Below are positions 1 to 64,000 of a stretch of 64,000 nucleotides of DNA, piece after piece (position 1 is the stretch's first letter; each line of letters begins with the position of its first letter). This DNA comes from Octopus vulgaris. Taxonomy: Eukaryota. The translations under genes were made by a program, and so were the position numbers. The stretch spans positions 126,356,001 through 126,420,000 of the forward strand of contig OX597814.1 of the NCBI GenBank assembly GCA_951406725.2. Reading direction: 5' to 3'. The notes beneath the pieces were generated by a model. That model was not told where the DNA came from. It was given only the letters and a program-made list of their open reading frames with translations, and did no database searches.

Positions 1-377
1 CGCCTCACTATATTACACATTCTTTATCTTGTTGCTGTTCCTTCCCTCACTATTCACCCTTTCCACTTTCTAACCTACACATGCACACACATATAGATGA
101 TTACTTTCCCACATCTTTCTCCCTCATTCTTCATCTACCAACCCCCTTTTATCACATCATTTTCACCTATGAAGAGGATATTTCAGTATCTATTCACTTA
201 TCCTAGTGTAAGTCCCATTAACTGTGACCTCCAAAACTCAATAACCCATTAGACCTGACCTCTGACACTGTTTAGTGCTGCCACCTGACTGTTTAACCCT
301 TTGGGGTTTCTTTGGTCTCTTATTTCAGACTTTTCTAAAATCTTATATACAAAGTTACTTTCTTTCTTTACTTGCAG

Positions 378-549
378 ATGTTGAAGAATGCAATGGCCTA
401 GCTGTCAACTGGGTCACTAATCATCTTTACTGGACTGATGCTAAAACCAGTCGAATTGAGATGTCAAACTATGATGGAAGAGGTCGCCGAATTTTGTTTG
501 GATCTGATCTAGACCAACCAAGAGGAATCATTGTAGATCCAATGTCTGG
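378..549 (+). CDS. LRP/LDLR-family receptor, internal coding exon A (YWTD blade)
   Basis: Acceptor cttgcag at 371-377, donor GG|gtaagt at 550. Translation (D)VEECNGLAVNWVTNHLYWTDAKTSRIEMSNYDGRGRRILFGSDLDQPRGIIVDPMSG is a canonical LYWTD blade. Starts in phase 1, ends in phase 2. Confidence 0.95.
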
Positions 550-1649
550 GTAAGTCAACTCAACTTCTGGGTTTAATCAATATTTTACAGTCTGAAGTTG
601 ACCATTTCTACTCCTAAAGATCTCTGAGAGACAAATTTTATTTATCCATGGAAGGCATAATCTTGCAATTAGAGAATCTTTGAATGTATATATATCAATC
701 CATTTAGGAACTGTAATGGACATTCACTATTTGTTTGTAATGTAACATGTTGCTTGGAAAGAAGTGTGACTGCCAAGGAATATTGCATTCAACTTGCTAT
801 CCAGTTTTGTTATTATGTCAATTATATAATGTAAAGGGCAGTTTAAAAACAATCTTCTGCTATTTTCTTTCTCACTAATTTTCTCATTCTTCCATCACTA
901 CTTATTAACAAGAAACGTTTCAGTTGTAGCTCTCTGTATTGTTGCTAGTTTAATTGTTTCCCATTTTGGATTATATTGCTTACTATTGTCTGTTTGATTG
1001 TTTAAACAGACCATTGTGAACTTGTAATGCTCACAGAAACATAATTTTCTATCTTATTTAACCATAAACATAATATCACTTAGGCAACAAAGTACCAATA
1101 TCAAATTGCCATCTGTGTGTTCCAGTTGAATACTTTCTTCACAAGTGGAGCTACTGGACACTGAAGATAACAAACAAAATAGAAAACAAATCTTTTATCT
1201 CTGTGTTTGGTAGATTCTTTTTCTGTTATCAATGTTTTTCATTGCAATCTTTCAAAAGTCTGAGAATAGCTTTCATTTGATCCAAAAGAATACTTTACAT
1301 TCTAGTTAAGCCTGAAGCAGTTAAAAGACAATTGTTTTGTGTGTATTTACACCTTGTGTTAATAATGTAAAATATATTATTTGTGAATTTTAACTTCACA
1401 TATTTTTCAACTTGTGTCTTTAATTTCTGTGGACATTTTATCACGTTCAGCTGCACTTCATCAGAACTAGAAACAAGATTATATCTATCTTGTTTTAGAA
1501 AGTGAACTTACATCTCCCTCTTCCTCTCAACATTCTAAACATTCATACTGGGTTGTTTTTTTTAGCTCAAAACTATATGAAATGATATCCAGCATTTATT
1601 TCCATATTTCTTGCCATATTATTTCCATATCTTCTATGATAAATAGTCT

Positions 1650-1968
1650 CAGTACACTCTGTAAAGTGGTTGGCAAATAAATATGTCAGGTCAGGGTCCA
1701 AAGGACTCTTTCATCTTGCCAAGAGCATGACACTATCTCTAGTACAGGTGCTATATAATAAAATGTACTCAGTGCACTCTATAAAGTGGTAGATGTTAGG
1801 AAGGTCATCCAGCCATAGAAACCATGCAAAAAAAAAAGAAACATAAGAGTGGGACAGGGTTTCTAACCCATCTAAGAGGGTAGTAATTCCAAATAAGAAC
1901 TAACTCGGACCATGACTACTTCTTCAACCCATTCCAGCATAGAAACTAAATGTAAAATGATGATGACA
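1650..1968 (+). mobile_element. RTE-type LINE 3' end fragment
   Basis: cagtacactctgtaaagtggttggc...ggtcatccagccatagaaacc...ccagcatagaaactaaatgtaaaa(tga)n. The same tail recurs many times in the window, including attached to RTE ORF sequence at 59810-60420. Confidence 0.7.
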
Positions 1969-2584
1969 ATTTCTCCCAATATTTCTTATATTTAACACTT
2001 ATATTCTAAACCTTTAGTCATAAAATGCAGCTGAAGTGGATAAATGGTTTACTTGCTGTGTTGCTCTAAAATGCTCACCAGGATCCTCTGTTTCTCTACA
2101 GACCTTGTTAATATGACCTAAGTACCACTTCCACTTCATATTGCAGTAACAGCTGTTATGAAGGACATTGACCAAACAATTCAAACTAATGTCACTCTAA
2201 GCTTCCAAGATTTAATCACATAAAATTAATGTTATTTCTCTTTGACATGTCACTGCTGCACACATATATTTTAGACTACATTAAAAAGAAAACCTCCAGA
2301 CTAATTGGCATGGAGTTCTTCCCTAGTACACTCCAGCCTTTGACCCAATACTAAGCAATCTTTGCTTCTCAAAGATAGCTGGTTCCAAGCTATCTTCTTC
2401 TATGCCTACATAGCTTACACATCCCTCATTCTTTGAGCATATTGTGTCTAACCATCTCTGGGCCCAGCACTAAACCCTAACCATAATTCTTCCTCCCCAG
2501 TACCAATACTCTGGAATTTTCCCCTTACTTGCAATTGTTCTTGCAGTTGTTCAAGAATATATTAATCTCAGCTGTCTTGAAGAC

Positions 2585-2720
2585 AAATTGGCAGAGTCAT
2601 TAGGGCATAAAACAAAATGCTTTGTTGTATTTGTTCCAGCTCTTTTCACTCTGAGTTCAAATCCCACCAAAGCCAACTTTACGTTTAACCTTTAAGAGCT
2701 CATAAAATAAAGTACCGGTC
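2585..2720 (+). mobile_element. tRNA-derived SINE family B (Meta-domain-like), partial
   Basis: ttggcagagtcattag...ctgagttcaaatcccaccaaagccaacttt...aaaataaagtacc, with a B-box-like gttcaaatcc. Related copies at about 19560, 31620, 47450, 56510 and 58490. Confidence 0.6.
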
Positions 2721-3192
2721 CAGGGTTGTGAATTGGTGTTACTGTTAGAACATTGGACAAGATACCTTGTGTTCCTAGATACCTTATGTTCCTAGACTTT
2801 ACATTCTGACTTCTTAATCCCTCACCTGCTTAGTTCTTACATATTTTTAGCAACATTCTCGCTTTTGTGCACATTCAGGCCCAAACCTCTGGTTTAAGGA
2901 TTATTTCCTTCTCTCCCACCATTCTTGCAGGCATTAAAAACAATATTTAGAAACAGTTAAGGGTACTGCTCTTTCTTCTTTGACAAAGCAATGAAAACAA
3001 AAAGACCTAAAGAATCTACAAAAGCTATGAGCATCACTCCATCCTCCAGACCAACCCATTTAAAAAAGTATATGTTATGTCCTTTATAAGTCATGGCATT
3101 CTTAACCTGTGTTATAGACTTATTTAGTTAGTAATACACCATTTTATGAAGAATGGAATAAGCAGAGCAAGAGCACACACAAAGATGGAAAG

Positions 3193-3237
3193 TGTCACTG
3201 AAGAGGTCACAGATGTGTGACGAAAGGTTTCCAGACA
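3193..3237 (+). ncRNA. Minimal type-I hammerhead-like motif (probably degenerate)
   Basis: tgtca-CTGAAGA-g-gtcaca[gatg]tgtgac-GAAA-ggtt-TC-cagaca. Core boxes are intact and stem II is a perfect 6 bp. Stem I (tgtc/gaca) is out of register. Confidence 0.55.
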
Positions 3238-4294
3238 ATGGACATGAGTTAGAATAAGAACAGTAATAAATAAATGAAAAACAAATATATAGTGCATGTG
3301 TTTATTTGGCAAAAAAAAAAATACAACAATATCTGTTTCAACACACGACTTCATATCAGGAATCTTGCAACACAAATTCATAAACGTAACCTCATTTCAC
3401 TTTACCTTATATTGTGGATTTATTTAACTCCCCTGAGATATTAGAGCAAAGGTTAACAGCTGAACATGTATCCTTCTTATCCTTGATTACTTAACTCTAC
3501 AGTATTAACATTTTCTTTTAAAATAATTTGACCCCCACCAAAAAGTTTCAACTGTTCTAATACAGTTATATTATCTGTGTCATGATTATATCCAATCTTC
3601 TGATAAAAGTATTTCTCAGCTTGTCTGAGAATGGTTAAACGAAGCTGATAGCAGCTTAAATTCTACTTAAATTGCTTTGATATATTGTGATATGTCTGAC
3701 TTGGAAAGGTTTGTTGACTACTAATTAATTATCTTCCATAATTATCTTCTAGTTATAATTGAAAACTAAATTGGATTTTCTATTAAACAAGTAAAATTTC
3801 TTCCTATCAGCCAGACATCAATGCTGAATGAGGGGAAAATTGCCTGAAATATCTCATGTTCTATTGCTTTTTAAATATCATCTTTACTGTTGTTTTCATT
3901 GACTTTCTCCTCATTCTCCTCCAACGTCATCATAGACATTATCATCATCATCATCATCTGTTAATATGTATCAAAGAAAAACAACTCTTATCAAATAATA
4001 ATTGCTTAGTTATGTCTCTTGCACTCTTCCTTCAGTACATTAACAACTACCTGCTGTTACTTCTAACAACAAAAAACTCCGTTACAGATAATATTTCTCT
4101 CCACCCCACTTCAACCTTTTACATACATGCAGCCTAGACATGTCACACCAGACATGCACTATCTGCACGATAAATGAAACCTGACAAATATCACCCAACA
4201 AGGATACCACTAAATCTCTATTTTTCTTGAAAAAAACTACAGATACAATCAGTACATATGTCAAAGAAATAAGACACTCTATATGGATATTTGA

Positions 4295-4490
4295 CTTCTA
4301 GAAATAATAGCCAAATCTCCCTTAAATCATATCCTTGCCATCATAAACCAGAAAGGCATAAGGGATTATGTAAACCGAAATACACCAACTAAAACAGAAG
4401 ACAGGATGATCATAGTTGAATTGCTTTTGATAATAGATATTTGGGGCTAGGATTGACATGGAACTTAATAACAAAAACAGCAACAAGAAT
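4295..4490 (+). mobile_element. Interspersed repeat family C (ends in aac-type tail)
   Basis: ctagaaataatagccaaatctcc...ggatgatcatagttgaattgcttttgat...aacaa. Related copies at about 6660-6870(-), 17110-17740, 19875-20040, 26000-26160, 35315-35520(-), 36035-36200(-) and 44740-44925. Confidence 0.6.
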
Positions 4491-4595
4491 TCTGTAACTC
4501 ACCTTCTATACATTTGAACTCATTCACCACTAGACATGCTGTACCTCACAATCTCTGACAAATAATCATAATTACCTTGATAATAACTTATATAT

Positions 4596-4639
<44 letters not shown>

Positions 4640-4641
<2 letters not shown>

Positions 4642-4860
4642 TTATATAAATAAGGATAAGATCGTTATTTAAATATCGAACTTATCAAGTAGCCAGCATG
4701 GGAATAAAAACCTTCAAAGGTAATAATTATTATTAAAATTATAATTTAGGGTATCTAAGAGATACCAGGTGCTGTATGAACTTTTAATGTGGTTTTAGAG
4801 TCAAGTTTTGGCTGCTATTTCAAGTGTGATGGTATCTCTCATATAACCTAAATTATAATA
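4640..4860. mobile_element. Short foldback insertion between (TA)n tracts, PLE pseudo-LTR-like
   Basis: 30-bp inverted arms at 4738-4767 and 4830-4859 with 3 mismatches, flanked by TA-rich repeats. Confidence 0.5.
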
Positions 4861-5999
4861 TTATATATATTATAATATATAATTATATAATTATAATATA
4901 TAATTATATAATTATAATATTATATATATATATATAACACAAGTGTGTGTGCATAGGTATAGCTATGTGATTAAGGAGTCAACTTCACAACCACATAGCT
5001 TCATGTTCGATCCCACTGTGCAGTAACTGAGGCAATTGTCTTCTACTATATTGCCCTATACTGGTGTGTGTGTGTGTGTGTGTGTGTCTGTGTACTTGTA
5101 ACCACTTGATAACTGGTGTTCACCTGTTTATGTCCTTGTAACTAAGCAGTTTAGGAAAATTCAAGACATAAGTACTGGAGTTAATTTTATAGACTAAACC
5201 CTTCAATATTTGTACATGAGGGATTGTATATATGTATGTGTACGTATGGATGTGTGTGTTAAATAAATCGGTAACTAACATTTAAGTAATAAAAACTATC
5301 CCCATCAGAACCAATAATGAAACTAATAAATAGCAGTCTAGGGTGAAAATTTATATTTTAGACATTATACACCAATAGTTAACAATAGTAATCAAAAGAA
5401 ATCATGAAGGCAAATATTGGTTCAAAAACATTGTGTGGTATTAATCTTGCAAGACCATAGATCTGCAAGAAATTCAGCTTGTATTTGACAGATCAGTGTC
5501 TCTAGAAATCCACACAGGAGTATGACTATATATCATCTGTTACTATATTTGGAGGCACTATCAGCTAATCATTTTTTTTTTCTATTTTTGCAATGGAGGC
5601 ACTTTTCTTCACCAACAAACATCAGCTTAGTGAAAATAATTGCTTGCAATGATCTCCCACCTATTGGATATTCATATTCAATAGAATTGGATGCCCTTCC
5701 TATCAGCAACCCTCACTTGTTTCCAAGCAAGGTAGTATTTTCCTATGATTGGGTATGTTTTCACAGAAGATTGGGAACAAATGACACCATGTATGTGATG
5801 GGAATACTTACAACTATTAAGTGTTGTAAAGATTTGACTGCAGAAACATTTGCACACACACACTCACACTATAAGCTTTTTAAATTTCCATCTACCAAAT
5901 TCACTCACAAAGCTTTGTTAGCCCAGTGTTATTGTGGAACTAAACCTCAAACCACATGGATGGGAATCCATGTCAAGTAATGTTAATAGGATTGTTTAG

Positions 6000-6257
6000 T
6001 ATTTACAATTACAAGTGTTTTCAATTAATTTGATCTTCAACTTTCATCAAGTGTCTTATTCTTGGATATGAACATAGTAACAGATTTGAACTAGAAGACA
6101 TTATTATTAAAATATAGATAATACCATTCTAATAAACTAAGTCACTAATACAGATACCTAGTTCAAATCCAGTTAGGTACAGCATAAAGATCCAAGAATA
6201 AAACAAATGATGATGATTGAAGATCAAAATTATCAAAACATAGTGTCAATGTAAATA
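6000..6257. repeat. Decayed inverted repeat / MITE-like foldback
   Basis: Arms 6000-6094 and 6158-6257 share reverse-complement blocks such as tttgatcttcaa/ttgaagatcaaa, ttattcttggat/atccaagaataa and gatttgaactag/ctagttcaaatc. Confidence 0.7.
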
Positions 6258-7316
6258 TTAATTTGCTACAAGTACAAGGTCACAAATTTAATGTAGGTTG
6301 CAGTGTATTGTCAATTAAATTGACCCAGCACTTGACTAATTCTGTTTTCTTGACCCCTGAAGGAGGAAAGTCAAACACAGATAATGGAAGAACAAAAAGT
6401 TCATCTCCAAAGACAAGGTTAATAGTCAGAAAAATTCTAATCATATTAACAATAACTGATCTCAGACATTTAGACATTTAATCAAATAATATTAGTTTGC
6501 TGCAAGAGGAAAAAAATATTTTGAACTAAAACTTCATTGAATGGTTGCTATAGACTTGTAAACAACAGTTTGAAACTGGTAAAAATAAACTGTGACTCAC
6601 TGATAGGAAGTTAACCACATATCCTCTACTTGCATGATAAATGAATTATCATGTATAGCAAATGTTGTCGTTGTTACTGTTATTGTTGTCATTGTTTAGC
6701 CTCTGATAAACCTTCATCAATCAGACCTAGGATCAAAGGAATTCCAGTCATGACCATCCAGCCTGTTTAATGCAATCTTTACCTACTTTATCTAACATGT
6801 GTTTTCCTATTTTAATACAGTAAGGCATGGTTTAAGGGAGATTTGATTACTATCTCTAGGAGTCAAATGACAATAAAACCAGCCATTCCATCAATGTCTC
6901 AACCACATTTAACCGGTGACTTTTGTGTTGCAAATTTAATTACAAATATCAAACTACAGTGCTTTTGAGCATTTACCTCAACACCTACATCCACAAATTT
7001 CACCCTGAAAAATCTTGTCTCACTCTGCTTCAGTTGCTGAGTAAATTACAAATGAAACAGGTGAGGATTTGTATTGAGATAAATGCTACTACCAATATTT
7101 TTTTTATAGTTTAATGCACAAACAGTGTAATAGATAAGACATTTGTCTTTAAGCAAAAGCTGCTTCATTCTTCAATTGAGTTGTTTACAAATGCTTGCCA
7201 TTTAATACTACATTTCTTAAAACCTTTGTTAATAACTTGCATTATACATATATGAACTAAATGCATTTATGTGTGTGTGTGTGTGTGCCTCATTCATTTT
7301 ACATCTTTTTTCCAAC

Positions 7317-7320
<4 letters not shown>

Positions 7321-7376
<56 letters not shown>

Positions 7377-7435
7377 GTATATACATGTATATGTGTGTAT
7401 ATGTATATGTGTGTATATGTATATGTGTGTATATG

Positions 7436-7470
<35 letters not shown>

Positions 7471-7499
7471 ATATATATATATGTATATATATATATGTG

Positions 7500-7582
<83 letters not shown>
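7321..7582. repeat. (TA)n/(TG) compound microsatellite
   Basis: Read directly from the sequence. Confidence 0.95.
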
Positions 7583-7586
<4 letters not shown>

Positions 7587-7589
7587 ATA

Positions 7590-7900
7590 AAAAGAATTCC
7601 AACCTTGTCTGATTTTCACGTTTTATTTACAATCTTATAATGATATATTATAAGATAATATATTATAATTGAATAAAATAAAATGAAATAGTAGAATGTT
7701 AAATATTCATTCTGATTGAACTAGTACTTTCATGCATTGAATTCTGCAATCTTCGGGTTCATGTAGTAGTGTTGACAGTCATGCTATTTAACATTCTACT
7801 ATTTCATTTTATTTTATTCAATTATAATATATTATCTTATAATATATCATTATAAGATTGTAAATAAAACGTGAAAATCAGACAAGGTTGGAATTCTTTT
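7590..7900. mobile_element. Perfect 116-bp inverted repeat with 79-bp spacer, inside (TA)n; PLE-type inverted pseudo-LTR
   Basis: 7590-7705 is the exact reverse complement of 7785-7900. The spacer carries a hammerhead motif on the minus strand. Confidence 0.8.
7717..7761 (-). ncRNA. Minimal type-I hammerhead ribozyme motif (U4C variant)
   Basis: Minus strand reads tgaac-CCGAAGA-t-tgca[gaattcaa]tgca-t-GAAA-gtac-TA-gttca. It has a 5-bp stem I, a 4-bp stem II, palindromic gtac in stem III and a UA cleavage dinucleotide. Confidence 0.7.
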
Positions 7901-7934
7901 ATTAATATATTCTTCTATACACAATCACACACAC

Positions 7935-8893
<959 letters not shown>

Positions 8894-8894
8894 T

Positions 8895-9150
8895 AGTGAA
8901 GGTGTGTGGTCTAGGGTTTAGATGTTGCTTGGTTTCCATTCCTGGACTCTGTGATGTATTGCATTCTTAAGCAAAACACTTCATTTGATTTTGTTCTCCA
9001 GCTACTTCAACAATCTGACGTGTGGCGTACCATACACTCGTACAGACAATTTGATTTGACAGAGGGAGTGAGCATATGTACAACACAGACATTTGATCAT
9101 TATAAACAAATCATCTGTGTAGGTTGTTCAGCCAGAATTTTCAGAACACT
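8895..9150 (+). mobile_element. Degenerate SINE (family D)
   Basis: ttcttaagcaaaacacttcattt matches the reverse complement of aaatgaagtgccttgctcaagaa at about 53600. Confidence 0.45.
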
Positions 9151-9167
9151 CATGTGTCAAGAGAGTC

Positions 9168-9206
<39 letters not shown>

Positions 9207-9226
9207 AAAATATATATAGAGAGAGA

Positions 9227-9583
9227 GAAATGACTGTGGTAAGAAGCTTGCTTCCCAACCACATGGTTTCAGTTTCAGTTCCATTGCATGGCACCTTGGG
9301 CAAGTATTTTCTACTATAACCTCAGGATGATCAAAGCCTAGTGAATAGATATGGTAGACAGAAACTGAAAGAAGCCCGTTGTGTGTGTTTGTGTGTGTGT
9401 GTGTTCCCCAGTACCGCTTGACAACTGGTGTTGGTGTGCTTACATCCCTGTAACTTGGTGCTTCAGGAAAAGAGAACAGTAGAATAAGTACCAGGCTTAA
9501 GATAAATAAGCACTGAGATTGATTCATTTGACTACAAATTCTTCAAGGCATTGCCACAGTTTAAGGACTGAAACAAGTAAAAG
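9227..9583 (+). mobile_element. tRNA-derived SINE family A, tail type 1
   Basis: tgtggtaagaagcttgcttcccaaccacatggtt...ggcaccttgggcaag...gaaactgaaagaagccc-(TG)n-...gactgaaacaagtaaaag. Confidence 0.85.
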
Positions 9584-9601
9584 GCAACAGATGTATATGT
9601 A

Positions 9602-9633
<32 letters not shown>

Positions 9634-9819
9634 CTCGCACGCACACACGCACACATATATTCATTTACTTGAAGGTGAAACTTCTCTCTATCATTGCCTT
9701 TGAGTTGTCTTTTCTTTTCTTATTCTTCACTGCGAAAATGAAAATAGGAAACTTAGAGCAGCAAATGAAGTAATCTTCAGATTTGAGTAAATGTTTAAAC
9801 TCTACTTCATATTCTTTAT

Positions 9820-10194
9820 TTTTTTATTTGTTTCAATCATTTGACTGTGGCCATGCTGAAGCACTGCCTTCAGTCAAACAAATCAACCCCAGGATTTATT
9901 CTTTGTAGGCCTAATACCTATTCTATCAGTCTCTTTTGCCAAACTGCTAAGTTACAGGTACATAAACACACCAACATCAGTTGTCAAGTGATGGTGGGGA
10001 ACAAACACAATATATATATTTATACACACACACAACAGGCTTCTTTCAGTTTCAGTCTACCTAATCCACTCACAAGGCTTTGGTTGGTCCAAGGCTATAG
10101 TAGCAGACACTTGGCCAAGGTGCCACACAATGGGACTGAACCCAGAACCATATGGTTGGTAATCAAGCTACTTACCACACAGCCAGTCCAGCAC
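9820..10194 (-). mobile_element. SINE family A, tail type 1
   Basis: Reverse complement of the same consensus as 9227-9583 and 48944-49330. Confidence 0.85.
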
Positions 10195-10265
10195 ATATGT
10201 TGAGAAATCTTTCATCCCATTTCTCAATTCAAAAAAAAAAAATTTTTGAAGACACACAATATAAT

Positions 10266-10703
10266 GTGCCTGTGGCTGAGAAGCTTGACTCCATGTGCAG
10301 TCCCTCTGAGTGGCACCTTGAGCAAATGTCTTTTATTATAACTCCTGGTCCAACTAAAGCCTTGTGAAAGGAGTTGGTAGATGGAAACTGAAATAAGTTT
10401 GTTGTCTATGTATGTGTGTGTATATATATATTTCTGTGTGCTGTGCATAAGTTGATGTCTCCTTGTCTTTGTACTGCATGATTGTTGTAAATGAATATCA
10501 CTGTCATACAAACAATGTCTGTCGTTTCTAATCTTCCATGGAAACAAATGCACTCATGGGGAAATATTACCTTACTTTGAAGTTGGCGAGAGTTGGCAGC
10601 AGGAAGGGCATCCAGCCATAGAAAATCTGCCTCATCAACTTTTGCCTGAATAATGTGAATGTGGAAAAGCTAACATTAAATGATGATGATGATGATGATG
10701 ATG
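10266..10703 (+). mobile_element. SINE family A head with RTE-like tail (tail type 2)
   Basis: Family A head, then ggaagggcatccagccatagaaaa...gtggaaaagctaacattaaa(tga)n. Confidence 0.75.
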
Positions 10704-10770
<67 letters not shown>

Positions 10771-10989
10771 TACCCAAAGTTTTTCAGGTTATTAACCTAG
10801 ATGTACAATGTCAGTGTACATGTGCATCATAACACTAGTGTATTGAGAGGAAAGTTAGACTTAAGAGAAATTAGATACTGTGTGCAATAGAGAAGACTGC
10901 AATGGTTTGTTTATGTAATGTGAATGAATGGACAATAACATAAAGAAATGCTGGTAACCTAAAGTGGAAGGAACTAAAGTACCATATAA

Positions 10990-11182
10990 AAAGCACTAGT
11001 GCTAGTACCATGTAAAAATCATGCTGGTGCCACATGAAAAGCACCCAGTACACTCTGTAAAGTGGTTGGCATTAGGAAAGGCATCCAGCCTTAGAAACCA
11101 TACCTAAACAGACAAAGGAGCCTGTCAAACCATCCAACACATGCCAGCAAGGAAAATAGATATTAAATGATTGTGATGATGA
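10990..11182 (+). mobile_element. RTE 3' end fragment
   Basis: gcacccagtacactctgtaaagtggttggcattaggaaaggcatccagcc...atgccagcaaggaaaatagatattaaatgat. Confidence 0.75.
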
Positions 11183-11399
11183 ACCTCATAGTTAGCAGTG
11201 AAAGGTTTCAAAATACACATCTACACTATATTTTGATCAGTTTGATCTCAATCAAAATAGTGTATCTTGGACATGTACATTTGCAATTTGGGAATTGATA
11301 TATAATTTGTCTATTCTGGACTTACCCTAATAATATGTCTATTTGGCCCCTACAATTCCACAATGTTTGCAAGCTTGCATATACCACCATGTAGAGTGT

Positions 11400-11800
11400 A
11401 ACAGATGCAGTAAATTTTATTACAGCAGAGCCATCTGCCATCTATAAATTTGCATAAAAGAATACATGCATACAAACACCTCATTGATTAATCAACACCT
11501 CCAAAAAGTGCTGTAACACACAAACACAGTCTCCATCAAAGCCAAAGAAGAGAACATCAAGAATCTGAGAATCAAGGAGACCATTCTCATTAAGTAGTTG
11601 AAAACCACCCTTAACCAACAGGAAATGCATGAGGCTAATTAGTTAGTATAATAATAATACCAATCTGCACTTGTTGCAACACTACTCCAACCCAACCCAA
11701 CCTATCTATGCATGTTGGAAGAATGTTGCACCCACTTCCATTCTTATAAGAGCTTGGTGTGGCTGAAATATTGAAAGAAATAATGAAAAAGTGTAAAACT
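11400..11800 (+). pseudogene. Decayed Penelope-like GIY-YIG endonuclease C-terminus plus 3' region
   Basis: About 11545-11630 reads KEENIKNLRIKETILIK*LKTTLNQQE, resembling the R-x-K-E-A-x-x-I...P-x-L-N end of PLE endonucleases. A decayed HHR-like motif follows at 11741-11779. Confidence 0.5.
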
Positions 11801-12539
11801 TCTTTATATTTTTATTGTACTGTTGTGGCTTTCTCAGTCAAATTTTACACACACAAACATGTGCTTGTTTACAGAAGATATGAGTTCTTGTCCCACAGAC
11901 AGCTTTTGATTTTTCCCATCCAAGGGGTTTTTTGTTTTGTTTTTTGACCAATATATATACTGTTATGTTAATTGTAACTTTATCTACTTTGAGGTCTACT
12001 CCAATTTACTCCAAGTCTCTTATGTCATAAACAACCCTTATCATATGCATTAAACCTGCCTTTTGTTCCCATCCCCAGCTCCTGCAGACACCCCAACCAT
12101 GTCGGCTCTCTCTTGTCCTCTCCCTGACAACAGTATTATCTTTACAACTCCCATTGCTTACTACCCTACCATTCTCTTCTGCATCCCTCTCTCTCTCCTA
12201 ACTCATGGATTTTTGTTCGCCCACCCTTCAACCCTACCCATTTTAGCAGCCTCCATCACTCATTCTCCTCCTTATACCATCTTGCAGACTTATTCTTCAA
12301 CTTAACCTGTACCTTGTGGGATCATCTGGGCACCTTATCACATTATTTATTTCTTGCAGCTCCTACAATTCATTTTCTCTTTCTCTCTTTTTCTTCTCAA
12401 CTAGATGTGAGTAGTCAAGCAAATCCTCTACAAGAATCTGCAAAGCCCTTTCCCTCTTGTAGTTCACTTCCTTTATCCCCCAGCATGAAGCTGACACCTG
12501 CTCAGAGTTTATAGTTCTGTGAGCTACATGGTGACCACT

Positions 12540-12730
12540 GTTGTCCAAGTTGTACAAGAAAAGTACCCGGTCCACTCTGTAAAATGGTGGGTATTAAGAA
12601 GGGAATCCAGCCATAGATACCATGCCAAACAGACTTTGGAGCATGATGTTGTCCTTGGACACATTGAATCCTGTTAGATCATCCAACCCATGCCAGCATG
12701 AAACACAGACATTAAAATGATGATGATGAT
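12540..12730 (+). mobile_element. RTE 3' end fragment
   Basis: cactctgtaaaatggtgggtattaagaagggaatccagcc...catccaacccatgccagcatg...attaaaa(tga)n. Confidence 0.75.
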
Positions 12731-13486
12731 ATATGCATGTACACATACACACACACATGTATGCACGTATGTATGAGTATACACACACATATATACTATA
12801 TATTTCTGTATGTCCATGTGTAGATGTATAAAGACAGAAAGGCTAACAGCCAGAAACACTGATTGATAAGCATTATTTATATTTTTTAAAACTTAAACTG
12901 TGCAAATGCATACAAATACACTCCAACATGCACATTCAGTAGGATAGCATACCTGATGATTTAGGACCCATTTCCAGGTTTGTCAAAAAGAACAAAAACA
13001 AAAACAAGAACAATCATCACAAGATGCCATTTTCAATGATTTTATTTGCTTTAATGGTGATTAGAGGATGCGTTTATGTACTCAGTTAGGGACTGCATTA
13101 GTAAATGAAGGGAACTGTGTTTTTGAAAGGACCAAAAGCTGTGATGCTTGCCAGATATTTTAATGCATGTGAATGACTAGATGCTGTCATGTTTGTGAGA
13201 TATGATAAAACATGACAAAAAGTTCATTAGTTCAGCAGAATATAATCTATGTTATTTGCTGATTAACTGCAGCTCTGGCTTAAATGGCGTTGAGCTTTTA
13301 ATTAGATTAACATGATGACATGGTTGTAATTACTAAAGGACATGGCATTCATTAGTATATCAATGAGATGGATCCGTGTTCATTTGCTGTTCTTTGACAT
13401 GCAGCTTTAATTTGCAGCTACGTCTTTGTTGTGAAATCGTTATTTGTCTATTTTCTTGTTTGGTTTTCCTCACCCTTTGCTTTATT

Positions 13487-13572
13487 TCATCATCATCATC
13501 ATCATCCTCACCACCATCATAATCATCATCATCATCATCATCATTATTATTATTATTACTATTATTATTATA
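13487..13572. repeat. (CAT)n/(TAT)n trinucleotide tract
   Basis: Read directly from the sequence. Confidence 0.85.
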
Positions 13573-14739
13573 AAAATGTTTGCTGGAAGAATTTTCTCTG
13601 CATTATTTTATGGGAGAGGTCAGGTTTAATGGCTGCTATACATCTTACAAGATATTTTTCACTGTGGAGATGACATGCAGCTAATGTAATATTTCATTAT
13701 CACAGGCGAATATTTATATGCAGAAGAAAGGACAAGAATAATGAACATAACTTACCTAACTATATTAAAATATAACAATAAGAGATGAAAGTTGACTCGT
13801 CTACATTACATTCTAAACAGAATTTTTTTCCTTTCAGTGAGCTGAATTGTTTTTAATTCAGTTCTCTGGTCAATAAAAAATACTGCAATAACTAGACATT
13901 ATGACTTTTGTGACTCCATTGCATTTAGTTTAAATTACATTAATATATATATATATATACCCATGCCAGCATGGAAAGCGGACGTTAGACGTTGATATAT
14001 ATAAGTCCAGACATGACTACATGGTTAAGAAGTTTACCTCACAACCACATGGTTTCTAGTTCAGACCCCCTACACAGCATCTTGGTTAAGTGTCTTTTAC
14101 AGTAGACTGAGGCAAAACAATGTCTTGAAGTAAATTTGGTCAATAGAAACCATATGAAGACCATTGTATGTGTGTATCTGCGTGTGTGTATTAGTCTTAC
14201 AATCTGCTTTTTACATGTTGGCATGAGTTGGGTAAGATTTGTTGAGGCAGGATTCTATGGATAGATTCTCTTCTTGTTTTCAAATAATGTTATTCCCCTG
14301 GTGTTTTGAACCACAACCTTGTTCAACACCTGGACATAATTTTAACTGCAGATTTAAGTAGTGACACTGCCACTTTTATGCAGCTCATGTGAAGATAGAA
14401 CTGGGAAGATGTACGTATTTATGTGCGTGTGTGTGTGGAGAGAGAGAGGGAGAAATATACCTATGTGGATACACACACATGCAATCGAGTTCCTATACAG
14501 TTTTCAGCTATTAAATTTCACTCACAAGGTATTTGGTCAACATTGTGACTGTGGCAGAATTTTGTCCCAAGATGGTGTATAAGGAGATTCAATTCTTGAA
14601 TCATGTGGCTGCACTGTGAACTCTTGAACCAAGCAACCATACCTGTTGAACATTACAGGAAGGTGAGGATGAAAACATGATGAAGGAGATGTAGGGGAAG
14701 TAAGATACAAGATATGTCAGGTGATATATGTATGTAATG

Positions 14740-14773
<34 letters not shown>

Positions 14774-15817
14774 ACATGTGCATGCATGCACACTCACTGA
14801 GTTGGGTTCCAGTAAGAAATCTGTCTTAATTAACAGAGGTAAAGGTTGTGTGTGTATCAGTATATGTCAGTAAGTCAGTGATAAGGGTTTCAGTCCCATT
14901 ACTGTCAGACAATTTCATACATTTTACAGTAAACACAATCATTGTACACATTTTATACCATAGAACATGATGCATATTACTAAAACAGACATACACACAC
15001 TTCAGATTATATGACAAGACATGTTACTGATACAATTTACATCACTACAAATGCAGCAATTACACATACATACAGATACATCTCATGCATACATTATATC
15101 ACATAACAATATTGAAATTATACATACATATATCAAATACCCCTGTATACACATCACACATACACATAACACATTCACATATACACACTTTACATTACTC
15201 ATAGGTGGTAATTACACACACACACTTACACTTACATGCCCACATATAATCATACACACACACACACACACACACACACATGGAAGTTATTACTTAGATA
15301 CATATGCATTTAACATCACATCAAAAAATAGCATTTGCACTTTTACATCATACCTGCAAACAACACATATTTCTTTCACACACACATGTACATGTACATA
15401 TACACACACGCACACACACACTCAATTACACCACAAAATGACCACAAAAGATTTGCACTCACTTTACATCTTATAAAAATACCATTGCCTACACACATAT
15501 GCATATATACCTTTAGTGAACTATTACACACATATACACCCCCACACACAATTACTTTACATACTCCGTTAGATCACAACCGAGACTGCTAGTGTATACT
15601 TCTGATATCTTTCCATTGAAATCGCAAGTCATAATCTAATATTATGGGTGCCATTCTATTAGAATTTTTGCCCCTTGAAGTGAAGTTCTAGATATGCAGT
15701 GCCCAAGAGAAGGATGGGTTTTAATAGTTATGATTGGAAAGCATTGATCAATCAGCTACTAGGGCAGACTGACCTGGGGGTTAAACAATAATTGGATTAA
15801 AAACTGAAAGCAAAATT

Positions 15818-16478
15818 CATCATCATCATCATTATCATTTAACGTCCGCTTTCCATGCTAGCATGGGTTGGACAGTTTGACTGAGGACTGGCGAACCAGA
15901 TGGCTGCACCAGGCTCCAATCTGATCAGGCAGAGTTTCTACAGCTGGGTGCCCTTCCTAATGCCGACCACTCCGAGAGTGTAGTGGGTGCTTTTACGTGC
16001 CACCAGCATGAGGGCCAGTCAGGTGGTACTGACAATGGCCACACTCGAATAGTGTTTTTTACATGCCACCTGCACAGGAGTCAGTCCAGCAGCACTGGCA
16101 ACAACCTCACTCGAATATATTTTCCACGTGCCAGTAAAGCGAGGCTGGTAACGATCACACTTGAATGGTGCTTTTTACATGCCACCGGCACAGAAGCCAG
16201 TCATCTGCTCTGGCAACGATCATGCTCGGATGGTGCTCTTAGTGCTCCACTAGCACGGATGCCAGTAATGTGGTGCTGTCATCGAATTTGATTTCGATTT
16301 CAATTTCACTTGCCTCAACAGGTCTTCACAAGCAGAGTTTAGTGTCCAATGAAGGAAATGTACACATAAGTGGGCTGGTTACACCCCTGGCATTGGCCAT
16401 GAGGACATGGTGTCACTTGGCTTGCTGGGTCTTCTCAAGCACAGCATATTTCCAAAGGTCTCGGTCACTAGTCATTGA
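15818..16478 (-). mobile_element. RTE LINE 3' UTR with internal ~60-bp tandem repeats
   Basis: (cat)n-ttaacgtccgctttccatgctagcatgggttgg..., then about 5 units of ggtgcttttacgtgccacc...ctggcaac...ctcgaat. Confidence 0.8.
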
Positions 16479-17109
16479 AATCCTTATTATAACAGATGTA
16501 CTTTGTGCTTTTCAATAGGTTCTCTTGATTACTCTTATGCCTTTTTTCTTACCTCTGATGTCTGATTTTATTCAACAAGTAAATCTTTGGTTCACCAAAA
16601 CCTCGTGAGGGAAATTTGGTTGATAGAAACTGTGTGGAACTCTCCTGTTATCACCACTTTGACCTTGGTTGTCTTTAGTGGAGTCCACTTTGTTGTAACT
16701 ATTTGGATCATGTCTCTGGTCAAAGGAAAACTACTTCTATCAGTCACAAAAGCTTGCAAGGGGTCATATGTACTTCTCTCTTTGTCTATGCTAATACATG
16801 TACGTGTGTGTTTCATATTCACCTTTCAACAGCAATTTGACTATGCTAAACTTATAACTCTTTACAAATCATATCAATAAAGTTTTATGTAAGTCTGTAA
16901 GTAACTTTACTTAAGATCAGATATAATCTATTTATGAGCTACTCATAAGGCCTTGGTAGGCCCAAGGACTATAGCAGAAGTCATTTGCCCTAGGTGCAAT
17001 GCAGTGGCATTGAACCCAACATAGCATGGTTAGGAAGCAAATTTCTTAACACAGCTATAACTGCACCTACACACACTCATGGCTTGATGTAGAATCTTGT
17101 GTGGTTGCT

Positions 17110-17740
17110 TAATATGCTAGAAATAGCAGCCAAATCTCCAAATCATATGATGCTGTCTTAAAAAAAGGAAGGACACATTGCATAGCTTAGTTCTAGATCA
17201 TACTATGCTTGAAGAGAAGCTTGGATGATAACAGCTGGAATATGTTTGTTCATATATCGAGTGGATAAGGACTAATCTACAGCTAAACAAAAATAACAAG
17301 GAAGAGCACATTGGCTAATATGATTCTAGATATATCGTTTGAATAAAAGATGAGATATTTTCAGCTGAAACACCTTTGATCATGCAACTGTTGGATTGGG
17401 ACTGTGCGGAGGTTAAGCAACCACAATAATAACAACAGCAAGAGGAAAACTCACATTAACTAACCTAGTCCTATACACATTACAACTGAATAAAAGAATG
17501 GATGGTTGTGGTTGGAATAACTTTGACAATAGGTTTGTTGAACGGGGACTGATTTGGAACTAGATAACAACAACAGGAACAAAAGTCACGTTTATATATG
17601 ATGTTATCATAGTATATAGAAGAAGCTATGTCTGGATAAAAGGTGGGATGGCCACAGTTGGAATATCTTTGATCAGAGCCCTAATGGATCAGTATTGACC
17701 TGTGGTTAAACAACTACAACAACTACTACTACAATAAATG
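17110..17740 (+). repeat. Four diverged head-to-tail copies (about 135-170 bp) of family C 3' part
   Basis: Recurring unit cacatt...ctaga...gaataaaaga..gat....ca.ctggaa...ctttgatca...gact...aaacaac. Confidence 0.65.
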
Positions 17741-19561
17741 TGTTAAGCACTCAGCTACTGTTATATTACAATGTTGAATGAAATCCCAGAATACCATTAT
17801 GTGGTGCCATACTCTTTGATTTCCATTACAAGGTAAACAATTGAGATTTCCTCATCACGAAAGCAGATTCTCTGGAATTAATTCTAAAACACTTTCGCTT
17901 TTACTTCTCACTTGTTTGCAGCTAGAATTGTTATATTGCAAAGTGGGTGTGTCTTTGTGTGTATAGATGTGTCTGTGGGCAGTTTTGTGGTTATATTTAT
18001 TATGTGGTTGTGCATTGATTCATGTATGTGTGTGATTCTGAGCTTGTGTAGATTGTTCATGTGAAGGGTTGTGCATGTGTGTATGTATGGTTGTGTGCAC
18101 ACATTTATGTAATTGTATGTGTAACTGTTTATGTGCACGTGTGTGCATGCGTGTAATTGAATGCGTATGTAGTTGTGTATTTAGAAATGTGTGTATATAT
18201 GGATGAGTGTGTATGTGGTAATGTATGTGTGCCTCTGTTTGATTGTGCATATTTGAGTTGTGTGTATGCTTATGTGTAGTAGTTGCGCGTGCATGTGTTT
18301 ATATGTGAGGGGTTGTATGTATGTGATTGCGTGTGTGTGTATGTATGGTTGTGTTTCTGTGTATGTGATTATGCGTATGTAGTTCTGTGTATCTTTGAGC
18401 AGGATTTTTTCAGTGTTTATGTATTTGTGCTCTTTGTCAGTGTTCATGTGAATTTCATTGTTTTGTCTATGTTCGTGTGTGTGTGTGTGAATGTCTCTGT
18501 GCTCTGTTAGTGTTCATATGTATGTTCTGTCGGTGCTCTTGTGTGTGTGTGTGTTTATGTGTTCTGCTAATTCTCATATGCATACGCGTTCTTGAATGTA
18601 AGTCTGTATGTGTGTATATCTACGTGCTCTGTAAGTGTTCATATTGTATGTGTATTCTGTCAGTGTTCATGTATGTGTGTCACAATAAAATCTATGAATA
18701 CCATTAGTTTCAGTGAAGAGATTTGTTAAGTTCCCATCACCAATAAAATCTCCAAGAATGCAGCCATTCAGTTGTATTTTTACTGTATTATCTCATTTAT
18801 AATCCACAAATTGTTCAACGTATCCCATATCTACAGTTACATTTTGTGACTATAGCAGACAATTCCATGGCATCATCTGAGCACATCTCAACATGTTTTA
18901 TTAATTTTTCGGAATTTTTTCCATCTAATTTGACTACAAACGAAGGAGAAAAAAATTGAATTGAACAAAAGCAAAAAAAAAAAACAAACAATAGTCACAA
19001 CATCAATATAAAGTCAGGAGATTATTTGTTGGTCCCAGAATGTTTTATCAAATTCATGATTCATAGGGTATAATAAGATCAGTGTTTAGCATCACTAAAC
19101 ATTCAACCAAGCGCGGTAGTTACATCTTCAAGTAAATAGATCTATCTTTGTAGCAATCTATATAAAACTATACAGTCATCATTTATTTATCGTACACACA
19201 ACATACACCTAGACCAACAATATGGACAATTGCCAACATTGTCTACAAGAACTTTTGTTTTTTTATTATATTTCCCCCTTCACTAAAAAGAAATAATGAC
19301 TTCAATAAGTGCCCTCCTCTTAAACATACACACATATGCACACCCAACAACTGATCCTTGTAAAATAAACACTTAACATACTCAAGATAGCTAATAATGA
19401 TTTGTTTGCAAGACTAGAGACTAATACAGTATTCCCACAGTAATAGTTTAGAAAAGTATGCTCTCAGTTAAGCCTGAAATACCATGGTTTGCATAGCGGT
19501 CAATTCTTAGGTTTCATAGCGTAAACAGTTATCAACAGAGCTTACATCATCACCAATAATA

Positions 19562-19770
19562 AGGCAGCAAGATGGCATAAATGTAAGCAGCATTTCTGGC
19601 TCTTTGCATTCTGAGTTCAAACTCCACCAAAGTCAGCTTTACTTTTTATCCTTTCAGGAATGATGAAATAAATACCATTCAAGCACTGGGGTCAATGTAA
19701 TCAACTTAGCCATTCCTCCTAAGACCATGGGCTTGTGCCAACATTTGAAATCATTATCATCACCAATAAT
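19562..19770 (+). mobile_element. SINE family B (Meta-domain-like)
   Basis: aaggcagcaagatggc...ttctgagttcaaactccaccaaagtcagctttac...aaataccattcaagcactggggtcaatgtaatc...cttgtgccaacatttgaaatcattat. Confidence 0.7.
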
Positions 19771-22461
19771 AACAGCAATGATCTGACTTGGAGCTGTCAA
19801 AATAGTACCAAAATCATAAAACTGTTTGGATGATCTAACACATTCTAAAATATTCATTAGCAATAGTTGTTCCATCTGCTAGAAATAGCTGTCAGATCTT
19901 TCTCAAATCTTAAGAAAGGAAGATCACCTTAGATAATGTAGTCCCATATCTAAAGTGAAAACAAATGATGTACTAATGGCAGGAACTTCTTTGATTATGT
20001 GACTGTTCAGTCAGGACTGACCTGGTCTCAACATCATCATTCAGTACTACTTAGTTCTTGTTTGACTTTGAGGACCTGTTTTGAAGCATATGACACATGA
20101 TGTGCCATAATTACCAGCACTTTAATAACACTTAGAACAGTTCTAATGCCTCTTAATAGCAATTACTGGCCAAACATCTAAAGAAATCTAAACTTTAGAT
20201 ATAAGCTATTTAACAATCTCATAATGACTGCAACTTTTGAAGTTTTCACTTCATTACGATTTCCAATCATTTCTTTATCATGATTCTCAATCATTTTTCA
20301 CTCAAAACAAATAATGAAGCTTAATTGTGAGATTGATTTTATTGCAATGATATCTAAGAAAATAGCATTTAAGCTTTTATAATTGCAAATTTTGAGGTCA
20401 AATTAGGCTCAATAATAAAATAAATAGACAGCAGAATTGTCATTAACATATGAGAAATATATTTTTGATCCTTTATCTGACTACCTTAACTTCTTAAAAT
20501 GATTTTTAATGGTTTTGCCTCCTTTGTTCCATAATATTATAGATTGTATAGATCTTCTGACTGAGATAGTTGTTTGAATTTTTAGACCAAGAGTATTTTC
20601 ACAATTCACTGCCTTTTCTAACATTAATCATTCAACTGTGTAGCTGATGTATTGCCTATTTTCAGCTAAGTAAAATAGGCAAATAATGTACTGTGCTTTC
20701 AAGCCTAAATTTCCTTTTGTGTCTGTATATGCATGTGTGTATATATTCCTGTGATAGAAGAAAACTATATAGCCTCCAACTATAGCTAAACCTATTTTCT
20801 CATTGCTTAATACGGTACATTGAGGCTGCAAAGTTTTTCTTTTAGATTCTTTATACATATTCCTCTTTGAGTTCATCGCTGATATTTCCTCAAATAGTTA
20901 TTTGATGGGCTTCATATTTTGTAGGAATTATTTTCTTTTTTATCTCTTTCTATATATGGAAACCTTTACCATATACAGAATCTTAACAATATTTCTGAAG
21001 AACTCATGGTTGCATGGTTAAGACGATCTCTTCGTGTTTATGGAGTTCCAGGTTTGATACCACTGCATGGAACCTTGGGAAAGTATCTTCTACCAGTGCT
21101 TTGAGTTGATCAATGCCTTGCAACTATAATTTCATGAATAGAACCTCTGTGTGTGTATGTGTGTGTGTAAATATATGTACATACATGCATACACACAAAT
21201 ATATGTGTGTGTCTGTATTTTTCACCAAAATATATTGAAGGAAGATGTGAATATCACCGAGAAAAACCAATAAACCGGTACTTTTAGACATAAATAACTT
21301 ACAGTATTTGTTCTGCCCGAGTTGCACAGGTTCTCCATTATCATACACACCATCAAAACTGCAGTGAACCAGTGACTGGTTCACTGGAAACCTGTAACCA
21401 GTGACACTATTGTTCACAAAATGAAAAGCAGCATCATTGAGAATTGCAGTAAAGGTTATACCTCACTACCATGTTGAAGCTGACATATACAGAAAAATAT
21501 TCATAAAGTAAAAGGAACACACATAGGCAATTATTTGGCCCTTCTGTTCATCTGAGTCTTAAATGAAGATAACAATTATCTCTACCATTTAACAATGGGT
21601 CACTGTCCTTAATAGGTTTTTCAGTAAATCACAAGTATATCATTCTTGTTGGTCGATACTAGGGTTGGCTCAAAAGCTATAAAATTCAAATGAAAGTTGA
21701 ACTGAGAAAATAAAAAAGAAATATGTAAAAATTATCCTTGTAGATAACCATTTTAGACCCTCAAGTTTATATTGTACCTAAGTCTACACACACACACACA
21801 TACACACTGTATATATGCATATATGCACACTATCTGTTCTTACATTTGCCTTCATTAAATGGCTATTATATATACACATACACACACATACAAATATTCA
21901 TGTGTGTGTGTGTGTTACTGTCTCCTTGTCTTGATTTTGTGTGATAGTTGTAAACTAGTGTGACTGTCATGCAAGCAGTGCTATCTATGAAACCATGTCT
22001 GATCATGGGAAGATATTATCTTACTTGAAAGTGGGGGTTGATGACAGGAAGGGCTTCCAGCTGTAGGAAATCCACTTATATAAATTTCATCTGACCCATA
22101 TGAATATGGGAAAGTGGAGGTTAAGACAGTGATGATGATATCTTTTGTCTTTTACTTGTTTCAGTCATTGGACTTAAGCCATACTGGGGCACCATCTTGA
22201 AGGGGTTTAGATGATTTTTTTAAAGCCTGGTACATATTCTCTTGGTCACTTATGCAGACCTACTAAGTTACGGGAAAATGTAAACAAACACAGTGATAGG
22301 AGAGCAACACAAAGATACACATGTGTATGTGTATATATATATAATGTACTGTTCAGTCAGTGATAGAAAATTCAACAAAAAAGTTCTCCATCTAGTGAGA
22401 GATAAATATTATTTATTTAAAGGGCACAATACATGTCTTTAAGTGCTACTAATAGTTTCAT

Positions 22462-22821
22462 CATCATCATCATCATCGTCGTTTAACGTCCGTTCTCCAT
22501 GCTAGCATGGGTTGGACAGTTCGACCGGGGATCTGGGAAGCCAGAAGGCTGCACCAGGCTCCAGTCTTATCTGGCAGTGTTTCTACAGCTGGATGCCCTT
22601 CCTAACGCCAACCACTCCGTGAGTGTAGTGGGTGCTTTTTACGTGCCACCTGCACAGGTGCCAGGCGAGGCTGGCAACGGCCACGGTCGGATTGGTGTAT
22701 TTTATGTGCCACCGGCACGGAAGCCAGACGAGGCGGTGCTGGCATCGGCCACGAGTCGGATGGTGCTTTTTACGTACCACCAGACCAGGGATCCTGGCTG
22801 GTTCAATTCAATTCAATTCGA
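22462..22821 (-). mobile_element. Young RTE 3' fragment inserted in the PLE hammerhead, TSD tttcat
   Basis: CpG-rich, little-decayed RTE tail with 3 internal repeat units. tttcat occurs at both 22456-22461 and 22822-22827. Confidence 0.85.
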
Positions 22822-23059
22822 TTTCATATGTTGAGAAATATCTCAAACATATTCATCAAGCACAAACCACTTATGATAACGAACTAAAAAAATTTAATAA
22901 GAGAAGAAATGCAAAAGAAACTGAGAAGGTAGAATATAGAAAACACAGATGATTAAAAAATGGAAAACAAAAACACAAAAACTAAAATGTAAAAAGTAAG
23001 GGATAAAAGAGTTATTCTCCTTAGACCTTAAATTATAAGGTTGGAGAGATATCAACAAG

Positions 23060-23692
23060 TTAATTAGGAATAGGCAGAATTTTACAATTCTTCAAAATAT
23101 ATTTATACATATGTTTTCATCTGCTAAAAATTTCAGACCTAGATTTCAGTAAAGAGTTAAGGAACTTAGATCTGAACAGGATCTGTGCTCTTTCACCTAA
23201 ACAAAGCCTACTTTTATTTGATCTATTAATATAAGGTATGGATTTCTCAATTATTTTCCACTTAATCACATGTGGTGTTTTGTTATCTTTCAAACTCCAT
23301 ACATAGCTAGCCAACTTAGTAGCTTTGCTTTTGTCCTTATGTCGGAAGGAAGCTATGCGATTGGCACAGTGATTTTTAAATTCTCCTTCACATAATCCGA
23401 AATAGGTCTTCTTATCTGTTGTATTATTATTTAGGGTTGCAGTAACTTCTGCCTCGTATATGATAGATTTAATCATACTTTGTTTGCCAAGTGGACAGAA
23501 TCCTGAATTGCAACAGTTACAACTGAATTTAGGTTCTTGGTATTGACTACATGTATTGATACTCTTCATATTGGGGCAACAACTATATGATAATTTCACA
23601 GAATGCTTATTAGATATTTTTCTGTATCTGGGAGTTGTTGGAAAGGGATTGTCTAGGAGAGACAGGAATATTAAGGGAAAAGGGAGGAGCAA
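23060..23692 (-). pseudogene. PLE linker plus GIY-YIG endonuclease frame with in-frame TGA at 23117-23119
   Basis: ORF 23117..23692 continues past TGA as KHMYKYILKNCKILPIPN* to 23060. Confidence 0.8.
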
Positions 23693-23773
23693 ACCAAAAT
23701 AATTTTATTTTTAAGCCACTAGCGTCCAACTCATGCTAGCATGGAAAGCGGACGTTAAACGATGATGATTTGC

Positions 23774-23815
<42 letters not shown>

Positions 23816-24881
23816 ATATATGTACTTTTATTAAAGCTGCAAAATCATCACAAGACTATTACTCAGAGTTTCATGTTCCTGTTCGGCAGACAGTTGTGAT
23901 GAAAACTATATCTATATATGTGTGTGTGTGTGTGTAAACATTTATATATACATACATATGTGCATGCACATGCACACACACATACATACACACACAAATT
24001 ATGTAAAATACAGTTAACTAACAGAAAATAAAGTTTGTATCTTTGTTCAGTATCATGCTGGCAAATATATTTGCACCTTATTATTACTGTCACCATCTAA
24101 GGCAGCGAAGTGGCAGAATCATTAAACCGATTTCCAGCTGACATTGTAATTCTTTTAAATTCTATTCTTTTATTTGATTCTACCACCAGTAAATTATGGT
24201 TCCTATAAAATAATAAATATATAAATAAAAACAAGGTGGGATGGTCTCAGCTGGAATACTTTTAATTCATGGATCAAAGCTAACCCTGGATTCATTTTGT
24301 TCATTTTATGAAGCTTATCATAAAGTAAATTCCATGGATCTCTTCTCGTGCTTGTAGAAGCCTATTTCTATGAGAATGAAGTCCACTTCTCTTTGCACTG
24401 ATCATTACTGTTCATTATATGAATTTACAAAATAGACTACTGTTAGCAGTTTTGGCCATTTAAAGTTCAATTATGTAAGCTGTGCATCATTAACTGATTT
24501 GACAAAACTACACCCACTTATAGCAATGAGGCTATTTGTTGTGTTGTTTTAAAATGTAAACACCTGGTGAGCTGTTGTTAAGAGATAAACAAATACTAGA
24601 CATTTTTGTGAATTCCATCAGAGAATTCTCAGAGGACACATAGTGTGTGTACTCCTCTATTTTCTTTTTTTTTTATGACCCTGCAGCAAGAATCATTGAT
24701 TGAGTAACATTTAAGCTCTTCCTTACACAAGACCACTTGCTGCCAACTATAACTAAACCAGCTTCCATTGCTTAATACAATGATATTGAAGGAGAGAGAT
24801 CTTCATTCAAATTCCATACTTATTCATCTTATTCTTCTAGTTCATTACTGCTATTTTCTCAAATCTGCTACAGTCTGTGTG

Positions 24882-24916
<35 letters not shown>

Positions 24917-25789
24917 GTGCACGTGTGTGCATGCACATGTGAATGTGTACCTGTATGTGTATAGATATCTGTTTCTGTATCAGTCTATTGTTTTTGTTTG
25001 TGTGTGTACATATTTGTAGGTGCACACATGTTTGTATGTGTATATGTGTGTATGTGTGACATTTTGTTGTCCAATCTCAGTGCATCTGTGTGTGTAGCTG
25101 AATAAATGTACCTGTGTGTGTGTATAAGTGTGTGTGTGTGTGTTTGTCTCTATGTTGGGATAAAGTGAGAGCAATAATATATGGTTGTTAAATCCAATTT
25201 TCCTCTTTCTCTACTATCCTGTAGTTGACAATAACAACAGAAAGTAAATCTAGTTCCTATCACAGATCACATTAAACATAGCAGATAGAAAAGAACACAG
25301 CTTATCTATAACCAATCCTTCTGCATTCTTATTAGATTCCTGCTACTTTCAAGTGTCGATTGTTTCAACTGATAATTGAGAACAAGATGTCATGTTATCA
25401 GTAAATGTGCAATTGGCTATTTTCTGAAATGACAATACGCTGTACAGCACTTTATCCTAATGTGCTCTACAGAGTATTGTCACTTCAGAAAATTTCTGCA
25501 CAAGTTCCCTTCCCTCTTCTTTTCAGCCACCTACTTCTCCATTCAATTTCTTGTTTGCCTATGCTATCTCTATGCTTGATTATCAGTTCTTATACCCTTA
25601 TATGGTTTCTCTGACATGGACACCTTCTTCGTGCAGCATCATCATCCATTGTCATCAATGTCTTCATCATCATCACCACTGACAGGGATGCTCTCTGGTG
25701 TCCAACATAAAACTTAAACTTTCCAATGAAAATGTCTTAGGTTCTAGTGAAAAGTTATTTCAACAGAGTTATTAGCTGAGATTTTTAAT

Positions 25790-26420
25790 AAATATCATAG
25801 CAGTAGCCTACCATCATCACCAATACTACTGTCACCACCACCACCACCACCATAAATGCCATCATCATCATCAAACACTATCATTGTCACCACCATTGCT
25901 ATCACCAACATTACCACCATCACTATTGCCACTACTCTTATCACCATGACTACTGACACCAACACCAATGTTATTGTTCTCACAAGTCTCGGTTGCTGAG
26001 CCTGTTAAAAATAGCAGCCAAACTCCCTCAAATAGCATGCCATTGTCTCAGGAAAGGGAGAAGTCTATTGCATAATATCCTTAAAATGATAGGATGGTCA
26101 TGACTGGAATGCCTTTGATCATACGACTTTCCAATCAGGGTTAATCTGAGGCTTAATATCATCATCATCATCACTTCTACCATCTCCACTAGTTTTACCA
26201 CTACCATCATCACCACTTTCACTAGAACTATCATCTCCATTATTATCATTACTATTGCCAGCACTACTATCACCTAACAGCTACTACTACCACTATTACC
26301 ATCAACATTATCATCATCACCACCACTATCATCAGCACCATTCCACCAGTGTCCTTGCCACTATCACTACTATTATCACCGCTACCGTCAATACTATTAT
26401 CATTATCATCATCACTACTA
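25790..26420. repeat. Degenerate (CAT/CAC/TAC)n low-complexity tracts surrounding a family C repeat
   Basis: Read directly from the sequence. Confidence 0.7.
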
Positions 26421-27471
26421 CAGTTGCCTGATCTGTCTGTCCTGTCAGCATCAAATGACTGTCTCAACATTAGTGAACGGTAGTCTATCTTTCCAGTCAA
26501 CCTTTATGGGCTGTGTCTATTTAAACAAATTTGTCTATTTGTGTACCCAGTCAACAGTAATAGACTGTCAGTTTGTTTATCTAACTAATCAACATCAATG
26601 GACCCGACCTGGCTATATATCTGTTTACTTAGCACCATTAGACTGTCTCTTTCTATCTAACTAGTTATTTCTATATATCTATCAAGTCAACATCAGTGGA
26701 CTATCTATCTGTCTGGCTTCTTATCTACCTACATCTTCTTGTTTATTTATCTGTCAGTCTGTCAGTCAATCTGTCTATCCATCTATCCAATCATCACCAT
26801 TGGACGTTGTTTATCTGTTTGTCTCTCTATCTAATCAACATCAATCACCTGTATCAAATAAACAGGATTGGTTAGATATAAACTGTGTTCTTTTCTATTT
26901 GCTACATTTAATATGATCTGTGACAGGAACTAGATTTACTCTGTTGTTATTGTCAACTACAGGACAGTATAGAGAGAAGAAAATTGGATTTAACAACCAT
27001 ATATTATTATTTTCACTTTATCAGATGCATTCACACAAGCATAGCATATATCATCTACACACACATGCTAACACATACACAAATACAAATGCACATAGAA
27101 GCATATGAACATCAGCATAAGAAAATGGTTAAATTGTTTGTTTGGCAACCATGTGGTTTCAGGTTCAACCCCACTGTATGACATCTTGGACAAATGTTTT
27201 CTACCATGACATCATGATGAGCAATGTCTTGTGAGTGTAATTTGGTAGATAGAAAGTGTGCAGAAACCTGTCATTTAAATTCATATGCATGTGCAAATTT
27301 ACATATATACAGATATCAAAAGTTGACAGTTTTGAGTGTTGTTCTTCGGTGTTTGATTTATCTGTTTTTCTATCCGTCCAGCCATCCATTCTTTCACCAT
27401 GAGTGGGCTATTTGTCTCTGTCAGTAGTGAACAGCCAAGAGTGAAACTCAGAGTTAACTGTCAACTTCTGA

Positions 27472-27870
27472 TAGGCATGGTTGTGTAGCTGAGAAGTTTA
27501 GTTCCTAGCTGCTTGGATTCAGGTTCAGTCTAACTGCACAGTACTTTGTCAAAGTTTCTTCAGCTAAAGTCTTGAGCCAACCGAAGTCTCATGACTGAAT
27601 TTGAGAGATGATAACTGAGAGAATCCTGCCCCATGCGCAGGTGTGTGTGTGCTTGTCTTCTTATTGTATGATGGTTGCAAACAAGCATCACTGTCACTCA
27701 AGCAGCATCGTTAATTTCTAACCATCCATGAAAACATGTCCAGCCATTAGAGAATATTACTTTGCTTGGAAACAGGTGAGGATTAGTAACAAGAAGGGAA
27801 TCCAGCTGCCTTAAAAAATTCTATCTGACCCATGCAAGCATGGAAAAGTAGCCATTAAAGCAATGACGAT
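27472..27870 (+). mobile_element. SINE family A with RTE-like tail
   Basis: Diverged family A head, then aagggaatccagctg...ctgacccatgcaagcatggaaaagtagccattaaa. Confidence 0.7.
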
Positions 27871-28198
27871 GGTGTTGTGATGTGTGTGTGTGTGTGTGCA
27901 TATGTCTGTGTTTGTTTACATCTGCAATTTTTTGTACAAAAGTGTGGTGGGGATGTTGTTTTCAGTTTCTCCTATCAATAATTATCCAGGCATTGCATGC
28001 CTTCAAAGCCATGTGGACCAAGTGATGATCCCCTTTATCAGAAACAAGTAAAAGGTTAGTGTCAGAAAGAGCATCCAATTGTAAAGCATTGTCTCAAATA
28101 ACATTCATCTAACCCATGCAAGCTTGGAAAAACAGGCATAAAAATGAAGATAGATAGATAGATATATATATATAGATACATACAAACATGCATGCATG

Positions 28199-28249
<51 letters not shown>

Positions 28250-28252
<3 letters not shown>

Positions 28253-28760
28253 AAGCTAAAGATCAGCAAAAGGAAAATACCTACACTGAACTATTAAATT
28301 TGAAGTTACTCTATTCAGATTACAAGTTCAAGTTTATACCTGTAATTATTGGGTCACTGGGATATGTAACACACTGCCTAAATATCAATTTTTAGAAATT
28401 AGGCTTCTCAAGACTGGAAAGGAAGAAAGCTGATTAGAAAACTACAGATCCAATCCATCATTAGAACTGTAAAAATCTGTAAAACCTTCCAGAAGTTTAT
28501 CATTTAAGTATATATGAGCATGTCTAGATATGCAACTATATACATGAGAATTCATACATAAAATAAAACATACAAATCTGCACATATACAGACAGACAAA
28601 CAAAGGAAAAAGCTGATACATACAAAAATACCCTGTTCATTTTGTTGAAATTCCAGTGAAGGAGCCTTGGATATAGGTTAGAAACTGGTTCTTTCTCTAT
28701 TTGGCAAGAAATCTTGAAATAAACTGAATAATGACATACATAACATTACATTACATTCAT
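28250..28760 (+). mobile_element. 3' end of RLE-type (R4/Dong/NeSL-like) non-LTR retrotransposon inserted in (CA)n
   Basis: Reads KDQQKENTYTELL..LKLLYSDYKFKFIPVIIGSLGYVTHCL, then by frameshift LG...LQIQSIIRTVKICKTFQKF. This matches the K-x-Y/IPVIIGxLG C-terminus of restriction-like endonuclease elements. The 3' UTR has aataaa and an (acat/acatt)n tail. Confidence 0.7.
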
Positions 28761-29128
28761 TTACACACACATACACAACTGTGGGAAACTGGTTGAAAAA
28801 TCAGTGCTATTGAACAAAAATACTTGTATGGTATATATTTCATCCACATTGCACAGTCCCTTATTTTTTACTTCCATCATCAAAAATTCAGTGAACTAGT
28901 GATTGCTCCATTGGAAACCTATGACCAATAAATGCTGTTGTTCATAAAATACATGATATTAAATAAATAAACATATGAAGTTTCATATAGTTACTAAATG
29001 TCAGCTTTTCAGATACTGTTTGCAAATGTCGACCTTCTATTTCCAAGATATTATCAAGTTAACAAGAGAGACTCTACAGTCGCTCACTCTTATAGAGATA
29101 GCAACCAAATTTCCTTTGAATCACAGCC

Positions 29129-29189
29129 TACTATCATCAGTAAAGAAAGGATGTTACAGTACTATCATCAATAAAGAAAGGATGTTACA
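29129..29189. repeat. 31-bp tandem duplication
   Basis: tactatcatca(g/a)taaagaaaggatgttaca occurs twice. Confidence 0.85.
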
Positions 29190-30304
29190 TTCCTAAAAAG
29201 TTGGAATGCTTTGGATATCAGAGTTGAGCTGGGGCTACATATCAACAATGAAGAAATTATCATTCCTTCACCTTCAAATTATTCATTACTCACTTCTAAA
29301 TTATTAATCTCTGTTAACAGAGATTCAAATGAAGTATATATAGTTATGATACTGGACAAGTTTACATCTGTCACAAAGCTTTCTTTTTTAACAATTCCAA
29401 ATGAAAACTAAAGTAATATCCATTATAAAGATATAAAAAACAGCTGCAATTTCCTCTGTTCTTATTATGCATCATTCAAGTATTTGGGGGGATTTTCTCT
29501 GCTAAATCCCTATTGTCATTGTGGTGTAAGAACAGAAGAAAGATGGAATTTGATCAATGGAATGTCAACTAGAATTGTTCCTGTGAAATGTTTTAGAACC
29601 ATCAGTAGTTACTAGGTACCTATGCCACCCAACACCTGTATTTTAATATCTCCTCCTCCTCTCACTCACACTGACTCTCCTTTCTCTTCTGTATTTCTTT
29701 TCTCATGCTTTTTTGAATCCTCCAAATTGAAACTATTAAATACCTTTAACTTTTATCACCAACGCTCTTAATTATCTTTCAAAACCAGTCTTTCTTTTCA
29801 TTTCAAGAAAATAGCTTTTGCACCTATTGTTCTCTCAACTCCTTACTTTTATTGTAACTTTCTATTAACCATGAGAATAATACCTCTCTCTAATTTCTTG
29901 TTCTTCCTGAATTGTCCAATTAATCTTCGAAAACTGCCATTTTGTTATAGTTTCTGTTTTTTTCTTGAGGATTTTTCTTCTTTTTTTTTATGACATCAAA
30001 TCTCCTACACAGTTGTTAAAAGTTATCCAATAATTATTAGTTTAAATGACTTCATCCTGATGACAACACTCAACCTCATAACATTGTTAATTGACTACAG
30101 CTTATTGTCATACCCACACAAAGACTTCTTTTTTTTTTTCAATTATTTTTATGCTAAAGATATTCCAATTTAGTTTATTGTTTAACTTTTAAACTATTTG
30201 TAGTTACTGAATTATTTTAAAAAGAATATTTCTCAACAACTGCTTAATGACCTTATACTAAGTTTAAAATAATAGCTCAGTAGTGTGTCTAAATAATAGT
30301 CTCT

Positions 30305-30375
30305 GATATTACCACCACAGAGGTACAGGATATTACCATCACAGTGGTATGAAATATTACCATCACAGTAAAGCA
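30305..30375. repeat. 3 x 24-bp minisatellite
   Basis: atattacca(c/t)cacag.ggta... occurs three times. Confidence 0.75.
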
Positions 30376-30694
30376 GATAATAACTCGACTGTAAAAACAC
30401 AATAAATTACTGGCATGGTTGCAAACTTTCAGAAATGTAATTATTAAAAATATCGCACTTGTTTTCTTTTCACATTATTGTTGAACCAAACTCCTGGAAA
30501 AATTCAATATTTAAATCAATATTAGTAAAATATTTTCTTCTCACTATATTAAAATATATTTATCAACAAATCACTTAATTTCCTCCCTCTTTCCAAATCC
30601 TAAACGACTTCTATTTCTCAATATATATCTGCTGTATTGTTCTCGAAAATGTTATTGTCTATTCTATTCCGTTAAACAATTTGAGATTTATGAT

Positions 30695-31615
30695 ATTCTT
30701 TTGATAGAATATGTTGATAGTATTGTGTGAATAGGAATATGCTTGATAGTATTGCATTTAATAGAAATATGAAAATAGTATTGTGTATAAAAAGAATGTG
30801 TTTGATAGTATCAAATTAGATAGGAATATGTTTGATAGTATTGTATAGAATACTATCTCTGAAAGTATTGTGTTTTAATTACATTGTGGATAATAGGAAT
30901 GTGATAGTGTAGTATTTCATAGCAATGTTTTTGTTGTAGTATTGATAGAATATATTTCATATTACTGTAATTGATAAAATATTTTTCTTACCATTATGTT
31001 TAATATGCAATATCTTTGATAGTTTCATAGTATTGTGTTTAATAGAATAGTATTACTTGACTTTTATTAATTAATAGTAGTGTACTTGATAGAATATGTG
31101 TTTGATTGTATAATAATTGACATTTTTGATAATATAAGTGTTGGATATTATAATATTGATATTGTGTTTAACATAATCAATGATTATTATTAAAGACACT
31201 TAGCAAATCCAGTATCATCAAACAATACTATCAAAAATATTCTATCAAACACAATATTACCAAACATTCTGTCATGTACAGTACTATAATAATAATGAAA
31301 TTATTGTATACAGTGCTCAGGTGCACCACAACATGTCACAAGTGCGTATAAAGCATATGCAGTAATGTACAAATGTCTGGAAAGTGAATAGTGTTTGAGT
31401 CAGATACATGCTTGCATGTGTATGGAGGGGAGAAAATCAGGTGTAGTGTAATACTTTCAAACATCATAGTACAAAGATATAAAGCAAGCATATTCTTATC
31501 AAATAATACTATGAAGCATTCTTTCAAACTTAGTATTGTCAATTGTGTTTGATAGCTTGATTCTATGATGTGGCATGATATTGTTTGATAGTATTGTAGT
31601 TGTCAGTATTATGTC
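30695..31615. repeat. Diverged ~30-bp minisatellite with an internal inverted segment
   Basis: Units resemble gatagtattgtgtttaatagaatatgttt. Reverse-complement units occur at about 31215-31290 and 31470-31530. Confidence 0.6.
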
Positions 31616-31833
31616 TGATGTGGGTTAGCAGTTGACAGCATGTCAGACTAAATTCCCGATTCAAATCCCTCTGAGGTCAACTCTGCCTTTCATCCTTTCA
31701 GGATCATTAACATAAAGTACCAGTCAAGTAATGGGGTTGATCTGTTTGAGTATAACATCCCACCTTTCACATGCATTCATAGATTTGTGCCAGTGCCAGA
31801 AACCATAATTGTTAATATAAAGTTTGATAATGC

Positions 31834-32292
31834 TTTAACGTCCACTTTTCCCATAGGTTGGACAGAATTTACTGTGGAAGATTTTCTACAGATAGATGCC
31901 TTTCTTGTCACCGATGCTCTCTTGTTTCCAAGCAAGATACTATTTCTTCACAACCAAACATGTTCTCACAGAATATTGAGAATTAATGACACTGCTTGTA
32001 TGACAGTGACAATTATTTACAACTATTATACAATGTGAGACAAGGAGACACAAACATTACACACACTCACAAACATGCACATGTGCTTGCACATACACTA
32101 CACTACACTACACACACACACACACACACACAACAGGCTTCTTTCAGTTTTTGTCTGCTAAATTCACTCACAAAGCTTTGGTCAGCCCATAGCTGTAGAA
32201 GATACTTGCATAAGGTACCATGCAGTGAAACTGAATCTGAAATCATGTGGTTAAGGAAGCATACTTCTTAACCACTCAGCCACTCCTGTGCC
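31834..32292 (-). mobile_element. SINE family A with RTE-like tail
   Basis: Starts ttaacgtccacttttccc on +, ends accactcagccactcctgtgcc (the head, reverse-complemented). Confidence 0.8.
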
Positions 32293-34590
32293 TTAAATTA
32301 TTCAAATATTTGTGAATTATATGTGTCATTTCAGTTGTAACTATAAAGTTATTGTAAATATAATCTTAATAATATCATTATAATTCTGTATCTTAATACA
32401 GAATTAAAAGTGACAAATTCAAGGGTTTTTTTGTAGGTTAGGCGTGCACTTTATTTTCTATGACAATAGAGTTACTTTTTGCTTTTAACGTCTTTGTACA
32501 TGTTTCTGTATGACTTCCATTCCTCAGACTATTATGAGTGTGTTCTTTAAAAGTCAGAAATGGTGATTAGGATTAAATCCTCACAAGTTTTCATTGCAGA
32601 CATAATAGACTCTCTGTCTCACCAAGAAAGGAACCCTAAAAGTAAGATAACTTGGTTAATCTAAGGACACTATCTTTCTTTGAATTTTAAATCTTCTTAT
32701 AGGAGTTTTTTTGTCTAATTTGTCACAGAAACACATATTTCTGCCATCATGTAGGTCAAGTTCTATTTTCTGTCTTTATTTTATTTCTAATGTATTTCTT
32801 TGCGTGAGAACAACATTCTGGTTTAAAATGGTAATATTTGTTTAAACATCTGATAGATGATTACATTCTAGAATATTTTAGACTTCCAATGAATAAATAA
32901 ACACAGCTCAATCAGAAGTGATATATTTATATTCTTACTTTCTAATTAGAAATGGTCGACTCTATTCCAAGTGTCCTTCTGCACACTTTAGACTTTTCTT
33001 GTTCTCTCAATAATAACAAAAATACACTCATTAAGATTTGCTCCAACAAGCTGTAATGTCCTTTCTTCATTCTCTCTATGTTTATGCTATTATAATTCTT
33101 CTTCATATTCCTGGTTATACTTGCAATATTTATATATTTTGTAAATTTATTCAAACTTTATATTAAAAAAAGAAATATTTTAAAATAAACAATCTTGTGT
33201 GATTTATTAATGGTATAAATTAAATATTTAAGTCTGCTGCAAAAAACAAAAAACAAAAAATTCCCTTTGGATGACTCAGAAAGTAATTTTGTTGTGACTT
33301 AATATCACATGACAGCTAATGGCTCTCTGACTTTTCTCACTGCTTCAGATTTAAAAAAAAAAAAAATTTATAGCTTAGTCAGAAGAAGAGCAGTGCTTAT
33401 AGCTCTTTGTCAGGGTTTCTGAGGAGGAAGAAAAGAAGTTAACTTATGACTAAATGCTGGTGACTGAATGGACCCTAGTAAAGGCCCCCAGGGGCCAGTA
33501 ATAATATTATCCCAAGCAACAGGTTACATTTACATTCCAAGAACAGAAATGATTCCTATGACAAACTTATGCACTCTTTCTTCAATCAAATTTCATTCCC
33601 AAGCTTTCAGTGAATCTGGAAATTTGAAAAAAAAAAAACACATTGCTCAAGGTGCAACACAGCAGTTTTGAACTTCAAATAAAGTAGTTATAAAGCAAGC
33701 CTCTTACCACTCAACTACACCTGCATCATTTATCCAGGCCTGTTTCTATATTGCCTATCTTCTTACCCTGTAAAATTGCATAATATCACTTCACTAAGAA
33801 ATTTCAAACACATTCAATCCAAACTAATTGTCCTTACTTCTTCCTGTGTCACATACAATCAAAAGTCCTTCCTTGATCCAACTCCTTTGGTGTGGATTAC
33901 CAGATTGCACTGAGGAATTGTTTCTTCGTTAATGAGCCTATAATAATATTAATTTCTTCTATCACTCAATCTTGCTCTTTGATTTCTCTGAAGAATTTTG
34001 ATTTAATGTTTATTACATGTATCTTTCTAGAATATTCTCTATGTTGCAATGAAATTCTAAAGAATTTCACTATAATCTATATAATTAGCTTTTTCAGCCA
34101 TATTTAATGTTTCTTTATGCTTAGAATTCTATTAAAGATTTTAAAAATAACAATGTTAAGTTCTCAACTCCTATGAGACTACTATGCCAATGCTGATTTG
34201 AAATTTTTTAATAAAAAAAAAATTTCCACTTTTCTATAAATTAGAACATATTTTCATGCTTAACGCCAATTTTTAGCAATAAAACCATTTTCTACATTCA
34301 GTTCCAATAATGAATTCGCTATCTCTTACATCCAACCTTACATTTTACATTAAGATGCTTTATATCATTGAAAATGATAAATATGTAATGCTTTAGAGGT
34401 GTCTAGCCTAGAAAAAATGAAACAAATTCCTAAACATATATTTCAAATAGGAAATAAGATCAAAACATGTTGAAGTTTAACCATGTTGTGTGCGATATTA
34501 GATAGATACAACCCTAATACTTTCATTCTGCTGACGAAGTAAATATAAATTCAAAAGTAATATAAAATGGTAGTGGTTTTGTTGTTGTTG

Positions 34591-34622
<32 letters not shown>

Positions 34623-36301
34623 GGTGGTGGTGGTGGTGGTGATGCTGCTGCTGCTGGTATGAGTAGTCCTAGTTAGTGAGTTAGTTGGGCAGTATGTTGT
34701 GTCAGTGTGGTATGAATGTATTGTTAGTGAGTTTTTGATGCAATGTCTGTGTGATAATAGCATGTTGTTGATATGTGTCAGTGTGGTAATAGTATATTGT
34801 TAATGTGCCAGTGTAATAATCCTATACTGCTAATGTGTGTCAGTGAGGTATCATCAGTGTGTTGCATATGTGTATCAGTGTGATATCAATGCATTATTAA
34901 ATGTGCATCAAAGCGTTTTTAGTATATGGTTAGTGTGTCTTGTATGTGTTATTTCAGTTTGTTGGTAGTGTTTTATCATTGTGTGGTAAATGTGTGTCAC
35001 AGTATGTTACTTAATTATCACTATTGTTGTTAGTGTGTTCTCAACATAAAGTGAAAGTGTTGAAGCATGTTGTGCCAGTGGGCTGTTACAGCATTATTGT
35101 CAGCTCCTCCCCTCCAAAGTGAAATTTTGCAAGGCAGTGCAAGACTACTTTTGCACCTTTCCATTTCCCCCACTTATCCCTTTCTCAAAATTCAAAAAGA
35201 CCACAACAGTGAGGGTAGATTGTTTTTGAGGGAGGGGTACTTGGGGAGACATTACCTATTTCATTAGAGCCCTGGTCTGATATACAGGCTGAACCTCACT
35301 TTTTTAGAGTTGTATTATTGTTGTTATGTAGCTCTAGGTCGATTCTTATTGAGCAGACTTATGATCAAAACCCTTCCAGTCATGACCATCACGTCTTATT
35401 TTTGATGTTTAATGTATCCTGACTGCATTATCCAGGAGAAACATCTCCTCATTTTTTAAATTATACAACATGATTTCTGAGGGAAATTTGTCTTCTAACT
35501 TTAGCAATTCAAGCAACTCTCACTGTTTTGCATGAATGTGTTGTTGCCAGTTGGTAAATCTATTGTAGCTGATGATGAGAAAGATAATTTGTAACAATAA
35601 TCCTTTCTGAGAACACAATTTTGACCATATAAACATCACCTTACTATACTTTATAGCAAACTTTTTCTGGGTGTTGATGTTGTTATTTAGCACCAGGTCT
35701 CATTGGCTTGTATTTGGTGATGACAGTGTGTCATCATTATTATCATCATCACCATTCAATACCATCATTATCATAAGTATCACAACTACCATCAGTATTA
35801 TCACCACCACTACTATCATCAGCATCAACACCCACATATCATAAAGCTGAGAGAGGCAACAAAAAGGAACTCACCTCCAACACCACTTCTCTGTAACTAA
35901 TATAATGATATATAGGTGTTAGAAATATTGACAGTTAACTGTTAACTAACTCCACAATCTAAGACTTTTCACAAAAACATCTAGACACTAGCCTTGTCAC
36001 TTATCCTTAACCCTCTTTATTCTACAAACATGTTTTTTAGCTCCAGGTAAACCTTAGCATTCCAGCTGTGAATATCCTGTATTTTTTGGCGGGGTGGAGG
36101 TAACATATCTAGGACTACCCTGTCCTTTGTTCCTTCTTTTTAAGATGGTAGTGTGTGGTTTGAGACTTTACTTTTATTTCTAACATGCCCTGCAACTAGA
36201 TAGATGTTCCTCTCTTTGGTCACCAACAAATAAGTAAAAGTTTCTAGACATCATTTGAAGCTACATTTATTTGTTTGCCAAACATCTCTTCTCTGCAGGT
36301 C

Positions 36302-36872
36302 CATCATCATCATCATTTAACATCCGCTCACCATGCTGGCATGGGTTGGGCGGTTTGACTGAAGACTGATGAGCCAGCGGCTGCACCAGGCTCAATCTGG
36401 TCTGGCAGTTTCTACAGCTGGATGCCCTTCCTAACACCAACCACTCCTAGAGTGTAGTGCATACTTTTTACATGCCACCGGCATGAGGGCCAGTCAGGCG
36501 GTCCTTACAACAACCATGCTCATGCTCAAAAGGTGTTTTTATGTGCTACCTGCATGGGAGCCAGTCTGGCGGCACTGGCAACGACCACACTCGAATGTTG
36601 TTTTTCATGTGCCACCAGTACATGCCAGTAAGGCAACGCTGGCTACTCGGATAGCACTTTTCACATATCACTGGCATGGGAGCCAATCCATGGCCCTGGC
36701 AACAGTTACACTCGGATGTGCTTTCAACATTCCACTGGCACGAGTGCCAATCAGGTGGTACTGTCATCGGCCACGTCAGTGATTTTGGTTTGTTTACACT
36801 TGCTTCAATAGGTCTTTGCAAGCAAAGTTCATTGTCCAATGAATGAGGGGTACTCATAAGTGGCCTGGTTAC
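36302..36872 (-). mobile_element. RTE LINE 3' UTR with internal tandem repeats
   Basis: Colinear with 15818-16478. Confidence 0.8.
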
Positions 36873-37380
36873 ACTATACCATATTAATAAGTGAAATAAT
36901 GTATCTATCTTTTTACTATGAAACTCAAGTAGATATTTTAACTTACATATTCAGTGTTATAAATTATTTGTTCATAGAGCTGTTAAAATAAATATTACAT
37001 ATATTTGCTCTTTATCTCTAGATTTGGAGGGAAAGACAGGTTTCATAAAAACATTTACATGAATTTCAACATATTTTTATCATCACCATTTTATCAGTTA
37101 AGTAATTAGAAACACACAAGCAACCTATCCATGCTGAAACCTCAAGAAATATTCCACCAGATAAACAAATGTCTTAATATGATTGTTGGCTATAATAATT
37201 GTGTGTGAGTGATTATGTCTACATAAGAGAATATTCTGAAATACTTGTATACACACATACTTGTATAAATGTATGTGAGTGTGATGTACAAGTCTCCCTA
37301 GTGCTTATATGTTCATATGTTTCTATTTCCGTCACAAATTCATTTTTGTGACAAAGAGGAGCAGAGATAGCAGTGCCATG

Positions 37381-37436
<56 letters not shown>

Positions 37437-38094
37437 ACACACCATTAGTGTATGAATTTGAGTGTAACATGAATTATTAATTCATGCTTTAAAGAAGCAT
37501 CACTGAATACTCTACCATTATAATAGATGTAATAAATATTTTATCATTGCTATTACATTAGATATGAAATTTGGTAGTGGTAAACGGTGATGTATAAAAT
37601 TAACCTGTTAATAAGAGGTGGTGAGGAGAATAATTATCTTTCCTAATTGATTTGCTATGTTAATCTGTATATGATGGATTAAATTGTAGTTTAATAAAAT
37701 ATATTTTAAGAGAGATCTCTAATGTTGGTCTTGTTTCTTAATGTTCATATGACTTAACAGAGATGGTGTATGTGTTTATATGTGTGAAGAACTGGCTTTG
37801 TATGTTGTGTGTGTGTGTTTGTGAGTATGTATATTTGTGAGAGAATGGATTGGTGTATGTGTGTGAATGAGAGAGTGTGTAGGTAAGAACTGTGCCTATA
37901 TGTGTGTTTTGCAGTCTGTGTGTGCATGCATCTATGAATGTGTGTGTGTGCACTTGTGTTATATGAGTGTTTTTGTGGGTACATAAGAGTATATGAATGA
38001 GTGTGTGTGTTATGCATTTTCTGTTTAGTTGTTATAGGAGAGGTAACAACTGTTACTGTTACTCACAAAGTGAAGGTGATATCTATATCATCAT

Positions 38095-38095
<1 letters not shown>

Positions 38096-38166
<71 letters not shown>

Positions 38167-38460
38167 TCAATCTCATAGCTCTGCTTCTCATAATTCTAAC
38201 AATTATAGCTCTAACTATTATATTTCTCACTATCATTTTAGTTATAACTATTATAGCTTTGACTCATCACAGCCTTGACTGTGATAGCTTTATTATAATT
38301 TTCACTACTATAGTTTTCACTATCATAATTCTGATTGTTGTAACTCTGACACTAATAGTTCTTAAATATCAAACGCTCTGATTATCATAATTATGAAGTT
38401 ATAACTATGATAGTTCAGACAATCATAGTTTTGATTATGATAGTTCTGATTATTGTATCA
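38096..38460. repeat. (CT)n followed by diverged ~15-bp minisatellite (tatcatagttctgac-like)
   Basis: Read directly. A similar array occurs at about 41030-41220. Confidence 0.65.
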
Positions 38461-38895
38461 AATCCTGTCATCTATTCCCTATATCCACGCAAATGGCATT
38501 TGGACTGTATCATACATGAAAAGTTAACTGGTATTACACTGCCAATACAGCCAGCACACTCCACTATGGCATGCTTCCCCTAACTGGAAATGGATAACTG
38601 TACAACCCAGTACTGTAAGTAATAGGCGCACTGTATAATTAGCAAATCCTTTATTATCAAAATAGTGCTGGTTTTAATTTCTTCTCTCTGTGTGGAGCAG
38701 GCATCATGAAGTCCCAATAGAGCATTCTCCCTAAGAGAATCATTGTTTTGCAATCACATACTTTGGAACTGAATTTCACTACACAGCACCTTAAGCAAGT
38801 ATCTTCTACAATAGCCATGAATTAACATCTCAGCTTTGTGAGTGAAATAGGTAGTGGATAGACTGCGCTGTTTTGGGGCAGTAGACTATTTGTTG

Positions 38896-39013
38896 TCTAG
38901 TTTAATACTACACTTGAGTCTGGGGTTTTTGTAGCAGAGTCCACTCTGTTGCAAGAATTCAAACCAGGCCTCTGGTTTGAATTCTACCAAGCCTGGTAGT
39001 GTTGGAAACTAGA
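38896..39013. other. Branched palindrome (closing stem plus two abutting hairpins)
   Basis: Closing stem 38896-38911/38996-39013, hairpins 38929-38954 and 38955-38984. Confidence 0.6.
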
Positions 39014-39449
39014 TCTAGGATGCTACCCTTCCTGCTCTGACTAAATCATTACAAAGAATTGGAAAACATTCAGTTTGATCATATTTTCTCATCCTTTTTT
39101 CTAAAACATGGATCAATTTCTGACCTCATATAATAGAATAGATATTGTCAGTTTACAATTTCTATCAACTTTGATAACATGTTTGATAAAAAAGAAAAAG
39201 GTATTGGAGAAAAGATTTTGTTGTGAGTTTCAGTGATTTCACAGCATATTGTTCCATTGAAAAATGGCTCTGTCAAAATGGAAGACAAGAATTGTCTTTT
39301 ACAAAGATTAAAAAAAAATTAGTCTTTAATGCTAAACAACAAATTTAACATGTTTTGTGTATGTGAAAGAGAGAAAAAGAGAGAAAAGGGGGGAATGTGT
39401 TTATGTGTAATGCAAGAGAAGGAAAGTTTGTGTGTGTATGTGTATCTGC

Positions 39450-39481
<32 letters not shown>

Positions 39482-39797
39482 ATGTGAGAGAATTTGGGTG
39501 TGTGTTTTTGTGTTAGAGAAGTAGGGTAGAAAGAGTTTGCATTTGTGTGCATGTCAGGAAGATATAGAGTTTGTATGTATATATATGTTCAACAGTATAA
39601 AACAAACAACAATACTTGTACTGTATTTTATTAATGTTGTATTAATTTCATAAGAAATAAACTTCACTTTTTCACTACATTTTTAGATATTAAATTCACT
39701 TAAAATTTTCGTGGATTTAATCATTTATTCTAGCTAACTTTAGTAGTTTCTGTACACCAAATACGTGTTTAGTGATCAGCATTTATCATTGTCTTTA

Positions 39798-40170
39798 TTT
39801 TAACGTCCACTTTCCTGTGCTTGTATCAGTCAGACAGAATTCATTGAGGTAGGTTTTCTATACCCGGATGCCCTCCCTGTTGCCAACCCTCACATGTTTT
39901 CAAATAAGATAATATTTCCCTTGGCCAGACATGTTTTCACAGATGTCAAGGCAAGGAAACAAAAAAACAGAGAGAGACGCGCACACACACTCACGCACAC
40001 ACACATGAGCGGCATCTTTCAGTTTTCGTCTACTAAATCTACACACAAGGCTCTGATTGGCTCAGGGCCATAGAATAAGATACTCACACAAGGTGCTATG
40101 CTGTGGAACTAAACTTGAAACCATGTGGTTTGGTAAGCAAACTTCTTAATCACACAGCCATACCTGCACC
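39798..40170 (-). mobile_element. SINE family A with RTE-like tail
   Basis: Colinear with 31834-32292. Confidence 0.8.
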
Positions 40171-40444
40171 TTTTCATTATACCAAATCCTGCAGTTGATG
40201 TTTACAATACTAAAACACTGTGTTTACTTTCCAGTATGCTCACTATTGTGTTAACACTTAATACACAAAATATAGTATTTAGTGTTTTACATTTAGTATA
40301 TCAAATATTTTCCTTACTGTGTAAAATAATAGAATTACATGTGTGAGGGAGTGTGAGTGTTTGTGTTATTTGTGAGAGTATGTGAGTTTGTGTGTGTGTA
40401 TATATGTCATCATCATCATCTATCCCTAGCTTCCACATTCCCCA

Positions 40445-40940
40445 TCAGACAAGGTCAGCAAAAGTCGGAAACAGGGGTTTATTTTTGACCAAGTATTTCT
40501 CCTGCAGTTGCCTCACCAGGAAGATAGCATTGGTGGTGCTTCTCCCTGACACACATCCAAACTGCATCTCATCTATGCCAATTTCTTCTTAATTAACTAA
40601 GCTATGACCCTTTCTGCAACTTTTCTCATCTGATCTAGCAATTTGATACCCCTGTAATTATTTCTGTCTAAGGCATCACTTTTGCCTTTGTGGCAGTTGA
40701 CTATAATGCTGCTATCATTGGGTATGACCCCTTGTGGACAACCTGCTCAATTATACAGGTGATCAGGTTATATCCCACTCCACCAGCAATTTTAAGCATC
40801 TCACTGGTGATTGCTGATGAGCCAGAGGCTTTCCCTGTCTTCATATCCTTAATTACCTTATCTACTAAGCTACTGTCAATTCGAATAGCCGTCCCCTCTA
40901 TTGGGTCCATATAAAGCAGGCTCTCCTTTTCCCATGCATT
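40445..40940 (-). pseudogene. RTE LINE reverse-transcriptase N-terminal fragment (frameshifted)
   Basis: VDKVIKDMKTGKASGSSAITSEMLK, HKGKSDALDRNNYRGIKLL and STTNAIFLVRQLQEKYLVKNKPLF..FADL are RTE/CR1-type RT domains 0-3. Confidence 0.85.
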
Positions 40941-41635
40941 CTCTAGTTTTTTTGTTTTTTTTCTTATTTCATTGGAGAAACAGAGGTAATACTTGTGACT
41001 GTTGTTCATAAACTGTTGTTAACATCTCTACCATCATAGCGTTAACTATTTCTCCTTAGAATTTAGTCTCATAGCTCTACCCCTCTTAATTCTGACATTT
41101 ATAGCACAAGCAACCATATTTTTGATTATCATAGTACATACTATCATAACTATCACAATTCTAAGTATTATCATTCTCACTATCAAAGTTCTAACAATCA
41201 TAGTTCTGACTATGATATTACTTTTAATGTTTAGCACACTAAATACTTTCTATTGTTTTTAGTCCACCAAATACTGTGTTTAGTACTTATTTCACCAAAC
41301 TCATTATTTAGTGTAAAGTACACCAAATATTGTGTTTAGTGTCTAATAAAATAAAATGCCATCTTTAGTATTTGACGTTTAGTACATTTAATACTTTGTT
41401 TAATGTTTAATAAACTAATGTTTAAAATAATAAATGCTGTTTTTTTGTATTTAGTATGGTAAATACTTTGTTTAAAATTCAGTAGAATAAATACTGTTCA
41501 GTATTTAATATTTCAGTTTCTAATTGTCCAGTTTCAATTTAGAATCATCTCTTTTTTGAAGCATGAAAACTTCCACCAGTTACTGATACTCATCTGTGAA
41601 ATCAAAAACTAAACTACCATGTTGCTCTTTTATAG

Positions 41636-41764
41636 GTACGTTTTCTGGGCTGACCAAGGAACTAAGCAAATTGAGCGTTCTCAGTTAAATGGTAATCACC
41701 GGCGAGTATTAATTGATTCAGATTTGCACTGGCCAAATCAATTGGCAATCAGTCCTGCCACCAG
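41636..41764 (+). CDS. LRP-family exon B (YWTD blade)
   Basis: Acceptor ctcttttatag, donor AG|gtgagt. GG+G completes Gly from exon A, then YVFWADQGTKQIERSQLNGNHRRVLIDSDLHWPNQLAISPAT. 129 nt, phase 2-2. This frame is absent from the ORF track. Confidence 0.93.
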
Positions 41765-41860
41765 GTGAGTTAAATTGTTTTACAATTGATGTTTGCTGGC
41801 AAAACATACTCCTTTTTAATACAATTTTCATCCTTTCCTTCCTCCCTCCCTCTCTCTCTC

Positions 41861-41922
<62 letters not shown>

Positions 41923-44103
41923 TCACTTTGTCTATCTTAAATACTTGTGGTACCTGAAAATTAGGGAAATAAGAAGGAGTACTAGCTAAATGTCATTTGC
42001 AATTGTTTTGTGCAAATCACTATTGTAACCAGTTCATTGGACTGGTCTCAACTTACCTCTATTCAAACTTGTAAAGCTAAGATTGCAATACTTGCAAGGA
42101 CAAAATTCTAGGTTTATATAAGGCTAACTCAATAATCTGCAATTCATGTATTTTCCTCTTTGATGAAAAGGACATATTACTGGGCATTCTGCTGCAAAAA
42201 TGAGAATATCAAGCTAGATGCCCAATGTGTTAAATATTTATTACCACCAATATTATAATAGTATTTATTGCTGTAAAGTTAAGATGCTGGATTACTAACT
42301 TTGAGATCATAATGCAAATTTTGTTATGGAAATAGTATTTTTCCATTACTGATCTGATCTCAAATAGGCATCAATTTCTATTTCTTGGCTTTCTCTCCTT
42401 TTCTATAGTATCTGAAGACTCCAGTCCAACATAGATCCTCTTATTATGGTAGTGACCACTCATCATAGCCCTTTCTGAGTTACAAATCTCTAAACTCTTA
42501 TCCATAGCCTATCTTTGTTGTTCAAACTACAATCTTTATTCAAAATTACCCTAAAATTTCACTCTCCCTTGGGTATAAGCAATACTCTAGTTCATCTCTC
42601 CCTCTCTACTCGCCCAAATGCATTTATCACTCTTTGAACTCATTCAACTACCAACAGCTCTTTCACCATACTTCTTCCTGTATTGAGGACATATGCCTCA
42701 CTTTGTTCCCATTTTATTACCTTCAATAATACAAAGATATTATCACTGCACATTTCAATCAGAGTGAGACAGAAAGAAGAGGAAAGTTGAGGGAACAGAC
42801 AAAGAGAAAATGAAGGATAAGGATATCAGAAACTGACATTTTGGTATCTCACACTAACATTCCTACTCTCCAACCAATCCATTACAACTATCAGTCAATA
42901 TATCTTTCTTGAATCCTCCATGATTTATAACAAGAGGACCTCCGACCACAGATTTTTTTTTTTGTCATACATTGTTGTAAATGATTTCGGAGTTCTGTGC
43001 AAAGCTTCATTTTGAAATAATGATGATATATCAAGACAGATAACTATCAATGCTCATAAAAATATAGACTTCTCTTCAGTGACATATAAATTTCTAACAA
43101 GATCTGTATACTCATCTCATCTTCCATATCATCTTAAATTTTCATTAGGACTTCTTCACAATGTAAGCAATGTTGTACGCTCAACACTCACCACTTTATC
43201 TTTACCATTTATCCCTATTCATGGCAAAATTAACAGCTTCATTAAATTTAATATTGCCTCCAGCTAGATCAGTATTAAGTTGGAAAATGTCTTTTGCAAA
43301 GCTCCTCTAACACATTTAGGTCTGGTAACTTGATTTATGTAATCCAAAATATTGACCTCCATATCACGATATGACATTATGTCATCTCATATGGTATCAT
43401 TCTAATCATAGCCTTATATGTCATACTATTTTACTGCACACTATATTAAACTATACCAACCATATCAGAGTTCAATAACCTGTTAATGCTTTATCATGTA
43501 TATCATACCAGATCATGATGTGCATTGTTATATACATACCACCATCATCATTATTGTTGTTTAATGTCTGCCTTCCATGCTAACACTATATACTGTTTTA
43601 GAATATTTATCTTACGGTATATAATATCATATCTTGCTATATACCATACCACTTTACACAACATACCTTGCAATATGCCATTCCACTTCATACAACAGTA
43701 TACTATTATGTACCATTCCCCTTCAAACAATAAGATATCTTACTAATATCCATACTATTTCATACAATGCCACAACTTGCTATGTAACATATTTTTCTGT
43801 ATATAATTCTAAATCATATAATATAATTCTTTTTTGTTTGCCATATCATTATTCTAGAAAATGGTAAAGTTATAATGTATAATATATGATTCAATACCAT
43901 TCCCAATACAAGAACATGTGAAAACAGCCCAGGTGTCTACTCTAAAACCAGTTTGTGATTAAGGGAACATTTAACTAGTAGAATTATTCATAACATAATA
44001 ATACAAATATCTGAATAAAGTAATTTTTTTTAAAGCACAAAGCATATATTTTCCAATATATCTATATACTCGAATCTTTATCAACTTGTATTTCTATCCT
44101 CAG

Positions 44104-44387
44104 ACGCCTGTATTGGGTCGATGGAATGAACCACATGATCATGTCATGTGACATGAATGGGAAGAACATAAAGCTGGAGCGGAACACAACAGAGAAAACT
44201 GGCAGCAATGTAATATTTGGGCTTGCTTTATCTGGCAATCGAGCCATTATTAGTGTGTGGTTCCAAGCAAGTCTTTATTCAACACTGGTTGAAGCAGCTG
44301 CTGCTTCTTGGAAAGTGGAATCAGAAATAATTGGCACAAATGAACTATTTAGTATCATTGTTGTAGATGGTTCTGTTCAAGCAACAG
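44104..44387 (+). CDS. LRP-family exon C (last two propeller blades)
   Basis: Acceptor ttctatcctcag. AG+A gives Arg, then RLYWVDGMNHMIMSCDMNGKNIK...VIFGLALSGNRAIISVW...SVQAT. Donor G|gtagag. Phase 2-1. Confidence 0.9.
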
Positions 44388-45592
44388 GTAGAGTTGTTTT
44401 TCTTTTTGTTTGTTTGTTTTTGTTCTCTTATATTCTATCTTTTGGCTTACATATTTGACAATTCTCACTTGCAATGTCTTCAGGATTTTAGAAGCTAGGC
44501 CTCATCAGCAATTAATGCAGCTTGGGGGGAATAAACCCAAAGGGCATATTACCAGAGATGTGGCTATAGAAAATTCAAAGATCCCATTTTCAACAATAGG
44601 TCTGTTGATAATTCAGCACATCAGTTACATTAAAAAATCTTTCACCACTTACCTACACTATATCTAAAACATCTCTAAATCCATGGTGCTACTTGATAAG
44701 CAAGTTTTATTATAGGAAGATCATGAGAAGTAAGCCTCTACATGGTCACTTGGTCTGCTAAAAATAGCACCCAAATACTCCTCAAATTACACTCTACTGT
44801 CTTCAAAAGTGGAGAAAATATTATATTTAGATGCACTATATCATAAAATAAGATGGGGTGGTGATGGCTAGAATGCCTTTGAGTAGAGATCAACTTTATT
44901 AGCTGACCTGGGACTAAAACAACCATGGCTGAACACTTGGCTGAACCATTGACATCATCATCATCATTTAACAACTGTTCTCTATGCTAGCACAAGTTGA
45001 ATGGTTTGACAAGATCCATGCTCCAAATGTTTTGGCATGCTTTCTACTGCTAGAGATCATTTCTAACGCCAACCACTTTACAGAGTGTATTGGGTGCTTT
45101 TCCATGGTACCACCACAAGGAATTAAGGAGGCTCCTATAAGTGGAGGAGAGTCGGAAAGAGAGAGTGTGAGAATGTTATGCAAATTGATGGGGAAGGATG
45201 AAGTATAATGAGAGGAACAGATTTATAGCTGTGAGCAGGAAAAAACGATAGCCAGCTCTGATAGTATTATATTGGCCTAAAAATCCATCTGTGCTGGATT
45301 ATGTTATGTGTATGCCTGGTTATGGTCTACAAATCACATCCAAATGTCTGCACTGTCATGTGTGTTGAAGTGTTCCTGTATCAAGATATATGTTAGTCTT
45401 TATGTTTGCATGTGTCATGCACAATAGCTCTTTATGACAAAAACCATGACCATTGGTTTATACCTGTGTAATATTCATCTGTACATGTTTATATATGTAT
45501 GAGATTAAGAAAGAGTTAGAGAGAAATTCTCACACATACATGAAATTTGGACACACACACACACTCATATTATACATTGAAATCTAATCTCT

Positions 45593-45632
<40 letters not shown>

Positions 45633-46554
45633 TCTCTAGTGACCTGCTCATTTAGACGTTTGCATGAATTGTTAGAGCAAATGTTTTACAGTTGGATGAC
45701 CTCCTAACTTTAACATCTCAACTGTAAAGTGGTAGTGTGTATCTACAAATCTACAAATATGGTGTGATTGTGTGTGTGTGTGTATGAGATAGAGAGAGAG
45801 AGATTTGTGTGTATGTGTCTGCATGTTTGTGTATGTATGTATATATTTCAGTGTGGCCAGTATGTGAACAGCTGAAATGGTCAGTAACACAGCATGACCA
45901 AAATGCTTGTGAAGCAGAAAATTTTGGTCTTGAAAGATCACTAACTAAACCATGATAGTTGGTTGCTATGACAACTAGAATTATTTCATCTCAAAGACTT
46001 CCAGAAACTTCCAAACATGCAATGAAGAGATAATTTAAATTCTATTTTTTAAAGATTTTTATTTTTAAAGTATATTTTCTTTCTTCTGTGAAACTATGTA
46101 TGATCTCATTTTTTTTCTCATTTTTGAAATATAGTTCCTTCATATATTTAACTTTCTTATTCAATAGTCTATGACAGCTCCCAAAATATAAGGTTCAGGT
46201 TCAACACCAACTTGATTCTCTATACTTGTTTAATTGATTGATTGTATGTATGTGTATAGTTTTGTATATTACCCATGTATGTATATATATATATATATAT
46301 ACACATGTCCCTAGGTCACAAAAAAGGCACTCTAAAAGAGAAATAATAGAATGGTTTTGGCCAGCATGTATTACCAAGTACAACTGTCAGCACAAGACTA
46401 CTGATAACATTCTGACTTGTGTGCCATAACCAGTAATAAACAACTCAACAATATAAACTGTGTGTGCACGCATGTGTTCTTAATGAAATATTTATTCATT
46501 GTATTAATTATTAGAGTAATATTTCTAATTTAACTTTTTTTTTTATTTCCATAG

Positions 46555-46692
46555 TTTACCAACATCCATGCAGTCAACCAGGAAATGGTGGCTGTTCTCA
46601 CCTGTGCATGCCAAAAGGAGGTATCAAATATATATGTGTTTGCCCATCATTTGGAGGTTTGGCTCTTTCCAAAGACAAAAAGACATGTGAAG
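46555..46692 (+). CDS. LRP-family exon D (EGF-like module after propeller)
   Basis: Poly-T tract plus ccatag acceptor. G+TT gives Val, then YQHPCSQPGNGGCSHLCMPKGGIKYICVCPSFGGLALSKDKKTCE, a six-Cys NGGCSHLC EGF. Donor G|gtaaac. Phase 1-1. Confidence 0.95.
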
Positions 46693-47357
46693 GTAAACCA
46701 TCACCGGTCATAATATTGTTGATATTGACTTACCTTTTTGTATGTGTGTATGTATGTAGTGTGTTGTGTGTTTATACAAACATTTGTGTCAGCCAGTGTT
46801 TTTATATGTGTCTGCATATCGTTTATGTATGACTGTGAACATCTGTGTGTTCCTCTGTGTATATTTGCGTAAACTGTCCAACCCATGCCAGCGAGGGACA
46901 TGGATGCTAAATGACGATGATGGTGATGAGGATGATTGCATATATTTCTTTGTATATGACTGTGAATGCATGTACCTGTGTATATTATAGTGTGTGTATA
47001 TTATAGTGTGTGTATATTCTATGTATATTTGTGTGTGGAGTGTATATTTTCATGAATGTATGTCTGCATATGTATCTGTATGTATGTTTGCATAGATGTC
47101 CATGTCTATGGTTTGTGTATATAGTTTGTTTATATGTATATTTGTGCTTGTGTTCTTATATGTGATTTTGTCTTTGTGATTGTGTGTGAGTGTATGTGAG
47201 TATATTGTTATTGTTGGATTGATTATTCTTGAAATATGTTTCCATTAGCATTTTGAACTTATTTAAAGGTTTTCAAAACAGCAATGTTTGACAAGTCTTT
47301 TCTGTAGCTGTAAGGAAGATATTTATGTGTGTGTGTGGGGGGATATAAATGTATGTG

Positions 47358-47410
<53 letters not shown>

Positions 47411-47784
47411 GTGTGGATGAAAGCCCACTGGAACTGAAACCTCCACATTGCTCTTGCATTCTGAGTTCAAATTCTACCAAGATCATTTTTATCTTTCATC
47501 CATCTAGTGCTGATGAAATTAAGTTTCAGTCCAAGGCAGTGGATTGGCAGAATTATTAGAAAATCAATCAAGGTGTTATGTGGTATCTGTTGCAACCTTT
47601 TGCATTCTAAATTCTTAGGTGGTAAGCAACCAGTTTAACACTGCCATCTAGTACTTGGATGCTTTTATTGGAACTCACTCAGGCAAACATTTGAGCCAGT
47701 CCTACCACTAATCTCAGAGGCCTTGGAAAATATAGAATCATAGGTGCTGCCTTTCTCTTCCTGATCAAGTCATAGAAATATTAC

Positions 47785-48305
47785 AGGCACAGGAATGGCT
47801 GTGTGGGCAAGCAGCAATCGGCAGGTGTTGCTTGTTGCCCTCATTTATCATCATTTTCATTTGTCATTTCATATAACATTATGTCTATGTCCAACCTGCA
47901 GCTTCCCTTCTATGTAAGGCCTTTATGGCCAATATAAGGAATAAAGAAGTTTACTTCCCAGCCACATGGTTCTGCGTTCAGTTACACTGCATGGCACCTT
48001 GAGTAAGTATCTTCTGCTATAGCCTTTGGCTAACCAAAGCCTTGTGAGGGAATTTGATAGGCAGAAACAAAAAGAAGCCCATAATGTGCATGTGTGTGTG
48101 TATTTTTGGTTGTGTTTGTCCCCACCACCACATGACAGCTGGTGTTGGTTTTTTTACATCCCTGTAAATTGGTTGTTTCACAAAAAGAAATCAAAAGAAT
48201 AAGCACCAAGCTTACAAAAATTAAGTACTGGGATTGATTTCTTTAGCTAAAACCTTCAAGGTGGTGCCCCAGCATGGTCAGTCTAATGACAGAAACAAGT
48301 AAAAG
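47785..48305 (+). mobile_element. SINE family A, tail type 1, interrupted at 47807-47943
   Basis: ggcacaggaatggctgtgtgg | insert | aagaagtttacttcccagccacatgg...gaaacaagtaaaag. Confidence 0.8.
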
Positions 48306-48943
48306 AAGAAAAAAATTATATTACATATATCCAGTGAAATCTCACTGCCAGATTAAAGTTTTTATATCAGCACATGTTAATTTTGTTACATTCTATTTAA
48401 TACTATCACATGTGCAGTTTGTGCCTCAAATATGTTATTTTGTTTTGATTTGGTCCTGAAGTCTGTCTCTCTCTCTCCCCATTACACAATCTAAGAGTGG
48501 TGACAAACATCCAATTTATTCAGATCATTTCCAAGGGTCTTTATGTGTTTACTCACCATCCTTACGGCTCATAATTAGATCACACCTATTATTGATTTAA
48601 CCTCAGACTGAACGATGAAAACATGTTGACAGCAGATTTTTAATATTTTTATTTTCTCTCAGTGATACTTTTTATACTTACATGTTTTATTTTGCTTAAA
48701 TGTAAACAAAAAGGCACCACTCAACTTAGTTGAGTGTAACTCAGGATAAGAGCTACATGGACCCAAACACAGAAGACAATCTAAAGAAGGGAGATATAGA
48801 AGTTACAAGATCCTTTAACCAAATATAAGTTCAAAAATTTACTAGCTGATACATTATTCCAAGAAGGAGGTAGGAATAGCTGCTAGAAATAACAAAATAA
48901 AATTGCACCTCATACAAAAAAGATTGCAAAGTATGTCGAAGTA

Positions 48944-49330
48944 TGCAAGAGTGGCTGAGTGGTAAGTAGCTTGCTTACCAACCACATGGTTCCAGGTTTA
49001 TTCCCACTGCGTGGCACCTTGGGCAAATGTCTTCTACTATAGCCTCGAGCCAACCAAAGCCTTGTGAGTGGATTTAGTATACAGAAACTGAAAGAAGCCT
49101 GTCGTATATATGTATGTGTAAGTATATGTTTGTGTGTCTGTGTTTGTTCCTCCAACATTGCTTGACAACCGATGGTGGTGTGTTTACATCCCCGTAACTT
49201 AACAGTTTGGCAAAAGATACCGATAGAATAAGTACTAGGCTTACAAAGAATAAGTCCTGGGTTGATTTGCTCAACTAAAAGGCGGTGCCCCAGCATGCCT
49301 GCAGTCAAATCACCGAAACAAGTAAAGAGA
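48944..49330 (+). mobile_element. SINE family A, best-preserved copy
   Basis: gagtggctgagtggtaagtagc (A-box-like)...ggtttattccc (B-box-like)...actgcgtggcaccttgggcaa...gaaacaagtaaagag. Confidence 0.9.
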
Positions 49331-49394
49331 GTATGCATATGCAATAAACAAGAAAGGAAACAAAGTGCAATATGTAGAATGGGTTAAAATGTAA

Positions 49395-50000
49395 TTTTTA
49401 TTTATTTCAAATAAGGTCTCTCACAAAGGATTGAAAGCCACCTAGGGAAGATCAAAGGCCCAAACAAGCTTTTACTTCAAGCACTTTCCTTTTCCAAATG
49501 CAACAGCCAGACAGAAACTCAGCACTGGCCCACTCATGCACATTAGTTTCACAACTTGCACTTACCTTTTATCAAATTTTCTTTGAGCTCAGCAAGTCCC
49601 TCTCCACTCTCACATCCCACTGTGAGTAATACTTAGAGAAGTTAATGAGAGTTTGGTTTTATAAAGAGAGACAAGAGTCCTTTCCTCAACCCTTTCAAAT
49701 TGCATCAACCTCTTTCACCCAAATTGCAAGCATAGAGTGGAAACTGCTTGCCCATCTTTCAAGAACAGGCAAGTAATCAAACAACTCAATTGATGGCCAG
49801 ACATTTCCTATACATCACCACAGTAGTTTTCTATAATAAGTCTCATTGATATAATGACAAACCTGCATCTTGGACAGGCCCAACTGATGGTACATCAGCA
49901 CTTGTAAAGCTTATCCTAATCTAGCAACACCCCAGCCTCTCCCTCCTGCTAACTCTGCTAGGCTACAGATGTTTACAAGTCTTACAATATGTTTTTGTCA
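49395..50000 (-). mobile_element. Possible decayed L1/Tx1-like LINE 3' end
   Basis: The minus strand ends in aaataaataaaa. Fragmentary peptides (VRVERDLLSSKK) resemble L1/Tx1 C-termini from memory only. Confidence 0.3.
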
Positions 50001-50628
50001 TTCATACTCATTAAAATCACTGTTGTTGCTCAACTACACATGATGCAATTCCCTCGCTAATCATTAACTACCCCACCTCCTCATAACACATTTATTACGT
50101 ACTCAATTTATAGAATGATATCAGTGTTTTTAAGGTTTTTACTATTGACAAAGTATTGACTTTCTTTTCTATTAAAATAAATATCTTATGTATGAGAGTG
50201 TGTGCATACATATAGGTATGCACATGTATGTATGTGTGTGTGTGTGCATACGCATATAATACCTACATACACATGTATGTGTAGATTCACAACCACACTT
50301 CATACACACACACACACACCATATGCATATAAGATATTGTTCGGTAAAATAGGAATAACTGAGGAAGCCATTAAAAGCTTAAGCTGAAATTCTAAGTCGT
50401 TAAACAGTGTTTTCATCTAATTTTCCCTCCAAGTCAACTTTTTTAGCTTCACTTAAAGAATTTGCACAGTTTGTAGTTAATGTTTCAGTAATCTGTCATC
50501 TATGTTTAATGAGGCAAGCTACAGCTCTGCTCCCTCTACATCTGCAGGTTCTCCTTGCTAGGATATAGTTAATCGTTTTTGCCTAGTAATTATGCTTTTA
50601 ATATTTAAAACTATATATCCTGAAATCA

Positions 50629-50660
<32 letters not shown>

Positions 50661-50742
50661 GTTTGTACACATACGTATACCCATGCATATGTATACACAC
50701 TGTACACACATATATATTTATATACATATTTATGTGTGTGTG

Positions 50743-50781
<39 letters not shown>

Positions 50782-50897
50782 CAAGTGCTATATGGACACA
50801 GACTGTGTCGATAGTCAGCTGGAAAAGATGTTCTCTTGGGGCTAAAACAACAGTAACATCATTCTTTATAGGACTGCCACATTCTATTGGCATATTA

Positions 50898-50976
<79 letters not shown>

Positions 50977-51375
50977 GCACTTATTTTATGCCATCTTTCC
51001 ATGCTGGTATTGGTTGGACAGGTTATCACAGTCTAAGTAATTTCTTATTTGGAGTCACTGCTCTCATAGTCTGGTGTTCATACTTGTCATTTGGTTGGGT
51101 TTAAACAGCCAGATGCTCTTCCTATTGCCAGCTGCTTTACAGAATGCATTTGTTGCCTTTCCTCATGACATCAGCACCTAAGAGGTTGATTAAGACCTTG
51201 GTGAGACAAGAACTAAAGGGATCTCACAATGGCTTTCTCCACCCAGGAGAGTGATAATAGAAGAAAGGCTAGAATGAGTAATTTAAATAAGTATGAGTGT
51301 TACTGCAGAGAGTATTCAGTAACTTAAGATTTGTACTTTCACTCAGGTGACTGAAGTGGAGAATAGAGAGGAGGA

Positions 51376-51411
<36 letters not shown>

Positions 51412-51659
51412 ATTGATCAACCAGGGCTAGAGCAGAAGTCATTTGTCCATGGTATCTTGCTCTAGAATTGAAACTGAAGCCAAGTGGTTGCATAGTGAAC
51501 TTTGGAACCACACAGCTATGCCTATTAATATATATAGTTATGTATGTATGTACATCATCAGAAATGGTAGCAACTCTTGTTTTACATCCATTTCCCATGC
51601 TGCCATGCTTCAGATGGTTTGACATACTCTTGCTAACCATTGTGCTCTCACTACTATAA

Positions 51660-52012
51660 GCTCTTGTACAGGTACCACAATAAAATGCACTAAGTGCTAT
51701 CTGTTAAGTGTGTGGCCAGGAAGTCCTTTTAGTTTTGTTAAAGACATGACAACCTCCCTAGTACTGGCAACTCTAAAAAATGCACCCAGTACACTCTGTA
51801 AAGTGGTTGCTGTTAGGAAAGGCATCCAGCCATGGAAACCATATCAAAATAGAAATGGAGGCTCAATGTAGGCTTCTGATCTGTTCAGTCCTATCAAACC
51901 ATCCAACTCATGCAACCATGCCATGGAATACAGATGCGAAATGATGATGATCAACATCTCTGTTCAGCCCATGCCAGCATGGAAAATGGACGTTAAATGT
52001 TGATGAGGATGA
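51660..52012 (+). mobile_element. RTE 3' end fragments
   Basis: gcacccagtacactctgtaaagtggttg..., and ccatgccagcatggaaaatggacgttaaatgttgatgaggatgat. Confidence 0.75.
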
Positions 52013-52029
52013 TATATATATATGTATAA

Positions 52030-52446
52030 TTAAGGGCATAGAAAAAATTCTAACCTATATGCTGAAAATAAATGCTAAATCATCTAACCACTTGAAAAAT
52101 CATCACAAAGTTACATACAGGTTGAAATCGAGGGAGCAAGCCAATGGAAATTAATAACAATATTTCTGGATTTGCCCAAAGGTTTTTCCTCATCAGCAGA
52201 GCATACATATGGGAAATAAATGAGATATTTATAAATACCTACAGGAAAAATTGAAAAATATATATTAAAAAAATTTACAGAATGAGATAAAAATCCAAGG
52301 CTGTGAAAGATTTCAGAATATATATAAATAGGTCTTAACAGCTGTTTCCAGGATATTTTATATCTCCCTTCATCAGAGACGGTGTGAGAAAAAATGGTTA
52401 AGCAATAGTTATTCTAGATAAGATATGAAATAGAGAGTACAAAAAC
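52030..52446 (-). mobile_element. PLE pseudo-LTR-like insert between (TA)n runs with two hammerhead cores
   Basis: CTGATGA...GAAA cores at 52332-52380 and 52155-52200, both on the minus strand. Confidence 0.6.
52332..52380 (-). ncRNA. Minimal type-I hammerhead ribozyme motif
   Basis: gtct-CTGATGA-a-ggga[gatataaaata]tcct-g-GAAA-cagctg-t-TA-agac. Intact core, 4-bp stem I, palindromic cagctg in stem III. Confidence 0.72.
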
Positions 52447-53658
52447 ATATATATACATATTATATAATATTATATTCATTTACTTATCTTATCAATTTAG
52501 CCCACCAAACTATCTCATCTTTTTAACTCTGAGCAAGCTGCATCTTTACCATCCCTTTCACTTGACTTCACTTTGACCTTCCCCTTCATCCTTCTTTTAG
52601 ACCCACATATAAAGGCTGCTTTAGACCAAGCTCACCTCACCTACCCAATATTTGCTAACTTTACCCTGTTAGACACATCCTGCTCTACTACCAAATAGCA
52701 CACTCTCTCTCAAGTCACTACCATTGCCACCCAACACCTTCTAGGGCATCCTTTAACCTTTCTTTTTCTCACTGCATTCACTTGCTGCTCCCACCCTTTT
52801 TCTCACTGTCCTCTCCACAACCACCTCATCTGAGAAGCTTTCTCTGCATCCACATTTGGTATAATGGTTGGATGGAATCCTCCAGCCTCTCATTGCCTCA
52901 TTACTCTCACAGCACCCAACTCCTTGCTCTTCATTTTTTTCCTCATTGTCCCCTCCCCACAGATTCTCTGCCCCTTATAAAGGTAGGATAGCTTTGGACC
53001 TTCTCCCAAAACAACGCACCTCATTGCTTTTCCACTTTGTCCCACCTTTTCTCAATGAACCATGACACTAATCCTTTCCCTTTGCCTTGTCTCTTACCAT
53101 CTTCCTTTCCCATTACTGTCCACTCTGTTACTCTTTCCACTACCACCTTCTTACAACTTTACATCTGTCATCCCTCACCATCCTCATCACACCCTCTCTC
53201 ATCTTTCCTTCAATAATAAAAGCCACTTTAGACCCTCAGTCTTGCAAGTTGCAAGGTGGTCTCATTAGTGTTGGTGTCATGTAAAATAGCACCTGGTATA
53301 CTTTGTAACAATGGTTGGCATTAGGAAAGGCATCCACCCATAGAAACTATACCAAAGCAAACACGGGAGCAAGCTGTCAACCCATACCAGTGTGGAAGAT
53401 AGATAAAATGATGATGCTATATATACATGTATGTGACCCGATAATTTGAACTATACATTTGCTAAGTGTTTTAGGTGCCTATCTAGTTGTGAGTATGCAG
53501 ACACACCCTCTCAGCCCTCCAAAACTTGACTAATTGGAACATCAAGTGCAGCAGCCAACCAGCACTAATTTTCAGCCGATTAGACTGAAGCAACATGAAA
53601 TGAAGTGCCTTGCTCAAGAACACAACACAGCTGATCCATCCACTCATCCATACATATA

Positions 53659-54092
53659 CAGTACCTCGCAAAAGTCTTCAGCCACTTTAAACCATTGTAA
53701 ATTTCTACTAATTGCTGACTTATAAGTGGATGTACATTGTTAATATTTCATGTGGCTTCCCTTAGCTTGAATAATTGCTTCAATGCACCTGGGAAGAGAT
53801 GCGTACAATTCCTTCACCATCTTCACAGGTTTGAGATGTCATACTCTGATATGGAGCTTCCCACAGCTCTTCAAGATTGCATGGATTCTTCAGACAAACT
53901 CTTCTCTTTAGTTCTGTCCACATTTGCTCGATGATATTTAAGTCAGGGCTCTGAGCTGGTCAATCTTTCAATACTGTAACACCATCATCAGCCAAGCTCT
54001 GTTGTGTTGCATGCGACACATCCACTTATAAGTTGGCAACTGGTAGAAATTTACAATAGTTTAAAGTGGCTGAAGACTTTTGCACAGTACTG
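53659..54092 (-). mobile_element. Internally deleted Tc1-family DNA transposon
   Basis: About 75-bp TIRs starting CAGT, with TA on both sides (53657-58, 54093-94). Minus-strand remnant VLKD*PAQSPDLNIIEQMWTELKRRV...SLPRCIEAIIQAKGSHMKY* carries the Tc1 WPxxSPDLNxIE motif. Confidence 0.92.
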
Positions 54093-54560
54093 TATGTATA
54101 TATTCATGTGCGTGTGTGTGTGTGTGTGTGTGTGTAGCAAAAACATCATGGTGAAGCCATTCTTTGCTGTTTGAAAATACAAAAATGTGTTGTTAAGTCA
54201 TTTTGTTGTTTATTTCTTCAGATGACAAATTCTGTACAACATATCACTTACATAATTCTGCTGTAATTGTTAAAAATGTGTTGCTGATGAGATTTTATAG
54301 GCTTCAGGTGTTTTCTTTGCATTTGTTTTGTCTGTAGTACCTTGTACATGTATGTCTACTGGGTCTACTGTTTGGCTGTCATTTGATCTTTGACATGGGC
54401 TGGCATTAGCCACTTTTATGCCTAACTCCTCAGAATTCTCTTTCTATAGATATTGGATATTTTAGAAATTTCATTAACAATATTTTCTTTCCTCTTTTTT
54501 CTCTTAGTGTGAACTGGTTTTTAACGTATGCAGATGTCATTTTATATATATATATATATA

Positions 54561-54610
<50 letters not shown>

Positions 54611-54764
54611 TATGTTTGAAATATTTGCTTGTAGTATGAGGCTAATGAAATTAGATTATTGTGAAGTTGATGTATTTAACAGTATGTTTAAAAAGTTAAA
54701 AAAATATTAAATTATGATCTAGAAATAATATAATTGATAAAATCACACATATATATTTATATCT

Positions 54765-55790
54765 GTATGCACAACACTGCAGCAAGCTATCACATGCAGA
54801 CACCACACCTCAATGCAGTACAACCATTTCATATACATACTACACCAACACATATGAAAACACCTGTACTACAACACATCTGTCACATAGATATACCATG
54901 CTGCAACACAAATATTACATAGATACACCACACCATATTGCACTGCACCACAACCATTGCAGACAAACCGCACTACAATACCACTGTTAAAGAGACACAC
55001 AACACAACTGTCATATAGACTCACCACACAACATCATACAGCAGTGCAACTGTCACATAACCCCACCACACCACATTGCAGCACAACTGCCACATAGGCA
55101 CATTGTACCATATTGCAACATAACTTTCACATAGACACTTCACACTGGAGTACATCTGAAACATAGTCACACTACACTGTGACAGAGACTCAGTAAACAA
55201 CACTGCAGAGCAACTGTCACAAACACATCACACTGCGACACAACTACTATTAGACCCACCACACAGCACTAGAACACAACTGTGGCATAGACACAACTCA
55301 TCACACTGCAGTACACCAGTCAGACACACCACACTGTAACAAAACTGCTACATAGACACACCACACACCATTACAGCAAAACTATCACACAAGCATACCA
55401 TATCATACTGGATACCCTATGCTGTACTGTGAGACAACTGTTACATATACTCACCACATCACACTGCAACACAGCTGTCACATAGTCACTCTCTACTACA
55501 CCAGTATCACTACTACAACACAACCACTCTTCACATCACTACACTGCCATTACTACCACACAACCATCCCCTCCACTATTATCACCCTCCTCTGCACTAC
55601 CACTACCGCAATACATCACAACCACAGTCACCTTCCAGTATGCAACAACAATTACTACAGCACAATCACACTCCACTACCACAGTCACCCTCTATTATGT
55701 TACCACCATCAACACTACCACCCTCCACTACATAGTCACCCTTCTCCTACAGCAAAATCACTACCATAGCACTACACCACCACCTTGCAG
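54765..55790. repeat. Diverged ~32-bp CA-rich minisatellite grading into low complexity
   Basis: Units resemble cacaccacactgcaacacaactgtcacataga. Confidence 0.65.
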
Positions 55791-56429
55791 AGAGAAAAAG
55801 ATCATCCATACAAATCATACAAAGACAGAAAATATAAAATGAATTATTTTCAAATCATAAAATATGATTGTCTATTTTAATTATGATAGTTTATTTACAA
55901 TGATAAAGTTTGTATCAATAGAATTAATTTGTTTCTATTTTACTTCATTTCCATTCTATATTTCCTTATCAATTTACTTGTCTGTCCCCAATAAAAAAAA
56001 AAAATTGATAATTAAGATTTTGTATTGTTATTCCTCTTGAATTATATGAGAATTTCATAAACTGATGTCTTTTTACTCTCTCCTCAACGAACATTACAAC
56101 TTATATCTTTCATAAGCTATTAATTGAAACTCTTACAATAAAATTAATGTGAACTGCACATTTATTATCATATTATTATTAATTTTATTATTATTATCAT
56201 ATCATTATTATTATTATTATGATCATCATCATCATCATTATTTTTTATTGGTATTATTATGAGTATTATTTGTTTTTATCTCACCTTTCTTGTTTTTTTT
56301 TAATCTCACCTAATAATCTCTTTTTATTTATTCACAACAAATTGATGAACTTGAAATAATAGATTTGCGAAAAAATATTAAACTATAAATAAACAGCTTG
56401 AGCAACCCACTGCCAAACTATATCTTCTT

Positions 56430-56503
<74 letters not shown>

Positions 56504-56798
56504 ACATATTTGTGGCAGTCGATATCAGAATCACAAGACCACCAGATCAGATAGTCTGTCTTACAATGTTTAATTACTTCCCTTTATGTTCTGAGTTGAA
56601 ATCTTGCCAGGTTTGACTTCAAATTTCATCCTACCCATGGTCGACAAAATAAAGTACCACTCAAGTTCACCCTATACCTTCCCTCCTAAAAAAGAAGAAA
56701 ACATGTGACCTTGAAGCTCTCCTTAATCTTCAAACCTATGCCATTTTCGTAGCATCTTCATCATCCTCATCAGCATTAGCACCAGCATCATCACTTCC

Positions 56799-56832
<34 letters not shown>

Positions 56833-58489
56833 ACATTTAAATATTCATTTTTACAAGGCAGTGTAACTTGGATGGCATATCCATTCCACTTGATCCTGAA
56901 TAATTTTCTCTATAAAACCCAGCATGCTAAAACATAACCTCATCTATTCTTCCTGTGTCTTCCTTGATCTTGTTCTGCTATTTGTCCCTTCAGTACACTG
57001 CACTGCTACCACAGTACTTACCATATCCATACATTATCATATGTTAATATGAATGCAACCATAAACGTTTCAGGTGGCTTTTATTTTATTTCAACTTCTT
57101 GATATTTCAGTTGAAACTAGATGGTAAATCCCAAGGAAACTTGTGATGTTTTTCATAAGAAAAAGGAAATACAAATAGTTGAGAATAGTGGAGAATTTCT
57201 ATGCTGTGAGGAAGAAAGACAGTCTAGCATTTCTGACAGAACCCTTCCTCAGAGAGACATGAAATGTCAACTGGTGTTGATGGATAAATTGGGAATAGTG
57301 AGAGACAGGTAAAAAGAGAGAGAGAGAGAGAGAGAAGGAAGGAAGAGGGGGGAGTTGTTATAGCAGTGAAGAATTAGGGGGGAAGAGGTGATAGGGAAGG
57401 GGAAAGAGGCAACAAGTGTTAATGGACAGGAATGCAGACACAAGGGTGGTCAGTATGAGAATAAATAAAAGGGAAAGGAATGCCAACAGATTTGAAAAAC
57501 ATGAGGGAAGGAGAGAAGATAATGACAGGAAGATACTATACAGATTTAGAAACACATATACACTTATATATGTAAATACACTACACTCATGTGCATTGAC
57601 ATTCACATACATGCATGAATATAAACATACATGTAAATGCATGCAAGCATAAATCTATGTGAACATATAAACAGTATAGTTATACAGCCACACACACACA
57701 CACACACACATACATTTATCTAGTCACCCTCATATATGTATATATTCATGCATATACACATCCTTGGCCTTTGTCATCCTTCCCCCGCCACACACACACA
57801 CCACCACCACCACTACCCCTGCTGTCTCAATCATACCACTTTGTCTCGAAAAACCTATTTATCCCAATTCTGAGTACTCATATCACTCATGCTTCCTACT
57901 CTGAAAAGGCTGGTAAGCAAGCAGAGATGTGGAGTTATGAGTCTTATTGAGGACCTAGCTACTTCTCTTGTGCTAGTGTCAGGAAAAATGTACACAGTAC
58001 AGTCTGAAATAAGTGTGGTTTGGAGGGCTCTTAGCCATGTTGAGGACATGCTGCTGCCTCTCTTGTGCTGCTACCACGAAAAAGTGTACCCTGTACTTTT
58101 TGTAAAGTGGTTGCTGTTAAAAAGGGAAGAGTCAAAAATGAAACACAAGAAAGATTACCTGATATATCTGGGTGAGCAACTCTTCAGATATGTTCTGACT
58201 CTGACTGTGATAATGACGATACAAGCATTCATAATACTGCATGTAGATGTATAGCAATGTGCATTGCTATATATATAGATGTGACATGTATACGTTACAG
58301 CTTCAAGCAGACTTCATCAGTTTATTTGGATGAGGGCACAATACTCTGTCCAGCTATTTTGGCTATATAAATGGAATGCAAAACTTCTCATTTGTAGCCC
58401 TTTCACTCTACTACCAAAGGCCATGAGTAAACTGCTTTTTTTTTTTTTGCTTTTTTTTTTTTACAAGCTCTTATTTCAATGGCATACTG

Positions 58490-58690
58490 CTTGAGTAGTT
58501 GTCTTGTTGCAGTTATTCTTATGCTGCTTACATTCTGAGTTCAAATCCCCCAAGGTCAGCTTTGCTTCTTATCCATTCAAGATCTGAAAATAGAGTACCA
58601 GTTGAGTACTGGATCAATGTATTCAACTATTCCCCTTCTTTCAACATTGCTGACCTTGTGGCTAAAAGTCGAAATAGTATTTGTATTCTA
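58490..58690 (+). mobile_element. SINE family B
   Basis: cattctgagttcaaatcccccaaggtcagctttgc...gtaccagttgagtactggatcaatgta. Confidence 0.65.
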
Positions 58691-58699
58691 TTCTTTTAT

Positions 58700-59103
58700 T
58701 CTCTTACTTGTTTCAGTCATTAGACTGTGATCCTGGTGGGGCACTGCCTTGAAGAATTTTAGTCGAACAAATCCACCCCAGTGCTTTTTTTTTAAAGTTT
58801 AATACTTATTCTCTAGGTCTCTTTTGCCAAAATACTAAGTTACAGGGACATAAACACACCAACATCAGTTGTTGAGTGGTGGAGGGGGGTCAAACTTAGA
58901 CACAAAGACACACATGCACACACACATACAAACATATATATATGATGGACTTCTTTCAGTTTCCGTCCACCAAATCAACTCACAAGGCTTTGATCACCCC
59001 AAGGCTATAGCAAAACACACTTGCCCAAGGTGTCATGCAGTGAGACTGAACCCAGAACTATAAGGTTTGGAAGCAAACTTCTTACCACACAGCCAATGCT
59101 ATG
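58700..59103 (-). mobile_element. SINE family A, tail type 1
   Basis: Reverse complement of the 48944-49330 consensus. Confidence 0.85.
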
Positions 59104-59229
59104 CTTATATATTTGTATGTGTATATGTATACATATTTGAGAATGACTACGAAAATATGTCTCTGGTTATATTATTGTTTTTGTTTTGTTTATATATTCA
59201 TGTATTTTCATGTTTATATAAGTGTATGA

Positions 59230-59260
<31 letters not shown>

Positions 59261-59809
59261 GTGTTTCCTTCCCATTATTTCCTTTCCCTCAAACTTTTTG
59301 GAATCATTTGACATACCTTTTCTCCTTTCTCCAACCATTTCCTCACCCCTCCCCCATAATACTTGTTGCTCTGTTACCCCCTCCCCTAACAATTGTTACT
59401 TTTCTCCACCTCCTTTACCCCTCTTTCCTCTTCTCTTATTCTTCGCTATTATAGTAGTTTTTTTCCTCCTCTTTCTCACTAACTCCAATTTACTAATCCT
59501 TCAACAGCATTTGATATTTCATCACACTCCCACAGAGTATTCTGTCCTAGATGTTAGACCTTTCTTCCTGACTACAACAAAATGTATTTCACTATTTCAT
59601 GTGTTTCACAGATGTTCTCATCTATCCTTATAACAGCTCATGCTATCCATGATACTTCATACTATTATCTGATTTTACTTACTTTTTTTCTATTGTCCAC
59701 CATGTAGAAACATCTTTCTCCATACATCTCTCATACAAGTTCTCCTTGTGTTTGATAGATACCTGACAAGCAGCAGATGTTTTGTCAGGTATCTATTATA
59801 ATGGATACA

Positions 59810-60420
59810 CATCATCATCATTATCATCATTTAACATTCATTGTCCATGCTAGCATGAGTTGAACAGTTTAATCAGAGCTGGCAAGCTGGGGAGCTGCAC
59901 CAGACTCCAGTCTGATTTGGCATGGTTTCTAAAGCTGGATGCCCTTCCAATGTGTTCTGGGTGTTTTTACATGGTACTGCGGAAGCACTTTTATGTGGCA
60001 CCACATAGACACTTTTACGTGGCACCACACTGGTGCTTTTATGTGGAACCACACTGGTGCTTTTAAATGGCACCATCTCAAGTGCTTTCAACACCAGAGG
60101 GACTAGTCTTAGTACTTCTGCTGTAGAGTACAGGTCTTCTTGAGTACAGCAAGGTGCCAAGCATCTTAGTCCTTTGTCATCTCACCTGAAAGGTTCAGTG
60201 TTCTGAGCTCTTTCTTTAAGTACTTCATTACATGTCTTCCTGGGTCTCCCACTTCCCCATGTTCCGTCCACTTTGAGAGATCAACACTTCTTTATGGAGC
60301 TGTTGGCATCCATCCACATCACATGACCAAACCAGTGCAGTTTTTCTTTTGCACACAGCTATTCCTGTTATGCCTAACTTCTCTCTCAAAACACTAGCAC
60401 TGTCGAACATTTACACTTAT
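59810..60420 (-). mobile_element. RTE LINE 3' fragment with ORF C-terminus
   Basis: Minus strand LREKLGITGI, followed with frameshifts by LHWFGHVMWM and GSGRPRKT, then the common RTE 3' UTR and (tga)n tail. Confidence 0.8.
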
Positions 60421-60897
60421 TCAGCATTATAAATAGATTGGATTCAATCTCTGTTAGGAACTTTAGATGTCTTTTACTGTAAATTCAGATTAGCAAATGG
60501 CTTGTGAGTTGAATTTGGTGGACAAAAATTGTGCAGGACTCTACTGTATATCAATATATGTGTGCATATGTATATGTTTCTGACAATGTTGACATTCATG
60601 TTATGCCCCTTTATAGCCGGTAACTTAGCAGTTCAATGAACAGAGGTCAATAAAACAATTTCCAGGCTGTAATAAATATTACAGTTGAGTGTCTTTCATT
60701 GTCTGAAAACACTTATAAAGCAGTGCCTTGGCATGGCCACAGAAAGAAAATAAAAAGAATAGAGTTTTAGAATTATTGTGCGCTTATCTGTCTATTTTAA
60801 ATTACCCTATTTTAATGGAGTAATGAAATGTAATAGCTTGCATATGTCATCTGCATGAAAGACAATAAATTTGTGCTGACATATTTAATATAATGAG

Positions 60898-61588
60898 TCA
60901 TCATCATCATCATCATCATTTAATGTCCGTTGTTCATGCTGGCATGGTTTGGATGGTTTGACCAGGGCTGGCAAGCTGGAAGGTTACACCAGACTCCAGT
61001 CTGATTCAGCATGGTTTCTATAGCTGGATGCCCTTCCTAACACAACCACTCTGATAGTGTAATGGGTGCTTCTACACACCACCGGCATGGGTGCCATTTA
61101 CTTGGCATGATGGGTCATCTTCTCAAGCACAACATAATGCCAAAGGTCTCAGTCATTGTCTCCATGAAACCCAACACTTGGAAGGAACTCAGCCACTTTG
61201 CCTCTGTGAGGCTCAATGCTCGAAAGGAACTCACCTCTGTGAGGCCCAGTGCTTGAAAGGAACTCACCTCCATGAGACCCAATGTTCGAAAGGAACTTGC
61301 ATTCATGAGACCCAATGCTGAAAAGGAACTCAGCCACTTTGCCTCCATGAGGTCCAACACTCGAAAGGTACTCTTTACACACCACCAGCATGGGTGCCAG
61401 TTACATGACACCAGCATCAGTCACGACTATGATTTCACTTGGCTTGACGGGTCTTCTCAAGCACAGCATGTCGCCAAAGGTCTCGGTCACTAGTCATTGC
61501 CTCTGTGAAGCTCAAAGTTTGAAGACCATGCTTCACCACCTTGTCCCATGTCTTCCTGGGTCTACCTCTACCTCAGGTTCCCTCCATA
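60898..61588 (-). mobile_element. RTE 3' fragment with internal duplication and 30-40-bp tandem array
   Basis: (cat)n tail at 60898, ggaactca...gaggccca..act/gctc units at 61160-61370, and ORF-end sequence ccatgtcttcctgggtctacctctacc at about 61545-61572. Confidence 0.8.
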
Positions 61589-63566
61589 TTTAAAAATAAT
61601 GAAGTGAAAAGAAATAAACATTAGTTCAGTGATTGATAATTTCAGAAATTGTGAGAGAAAACTCTGGACAATCTTATTAAATTTCTTCATCAAAGCATAG
61701 ACTTCTTCACCATACCAAAGTAGTAAAAAGAGAATCTCTAAACACATGTACAATAATGTACATAAGCAGGTGCAAAAAATTAGCCTATTTAAAAATTAAA
61801 TCACTGACGTAAATTACTCAGAGGTGCCATCTACATGAAAAACCATAGTTAAGTTGATTTCAAAATATTTAATACAGTATGCATTTAAAAAATAAAATTT
61901 AATTTAACTTCCATCATAGCTGTCTACAACAACTTTTTGATCAGCACCCTCTGGTAATATGTCTGTTCAGAGTCATCTAGGAGATATAATAGATATCACA
62001 TTCATTATTCATGGCATCCTGAGCTTTATCATATTTATATCTTTCCTCACCTAAATTTAAAGTTGTGAGTGTATTATCAGGGCAATCATCACCTGGAACA
62101 CAAGAGCACTGATAAACTGCTGTCTTTGGTCCTTTTCCTTCGTATATAAAATGTTCAAGCCATGTGGATCAAATTTCAGAATTTCCCTAGAAATATTATT
62201 TCTCTCAGCCTGATGAGATTAGTATTCAGCCATGTGAATAAATGTGATTTAGTATGATGCTGTGTTCTTCAGAGACTGTTAATGTCCATTTTTAGAACAG
62301 ACAGAATCTTTAAACAAATTTCAAGTTTCGCTACTGCTGCCATGGTGCAATATACATGATCAAAGTGATTGAGAGTTAATGATAAATGCTCTACTTCATA
62401 AAAGACCCCACTCGAGGGAAACAAGAGAGTAACACGCGTATTCTAACAAATCTTTTCTTATAGATCCTCCTATAGGAATTCTCCCATCCTAGAAATAATC
62501 TTTGATTTCAATGATTATTTTCTTTACCTACCTCCTTCTACCCCATAGTGTTCATATTGTAAATCACACCAATACATTTATTGTACTTGATTCCCTATCA
62601 GCATACCTATGTTCGTGATACACCTCTTTTGTACTTATTGATTTTATTATCTATATATTTCCTTCCTGTAATACAGTAATACACAAACATTAATACGTTT
62701 TAATTGCTGAAGACTGCTCATTTTGCTTTTTCATGGGAATTATACTACTTATTCAATTACAGATTCTTAAGATCAGAATTATGAATGTTACTGTTTGTAC
62801 AGCTTTTTTATTTTCTTCCCTATGAAATTAGCTTATCAGTTTATTTTTACTGAAAAAGGAAATCATACATCGCACCCAGTTTCTTTGGCTGATTTCTTAA
62901 TATTACATATTCTTAGAATTGTCTCAGATATAAAAACTAAATATATATGTAAGAAAAAATGGGATGTGAAAAGTATTTTATTTGTGATATTTCTGAGAAA
63001 TAATGTCATTAAACACCTAAAAAATAGAACCAGACAACAAACACTATGCAATTATGAAATGATTGTAGTCCAAACATTGTAGTGAAATTCAATATGGAGC
63101 CAATTTTACTTTTGTTTTTCAAATCTTCTCATTTATTACTTTGATGATTTTTCTAGTAATTCAAACTGGAATCTGTACTTGGTCACATCAAATCATAAAT
63201 TAGTGGATGTTTATTATTTTGCCGCAAGAAGAATTTTGCAAATAAAACCAATTCTGTACTAACACCAAAAGCTTTATCTATAGTAAAATTTGTACTTGGT
63301 GCACTTTATAGTATTGACTAATAGTTATTTAGTTGTTCAAACTATATAATTTTCTCTTCTTTTATTCTTCTCATAAGAAATCATTTTGTAGAAATGCATA
63401 CTTACTAGAATTCTTATTTTAAATGGAACATTCATATTTAGAATGTTCTATTAGAGGTCACCATGTTGGTTATTTCATGGAATCCATTGAATTAGAATTG
63501 CAATAATAAAGATTTCTATAACATATTTTACCATTATTTATATTGTATTAATGCAAAACTTCTTAG

Positions 63567-63605
<39 letters not shown>

Positions 63606-64000
63606 CAGTCAAATGACTGAAACAAGTAAAAGAGTAATATAGGTACCCTAGTGACTTAATATACTGCAAACATCAACTAAATACTACCTTAATATTGCTT
63701 TTTTTGTCCTTTATTTATTTTGTTTATTTATTTTAAATTGAGTTTTCCCTACCAACCTTTATTATGTAATTGAAGACTTTATGTAACCAGAACCGCCATT
63801 TCCACTAGTCTTATTATAATGATTCTAATTGGTTGCCAGTGAGAAGTTAAATATTCTAAACCATCGATTAATGTTTGCAGCAAAGCCAGAATTCCTGAAT
63901 AAACCAGCAATCAAACTATTCTTGTCTTTAGCTACTATTTCAAATGAGTAATCTTTAGCATCAGTTGGATGTTATTTTATTATCAAATACAAGGTTATCA

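What the first reader, a model, noticed from the sequence alone, without database searches (positions are those of the whole stretch)
7590..7900. Perfect 116-bp palindrome whose 79-nt loop holds a hammerhead ribozyme motif, inside a very long (TA)n tract
Seen: zero-mismatch inverted arms. The spacer, read on the minus strand, contains a complete minimal HHR (stem I tgaac/gttca, stem II tgca/tgca, gtac palindrome, UA site) with CCGAAGA instead of CUGAAGA. Established: PLEs make inverted pseudo-LTR insertions, carry HHRs and some favour microsatellites. Inference: a very recent (or gene-converted) 310-bp non-autonomous ribozyme-foldback unit. It would form 116 bp of dsRNA in the host pre-mRNA and a cruciform-prone DNA site.
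Basis: partly seen in the sequence, partly recalled or inferred. Interest (0 to 1): 0.75.

Follow-up and report, generated by a model that had tools for sequence, protein, structure and literature searches.

The report
Inverted Penelope retrotransposon stub with hammerhead
This hairpin is one of many hundreds of recent scraps of a Penelope-type jumping gene: two cut-short copies of the element's end lie head to head in a TA repeat, one keeps a self-cutting-RNA motif with a changed core letter, and the family's copies suggest that the two halves were likely copied from one RNA, starting from both sides of a DNA break.

Summary
The palindrome (116 bp, no mismatch), the 79-nt loop and the hammerhead-like motif are real. 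It is not a 310-bp non-autonomous unit: its junction occurs once in the genome. It is an inverted, 5'-truncated insertion of a young Neptune-type Penelope-like retrotransposon (4,271-bp unit, RT plus GIY-YIG; 1,641 exact element ends), likely inside a 41-kb intron of an LRP-type gene, with the hammerhead antisense to that gene. U4C marks the youngest subfamily (1,192 versus 414 canonical; control 5). Family evidence on mechanism: every callable inverted insertion has one tailed and one tail-less end (30 of 30); both ends sit at AT runs of the element itself; 24 of 100 copies stop about 30 nt past a TATA-like box and none at the predicted ribozyme cut; the commonest junction's centre base reads both ways (17:13). 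This favours twin priming on one uncut sense RNA over the published self-priming idea. The kind is known, and this scan noted such stubs and the two-end rule before, on other DNA. Cleavage, expression, editing and polymorphism are unshown.

The parts
7317..7583 (.). Left (TA)n-rich tract, the target on the tail-less side
   Evidence: Tandem repeat scan, period 2, 87% matches
7585..7785 (-). Inverted, tail-less copy of the element's 3' end (pLTR), reaching element position -191 (0 = last base of the end marker); 100% identical to the natural unit in L081 from -191 to 0
7590..7705 (.). Left perfect arm (116 nt), the part shared by both copies
7706..7784 (-). The 'loop': element positions -190 to -112, present only in the longer copy
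7717..7761 (-). Minimal type I hammerhead motif: stem I 7761-7757/7721-7717, core 7756-7750 with C in place of U4 at 7755, stem II 7748-7745/7736-7733 closed by U.U, GAAA 7731-7728, palindromic GUAC; predicted cut between 7722 and 7721
   Evidence: alleles
7785..7785 (.). Inversion junction with one shared base; unique in the genome
7785..7904 (+). Direct, 5'-truncated copy of the element end, from position -111; holds the right perfect arm 7785-7900
7905..7936 (+). 32-nt tail, on this end only; in the full unit it lies between a short AT run and an (AT)7 run
7937..8885 (.). Right (TA)n tract, 949 nt; the longest among the ends sampled (medians 45 and 56 nt, lengths capped at 250)
378..549 (+). 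Upstream exon of an LRP-type host gene (YWTD repeat)
   Evidence: Pfam Ldl_recept_b, E 6.6e-11; splice signals
41636..41764 (+). Next recognisable exon of the host gene; joins exon 378-549 in frame across a predicted 41,086-nt intron that holds the insertion

Best explanation
The feature is a single inverted, 5'-truncated insertion of a young Penelope-like retrotransposon in a (TA)n tract, and it was likely made by twin priming: both DNA ends of one break were likely extended on one uncut sense RNA. [quoted passage not shown] INFERRED: the nuclease cuts both strands of (TA)n; because (TA)n is self-complementary, each 3' end pairs with one of the two AU runs, about 30 nt apart; each primes its own cDNA; the cDNAs run through the hammerhead without stopping, often to the RNA's 5' end (element -208); their 3' ends join by micro-homology and are filled in. 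Here they stopped at -191 and -111, which left the hammerhead in one arm only. This lone hammerhead is predicted to be inert: no promoter is included, it faces away from the host gene, its helix III needs a second copy, and it carries U4C and U.U. Confidence by step: identity 0.97; hammerhead ancestry 0.9; start site at -208 0.75; twin priming 0.6.
For: Parent element: tandem units of 4,271 bp, two neighbours with 0 mismatches; ORF2 of 775 codons; GIY-YIG above the Pfam cut-off, RVT_1 E 2.3e-6 just under it; 42 of 150 listed nuclease hits lie in a 775-codon open frame (counted by hand). 1,641 exact end markers, control 0. 130 of 131 outer ends are followed by at least 10 nt of TA. One tail plus one tail-less end: 36 of 38 pairs directly, and in the other 2 the outer end of the tandem arm lacks the tail; 30 of 30 callable among 40 fetched of the 76 commonest junctions (the sets overlap). 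Lone copies joined to TA at the 5' side start at either site (17 tailed, 9 tail-less), so fold-back of one cDNA should give some pairs with no tail at all; none was seen. The tail-less arm is the longer one in 10 pairs, the tailed arm in 7. 24 of 100 chromosome-1 arms end at -209 to -202, about 30 nt past TATTTATA and CCAAT boxes; 0 of 100 end at -130 to -124 (p 1e-28 against an even spread over -600 to -30). The commonest junction is what two ends at -208 give if they pair through a 5-nt palindrome with a central T.T mismatch; its centre reads A in 17 and T in 13 relative to the tail, in both subfamilies. Lineage variants are shared by both arms in 8 of 11 cases, and the core base agrees between arms in 28 of the 29 loci where both read C or T. 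In vitro, an anole element cuts and extends both strands, starts at two adjacent RNA sites and uses uncut RNA (PMC11167929).
Against: All mechanistic evidence is from one assembly. If it was polished with short reads, the centre base of a 210-bp palindrome could be set at random, which would mimic 17:13. Recombination or template switching between the arms after insertion could flip the centre or the loop and so mimic both 17:13 and 10:7. The start site is inferred from motifs and end points; no RNA ends were available. The anole element primed at RNA sites not homologous to the cut DNA, unlike the pairing proposed here. 22 substitutions were specific to one arm, 3 of them seen at other loci. 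Stems are invariant between subfamilies, so no covariation supports the hammerhead fold.
Confidence: 0.7

Rival explanations
1. Same element, but the inversion comes from one copying event that folds back: either self-priming of an antisense RNA (the reading in PMC3846280) or snap-back of a single cDNA, followed by uneven deletion or flipping at the centre.
For: Both arms share lineage variants (8 of 11). 5 pairs off the hot spot have arms within 25 nt of each other. Junctions mostly show short overlaps. Long palindromes are prone to central rearrangement (recalled).
Against: A tail-primed strand that folds back cannot give a longer tail-less arm (10 pairs, the window among them) or a T centre (13 of 30) without a later event. 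A tail-less first strand that folds back would give pairs without any tail: 0 of 30 and 0 of 38, although 9 of 26 lone copies are tail-less. Lone copies also stop at the hot spot, next to a sense-strand TATA-like box.
Confidence: 0.22
2. A non-autonomous ribozyme-foldback unit of about 310 bp that moves as such.
For: A related short foldback with one identical junction occurs 76 times. Non-autonomous hammerhead derivatives of Penelope-like elements exist (10.64898/2026.07.22.740005).
Against: This junction occurs once. Limits vary between copies. The 76-copy junction occurs in both subfamily backgrounds (C/C 17, T/T 11) and in both orientations relative to the tail, as expected if it forms anew each time.
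Confidence: 0.03
3. An assembly or read fold-back artefact.
For: No listed contig from four other runs bridges the junction, and raw long reads were not available. The T run near the end differs by one base between the arms here and in several other pairs.
Against: A fold-back chimera would not give one tailed and one tail-less end, each at a site that the family uses hundreds of times. The flanks on the two sides are unrelated sequence. Contigs cannot show absence.
Confidence: 0.03
4. A foldback or MITE-type DNA transposon with long terminal inverted repeats.
For: Long perfect inverted arms in a TA target.
Against: The two ends are unlike, the arms run on into an RT-nuclease ORF and occur as head-to-tail tandems.
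Confidence: 0.01

Closest known systems
Inverted 5'-truncated pLTR insertions with a one-sided 30-40 bp tail of endonuclease-bearing Penelope-like elements (PMC8557442; PMC3846280)
   Same: Head-to-head inverted copy, 5' truncation, tail on one end, partial tandems, hammerhead in the pLTR, (TA)n target.
   Different: In print the tail is 'optional' or 'often' on one end; here the rule held in every callable pair. In print the inversion is read as self-priming on an antisense template; the copies here fit twin priming on sense RNA better.
Neptune clade of Penelope-like elements (PMC8557442, Figs 1, S1, S2)
   Same: RT followed by a CX4CxxC linker and a GIY-YIG nuclease with CCHH; GxKF and DKG motifs; long spacer after the linker and an RT4 motif like the two Neptune rows (compared by eye); (TA)n target.
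   Different: No tree with reference sequences was built, so Nematis is excluded by eye only. The nearest database proteins are 65% identical and unnamed.
Minimal type I hammerheads of metazoan Penelope-like elements (PMC4209133)
   Same: 5-bp helix I, unpaired base after A9, small palindromic helix III that needs a dimer.
   Different: U.U in place of G10.1-C11.1 in all three subfamilies; U4C in the youngest. Each change is known singly in other hammerheads (PMC3088659: U4C lowers activity in vitro but supports viroid infection; U10.1-U11.1 is tolerated).
Poseidon element of Anolis in vitro (PMC11167929)
   Same: Two adjacent internal start sites that bound the tail; both strands cut and extended; uncut RNA is the template.
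   Different: There the start sites are not homologous to the cut DNA; here both start sites are AT runs that match the target.
Twin priming of human L1 (recalled; only a search listing seen)
   Same: Two target ends prime on one RNA, and the cDNAs join by micro-homology.
   Different: In L1 the second site is internal and variable, so nothing is duplicated; here it is fixed about 30 nt from the first, so the end is duplicated in mirror image.

Membership tests
Endonuclease-bearing Penelope-like element (parent family) | RT with a C-terminal GIY-YIG nuclease | tested here: met
   P0001: YLDD, GIY-YIG 24.8 bits (cut-off 22.6), RVT_1 27.9 bits (cut-off 29.6, not reached); 3,026 relatives at E 1e-30 among 7,985 scored
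Endonuclease-bearing Penelope-like element (parent family) | Tandem or partial-tandem copies forming pLTRs, and an inverted 5'-truncated copy | tested here: met
   4,271-bp tandems; 38 inverted pairs
Endonuclease-bearing Penelope-like element (parent family) | 30-40 bp tail on one end | tested here: met
   32 nt, 7905-7936
Neptune clade | CX2-5CxxC linker between RT and nuclease, and CCHH in the nuclease | tested here: met
   CX4CxxC linker, CxxC inside the GIY-YIG core and two downstream His in P0001; definitions
Neptune clade | Placement with Neptune rather than Nematis in an RT tree | not tested
   Compared by eye with Figs S1 and S2 of PMC8557442 only
Hydra clade | DKT motif, no CCHH, CxCX5C linker, generally under 3 kb | tested here: not met
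   DKG, CCHH and CX4CxxC present; unit 4.3 kb
Naiad/Chlamys | N-terminal nuclease, no canonical hammerhead | tested here: not met
   Nuclease at residues 680-766 of 768
Minimal type I hammerhead | Core CUGANGA | tested here: not met
   CCGAAGA in this copy and in 1,192 copies; met in 414 older copies
Minimal type I hammerhead | GAAA, UH site, helices I and II, palindromic helix III | tested here: met
   0 of 200,000 shuffles
Minimal type I hammerhead | G10.1-C11.1 closing pair | tested here: not met
   U.U in subfamilies A, B and C
Minimal type I hammerhead | Compensatory changes in the stems | tested here: inconclusive
   Stems nearly invariant (3 of 126 cells differ, 28 of them fixed by the search pattern) while flanks differ 20-28% and loop II 23 of 56 (7 fixed by the pattern); no double change
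Minimal type I hammerhead | Match to a curated Rfam hammerhead model | tested here: not met
   No hammerhead family at E up to 10
Minimal type I hammerhead | Self-cleavage | not testable with these tools
   No raw RNA reads offered; 0 of 100 copies end at the predicted cut
Non-LTR retrozyme or other non-autonomous unit | Fixed non-coding unit that multiplies, in tandem, with a hammerhead per unit | tested here: not met
   Junction single-copy; no tandem of this unit; definition
Foldback/MITE DNA transposon | Equal terminal inverted repeats, constant ends, transposase partner | tested here: not met
   Unlike ends, variable centre, RT partner

The most novel reading that the evidence does not exclude
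The copies of this family record how Penelope-like elements make head-to-head inversions: both ends of a cut (TA)n tract pair with two fixed AU runs in one uncut sense RNA, two cDNAs are made, and they join at their 3' ends, often after running off the RNA's capped 5' end. The youngest and most successful subfamily spread with a weakened hammerhead core (U4C), so cutting is dispensable for, or even works against, spread.
Probability: 0.5. Interest if true: 0.65.

Novelty: new member of a known kind. Interest (0 to 1): 0.4.

Why it matters
The locus itself is ordinary. The family matters because the origin of inverted pLTRs and of the one-sided tail is stated as open in PMC3846280, PMC8557442 and PMC11167929. 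A very young family with many intact frames, two fixed start sites that match the target and a recurring junction with a readable mismatch gives sharp predictions for an in vitro system. The natural U4/C4 pair of otherwise near-identical hammerheads is a ready test of whether cutting helps or hinders these elements. Such stubs also put long perfect hairpins into host introns, as is likely here, which could draw editing or small RNAs; that is untested.

Tried and rejected
Rfam: only miRNA-type chance matches, no hammerhead. CpG decay as the source of the U4 copies: rejected, since the mirror product occurs 5 times against 414. Search for other hammerhead families with covarying stems by a loose core pattern: 825 matches against 71 for the control; the listed ones were mostly subfamilies B and C, and five unrelated matches that I inspected lacked helix I, so no covariation was found. 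Longer TA tracts on the tailed side (reiterative copying): medians 56 and 45 nt, p 0.08, not supported; most loci had only about 300 nt of flank. Sequencing runs: no RNA holder listed; four runs guessed to be RNA cover the unit without a splice joint, which says nothing on expression. Presence of this insertion in four other runs: no listed contig bridges the junction, which is no proof of absence. A stimulatory structure after the U7 run in the ORF overlap: none predicted (-2.1 kcal/mol). ORF1: no Pfam match. My first extension script stopped early on subfamily B copies; one search replaced it. An RT stall at the small hairpin near the hot spot: it would stop copies at the hairpin's 3' foot (about -181), not at its 5' end (-208). 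Look-ups of earlier scan notes by place and by sequence gave nothing.

Full report
Observation. The arms are 7590-7705 and 7785-7900, 116 nt each with no mismatch, around a 79-nt loop, between TA tracts of 267 and 949 nt. On the minus strand, 7761-7717 holds a hammerhead-like motif; alone it folds into stems I and II, and 0 of 200,000 shuffles of the loop matched a relaxed descriptor. It departs from the consensus at U4 (C) and at the closing pair of stem II (U.U). Rfam gave no hammerhead match at E up to 10.

What the sequence belongs to. A search of the own genome (2.8 Gb) with the feature scored 40 of 92 candidates and found arm plus loop as one continuous stretch, mostly 98-100% identical. 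In those loci the arms are longer or shorter than here, the centre varies, and one end carries an extra tail. [quoted passage not shown] A 26-nt end marker occurs 1,641 times, control 0. A natural tandem gives the unit: 4,271 bp, two neighbours identical, with ORF1 (430 aa) overlapping a 775-codon RT-nuclease frame in the -1 frame; 7 of 9 complete units had both frames open, and the overlap with its U7 run was identical in 17 of 17. An ORF1 set off by a frameshift is known for these elements (PMC8557442, Fig. 1 legend). GxKF, DKG, a CX4CxxC linker and CCHH exclude Hydra and Naiad and point to Neptune; Nematis is excluded only by eye. The nearest database proteins are unnamed (65%); named ones include several bivalve proteins. 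The host is probably a cephalopod (recalled repeat style and scan notes; not tested).

This copy. With 0 at the end marker, the left arm is an inverted, tail-less copy reaching -191, and the right arm is a direct copy from -111 with the 32-nt tail; they share one base at 7785. The junction occurs once in the genome. So the 'loop' is the 79 nt by which the left copy is longer, and the insert is 7585-7936. Pfam scans of 29 of the window's 129 long open frames, then a motif search, found exons of an LRP-type gene on the plus strand; exons ending at 549 and starting at 41636 join in frame across 41,086 nt. A missed exon in between is possible. The pre-mRNA would then hold the hairpin (-177 kcal/mol) but not the hammerhead, which faces the other way.

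The hammerhead. Exact core counts are 1,192 with C4, 414 with U4 and 5 for the CpG-decay control. Copies with U4 are more diverse (2.8% mean pairwise difference among 12, against 0.8% among 48 with C4), and a still older subfamily also has U4, so C4 is derived and marks the latest burst. Between the youngest subfamily and 7 copies of the oldest, stems differ at 3 of 126 cells, loop II at 23 of 56 and the flanks at 84 of 301 and 55 of 273; part of the core, one stem strand and one loop base were fixed by the search pattern, and the copies are related. This suggests selection on the motif but shows no covariation. U4C and U10.1-U11.1 are each known natural variants, the first with much lower activity in vitro (PMC3088659, passages).

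How the inversions are likely made. I fetched the loci of the first 100 listed end markers on contig 1 (two duplicate hits from overlapping fetches dropped). 24 of 100 arms end at -209 to -202 and none at -130 to -124, around the predicted cut. The hot spot lies about 30 nt past a TATA-like box preceded by CCAAT boxes, so it is likely the transcription start and the template was uncut RNA. In the full unit a short AT run follows the tail-less end point and an (AT)7 run follows the tail, and 130 of 131 outer ends abut TA, which suggests priming by pairing with the target. Of 38 inverted pairs (20 from the contig-1 set, 18 from the first, biased search), 36 have one tailed and one tail-less arm, and in the other 2 the outer end of the tandem arm lacks the tail. 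Off the hot spot the tail-less arm is longer in 10, the tailed arm in 7, and 5 are within 25 nt; 13 have both arms at the hot spot, and 3 with tandems were set aside. Lone copies start at either site (17 and 9). The commonest junction occurs 76 times; of 40 fetched, 30 had both ends callable, all 30 one of each kind, and the centre base read A in 17 and T in 13 relative to the tail, in both subfamilies. Two cDNAs ending at -208 and pairing across a T.T mismatch predict this; one strand folding back, or a unit that multiplies, predicts a fixed base. Both arms share lineage variants in 8 of 11 cases, which points to one template.

Against this reading. Short-read polishing could randomise a base in the centre of a 210-bp palindrome, and later recombination between arms could flip centres and loops; neither could be tested. 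22 substitutions were arm-specific, and some loci carry many small deletions that look like assembly error. The anole element primed at non-homologous sites. No RNA evidence was available, and no listed contig of four other runs bridged this junction.

What is known. Inverted truncated copies, one-sided tails, TA targeting and pLTR hammerheads are all described (PMC8557442: passages, sections 3 and 11, supplement search and part 54; PMC4209133: parts 1-2 of 4; PMC3846280: passages and Discussion). PMC3846280 reads head-to-head junctions as self-priming on an antisense template and calls the question open. PMC11167929 (parts 1-2 of 4 and passages) shows two start sites and extension of both strands, and its only 'inverted' is a primer block. 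Four searches found no paper with a twin-priming model for these elements; subscription journals are largely missing from the library, and the supplements of the retrozyme preprint (part 1 of 5 read) were not seen. A repeat annotation of an octopus lists 336 recently active Penelope-like insertions in 31 families (PMC13282606, passages). This scan has noted such stubs, the two-end rule and two-ended copying before, on other DNA of this genome and of others; those are unchecked notes, not support.

Verdict. Observation confirmed, interpretation partly supported. The locus is a new member of a known kind. Interest 0.4, from what the family shows about an open step of Penelope replication and from the U4C sweep.

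Noticed in passing
L081 (minus strand), unit positions about +1290 to +1375: ORF1 (430 aa, no Pfam match) overlaps the RT-nuclease frame, which lacks its own early start codon; an A7 and a U7 run lie at the start of the overlap, identical in 17 of 17 copies. Likely a -1 frameshift; no downstream structure predicted.
   Followed up: partly
L081, L207, L213, at the 5' hot spot (element -208 onward): A small hairpin is predicted to begin at the hot spot in both the youngest and the oldest subfamily, with one C-G pair read as U-A in the oldest; not predicted in L204. A possible 5'-end signal of the RNA.
   Followed up: partly
window 7589-7593 and 7897-7900; L002, L011, L019, L027, L135, L153: The T run just inside the element end often differs by one base between the two arms of one insertion, but hardly varies among lone copies. 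RT slippage in two separate cDNAs, or assembly error.
   Followed up: partly
window 378-549, 41636-41764, near 44100-44390 and 46560-46690 (+): Exons of an LRP-type gene (YWTD repeats, then an EGF-like domain) with a predicted 41-kb intron.
   Followed up: partly
window 7706-7936 against public runs: 20 listed runs under five organism labels hold most words of the element end; in three laid runs the U4 allele makes up 37-64% of summed contig depth, and a fourth holds one C4 contig.
   Followed up: partly
window 5008-5159, 5879-5917, 9276-9471, 10044-10082, 10298-10421: Several diverged copies of a short interspersed repeat near the insertion (families D6-D9).
   Followed up: no
window 61207-61332: A G+C-richer 33-bp tandem repeat, 3.8 copies, in an open frame on both strands.
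   Followed up: no
L095: Two inverted insertions of this family lie within 3.2 kb of each other, which suggests repeated targeting of one TA tract.
   Followed up: no

What the first reader, a model, noticed from the sequence alone, without database searches (positions are those of the whole stretch)
22443..22863. Hammerhead ribozyme split in its catalytic core by an RTE insertion
Seen: removing the RTE fragment and one TSD copy (tttcat) restores, on the minus strand, gtgc-TTGATGA-atatgtttgaga[tatt]tctcaacatat-GAAA-ctattag-TA-gcac. This gives stem I gtgc/gcac, a long stem II, near-palindromic stem III and a UA site, with C3U. It lies about 200 nt downstream of the PLE ORF, directly tying the HHR to the element and ordering the two insertions. 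Inference: the RTE (tga)n tail used microhomology with the atga of the core.
Basis: partly seen in the sequence, partly recalled or inferred. Interest (0 to 1): 0.7.

Follow-up and report, generated by a model that had tools for sequence, protein, structure and literature searches.

The report
Young LINE inside dead Penelope ribozyme
A recently copied jumping gene sits in the middle of a hammerhead-type RNA motif (predicted to be self-cutting) at the end of an older, already broken jumping gene; the split is real, but it is most likely an ordinary nested insertion at an AT-rich spot, not targeting of ribozymes.

Summary
The two halves (22443-22461, 22822-22863, minus strand) are one type I hammerhead motif: 27 of 29 other copies show them contiguous, and a 25-mer across the empty site occurs 99 times in the genome. 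The host is a decayed, 5'-truncated Penelope-like element (PLE) with Hydra-clade motifs; Hydra PLEs with 3' hammerheads, including an octopus family, are published (PMC8557442). The 366-bp insert is the 3' UTR end of a very young single-ORF LINE (RTE-like; 39 sisters 99-100% identical). Corrections: U3 is decay (93 of 111 copies have C3); ATGA is the end of stem II plus G12-A13; the 5' junction also has a microhomology (GAAA), so the 6-bp duplication is likely but not independently proven. Targeting is not supported: foreign DNA follows the hammerhead anchor in 3 of 78 other copies against 1 of 29 at a control site. Four other copies are hit or broken in the same 12 bp, but the element's other CATATG site is hit as often. 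Cleavage untested. Earlier scan notes reported Hydra-PLE hammerhead ends on other DNA.

The parts
22332..22343 (.). (TA)n tract at the 3' end of the PLE (typical Hydra-clade insertion site)
   Evidence: Sequence; many sister copies end in (TA)n; PMC8557442 section 11
22344..22442 (-). 3'-terminal segment of the PLE downstream of the hammerhead
   Evidence: 92% identical to the family profile consensus over 22336-22461
22443..22461 (-). 3' half of the hammerhead: duplicated ATGAAA (GAAA box), palindromic stem III, UA cleavage site (predicted cut between 22447 and 22446), stem I 3' strand
   Evidence: contiguous with the 5' half in 27 of 29 other loci
22456..22461 (-). 3' copy of the 6-bp duplication; its first 4 bases (ATGA) are indistinguishable from the LINE tail
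22462..22821 (-). 5'-truncated 3' UTR end of a very young single-ORF LINE (RTE-like), with (GAT)n tail at about 22462-22481 and one to two extra GAATT units at its 5' end
   Evidence: 39 other full matches 99-100% identical; sisters run upstream into a 1043-aa APE + RT + zinc-finger ORF
22822..22827 (-). 5' copy of the 6-bp duplication; its last 4 bases (GAAA) match the LINE's internal GAAATC repeat at the truncation point
22822..22863 (-). 5' half of the hammerhead: stem I 5' strand, core box with U3 (family C3), 11-bp stem II with one bulge, GAAA
   Evidence: hairpin -10.1 kcal/mol, z -3.36
22864..23059 (-). T-rich 3' UTR of the PLE (196 nt)
   Evidence: Aligns to family copies at 79-85%
23060..23706 (-). 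5'-truncated, decayed C-terminal endonuclease region of a Hydra-like PLE ORF (CxCX5C linker present; CxxC reads SRLC; premature TGA at 23117-23119 in the CxH motif)
   Evidence: 40% identical over 192 aa to the intact 710-aa ORF in L073, E 4.8e-36; 151 matches in the genome; homology ends at about 23706
23723..23769 (+). Second, separate 47-nt stub of the same LINE family's 3' end, just outside the truncated 5' end of the PLE
   Evidence: 92.5% over 40 nt to the LINE 3' end, sequence

Best explanation
This is a nested insertion: a young LINE, likely of the RTE clade, landed in the hammerhead motif of an older, already decayed copy of a Hydra-type Penelope-like element, most likely by ordinary target-primed reverse transcription at an ATAT site. 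Shown: the motif is the family's standard 3' hammerhead-shaped element (about 1,500 copies, range 720-4,100), the PLE copy is about 10% diverged with a broken ORF and a C3U change, and the insert is a 99.6%-identical 5'-truncated 3' UTR with 4-nt microhomologies at both ends. Inferred: the LINE endonuclease nicked at the start of ATGAAA; the freed DNA end paired with the (GAU)n RNA tail through AT(GA) and primed reverse transcription; copying stopped in the UTR's GAAATC/GAATT repeat, where the cDNA end paired with the target's GAAA, leaving a 6-bp duplication. Inferred: in the living element the motif self-cleaves the PLE transcript after UA, probably as a dimer through the palindromic stem III; this split copy would be inactive, because the sequence now following the first GAAA cannot form stem III with the distant half, and it has no likely function.
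For: Contiguity in 27 of 29 loci and 99 exact empty-site 25-mers. Complete canonical core in 59 of 111 copies. Stem I pair varies as U-A 64 / C-G 20 against C-A 11 / U-G 9 (Fisher p 1.9e-7, but probably one subfamily event). Related subfamilies L073/L074 and L143 keep the GANGA box, GAAA, a stem II of wholly different sequence, ACT-initial stem III and a UH site. Same architecture (4-bp palindromic stem III around one base) in the published Hydra-1_oBim hammerhead row. Stem III self-duplex -4.9 kcal/mol. Ages: PLE copy 88.9% and 92.1% to family consensus, LINE end 99.6% to L189. 16 of 26 sister insertions continue with AT after the tail and many sit in (TA)n. Tail/target overlap in RTE, CR1 and L2 is described in PMC6007223 section 18; a TTT tract lies at -9 to -11 from the duplication start, as in that paper's signature (weak in AT-rich DNA). 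No excess of foreign DNA at the hammerhead: 3 of 78 against 1 of 29, Fisher p 1.0; LINE tails joined within the motif genome-wide: 1 in each orientation, one of them this window, against roughly 0.3-0.6 expected each (range 0.13-1.7).
Against: Cleavage was not tested, and the minimum-energy monomer folds of two intact copies pair the core box with stem III instead of forming a hammerhead. Four other copies are hit or broken within the same 12 bp (L015, L018, L198, L199), so a mild local preference is possible and the control set is small (29). The 6-bp duplication could equally be written as a blunt insertion with chance matches. RTE clade was not confirmed by a tree with named references. Pfam gives no GIY-YIG or RT hit for the window ORF or for L073, so the PLE call rests on motifs and on by-eye likeness to Hydra-1_Obim.
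Confidence: 0.88

Rival explanations
1. The DNA form of the hammerhead (11-bp inverted repeat of stem II next to the stem III palindrome) is a structure-dependent hot spot for several retroelement endonucleases, so PLE ribozymes are knocked out more often than their sequence alone predicts.
For: Five copies carry foreign DNA at consensus positions 518-530: the window (LINE), L018 (21-nt LINE stub, opposite orientation), L015 (tRNA-type SINE, 10-bp duplication), L199 (about 420-bp SINE-like element), L198 (break into another element, no resumption in 2.9 kb). The 3 unbiased events all fall in 8 of the 24 positions read.
Against: 3 of 78 against 1 of 29 at a non-ribozyme control. In copies picked by protein, 0 of 64 spanning the motif have an insertion in it, whereas the only other CATATG site (ORF end, positions 239-252) has 4 of 81 (p 0.13). 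Three further protein-picked copies (L085, L088, L146) break off inside the motif into unidentified DNA and were not counted; about ten break off in the 190-nt UTR. LINE-tail counts match background.
Confidence: 0.07
2. The insertion is blunt (no true duplication) at AT/GA, and the apparent TTTCAT duplication is made of the LINE's own tail and its own internal GAAA.
For: ATGA is tail-like and GAAA is LINE-internal, so the observed sequence is the same under both readings; outside microsatellites the sister insertions show shared words of only 2-6 nt.
Against: Under a blunt join the matches of LINE-internal GAAA to the downstream target and of the tail to the upstream AT are coincidences; under a staggered cut with annealing they are expected. 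This rival changes only the junction detail.
Confidence: 0.2
3. The motif is not a ribozyme but a chance hairpin or a SECIS-like element in the PLE 3' UTR.
For: AUGA, 11-bp stem, GA resembles a SECIS helix (recalled pattern); no Rfam hit; monomer folds are not hammerhead-shaped.
Against: No AA in the apical loop; the family has TGC, not TGA, at the cysteine where this copy has a stop; all hammerhead boxes are kept across subfamilies with different stems and match the published Hydra motif.
Confidence: 0.03

Closest known systems
Hydra-clade Penelope-like elements, incl. Hydra-1_Obim (Craig et al. 2021, PMC8557442; section 11, passages and supplement rows read)
   Same: C-terminal endonuclease with CxCX5C linker, CxxC and CxH; (TA)n insertion; hammerhead about 100-200 nt from the 3' end with a 4-bp palindromic stem III around one base; relative L073 has RWK and DKT.
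   Different: Different family: other stem sequences, 4-bp stem I, 11-bp stem II, UA site; old and decayed (median 84% to consensus). Not compared by alignment with the published sequence, only by eye.
Minimal/variant type I hammerheads of metazoan PLEs (Cervera and de la Pena 2014, PMC4209133; parts 1-2 of 4 of the text read)
   Same: Short stem I (4-5 bp), long stem II, bulge in stem II, small palindromic stem III, mostly single dispersed copies from truncated PLEs, predicted dimer activity.
   Different: No unpaired base between A9 and stem II and no G10.1-C11.1 pair (A-U here); this copy has U3 with G8, not the U3-A8 covariant.
RTE-clade LINEs with microsatellite tails (Nishiyama and Ohshima 2018, PMC6007223, abstract, passages, section 18; octopus RTE-2_OV, Petrosino et al. 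2022, PMC9115989, passages)
   Same: Single ORF with AP endonuclease, RT and a zinc finger; short-repeat tail; tail overlapping the target at the 3' junction; T tract about 10 nt upstream; recent activity.
   Different: 3' microhomology here is 4 nt (1-2 nt typical for animals in that paper); strong bias to (TA)n; identity with RTE-2_OV could not be checked (sequence not found in 4 of 8 supplementary files searched; PMC13282606 says it was not reported).

Membership tests
Type I hammerhead ribozyme | C3-U4-G5-A6-N7-G8-A9 box | tested here: met
   Family: CUGAAGA 43, CUGAUGA 28, CUGACGA 2 of 111. This copy deviates (U3 with G8).
Type I hammerhead ribozyme | G12-A13-A14 and A15.1-U16.1 pair, H17 cleavage site | tested here: met
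   GAAA in 95 of 111, UA in 95 of 111, A-U pair in 98 of 111.
Type I hammerhead ribozyme | Three stems around the core, with covariation | tested here: met
   Stem II hairpin z -3.0 to -3.4 (one copy -1.7); U-A/C-G swap in stem I; different stems with the same boxes in L073/L074 and L143. Stem III stable only as a predicted dimer.
Type I hammerhead ribozyme | Contiguous core in this copy | tested here: not met
   Split by 366 bp: this copy is a remnant, the family motif is intact elsewhere.
Type I hammerhead ribozyme | Site-specific self-cleavage | not testable with these tools
   Needs in vitro assay.
Hydra-clade PLE | C-terminal endonuclease after RT in one ORF | tested here: met
   Window fragment aligns to residues 511-702 of the 710-aa ORF of L073, which has RT-like motifs upstream. 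Pfam silent on both; homolog P0011 has a weak GIY-YIG hit, E 0.0018, below cut-off.
Hydra-clade PLE | CxCX5C linker; CxxC and CxH around the conserved E and N; no CCHH | tested here: met
   CxCX5C in the window ORF; CRLC and CxH in the family consensus, decayed in this copy.
Hydra-clade PLE | RWK and DKT motifs in the RT region | tested here: inconclusive
   Present in the related family L073; this copy is 5'-truncated and no full-length copy of its own family was recovered.
Hydra-clade PLE | (TA)n insertion and 3' hammerhead | tested here: met
Hydra-clade PLE | Placement in the Hydra clade on an RT tree | not tested
   No named references were available as stored sequences.
RTE-clade LINE | Single ORF with AP endonuclease and RT | tested here: met
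   1043-aa frame in L189: Exo_endo_phos E 1.8e-9, RVT_1 E 1.9e-31, PHD-like finger E 8e-4; no other frame of 250 aa upstream in the locus.
RTE-clade LINE | Short tandem-repeat 3' tail, 5' truncation, junction microhomology | tested here: met
   (GAT)n tail and variable 5' ends in 27 copies.
RTE-clade LINE | RT phylogeny within RTE | tested here: inconclusive
   Homolog search returned almost only unnamed proteins; PDB hits are L1 and R2; no tree built. The RTE label rests on architecture and recall.

The most novel reading that the evidence does not exclude
The stem II / GAAA / stem III junction of PLE hammerheads is, as DNA, a shared landing spot for unrelated retroelements (an RTE-like LINE twice, two SINEs, a further element), because an ATAT step sits at the foot of an extrudable hairpin; other transposons would then preferentially cut the ribozymes of resident PLEs.
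Probability: 0.07. Interest if true: 0.45.

Novelty: new member of a known kind. Interest (0 to 1): 0.15.

Why it matters
Little on its own: it is one dead copy among roughly 1,500. It is a clean teaching case of nested insertion with microhomology at both ends, and it points to an uncurated Hydra-type PLE family with a long-stem hammerhead and to a LINE family that is still copying itself (intact 1043-aa ORF in L189), whose fresh insertions could serve as population markers. It would matter more only if hammerhead DNA proved a structure-dependent hot spot, which the counts here do not support.

Tried and rejected
Rfam scan of the window: no hit. Pfam on the window ORF: only TFIIE_alpha, E 0.075; on L073: none. 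SECIS/selenoprotein reading (prompted by the TGA at a cysteine position): rejected, family has TGC and the loop lacks AA. Naiad assignment: rejected, endonuclease is C-terminal. Recurrent LINE insertion at the identical site: only the window; L187, L193, L195, L196 are chance pattern hits and L197 lies just downstream of the motif. Generic hammerhead descriptor scan: crashed once, then too strict; replaced, whose weak hits in L142, L144 and the second hits in L143 and L074 were treated as chance. Alignment used wrong coordinates for two rows and was not used. Long-stem subfamilies (L094, L097, L113, L147, L152, L154) were printed but not folded. Sequencing runs: three raw-read runs had no cover outside the LINE; in four contig runs nothing covers the 5' junction at 22815-22819 although two hold the flank 22841-22900; a hole proves nothing, so presence/absence polymorphism is unresolved. 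Literature: searches (Penelope/hammerhead/nested insertion/octopus) listed no paper on LINE insertion into PLE hammerheads; only listings were seen for most, and subscription journals are not covered. Ichiyanagi and Okada 2008 was seen only as cited in PMC6007223. PMC3884650: three passages read (NUH rule, C3-G8 pair). PMC8557442 supplement: matching rows only. PMC9115989 supplementary files 5-8 were not searched and might hold the RTE-2_OV sequence.

Full report
What is there. On the minus strand the window has, in order, a truncated ORF (23706-23060), a 196-nt T-rich UTR, the 5' half of a hammerhead-shaped motif (22863-22822), a 360-nt insert, the 3' half of the motif (22461-22443), about 100 nt of element end and a (TA)n tract. 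The word TTTCAT occurs at both junctions (22456, 22822) and is the longest word they share.

The halves belong together. With only the upstream half as query, 27 of the 29 other loci fetched continue directly into the downstream half; one has a SINE there and one about 7 extra bases. An exact 25-mer across the empty site has 99 genomic matches (reversed control 0). Since 6 of 92 sampled copies carry that exact word, the family has roughly 1,500 copies (720-4,100).

Is it a hammerhead? In 111 copies aligned through the motif, position 3 is C in 93 and T in 15; GAAA is intact in 95, the UA site in 95, and 59 have a complete canonical core. So the family motif is canonical and U3 is decay in this copy; it keeps G8 and is not the U3-A8 covariant of PMC4209133. 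Stem I shows a U-A to C-G swap (64 and 20, against 11 and 9 mixed), probably one subfamily event. Better evidence is that related subfamilies (L073/L074, L143) keep the boxes around stems of unrelated sequence, and that the published Hydra-1_oBim hammerhead has the same 4-bp palindromic stem III around one base. Monomer folds of two intact copies do not show the hammerhead; stem III pairs as a self-duplex at -4.9 kcal/mol, in line with the dimer model and low in vitro activity reported for PLE motifs. Activity was not tested. Rfam does not detect the split motif.

The host element. Pfam does not name the ORF, but it has 151 scored matches in the genome and is 40% identical to the C-terminal part of an intact 710-aa ORF in L073. 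L073 has RWK, DKT, CxCX5C, CxxC and CxH; the window family has CxCX5C, CRLC and CxH, and ends in (TA)n. These are the features given for the Hydra clade, in which canonical hammerheads were readily detected and an octopus family is listed (PMC8557442). The window copy is dead: 5'-truncated, CxxC changed, a premature stop, about 89-92% identical to the family consensus. That the genome is octopus-like is my inference from recalled repeats and by-eye likeness of L073 to Hydra-1_Obim.

The insert. All 39 other full-length matches scored are 99-100% identical. Longer sisters run upstream into a 1043-aa frame with AP endonuclease, RT and a PHD-like finger, so the insert is the 5'-truncated 3' UTR of a young LINE, not a SINE. 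Architecture fits RTE and recently active RTE families are reported in octopus (PMC9115989, PMC13282606; passages), but I built no tree. The age gap (99.6% against about 90%) confirms the order independently of the duplication.

Junctions. The tail is (GAT)n. After it, 16 of 26 sisters continue with AT and 2 with GA; many sit in (TA)n. Here the target reads ATAT then GAAA, giving a 4-nt overlap (ATGA) made of the end of stem II and G12-A13. At the 5' end the LINE was truncated in its own GAAATC repeat, so GAAA overlaps too. The sequence is thus compatible with a 6-bp duplication plus annealing at both ends (preferred, as it explains both matches) or with a blunt join. Tail/target overlap for RTE is described in PMC6007223, as is a T tract about 10 nt upstream, present here at -9 to -11.

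Is the ribozyme targeted? Four tests. (a) LINE tail joined to the right half at this exact site: only the window. (b) Gapped patterns for LINE tails anywhere in or near the motif: one hit per orientation inside it (L018 and the window), against about 0.3-0.6 expected from background density. (c) All copies with an exact stem II anchor, next 24 bases read: foreign DNA in 3 of 78 other copies; control anchor in the UTR: 1 of 29; p 1.0. (d) Copies picked by protein: 0 of 64 with an insertion in the motif (3 more break off inside it and were left out), 4 of 81 at the ORF-end CATATG site. Against this: five copies in all are hit or broken within 12 bp of the motif (window, L015, L018, L198, L199), by at least three different element types. 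The simplest reading is a preference for ATAT/CATATG steps, which occur at both busy sites; a two- to three-fold local excess cannot be excluded with these numbers.

Verdict. Real, well spotted and ordinary: a known kind of ribozyme in a known clade of PLE, interrupted after its death by a very abundant young LINE through a known mechanism. Earlier scan notes describe Hydra-PLE hammerhead ends in this and another genome; I had reached that assignment before reading them (note) and do not count them as support.

Noticed in passing
L015 (minus strand), L199, L018/L192, L198: Other copies hit in the same 12 bp of the hammerhead: a 334-bp tRNA-type SINE with a 10-bp duplication, an about 420-bp SINE-like element at the ATAT step, a 21-nt LINE 3' stub in opposite orientation with loss of about 4 target bases, and a break into another coding element.
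   Followed up: yes
PLE consensus positions 239-252 (L085, L093, L146, L150): The other CATATG site of the element, near the ORF end, carries insertions in 4 of 81 protein-picked copies; one (L093) is this LINE family.
   Followed up: partly
L073:1730-3859 (+), hammerhead at L073:4058-4123; L074: A younger Hydra-type family with an intact 710-aa ORF and tandem copies; its hammerhead has C at position 4 (CCGAAGA) in all three copies seen, as does L143.
   Followed up: partly
L189:2431-5559 (minus): Intact 1043-aa LINE ORF, 99% identical to sisters; likely still active. Its 3' UTR is built from tandem duplications with GAAATC/GAATT repeats, where this copy and L048 are truncated.
   Followed up: partly
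L094, L097, L113, L147, L152, L154: Older subfamilies with about 27-36 extra bases in stem II between the same core boxes.
   Followed up: no
L164, L171, L179, L183, L184 and others: Many short PLE copies start just upstream of the hammerhead and are fused to an inverted copy of the same 3' end (fold-back pairs).
   Followed up: no
window 23723-23769 and about ten further places (e.g. 15835, 36313, 51997, 59827, 60916): 3' ends of the same LINE family at 76-92% identity: roughly one per 5-6 kb, so several waves of activity.
   Followed up: partly
L075 minus strand, first 1.5 kb: A second PLE type with a CCHH-like endonuclease and 495-aa open frame lies next to two Hydra-type copies and a DNA-transposase fragment.
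   Followed up: no
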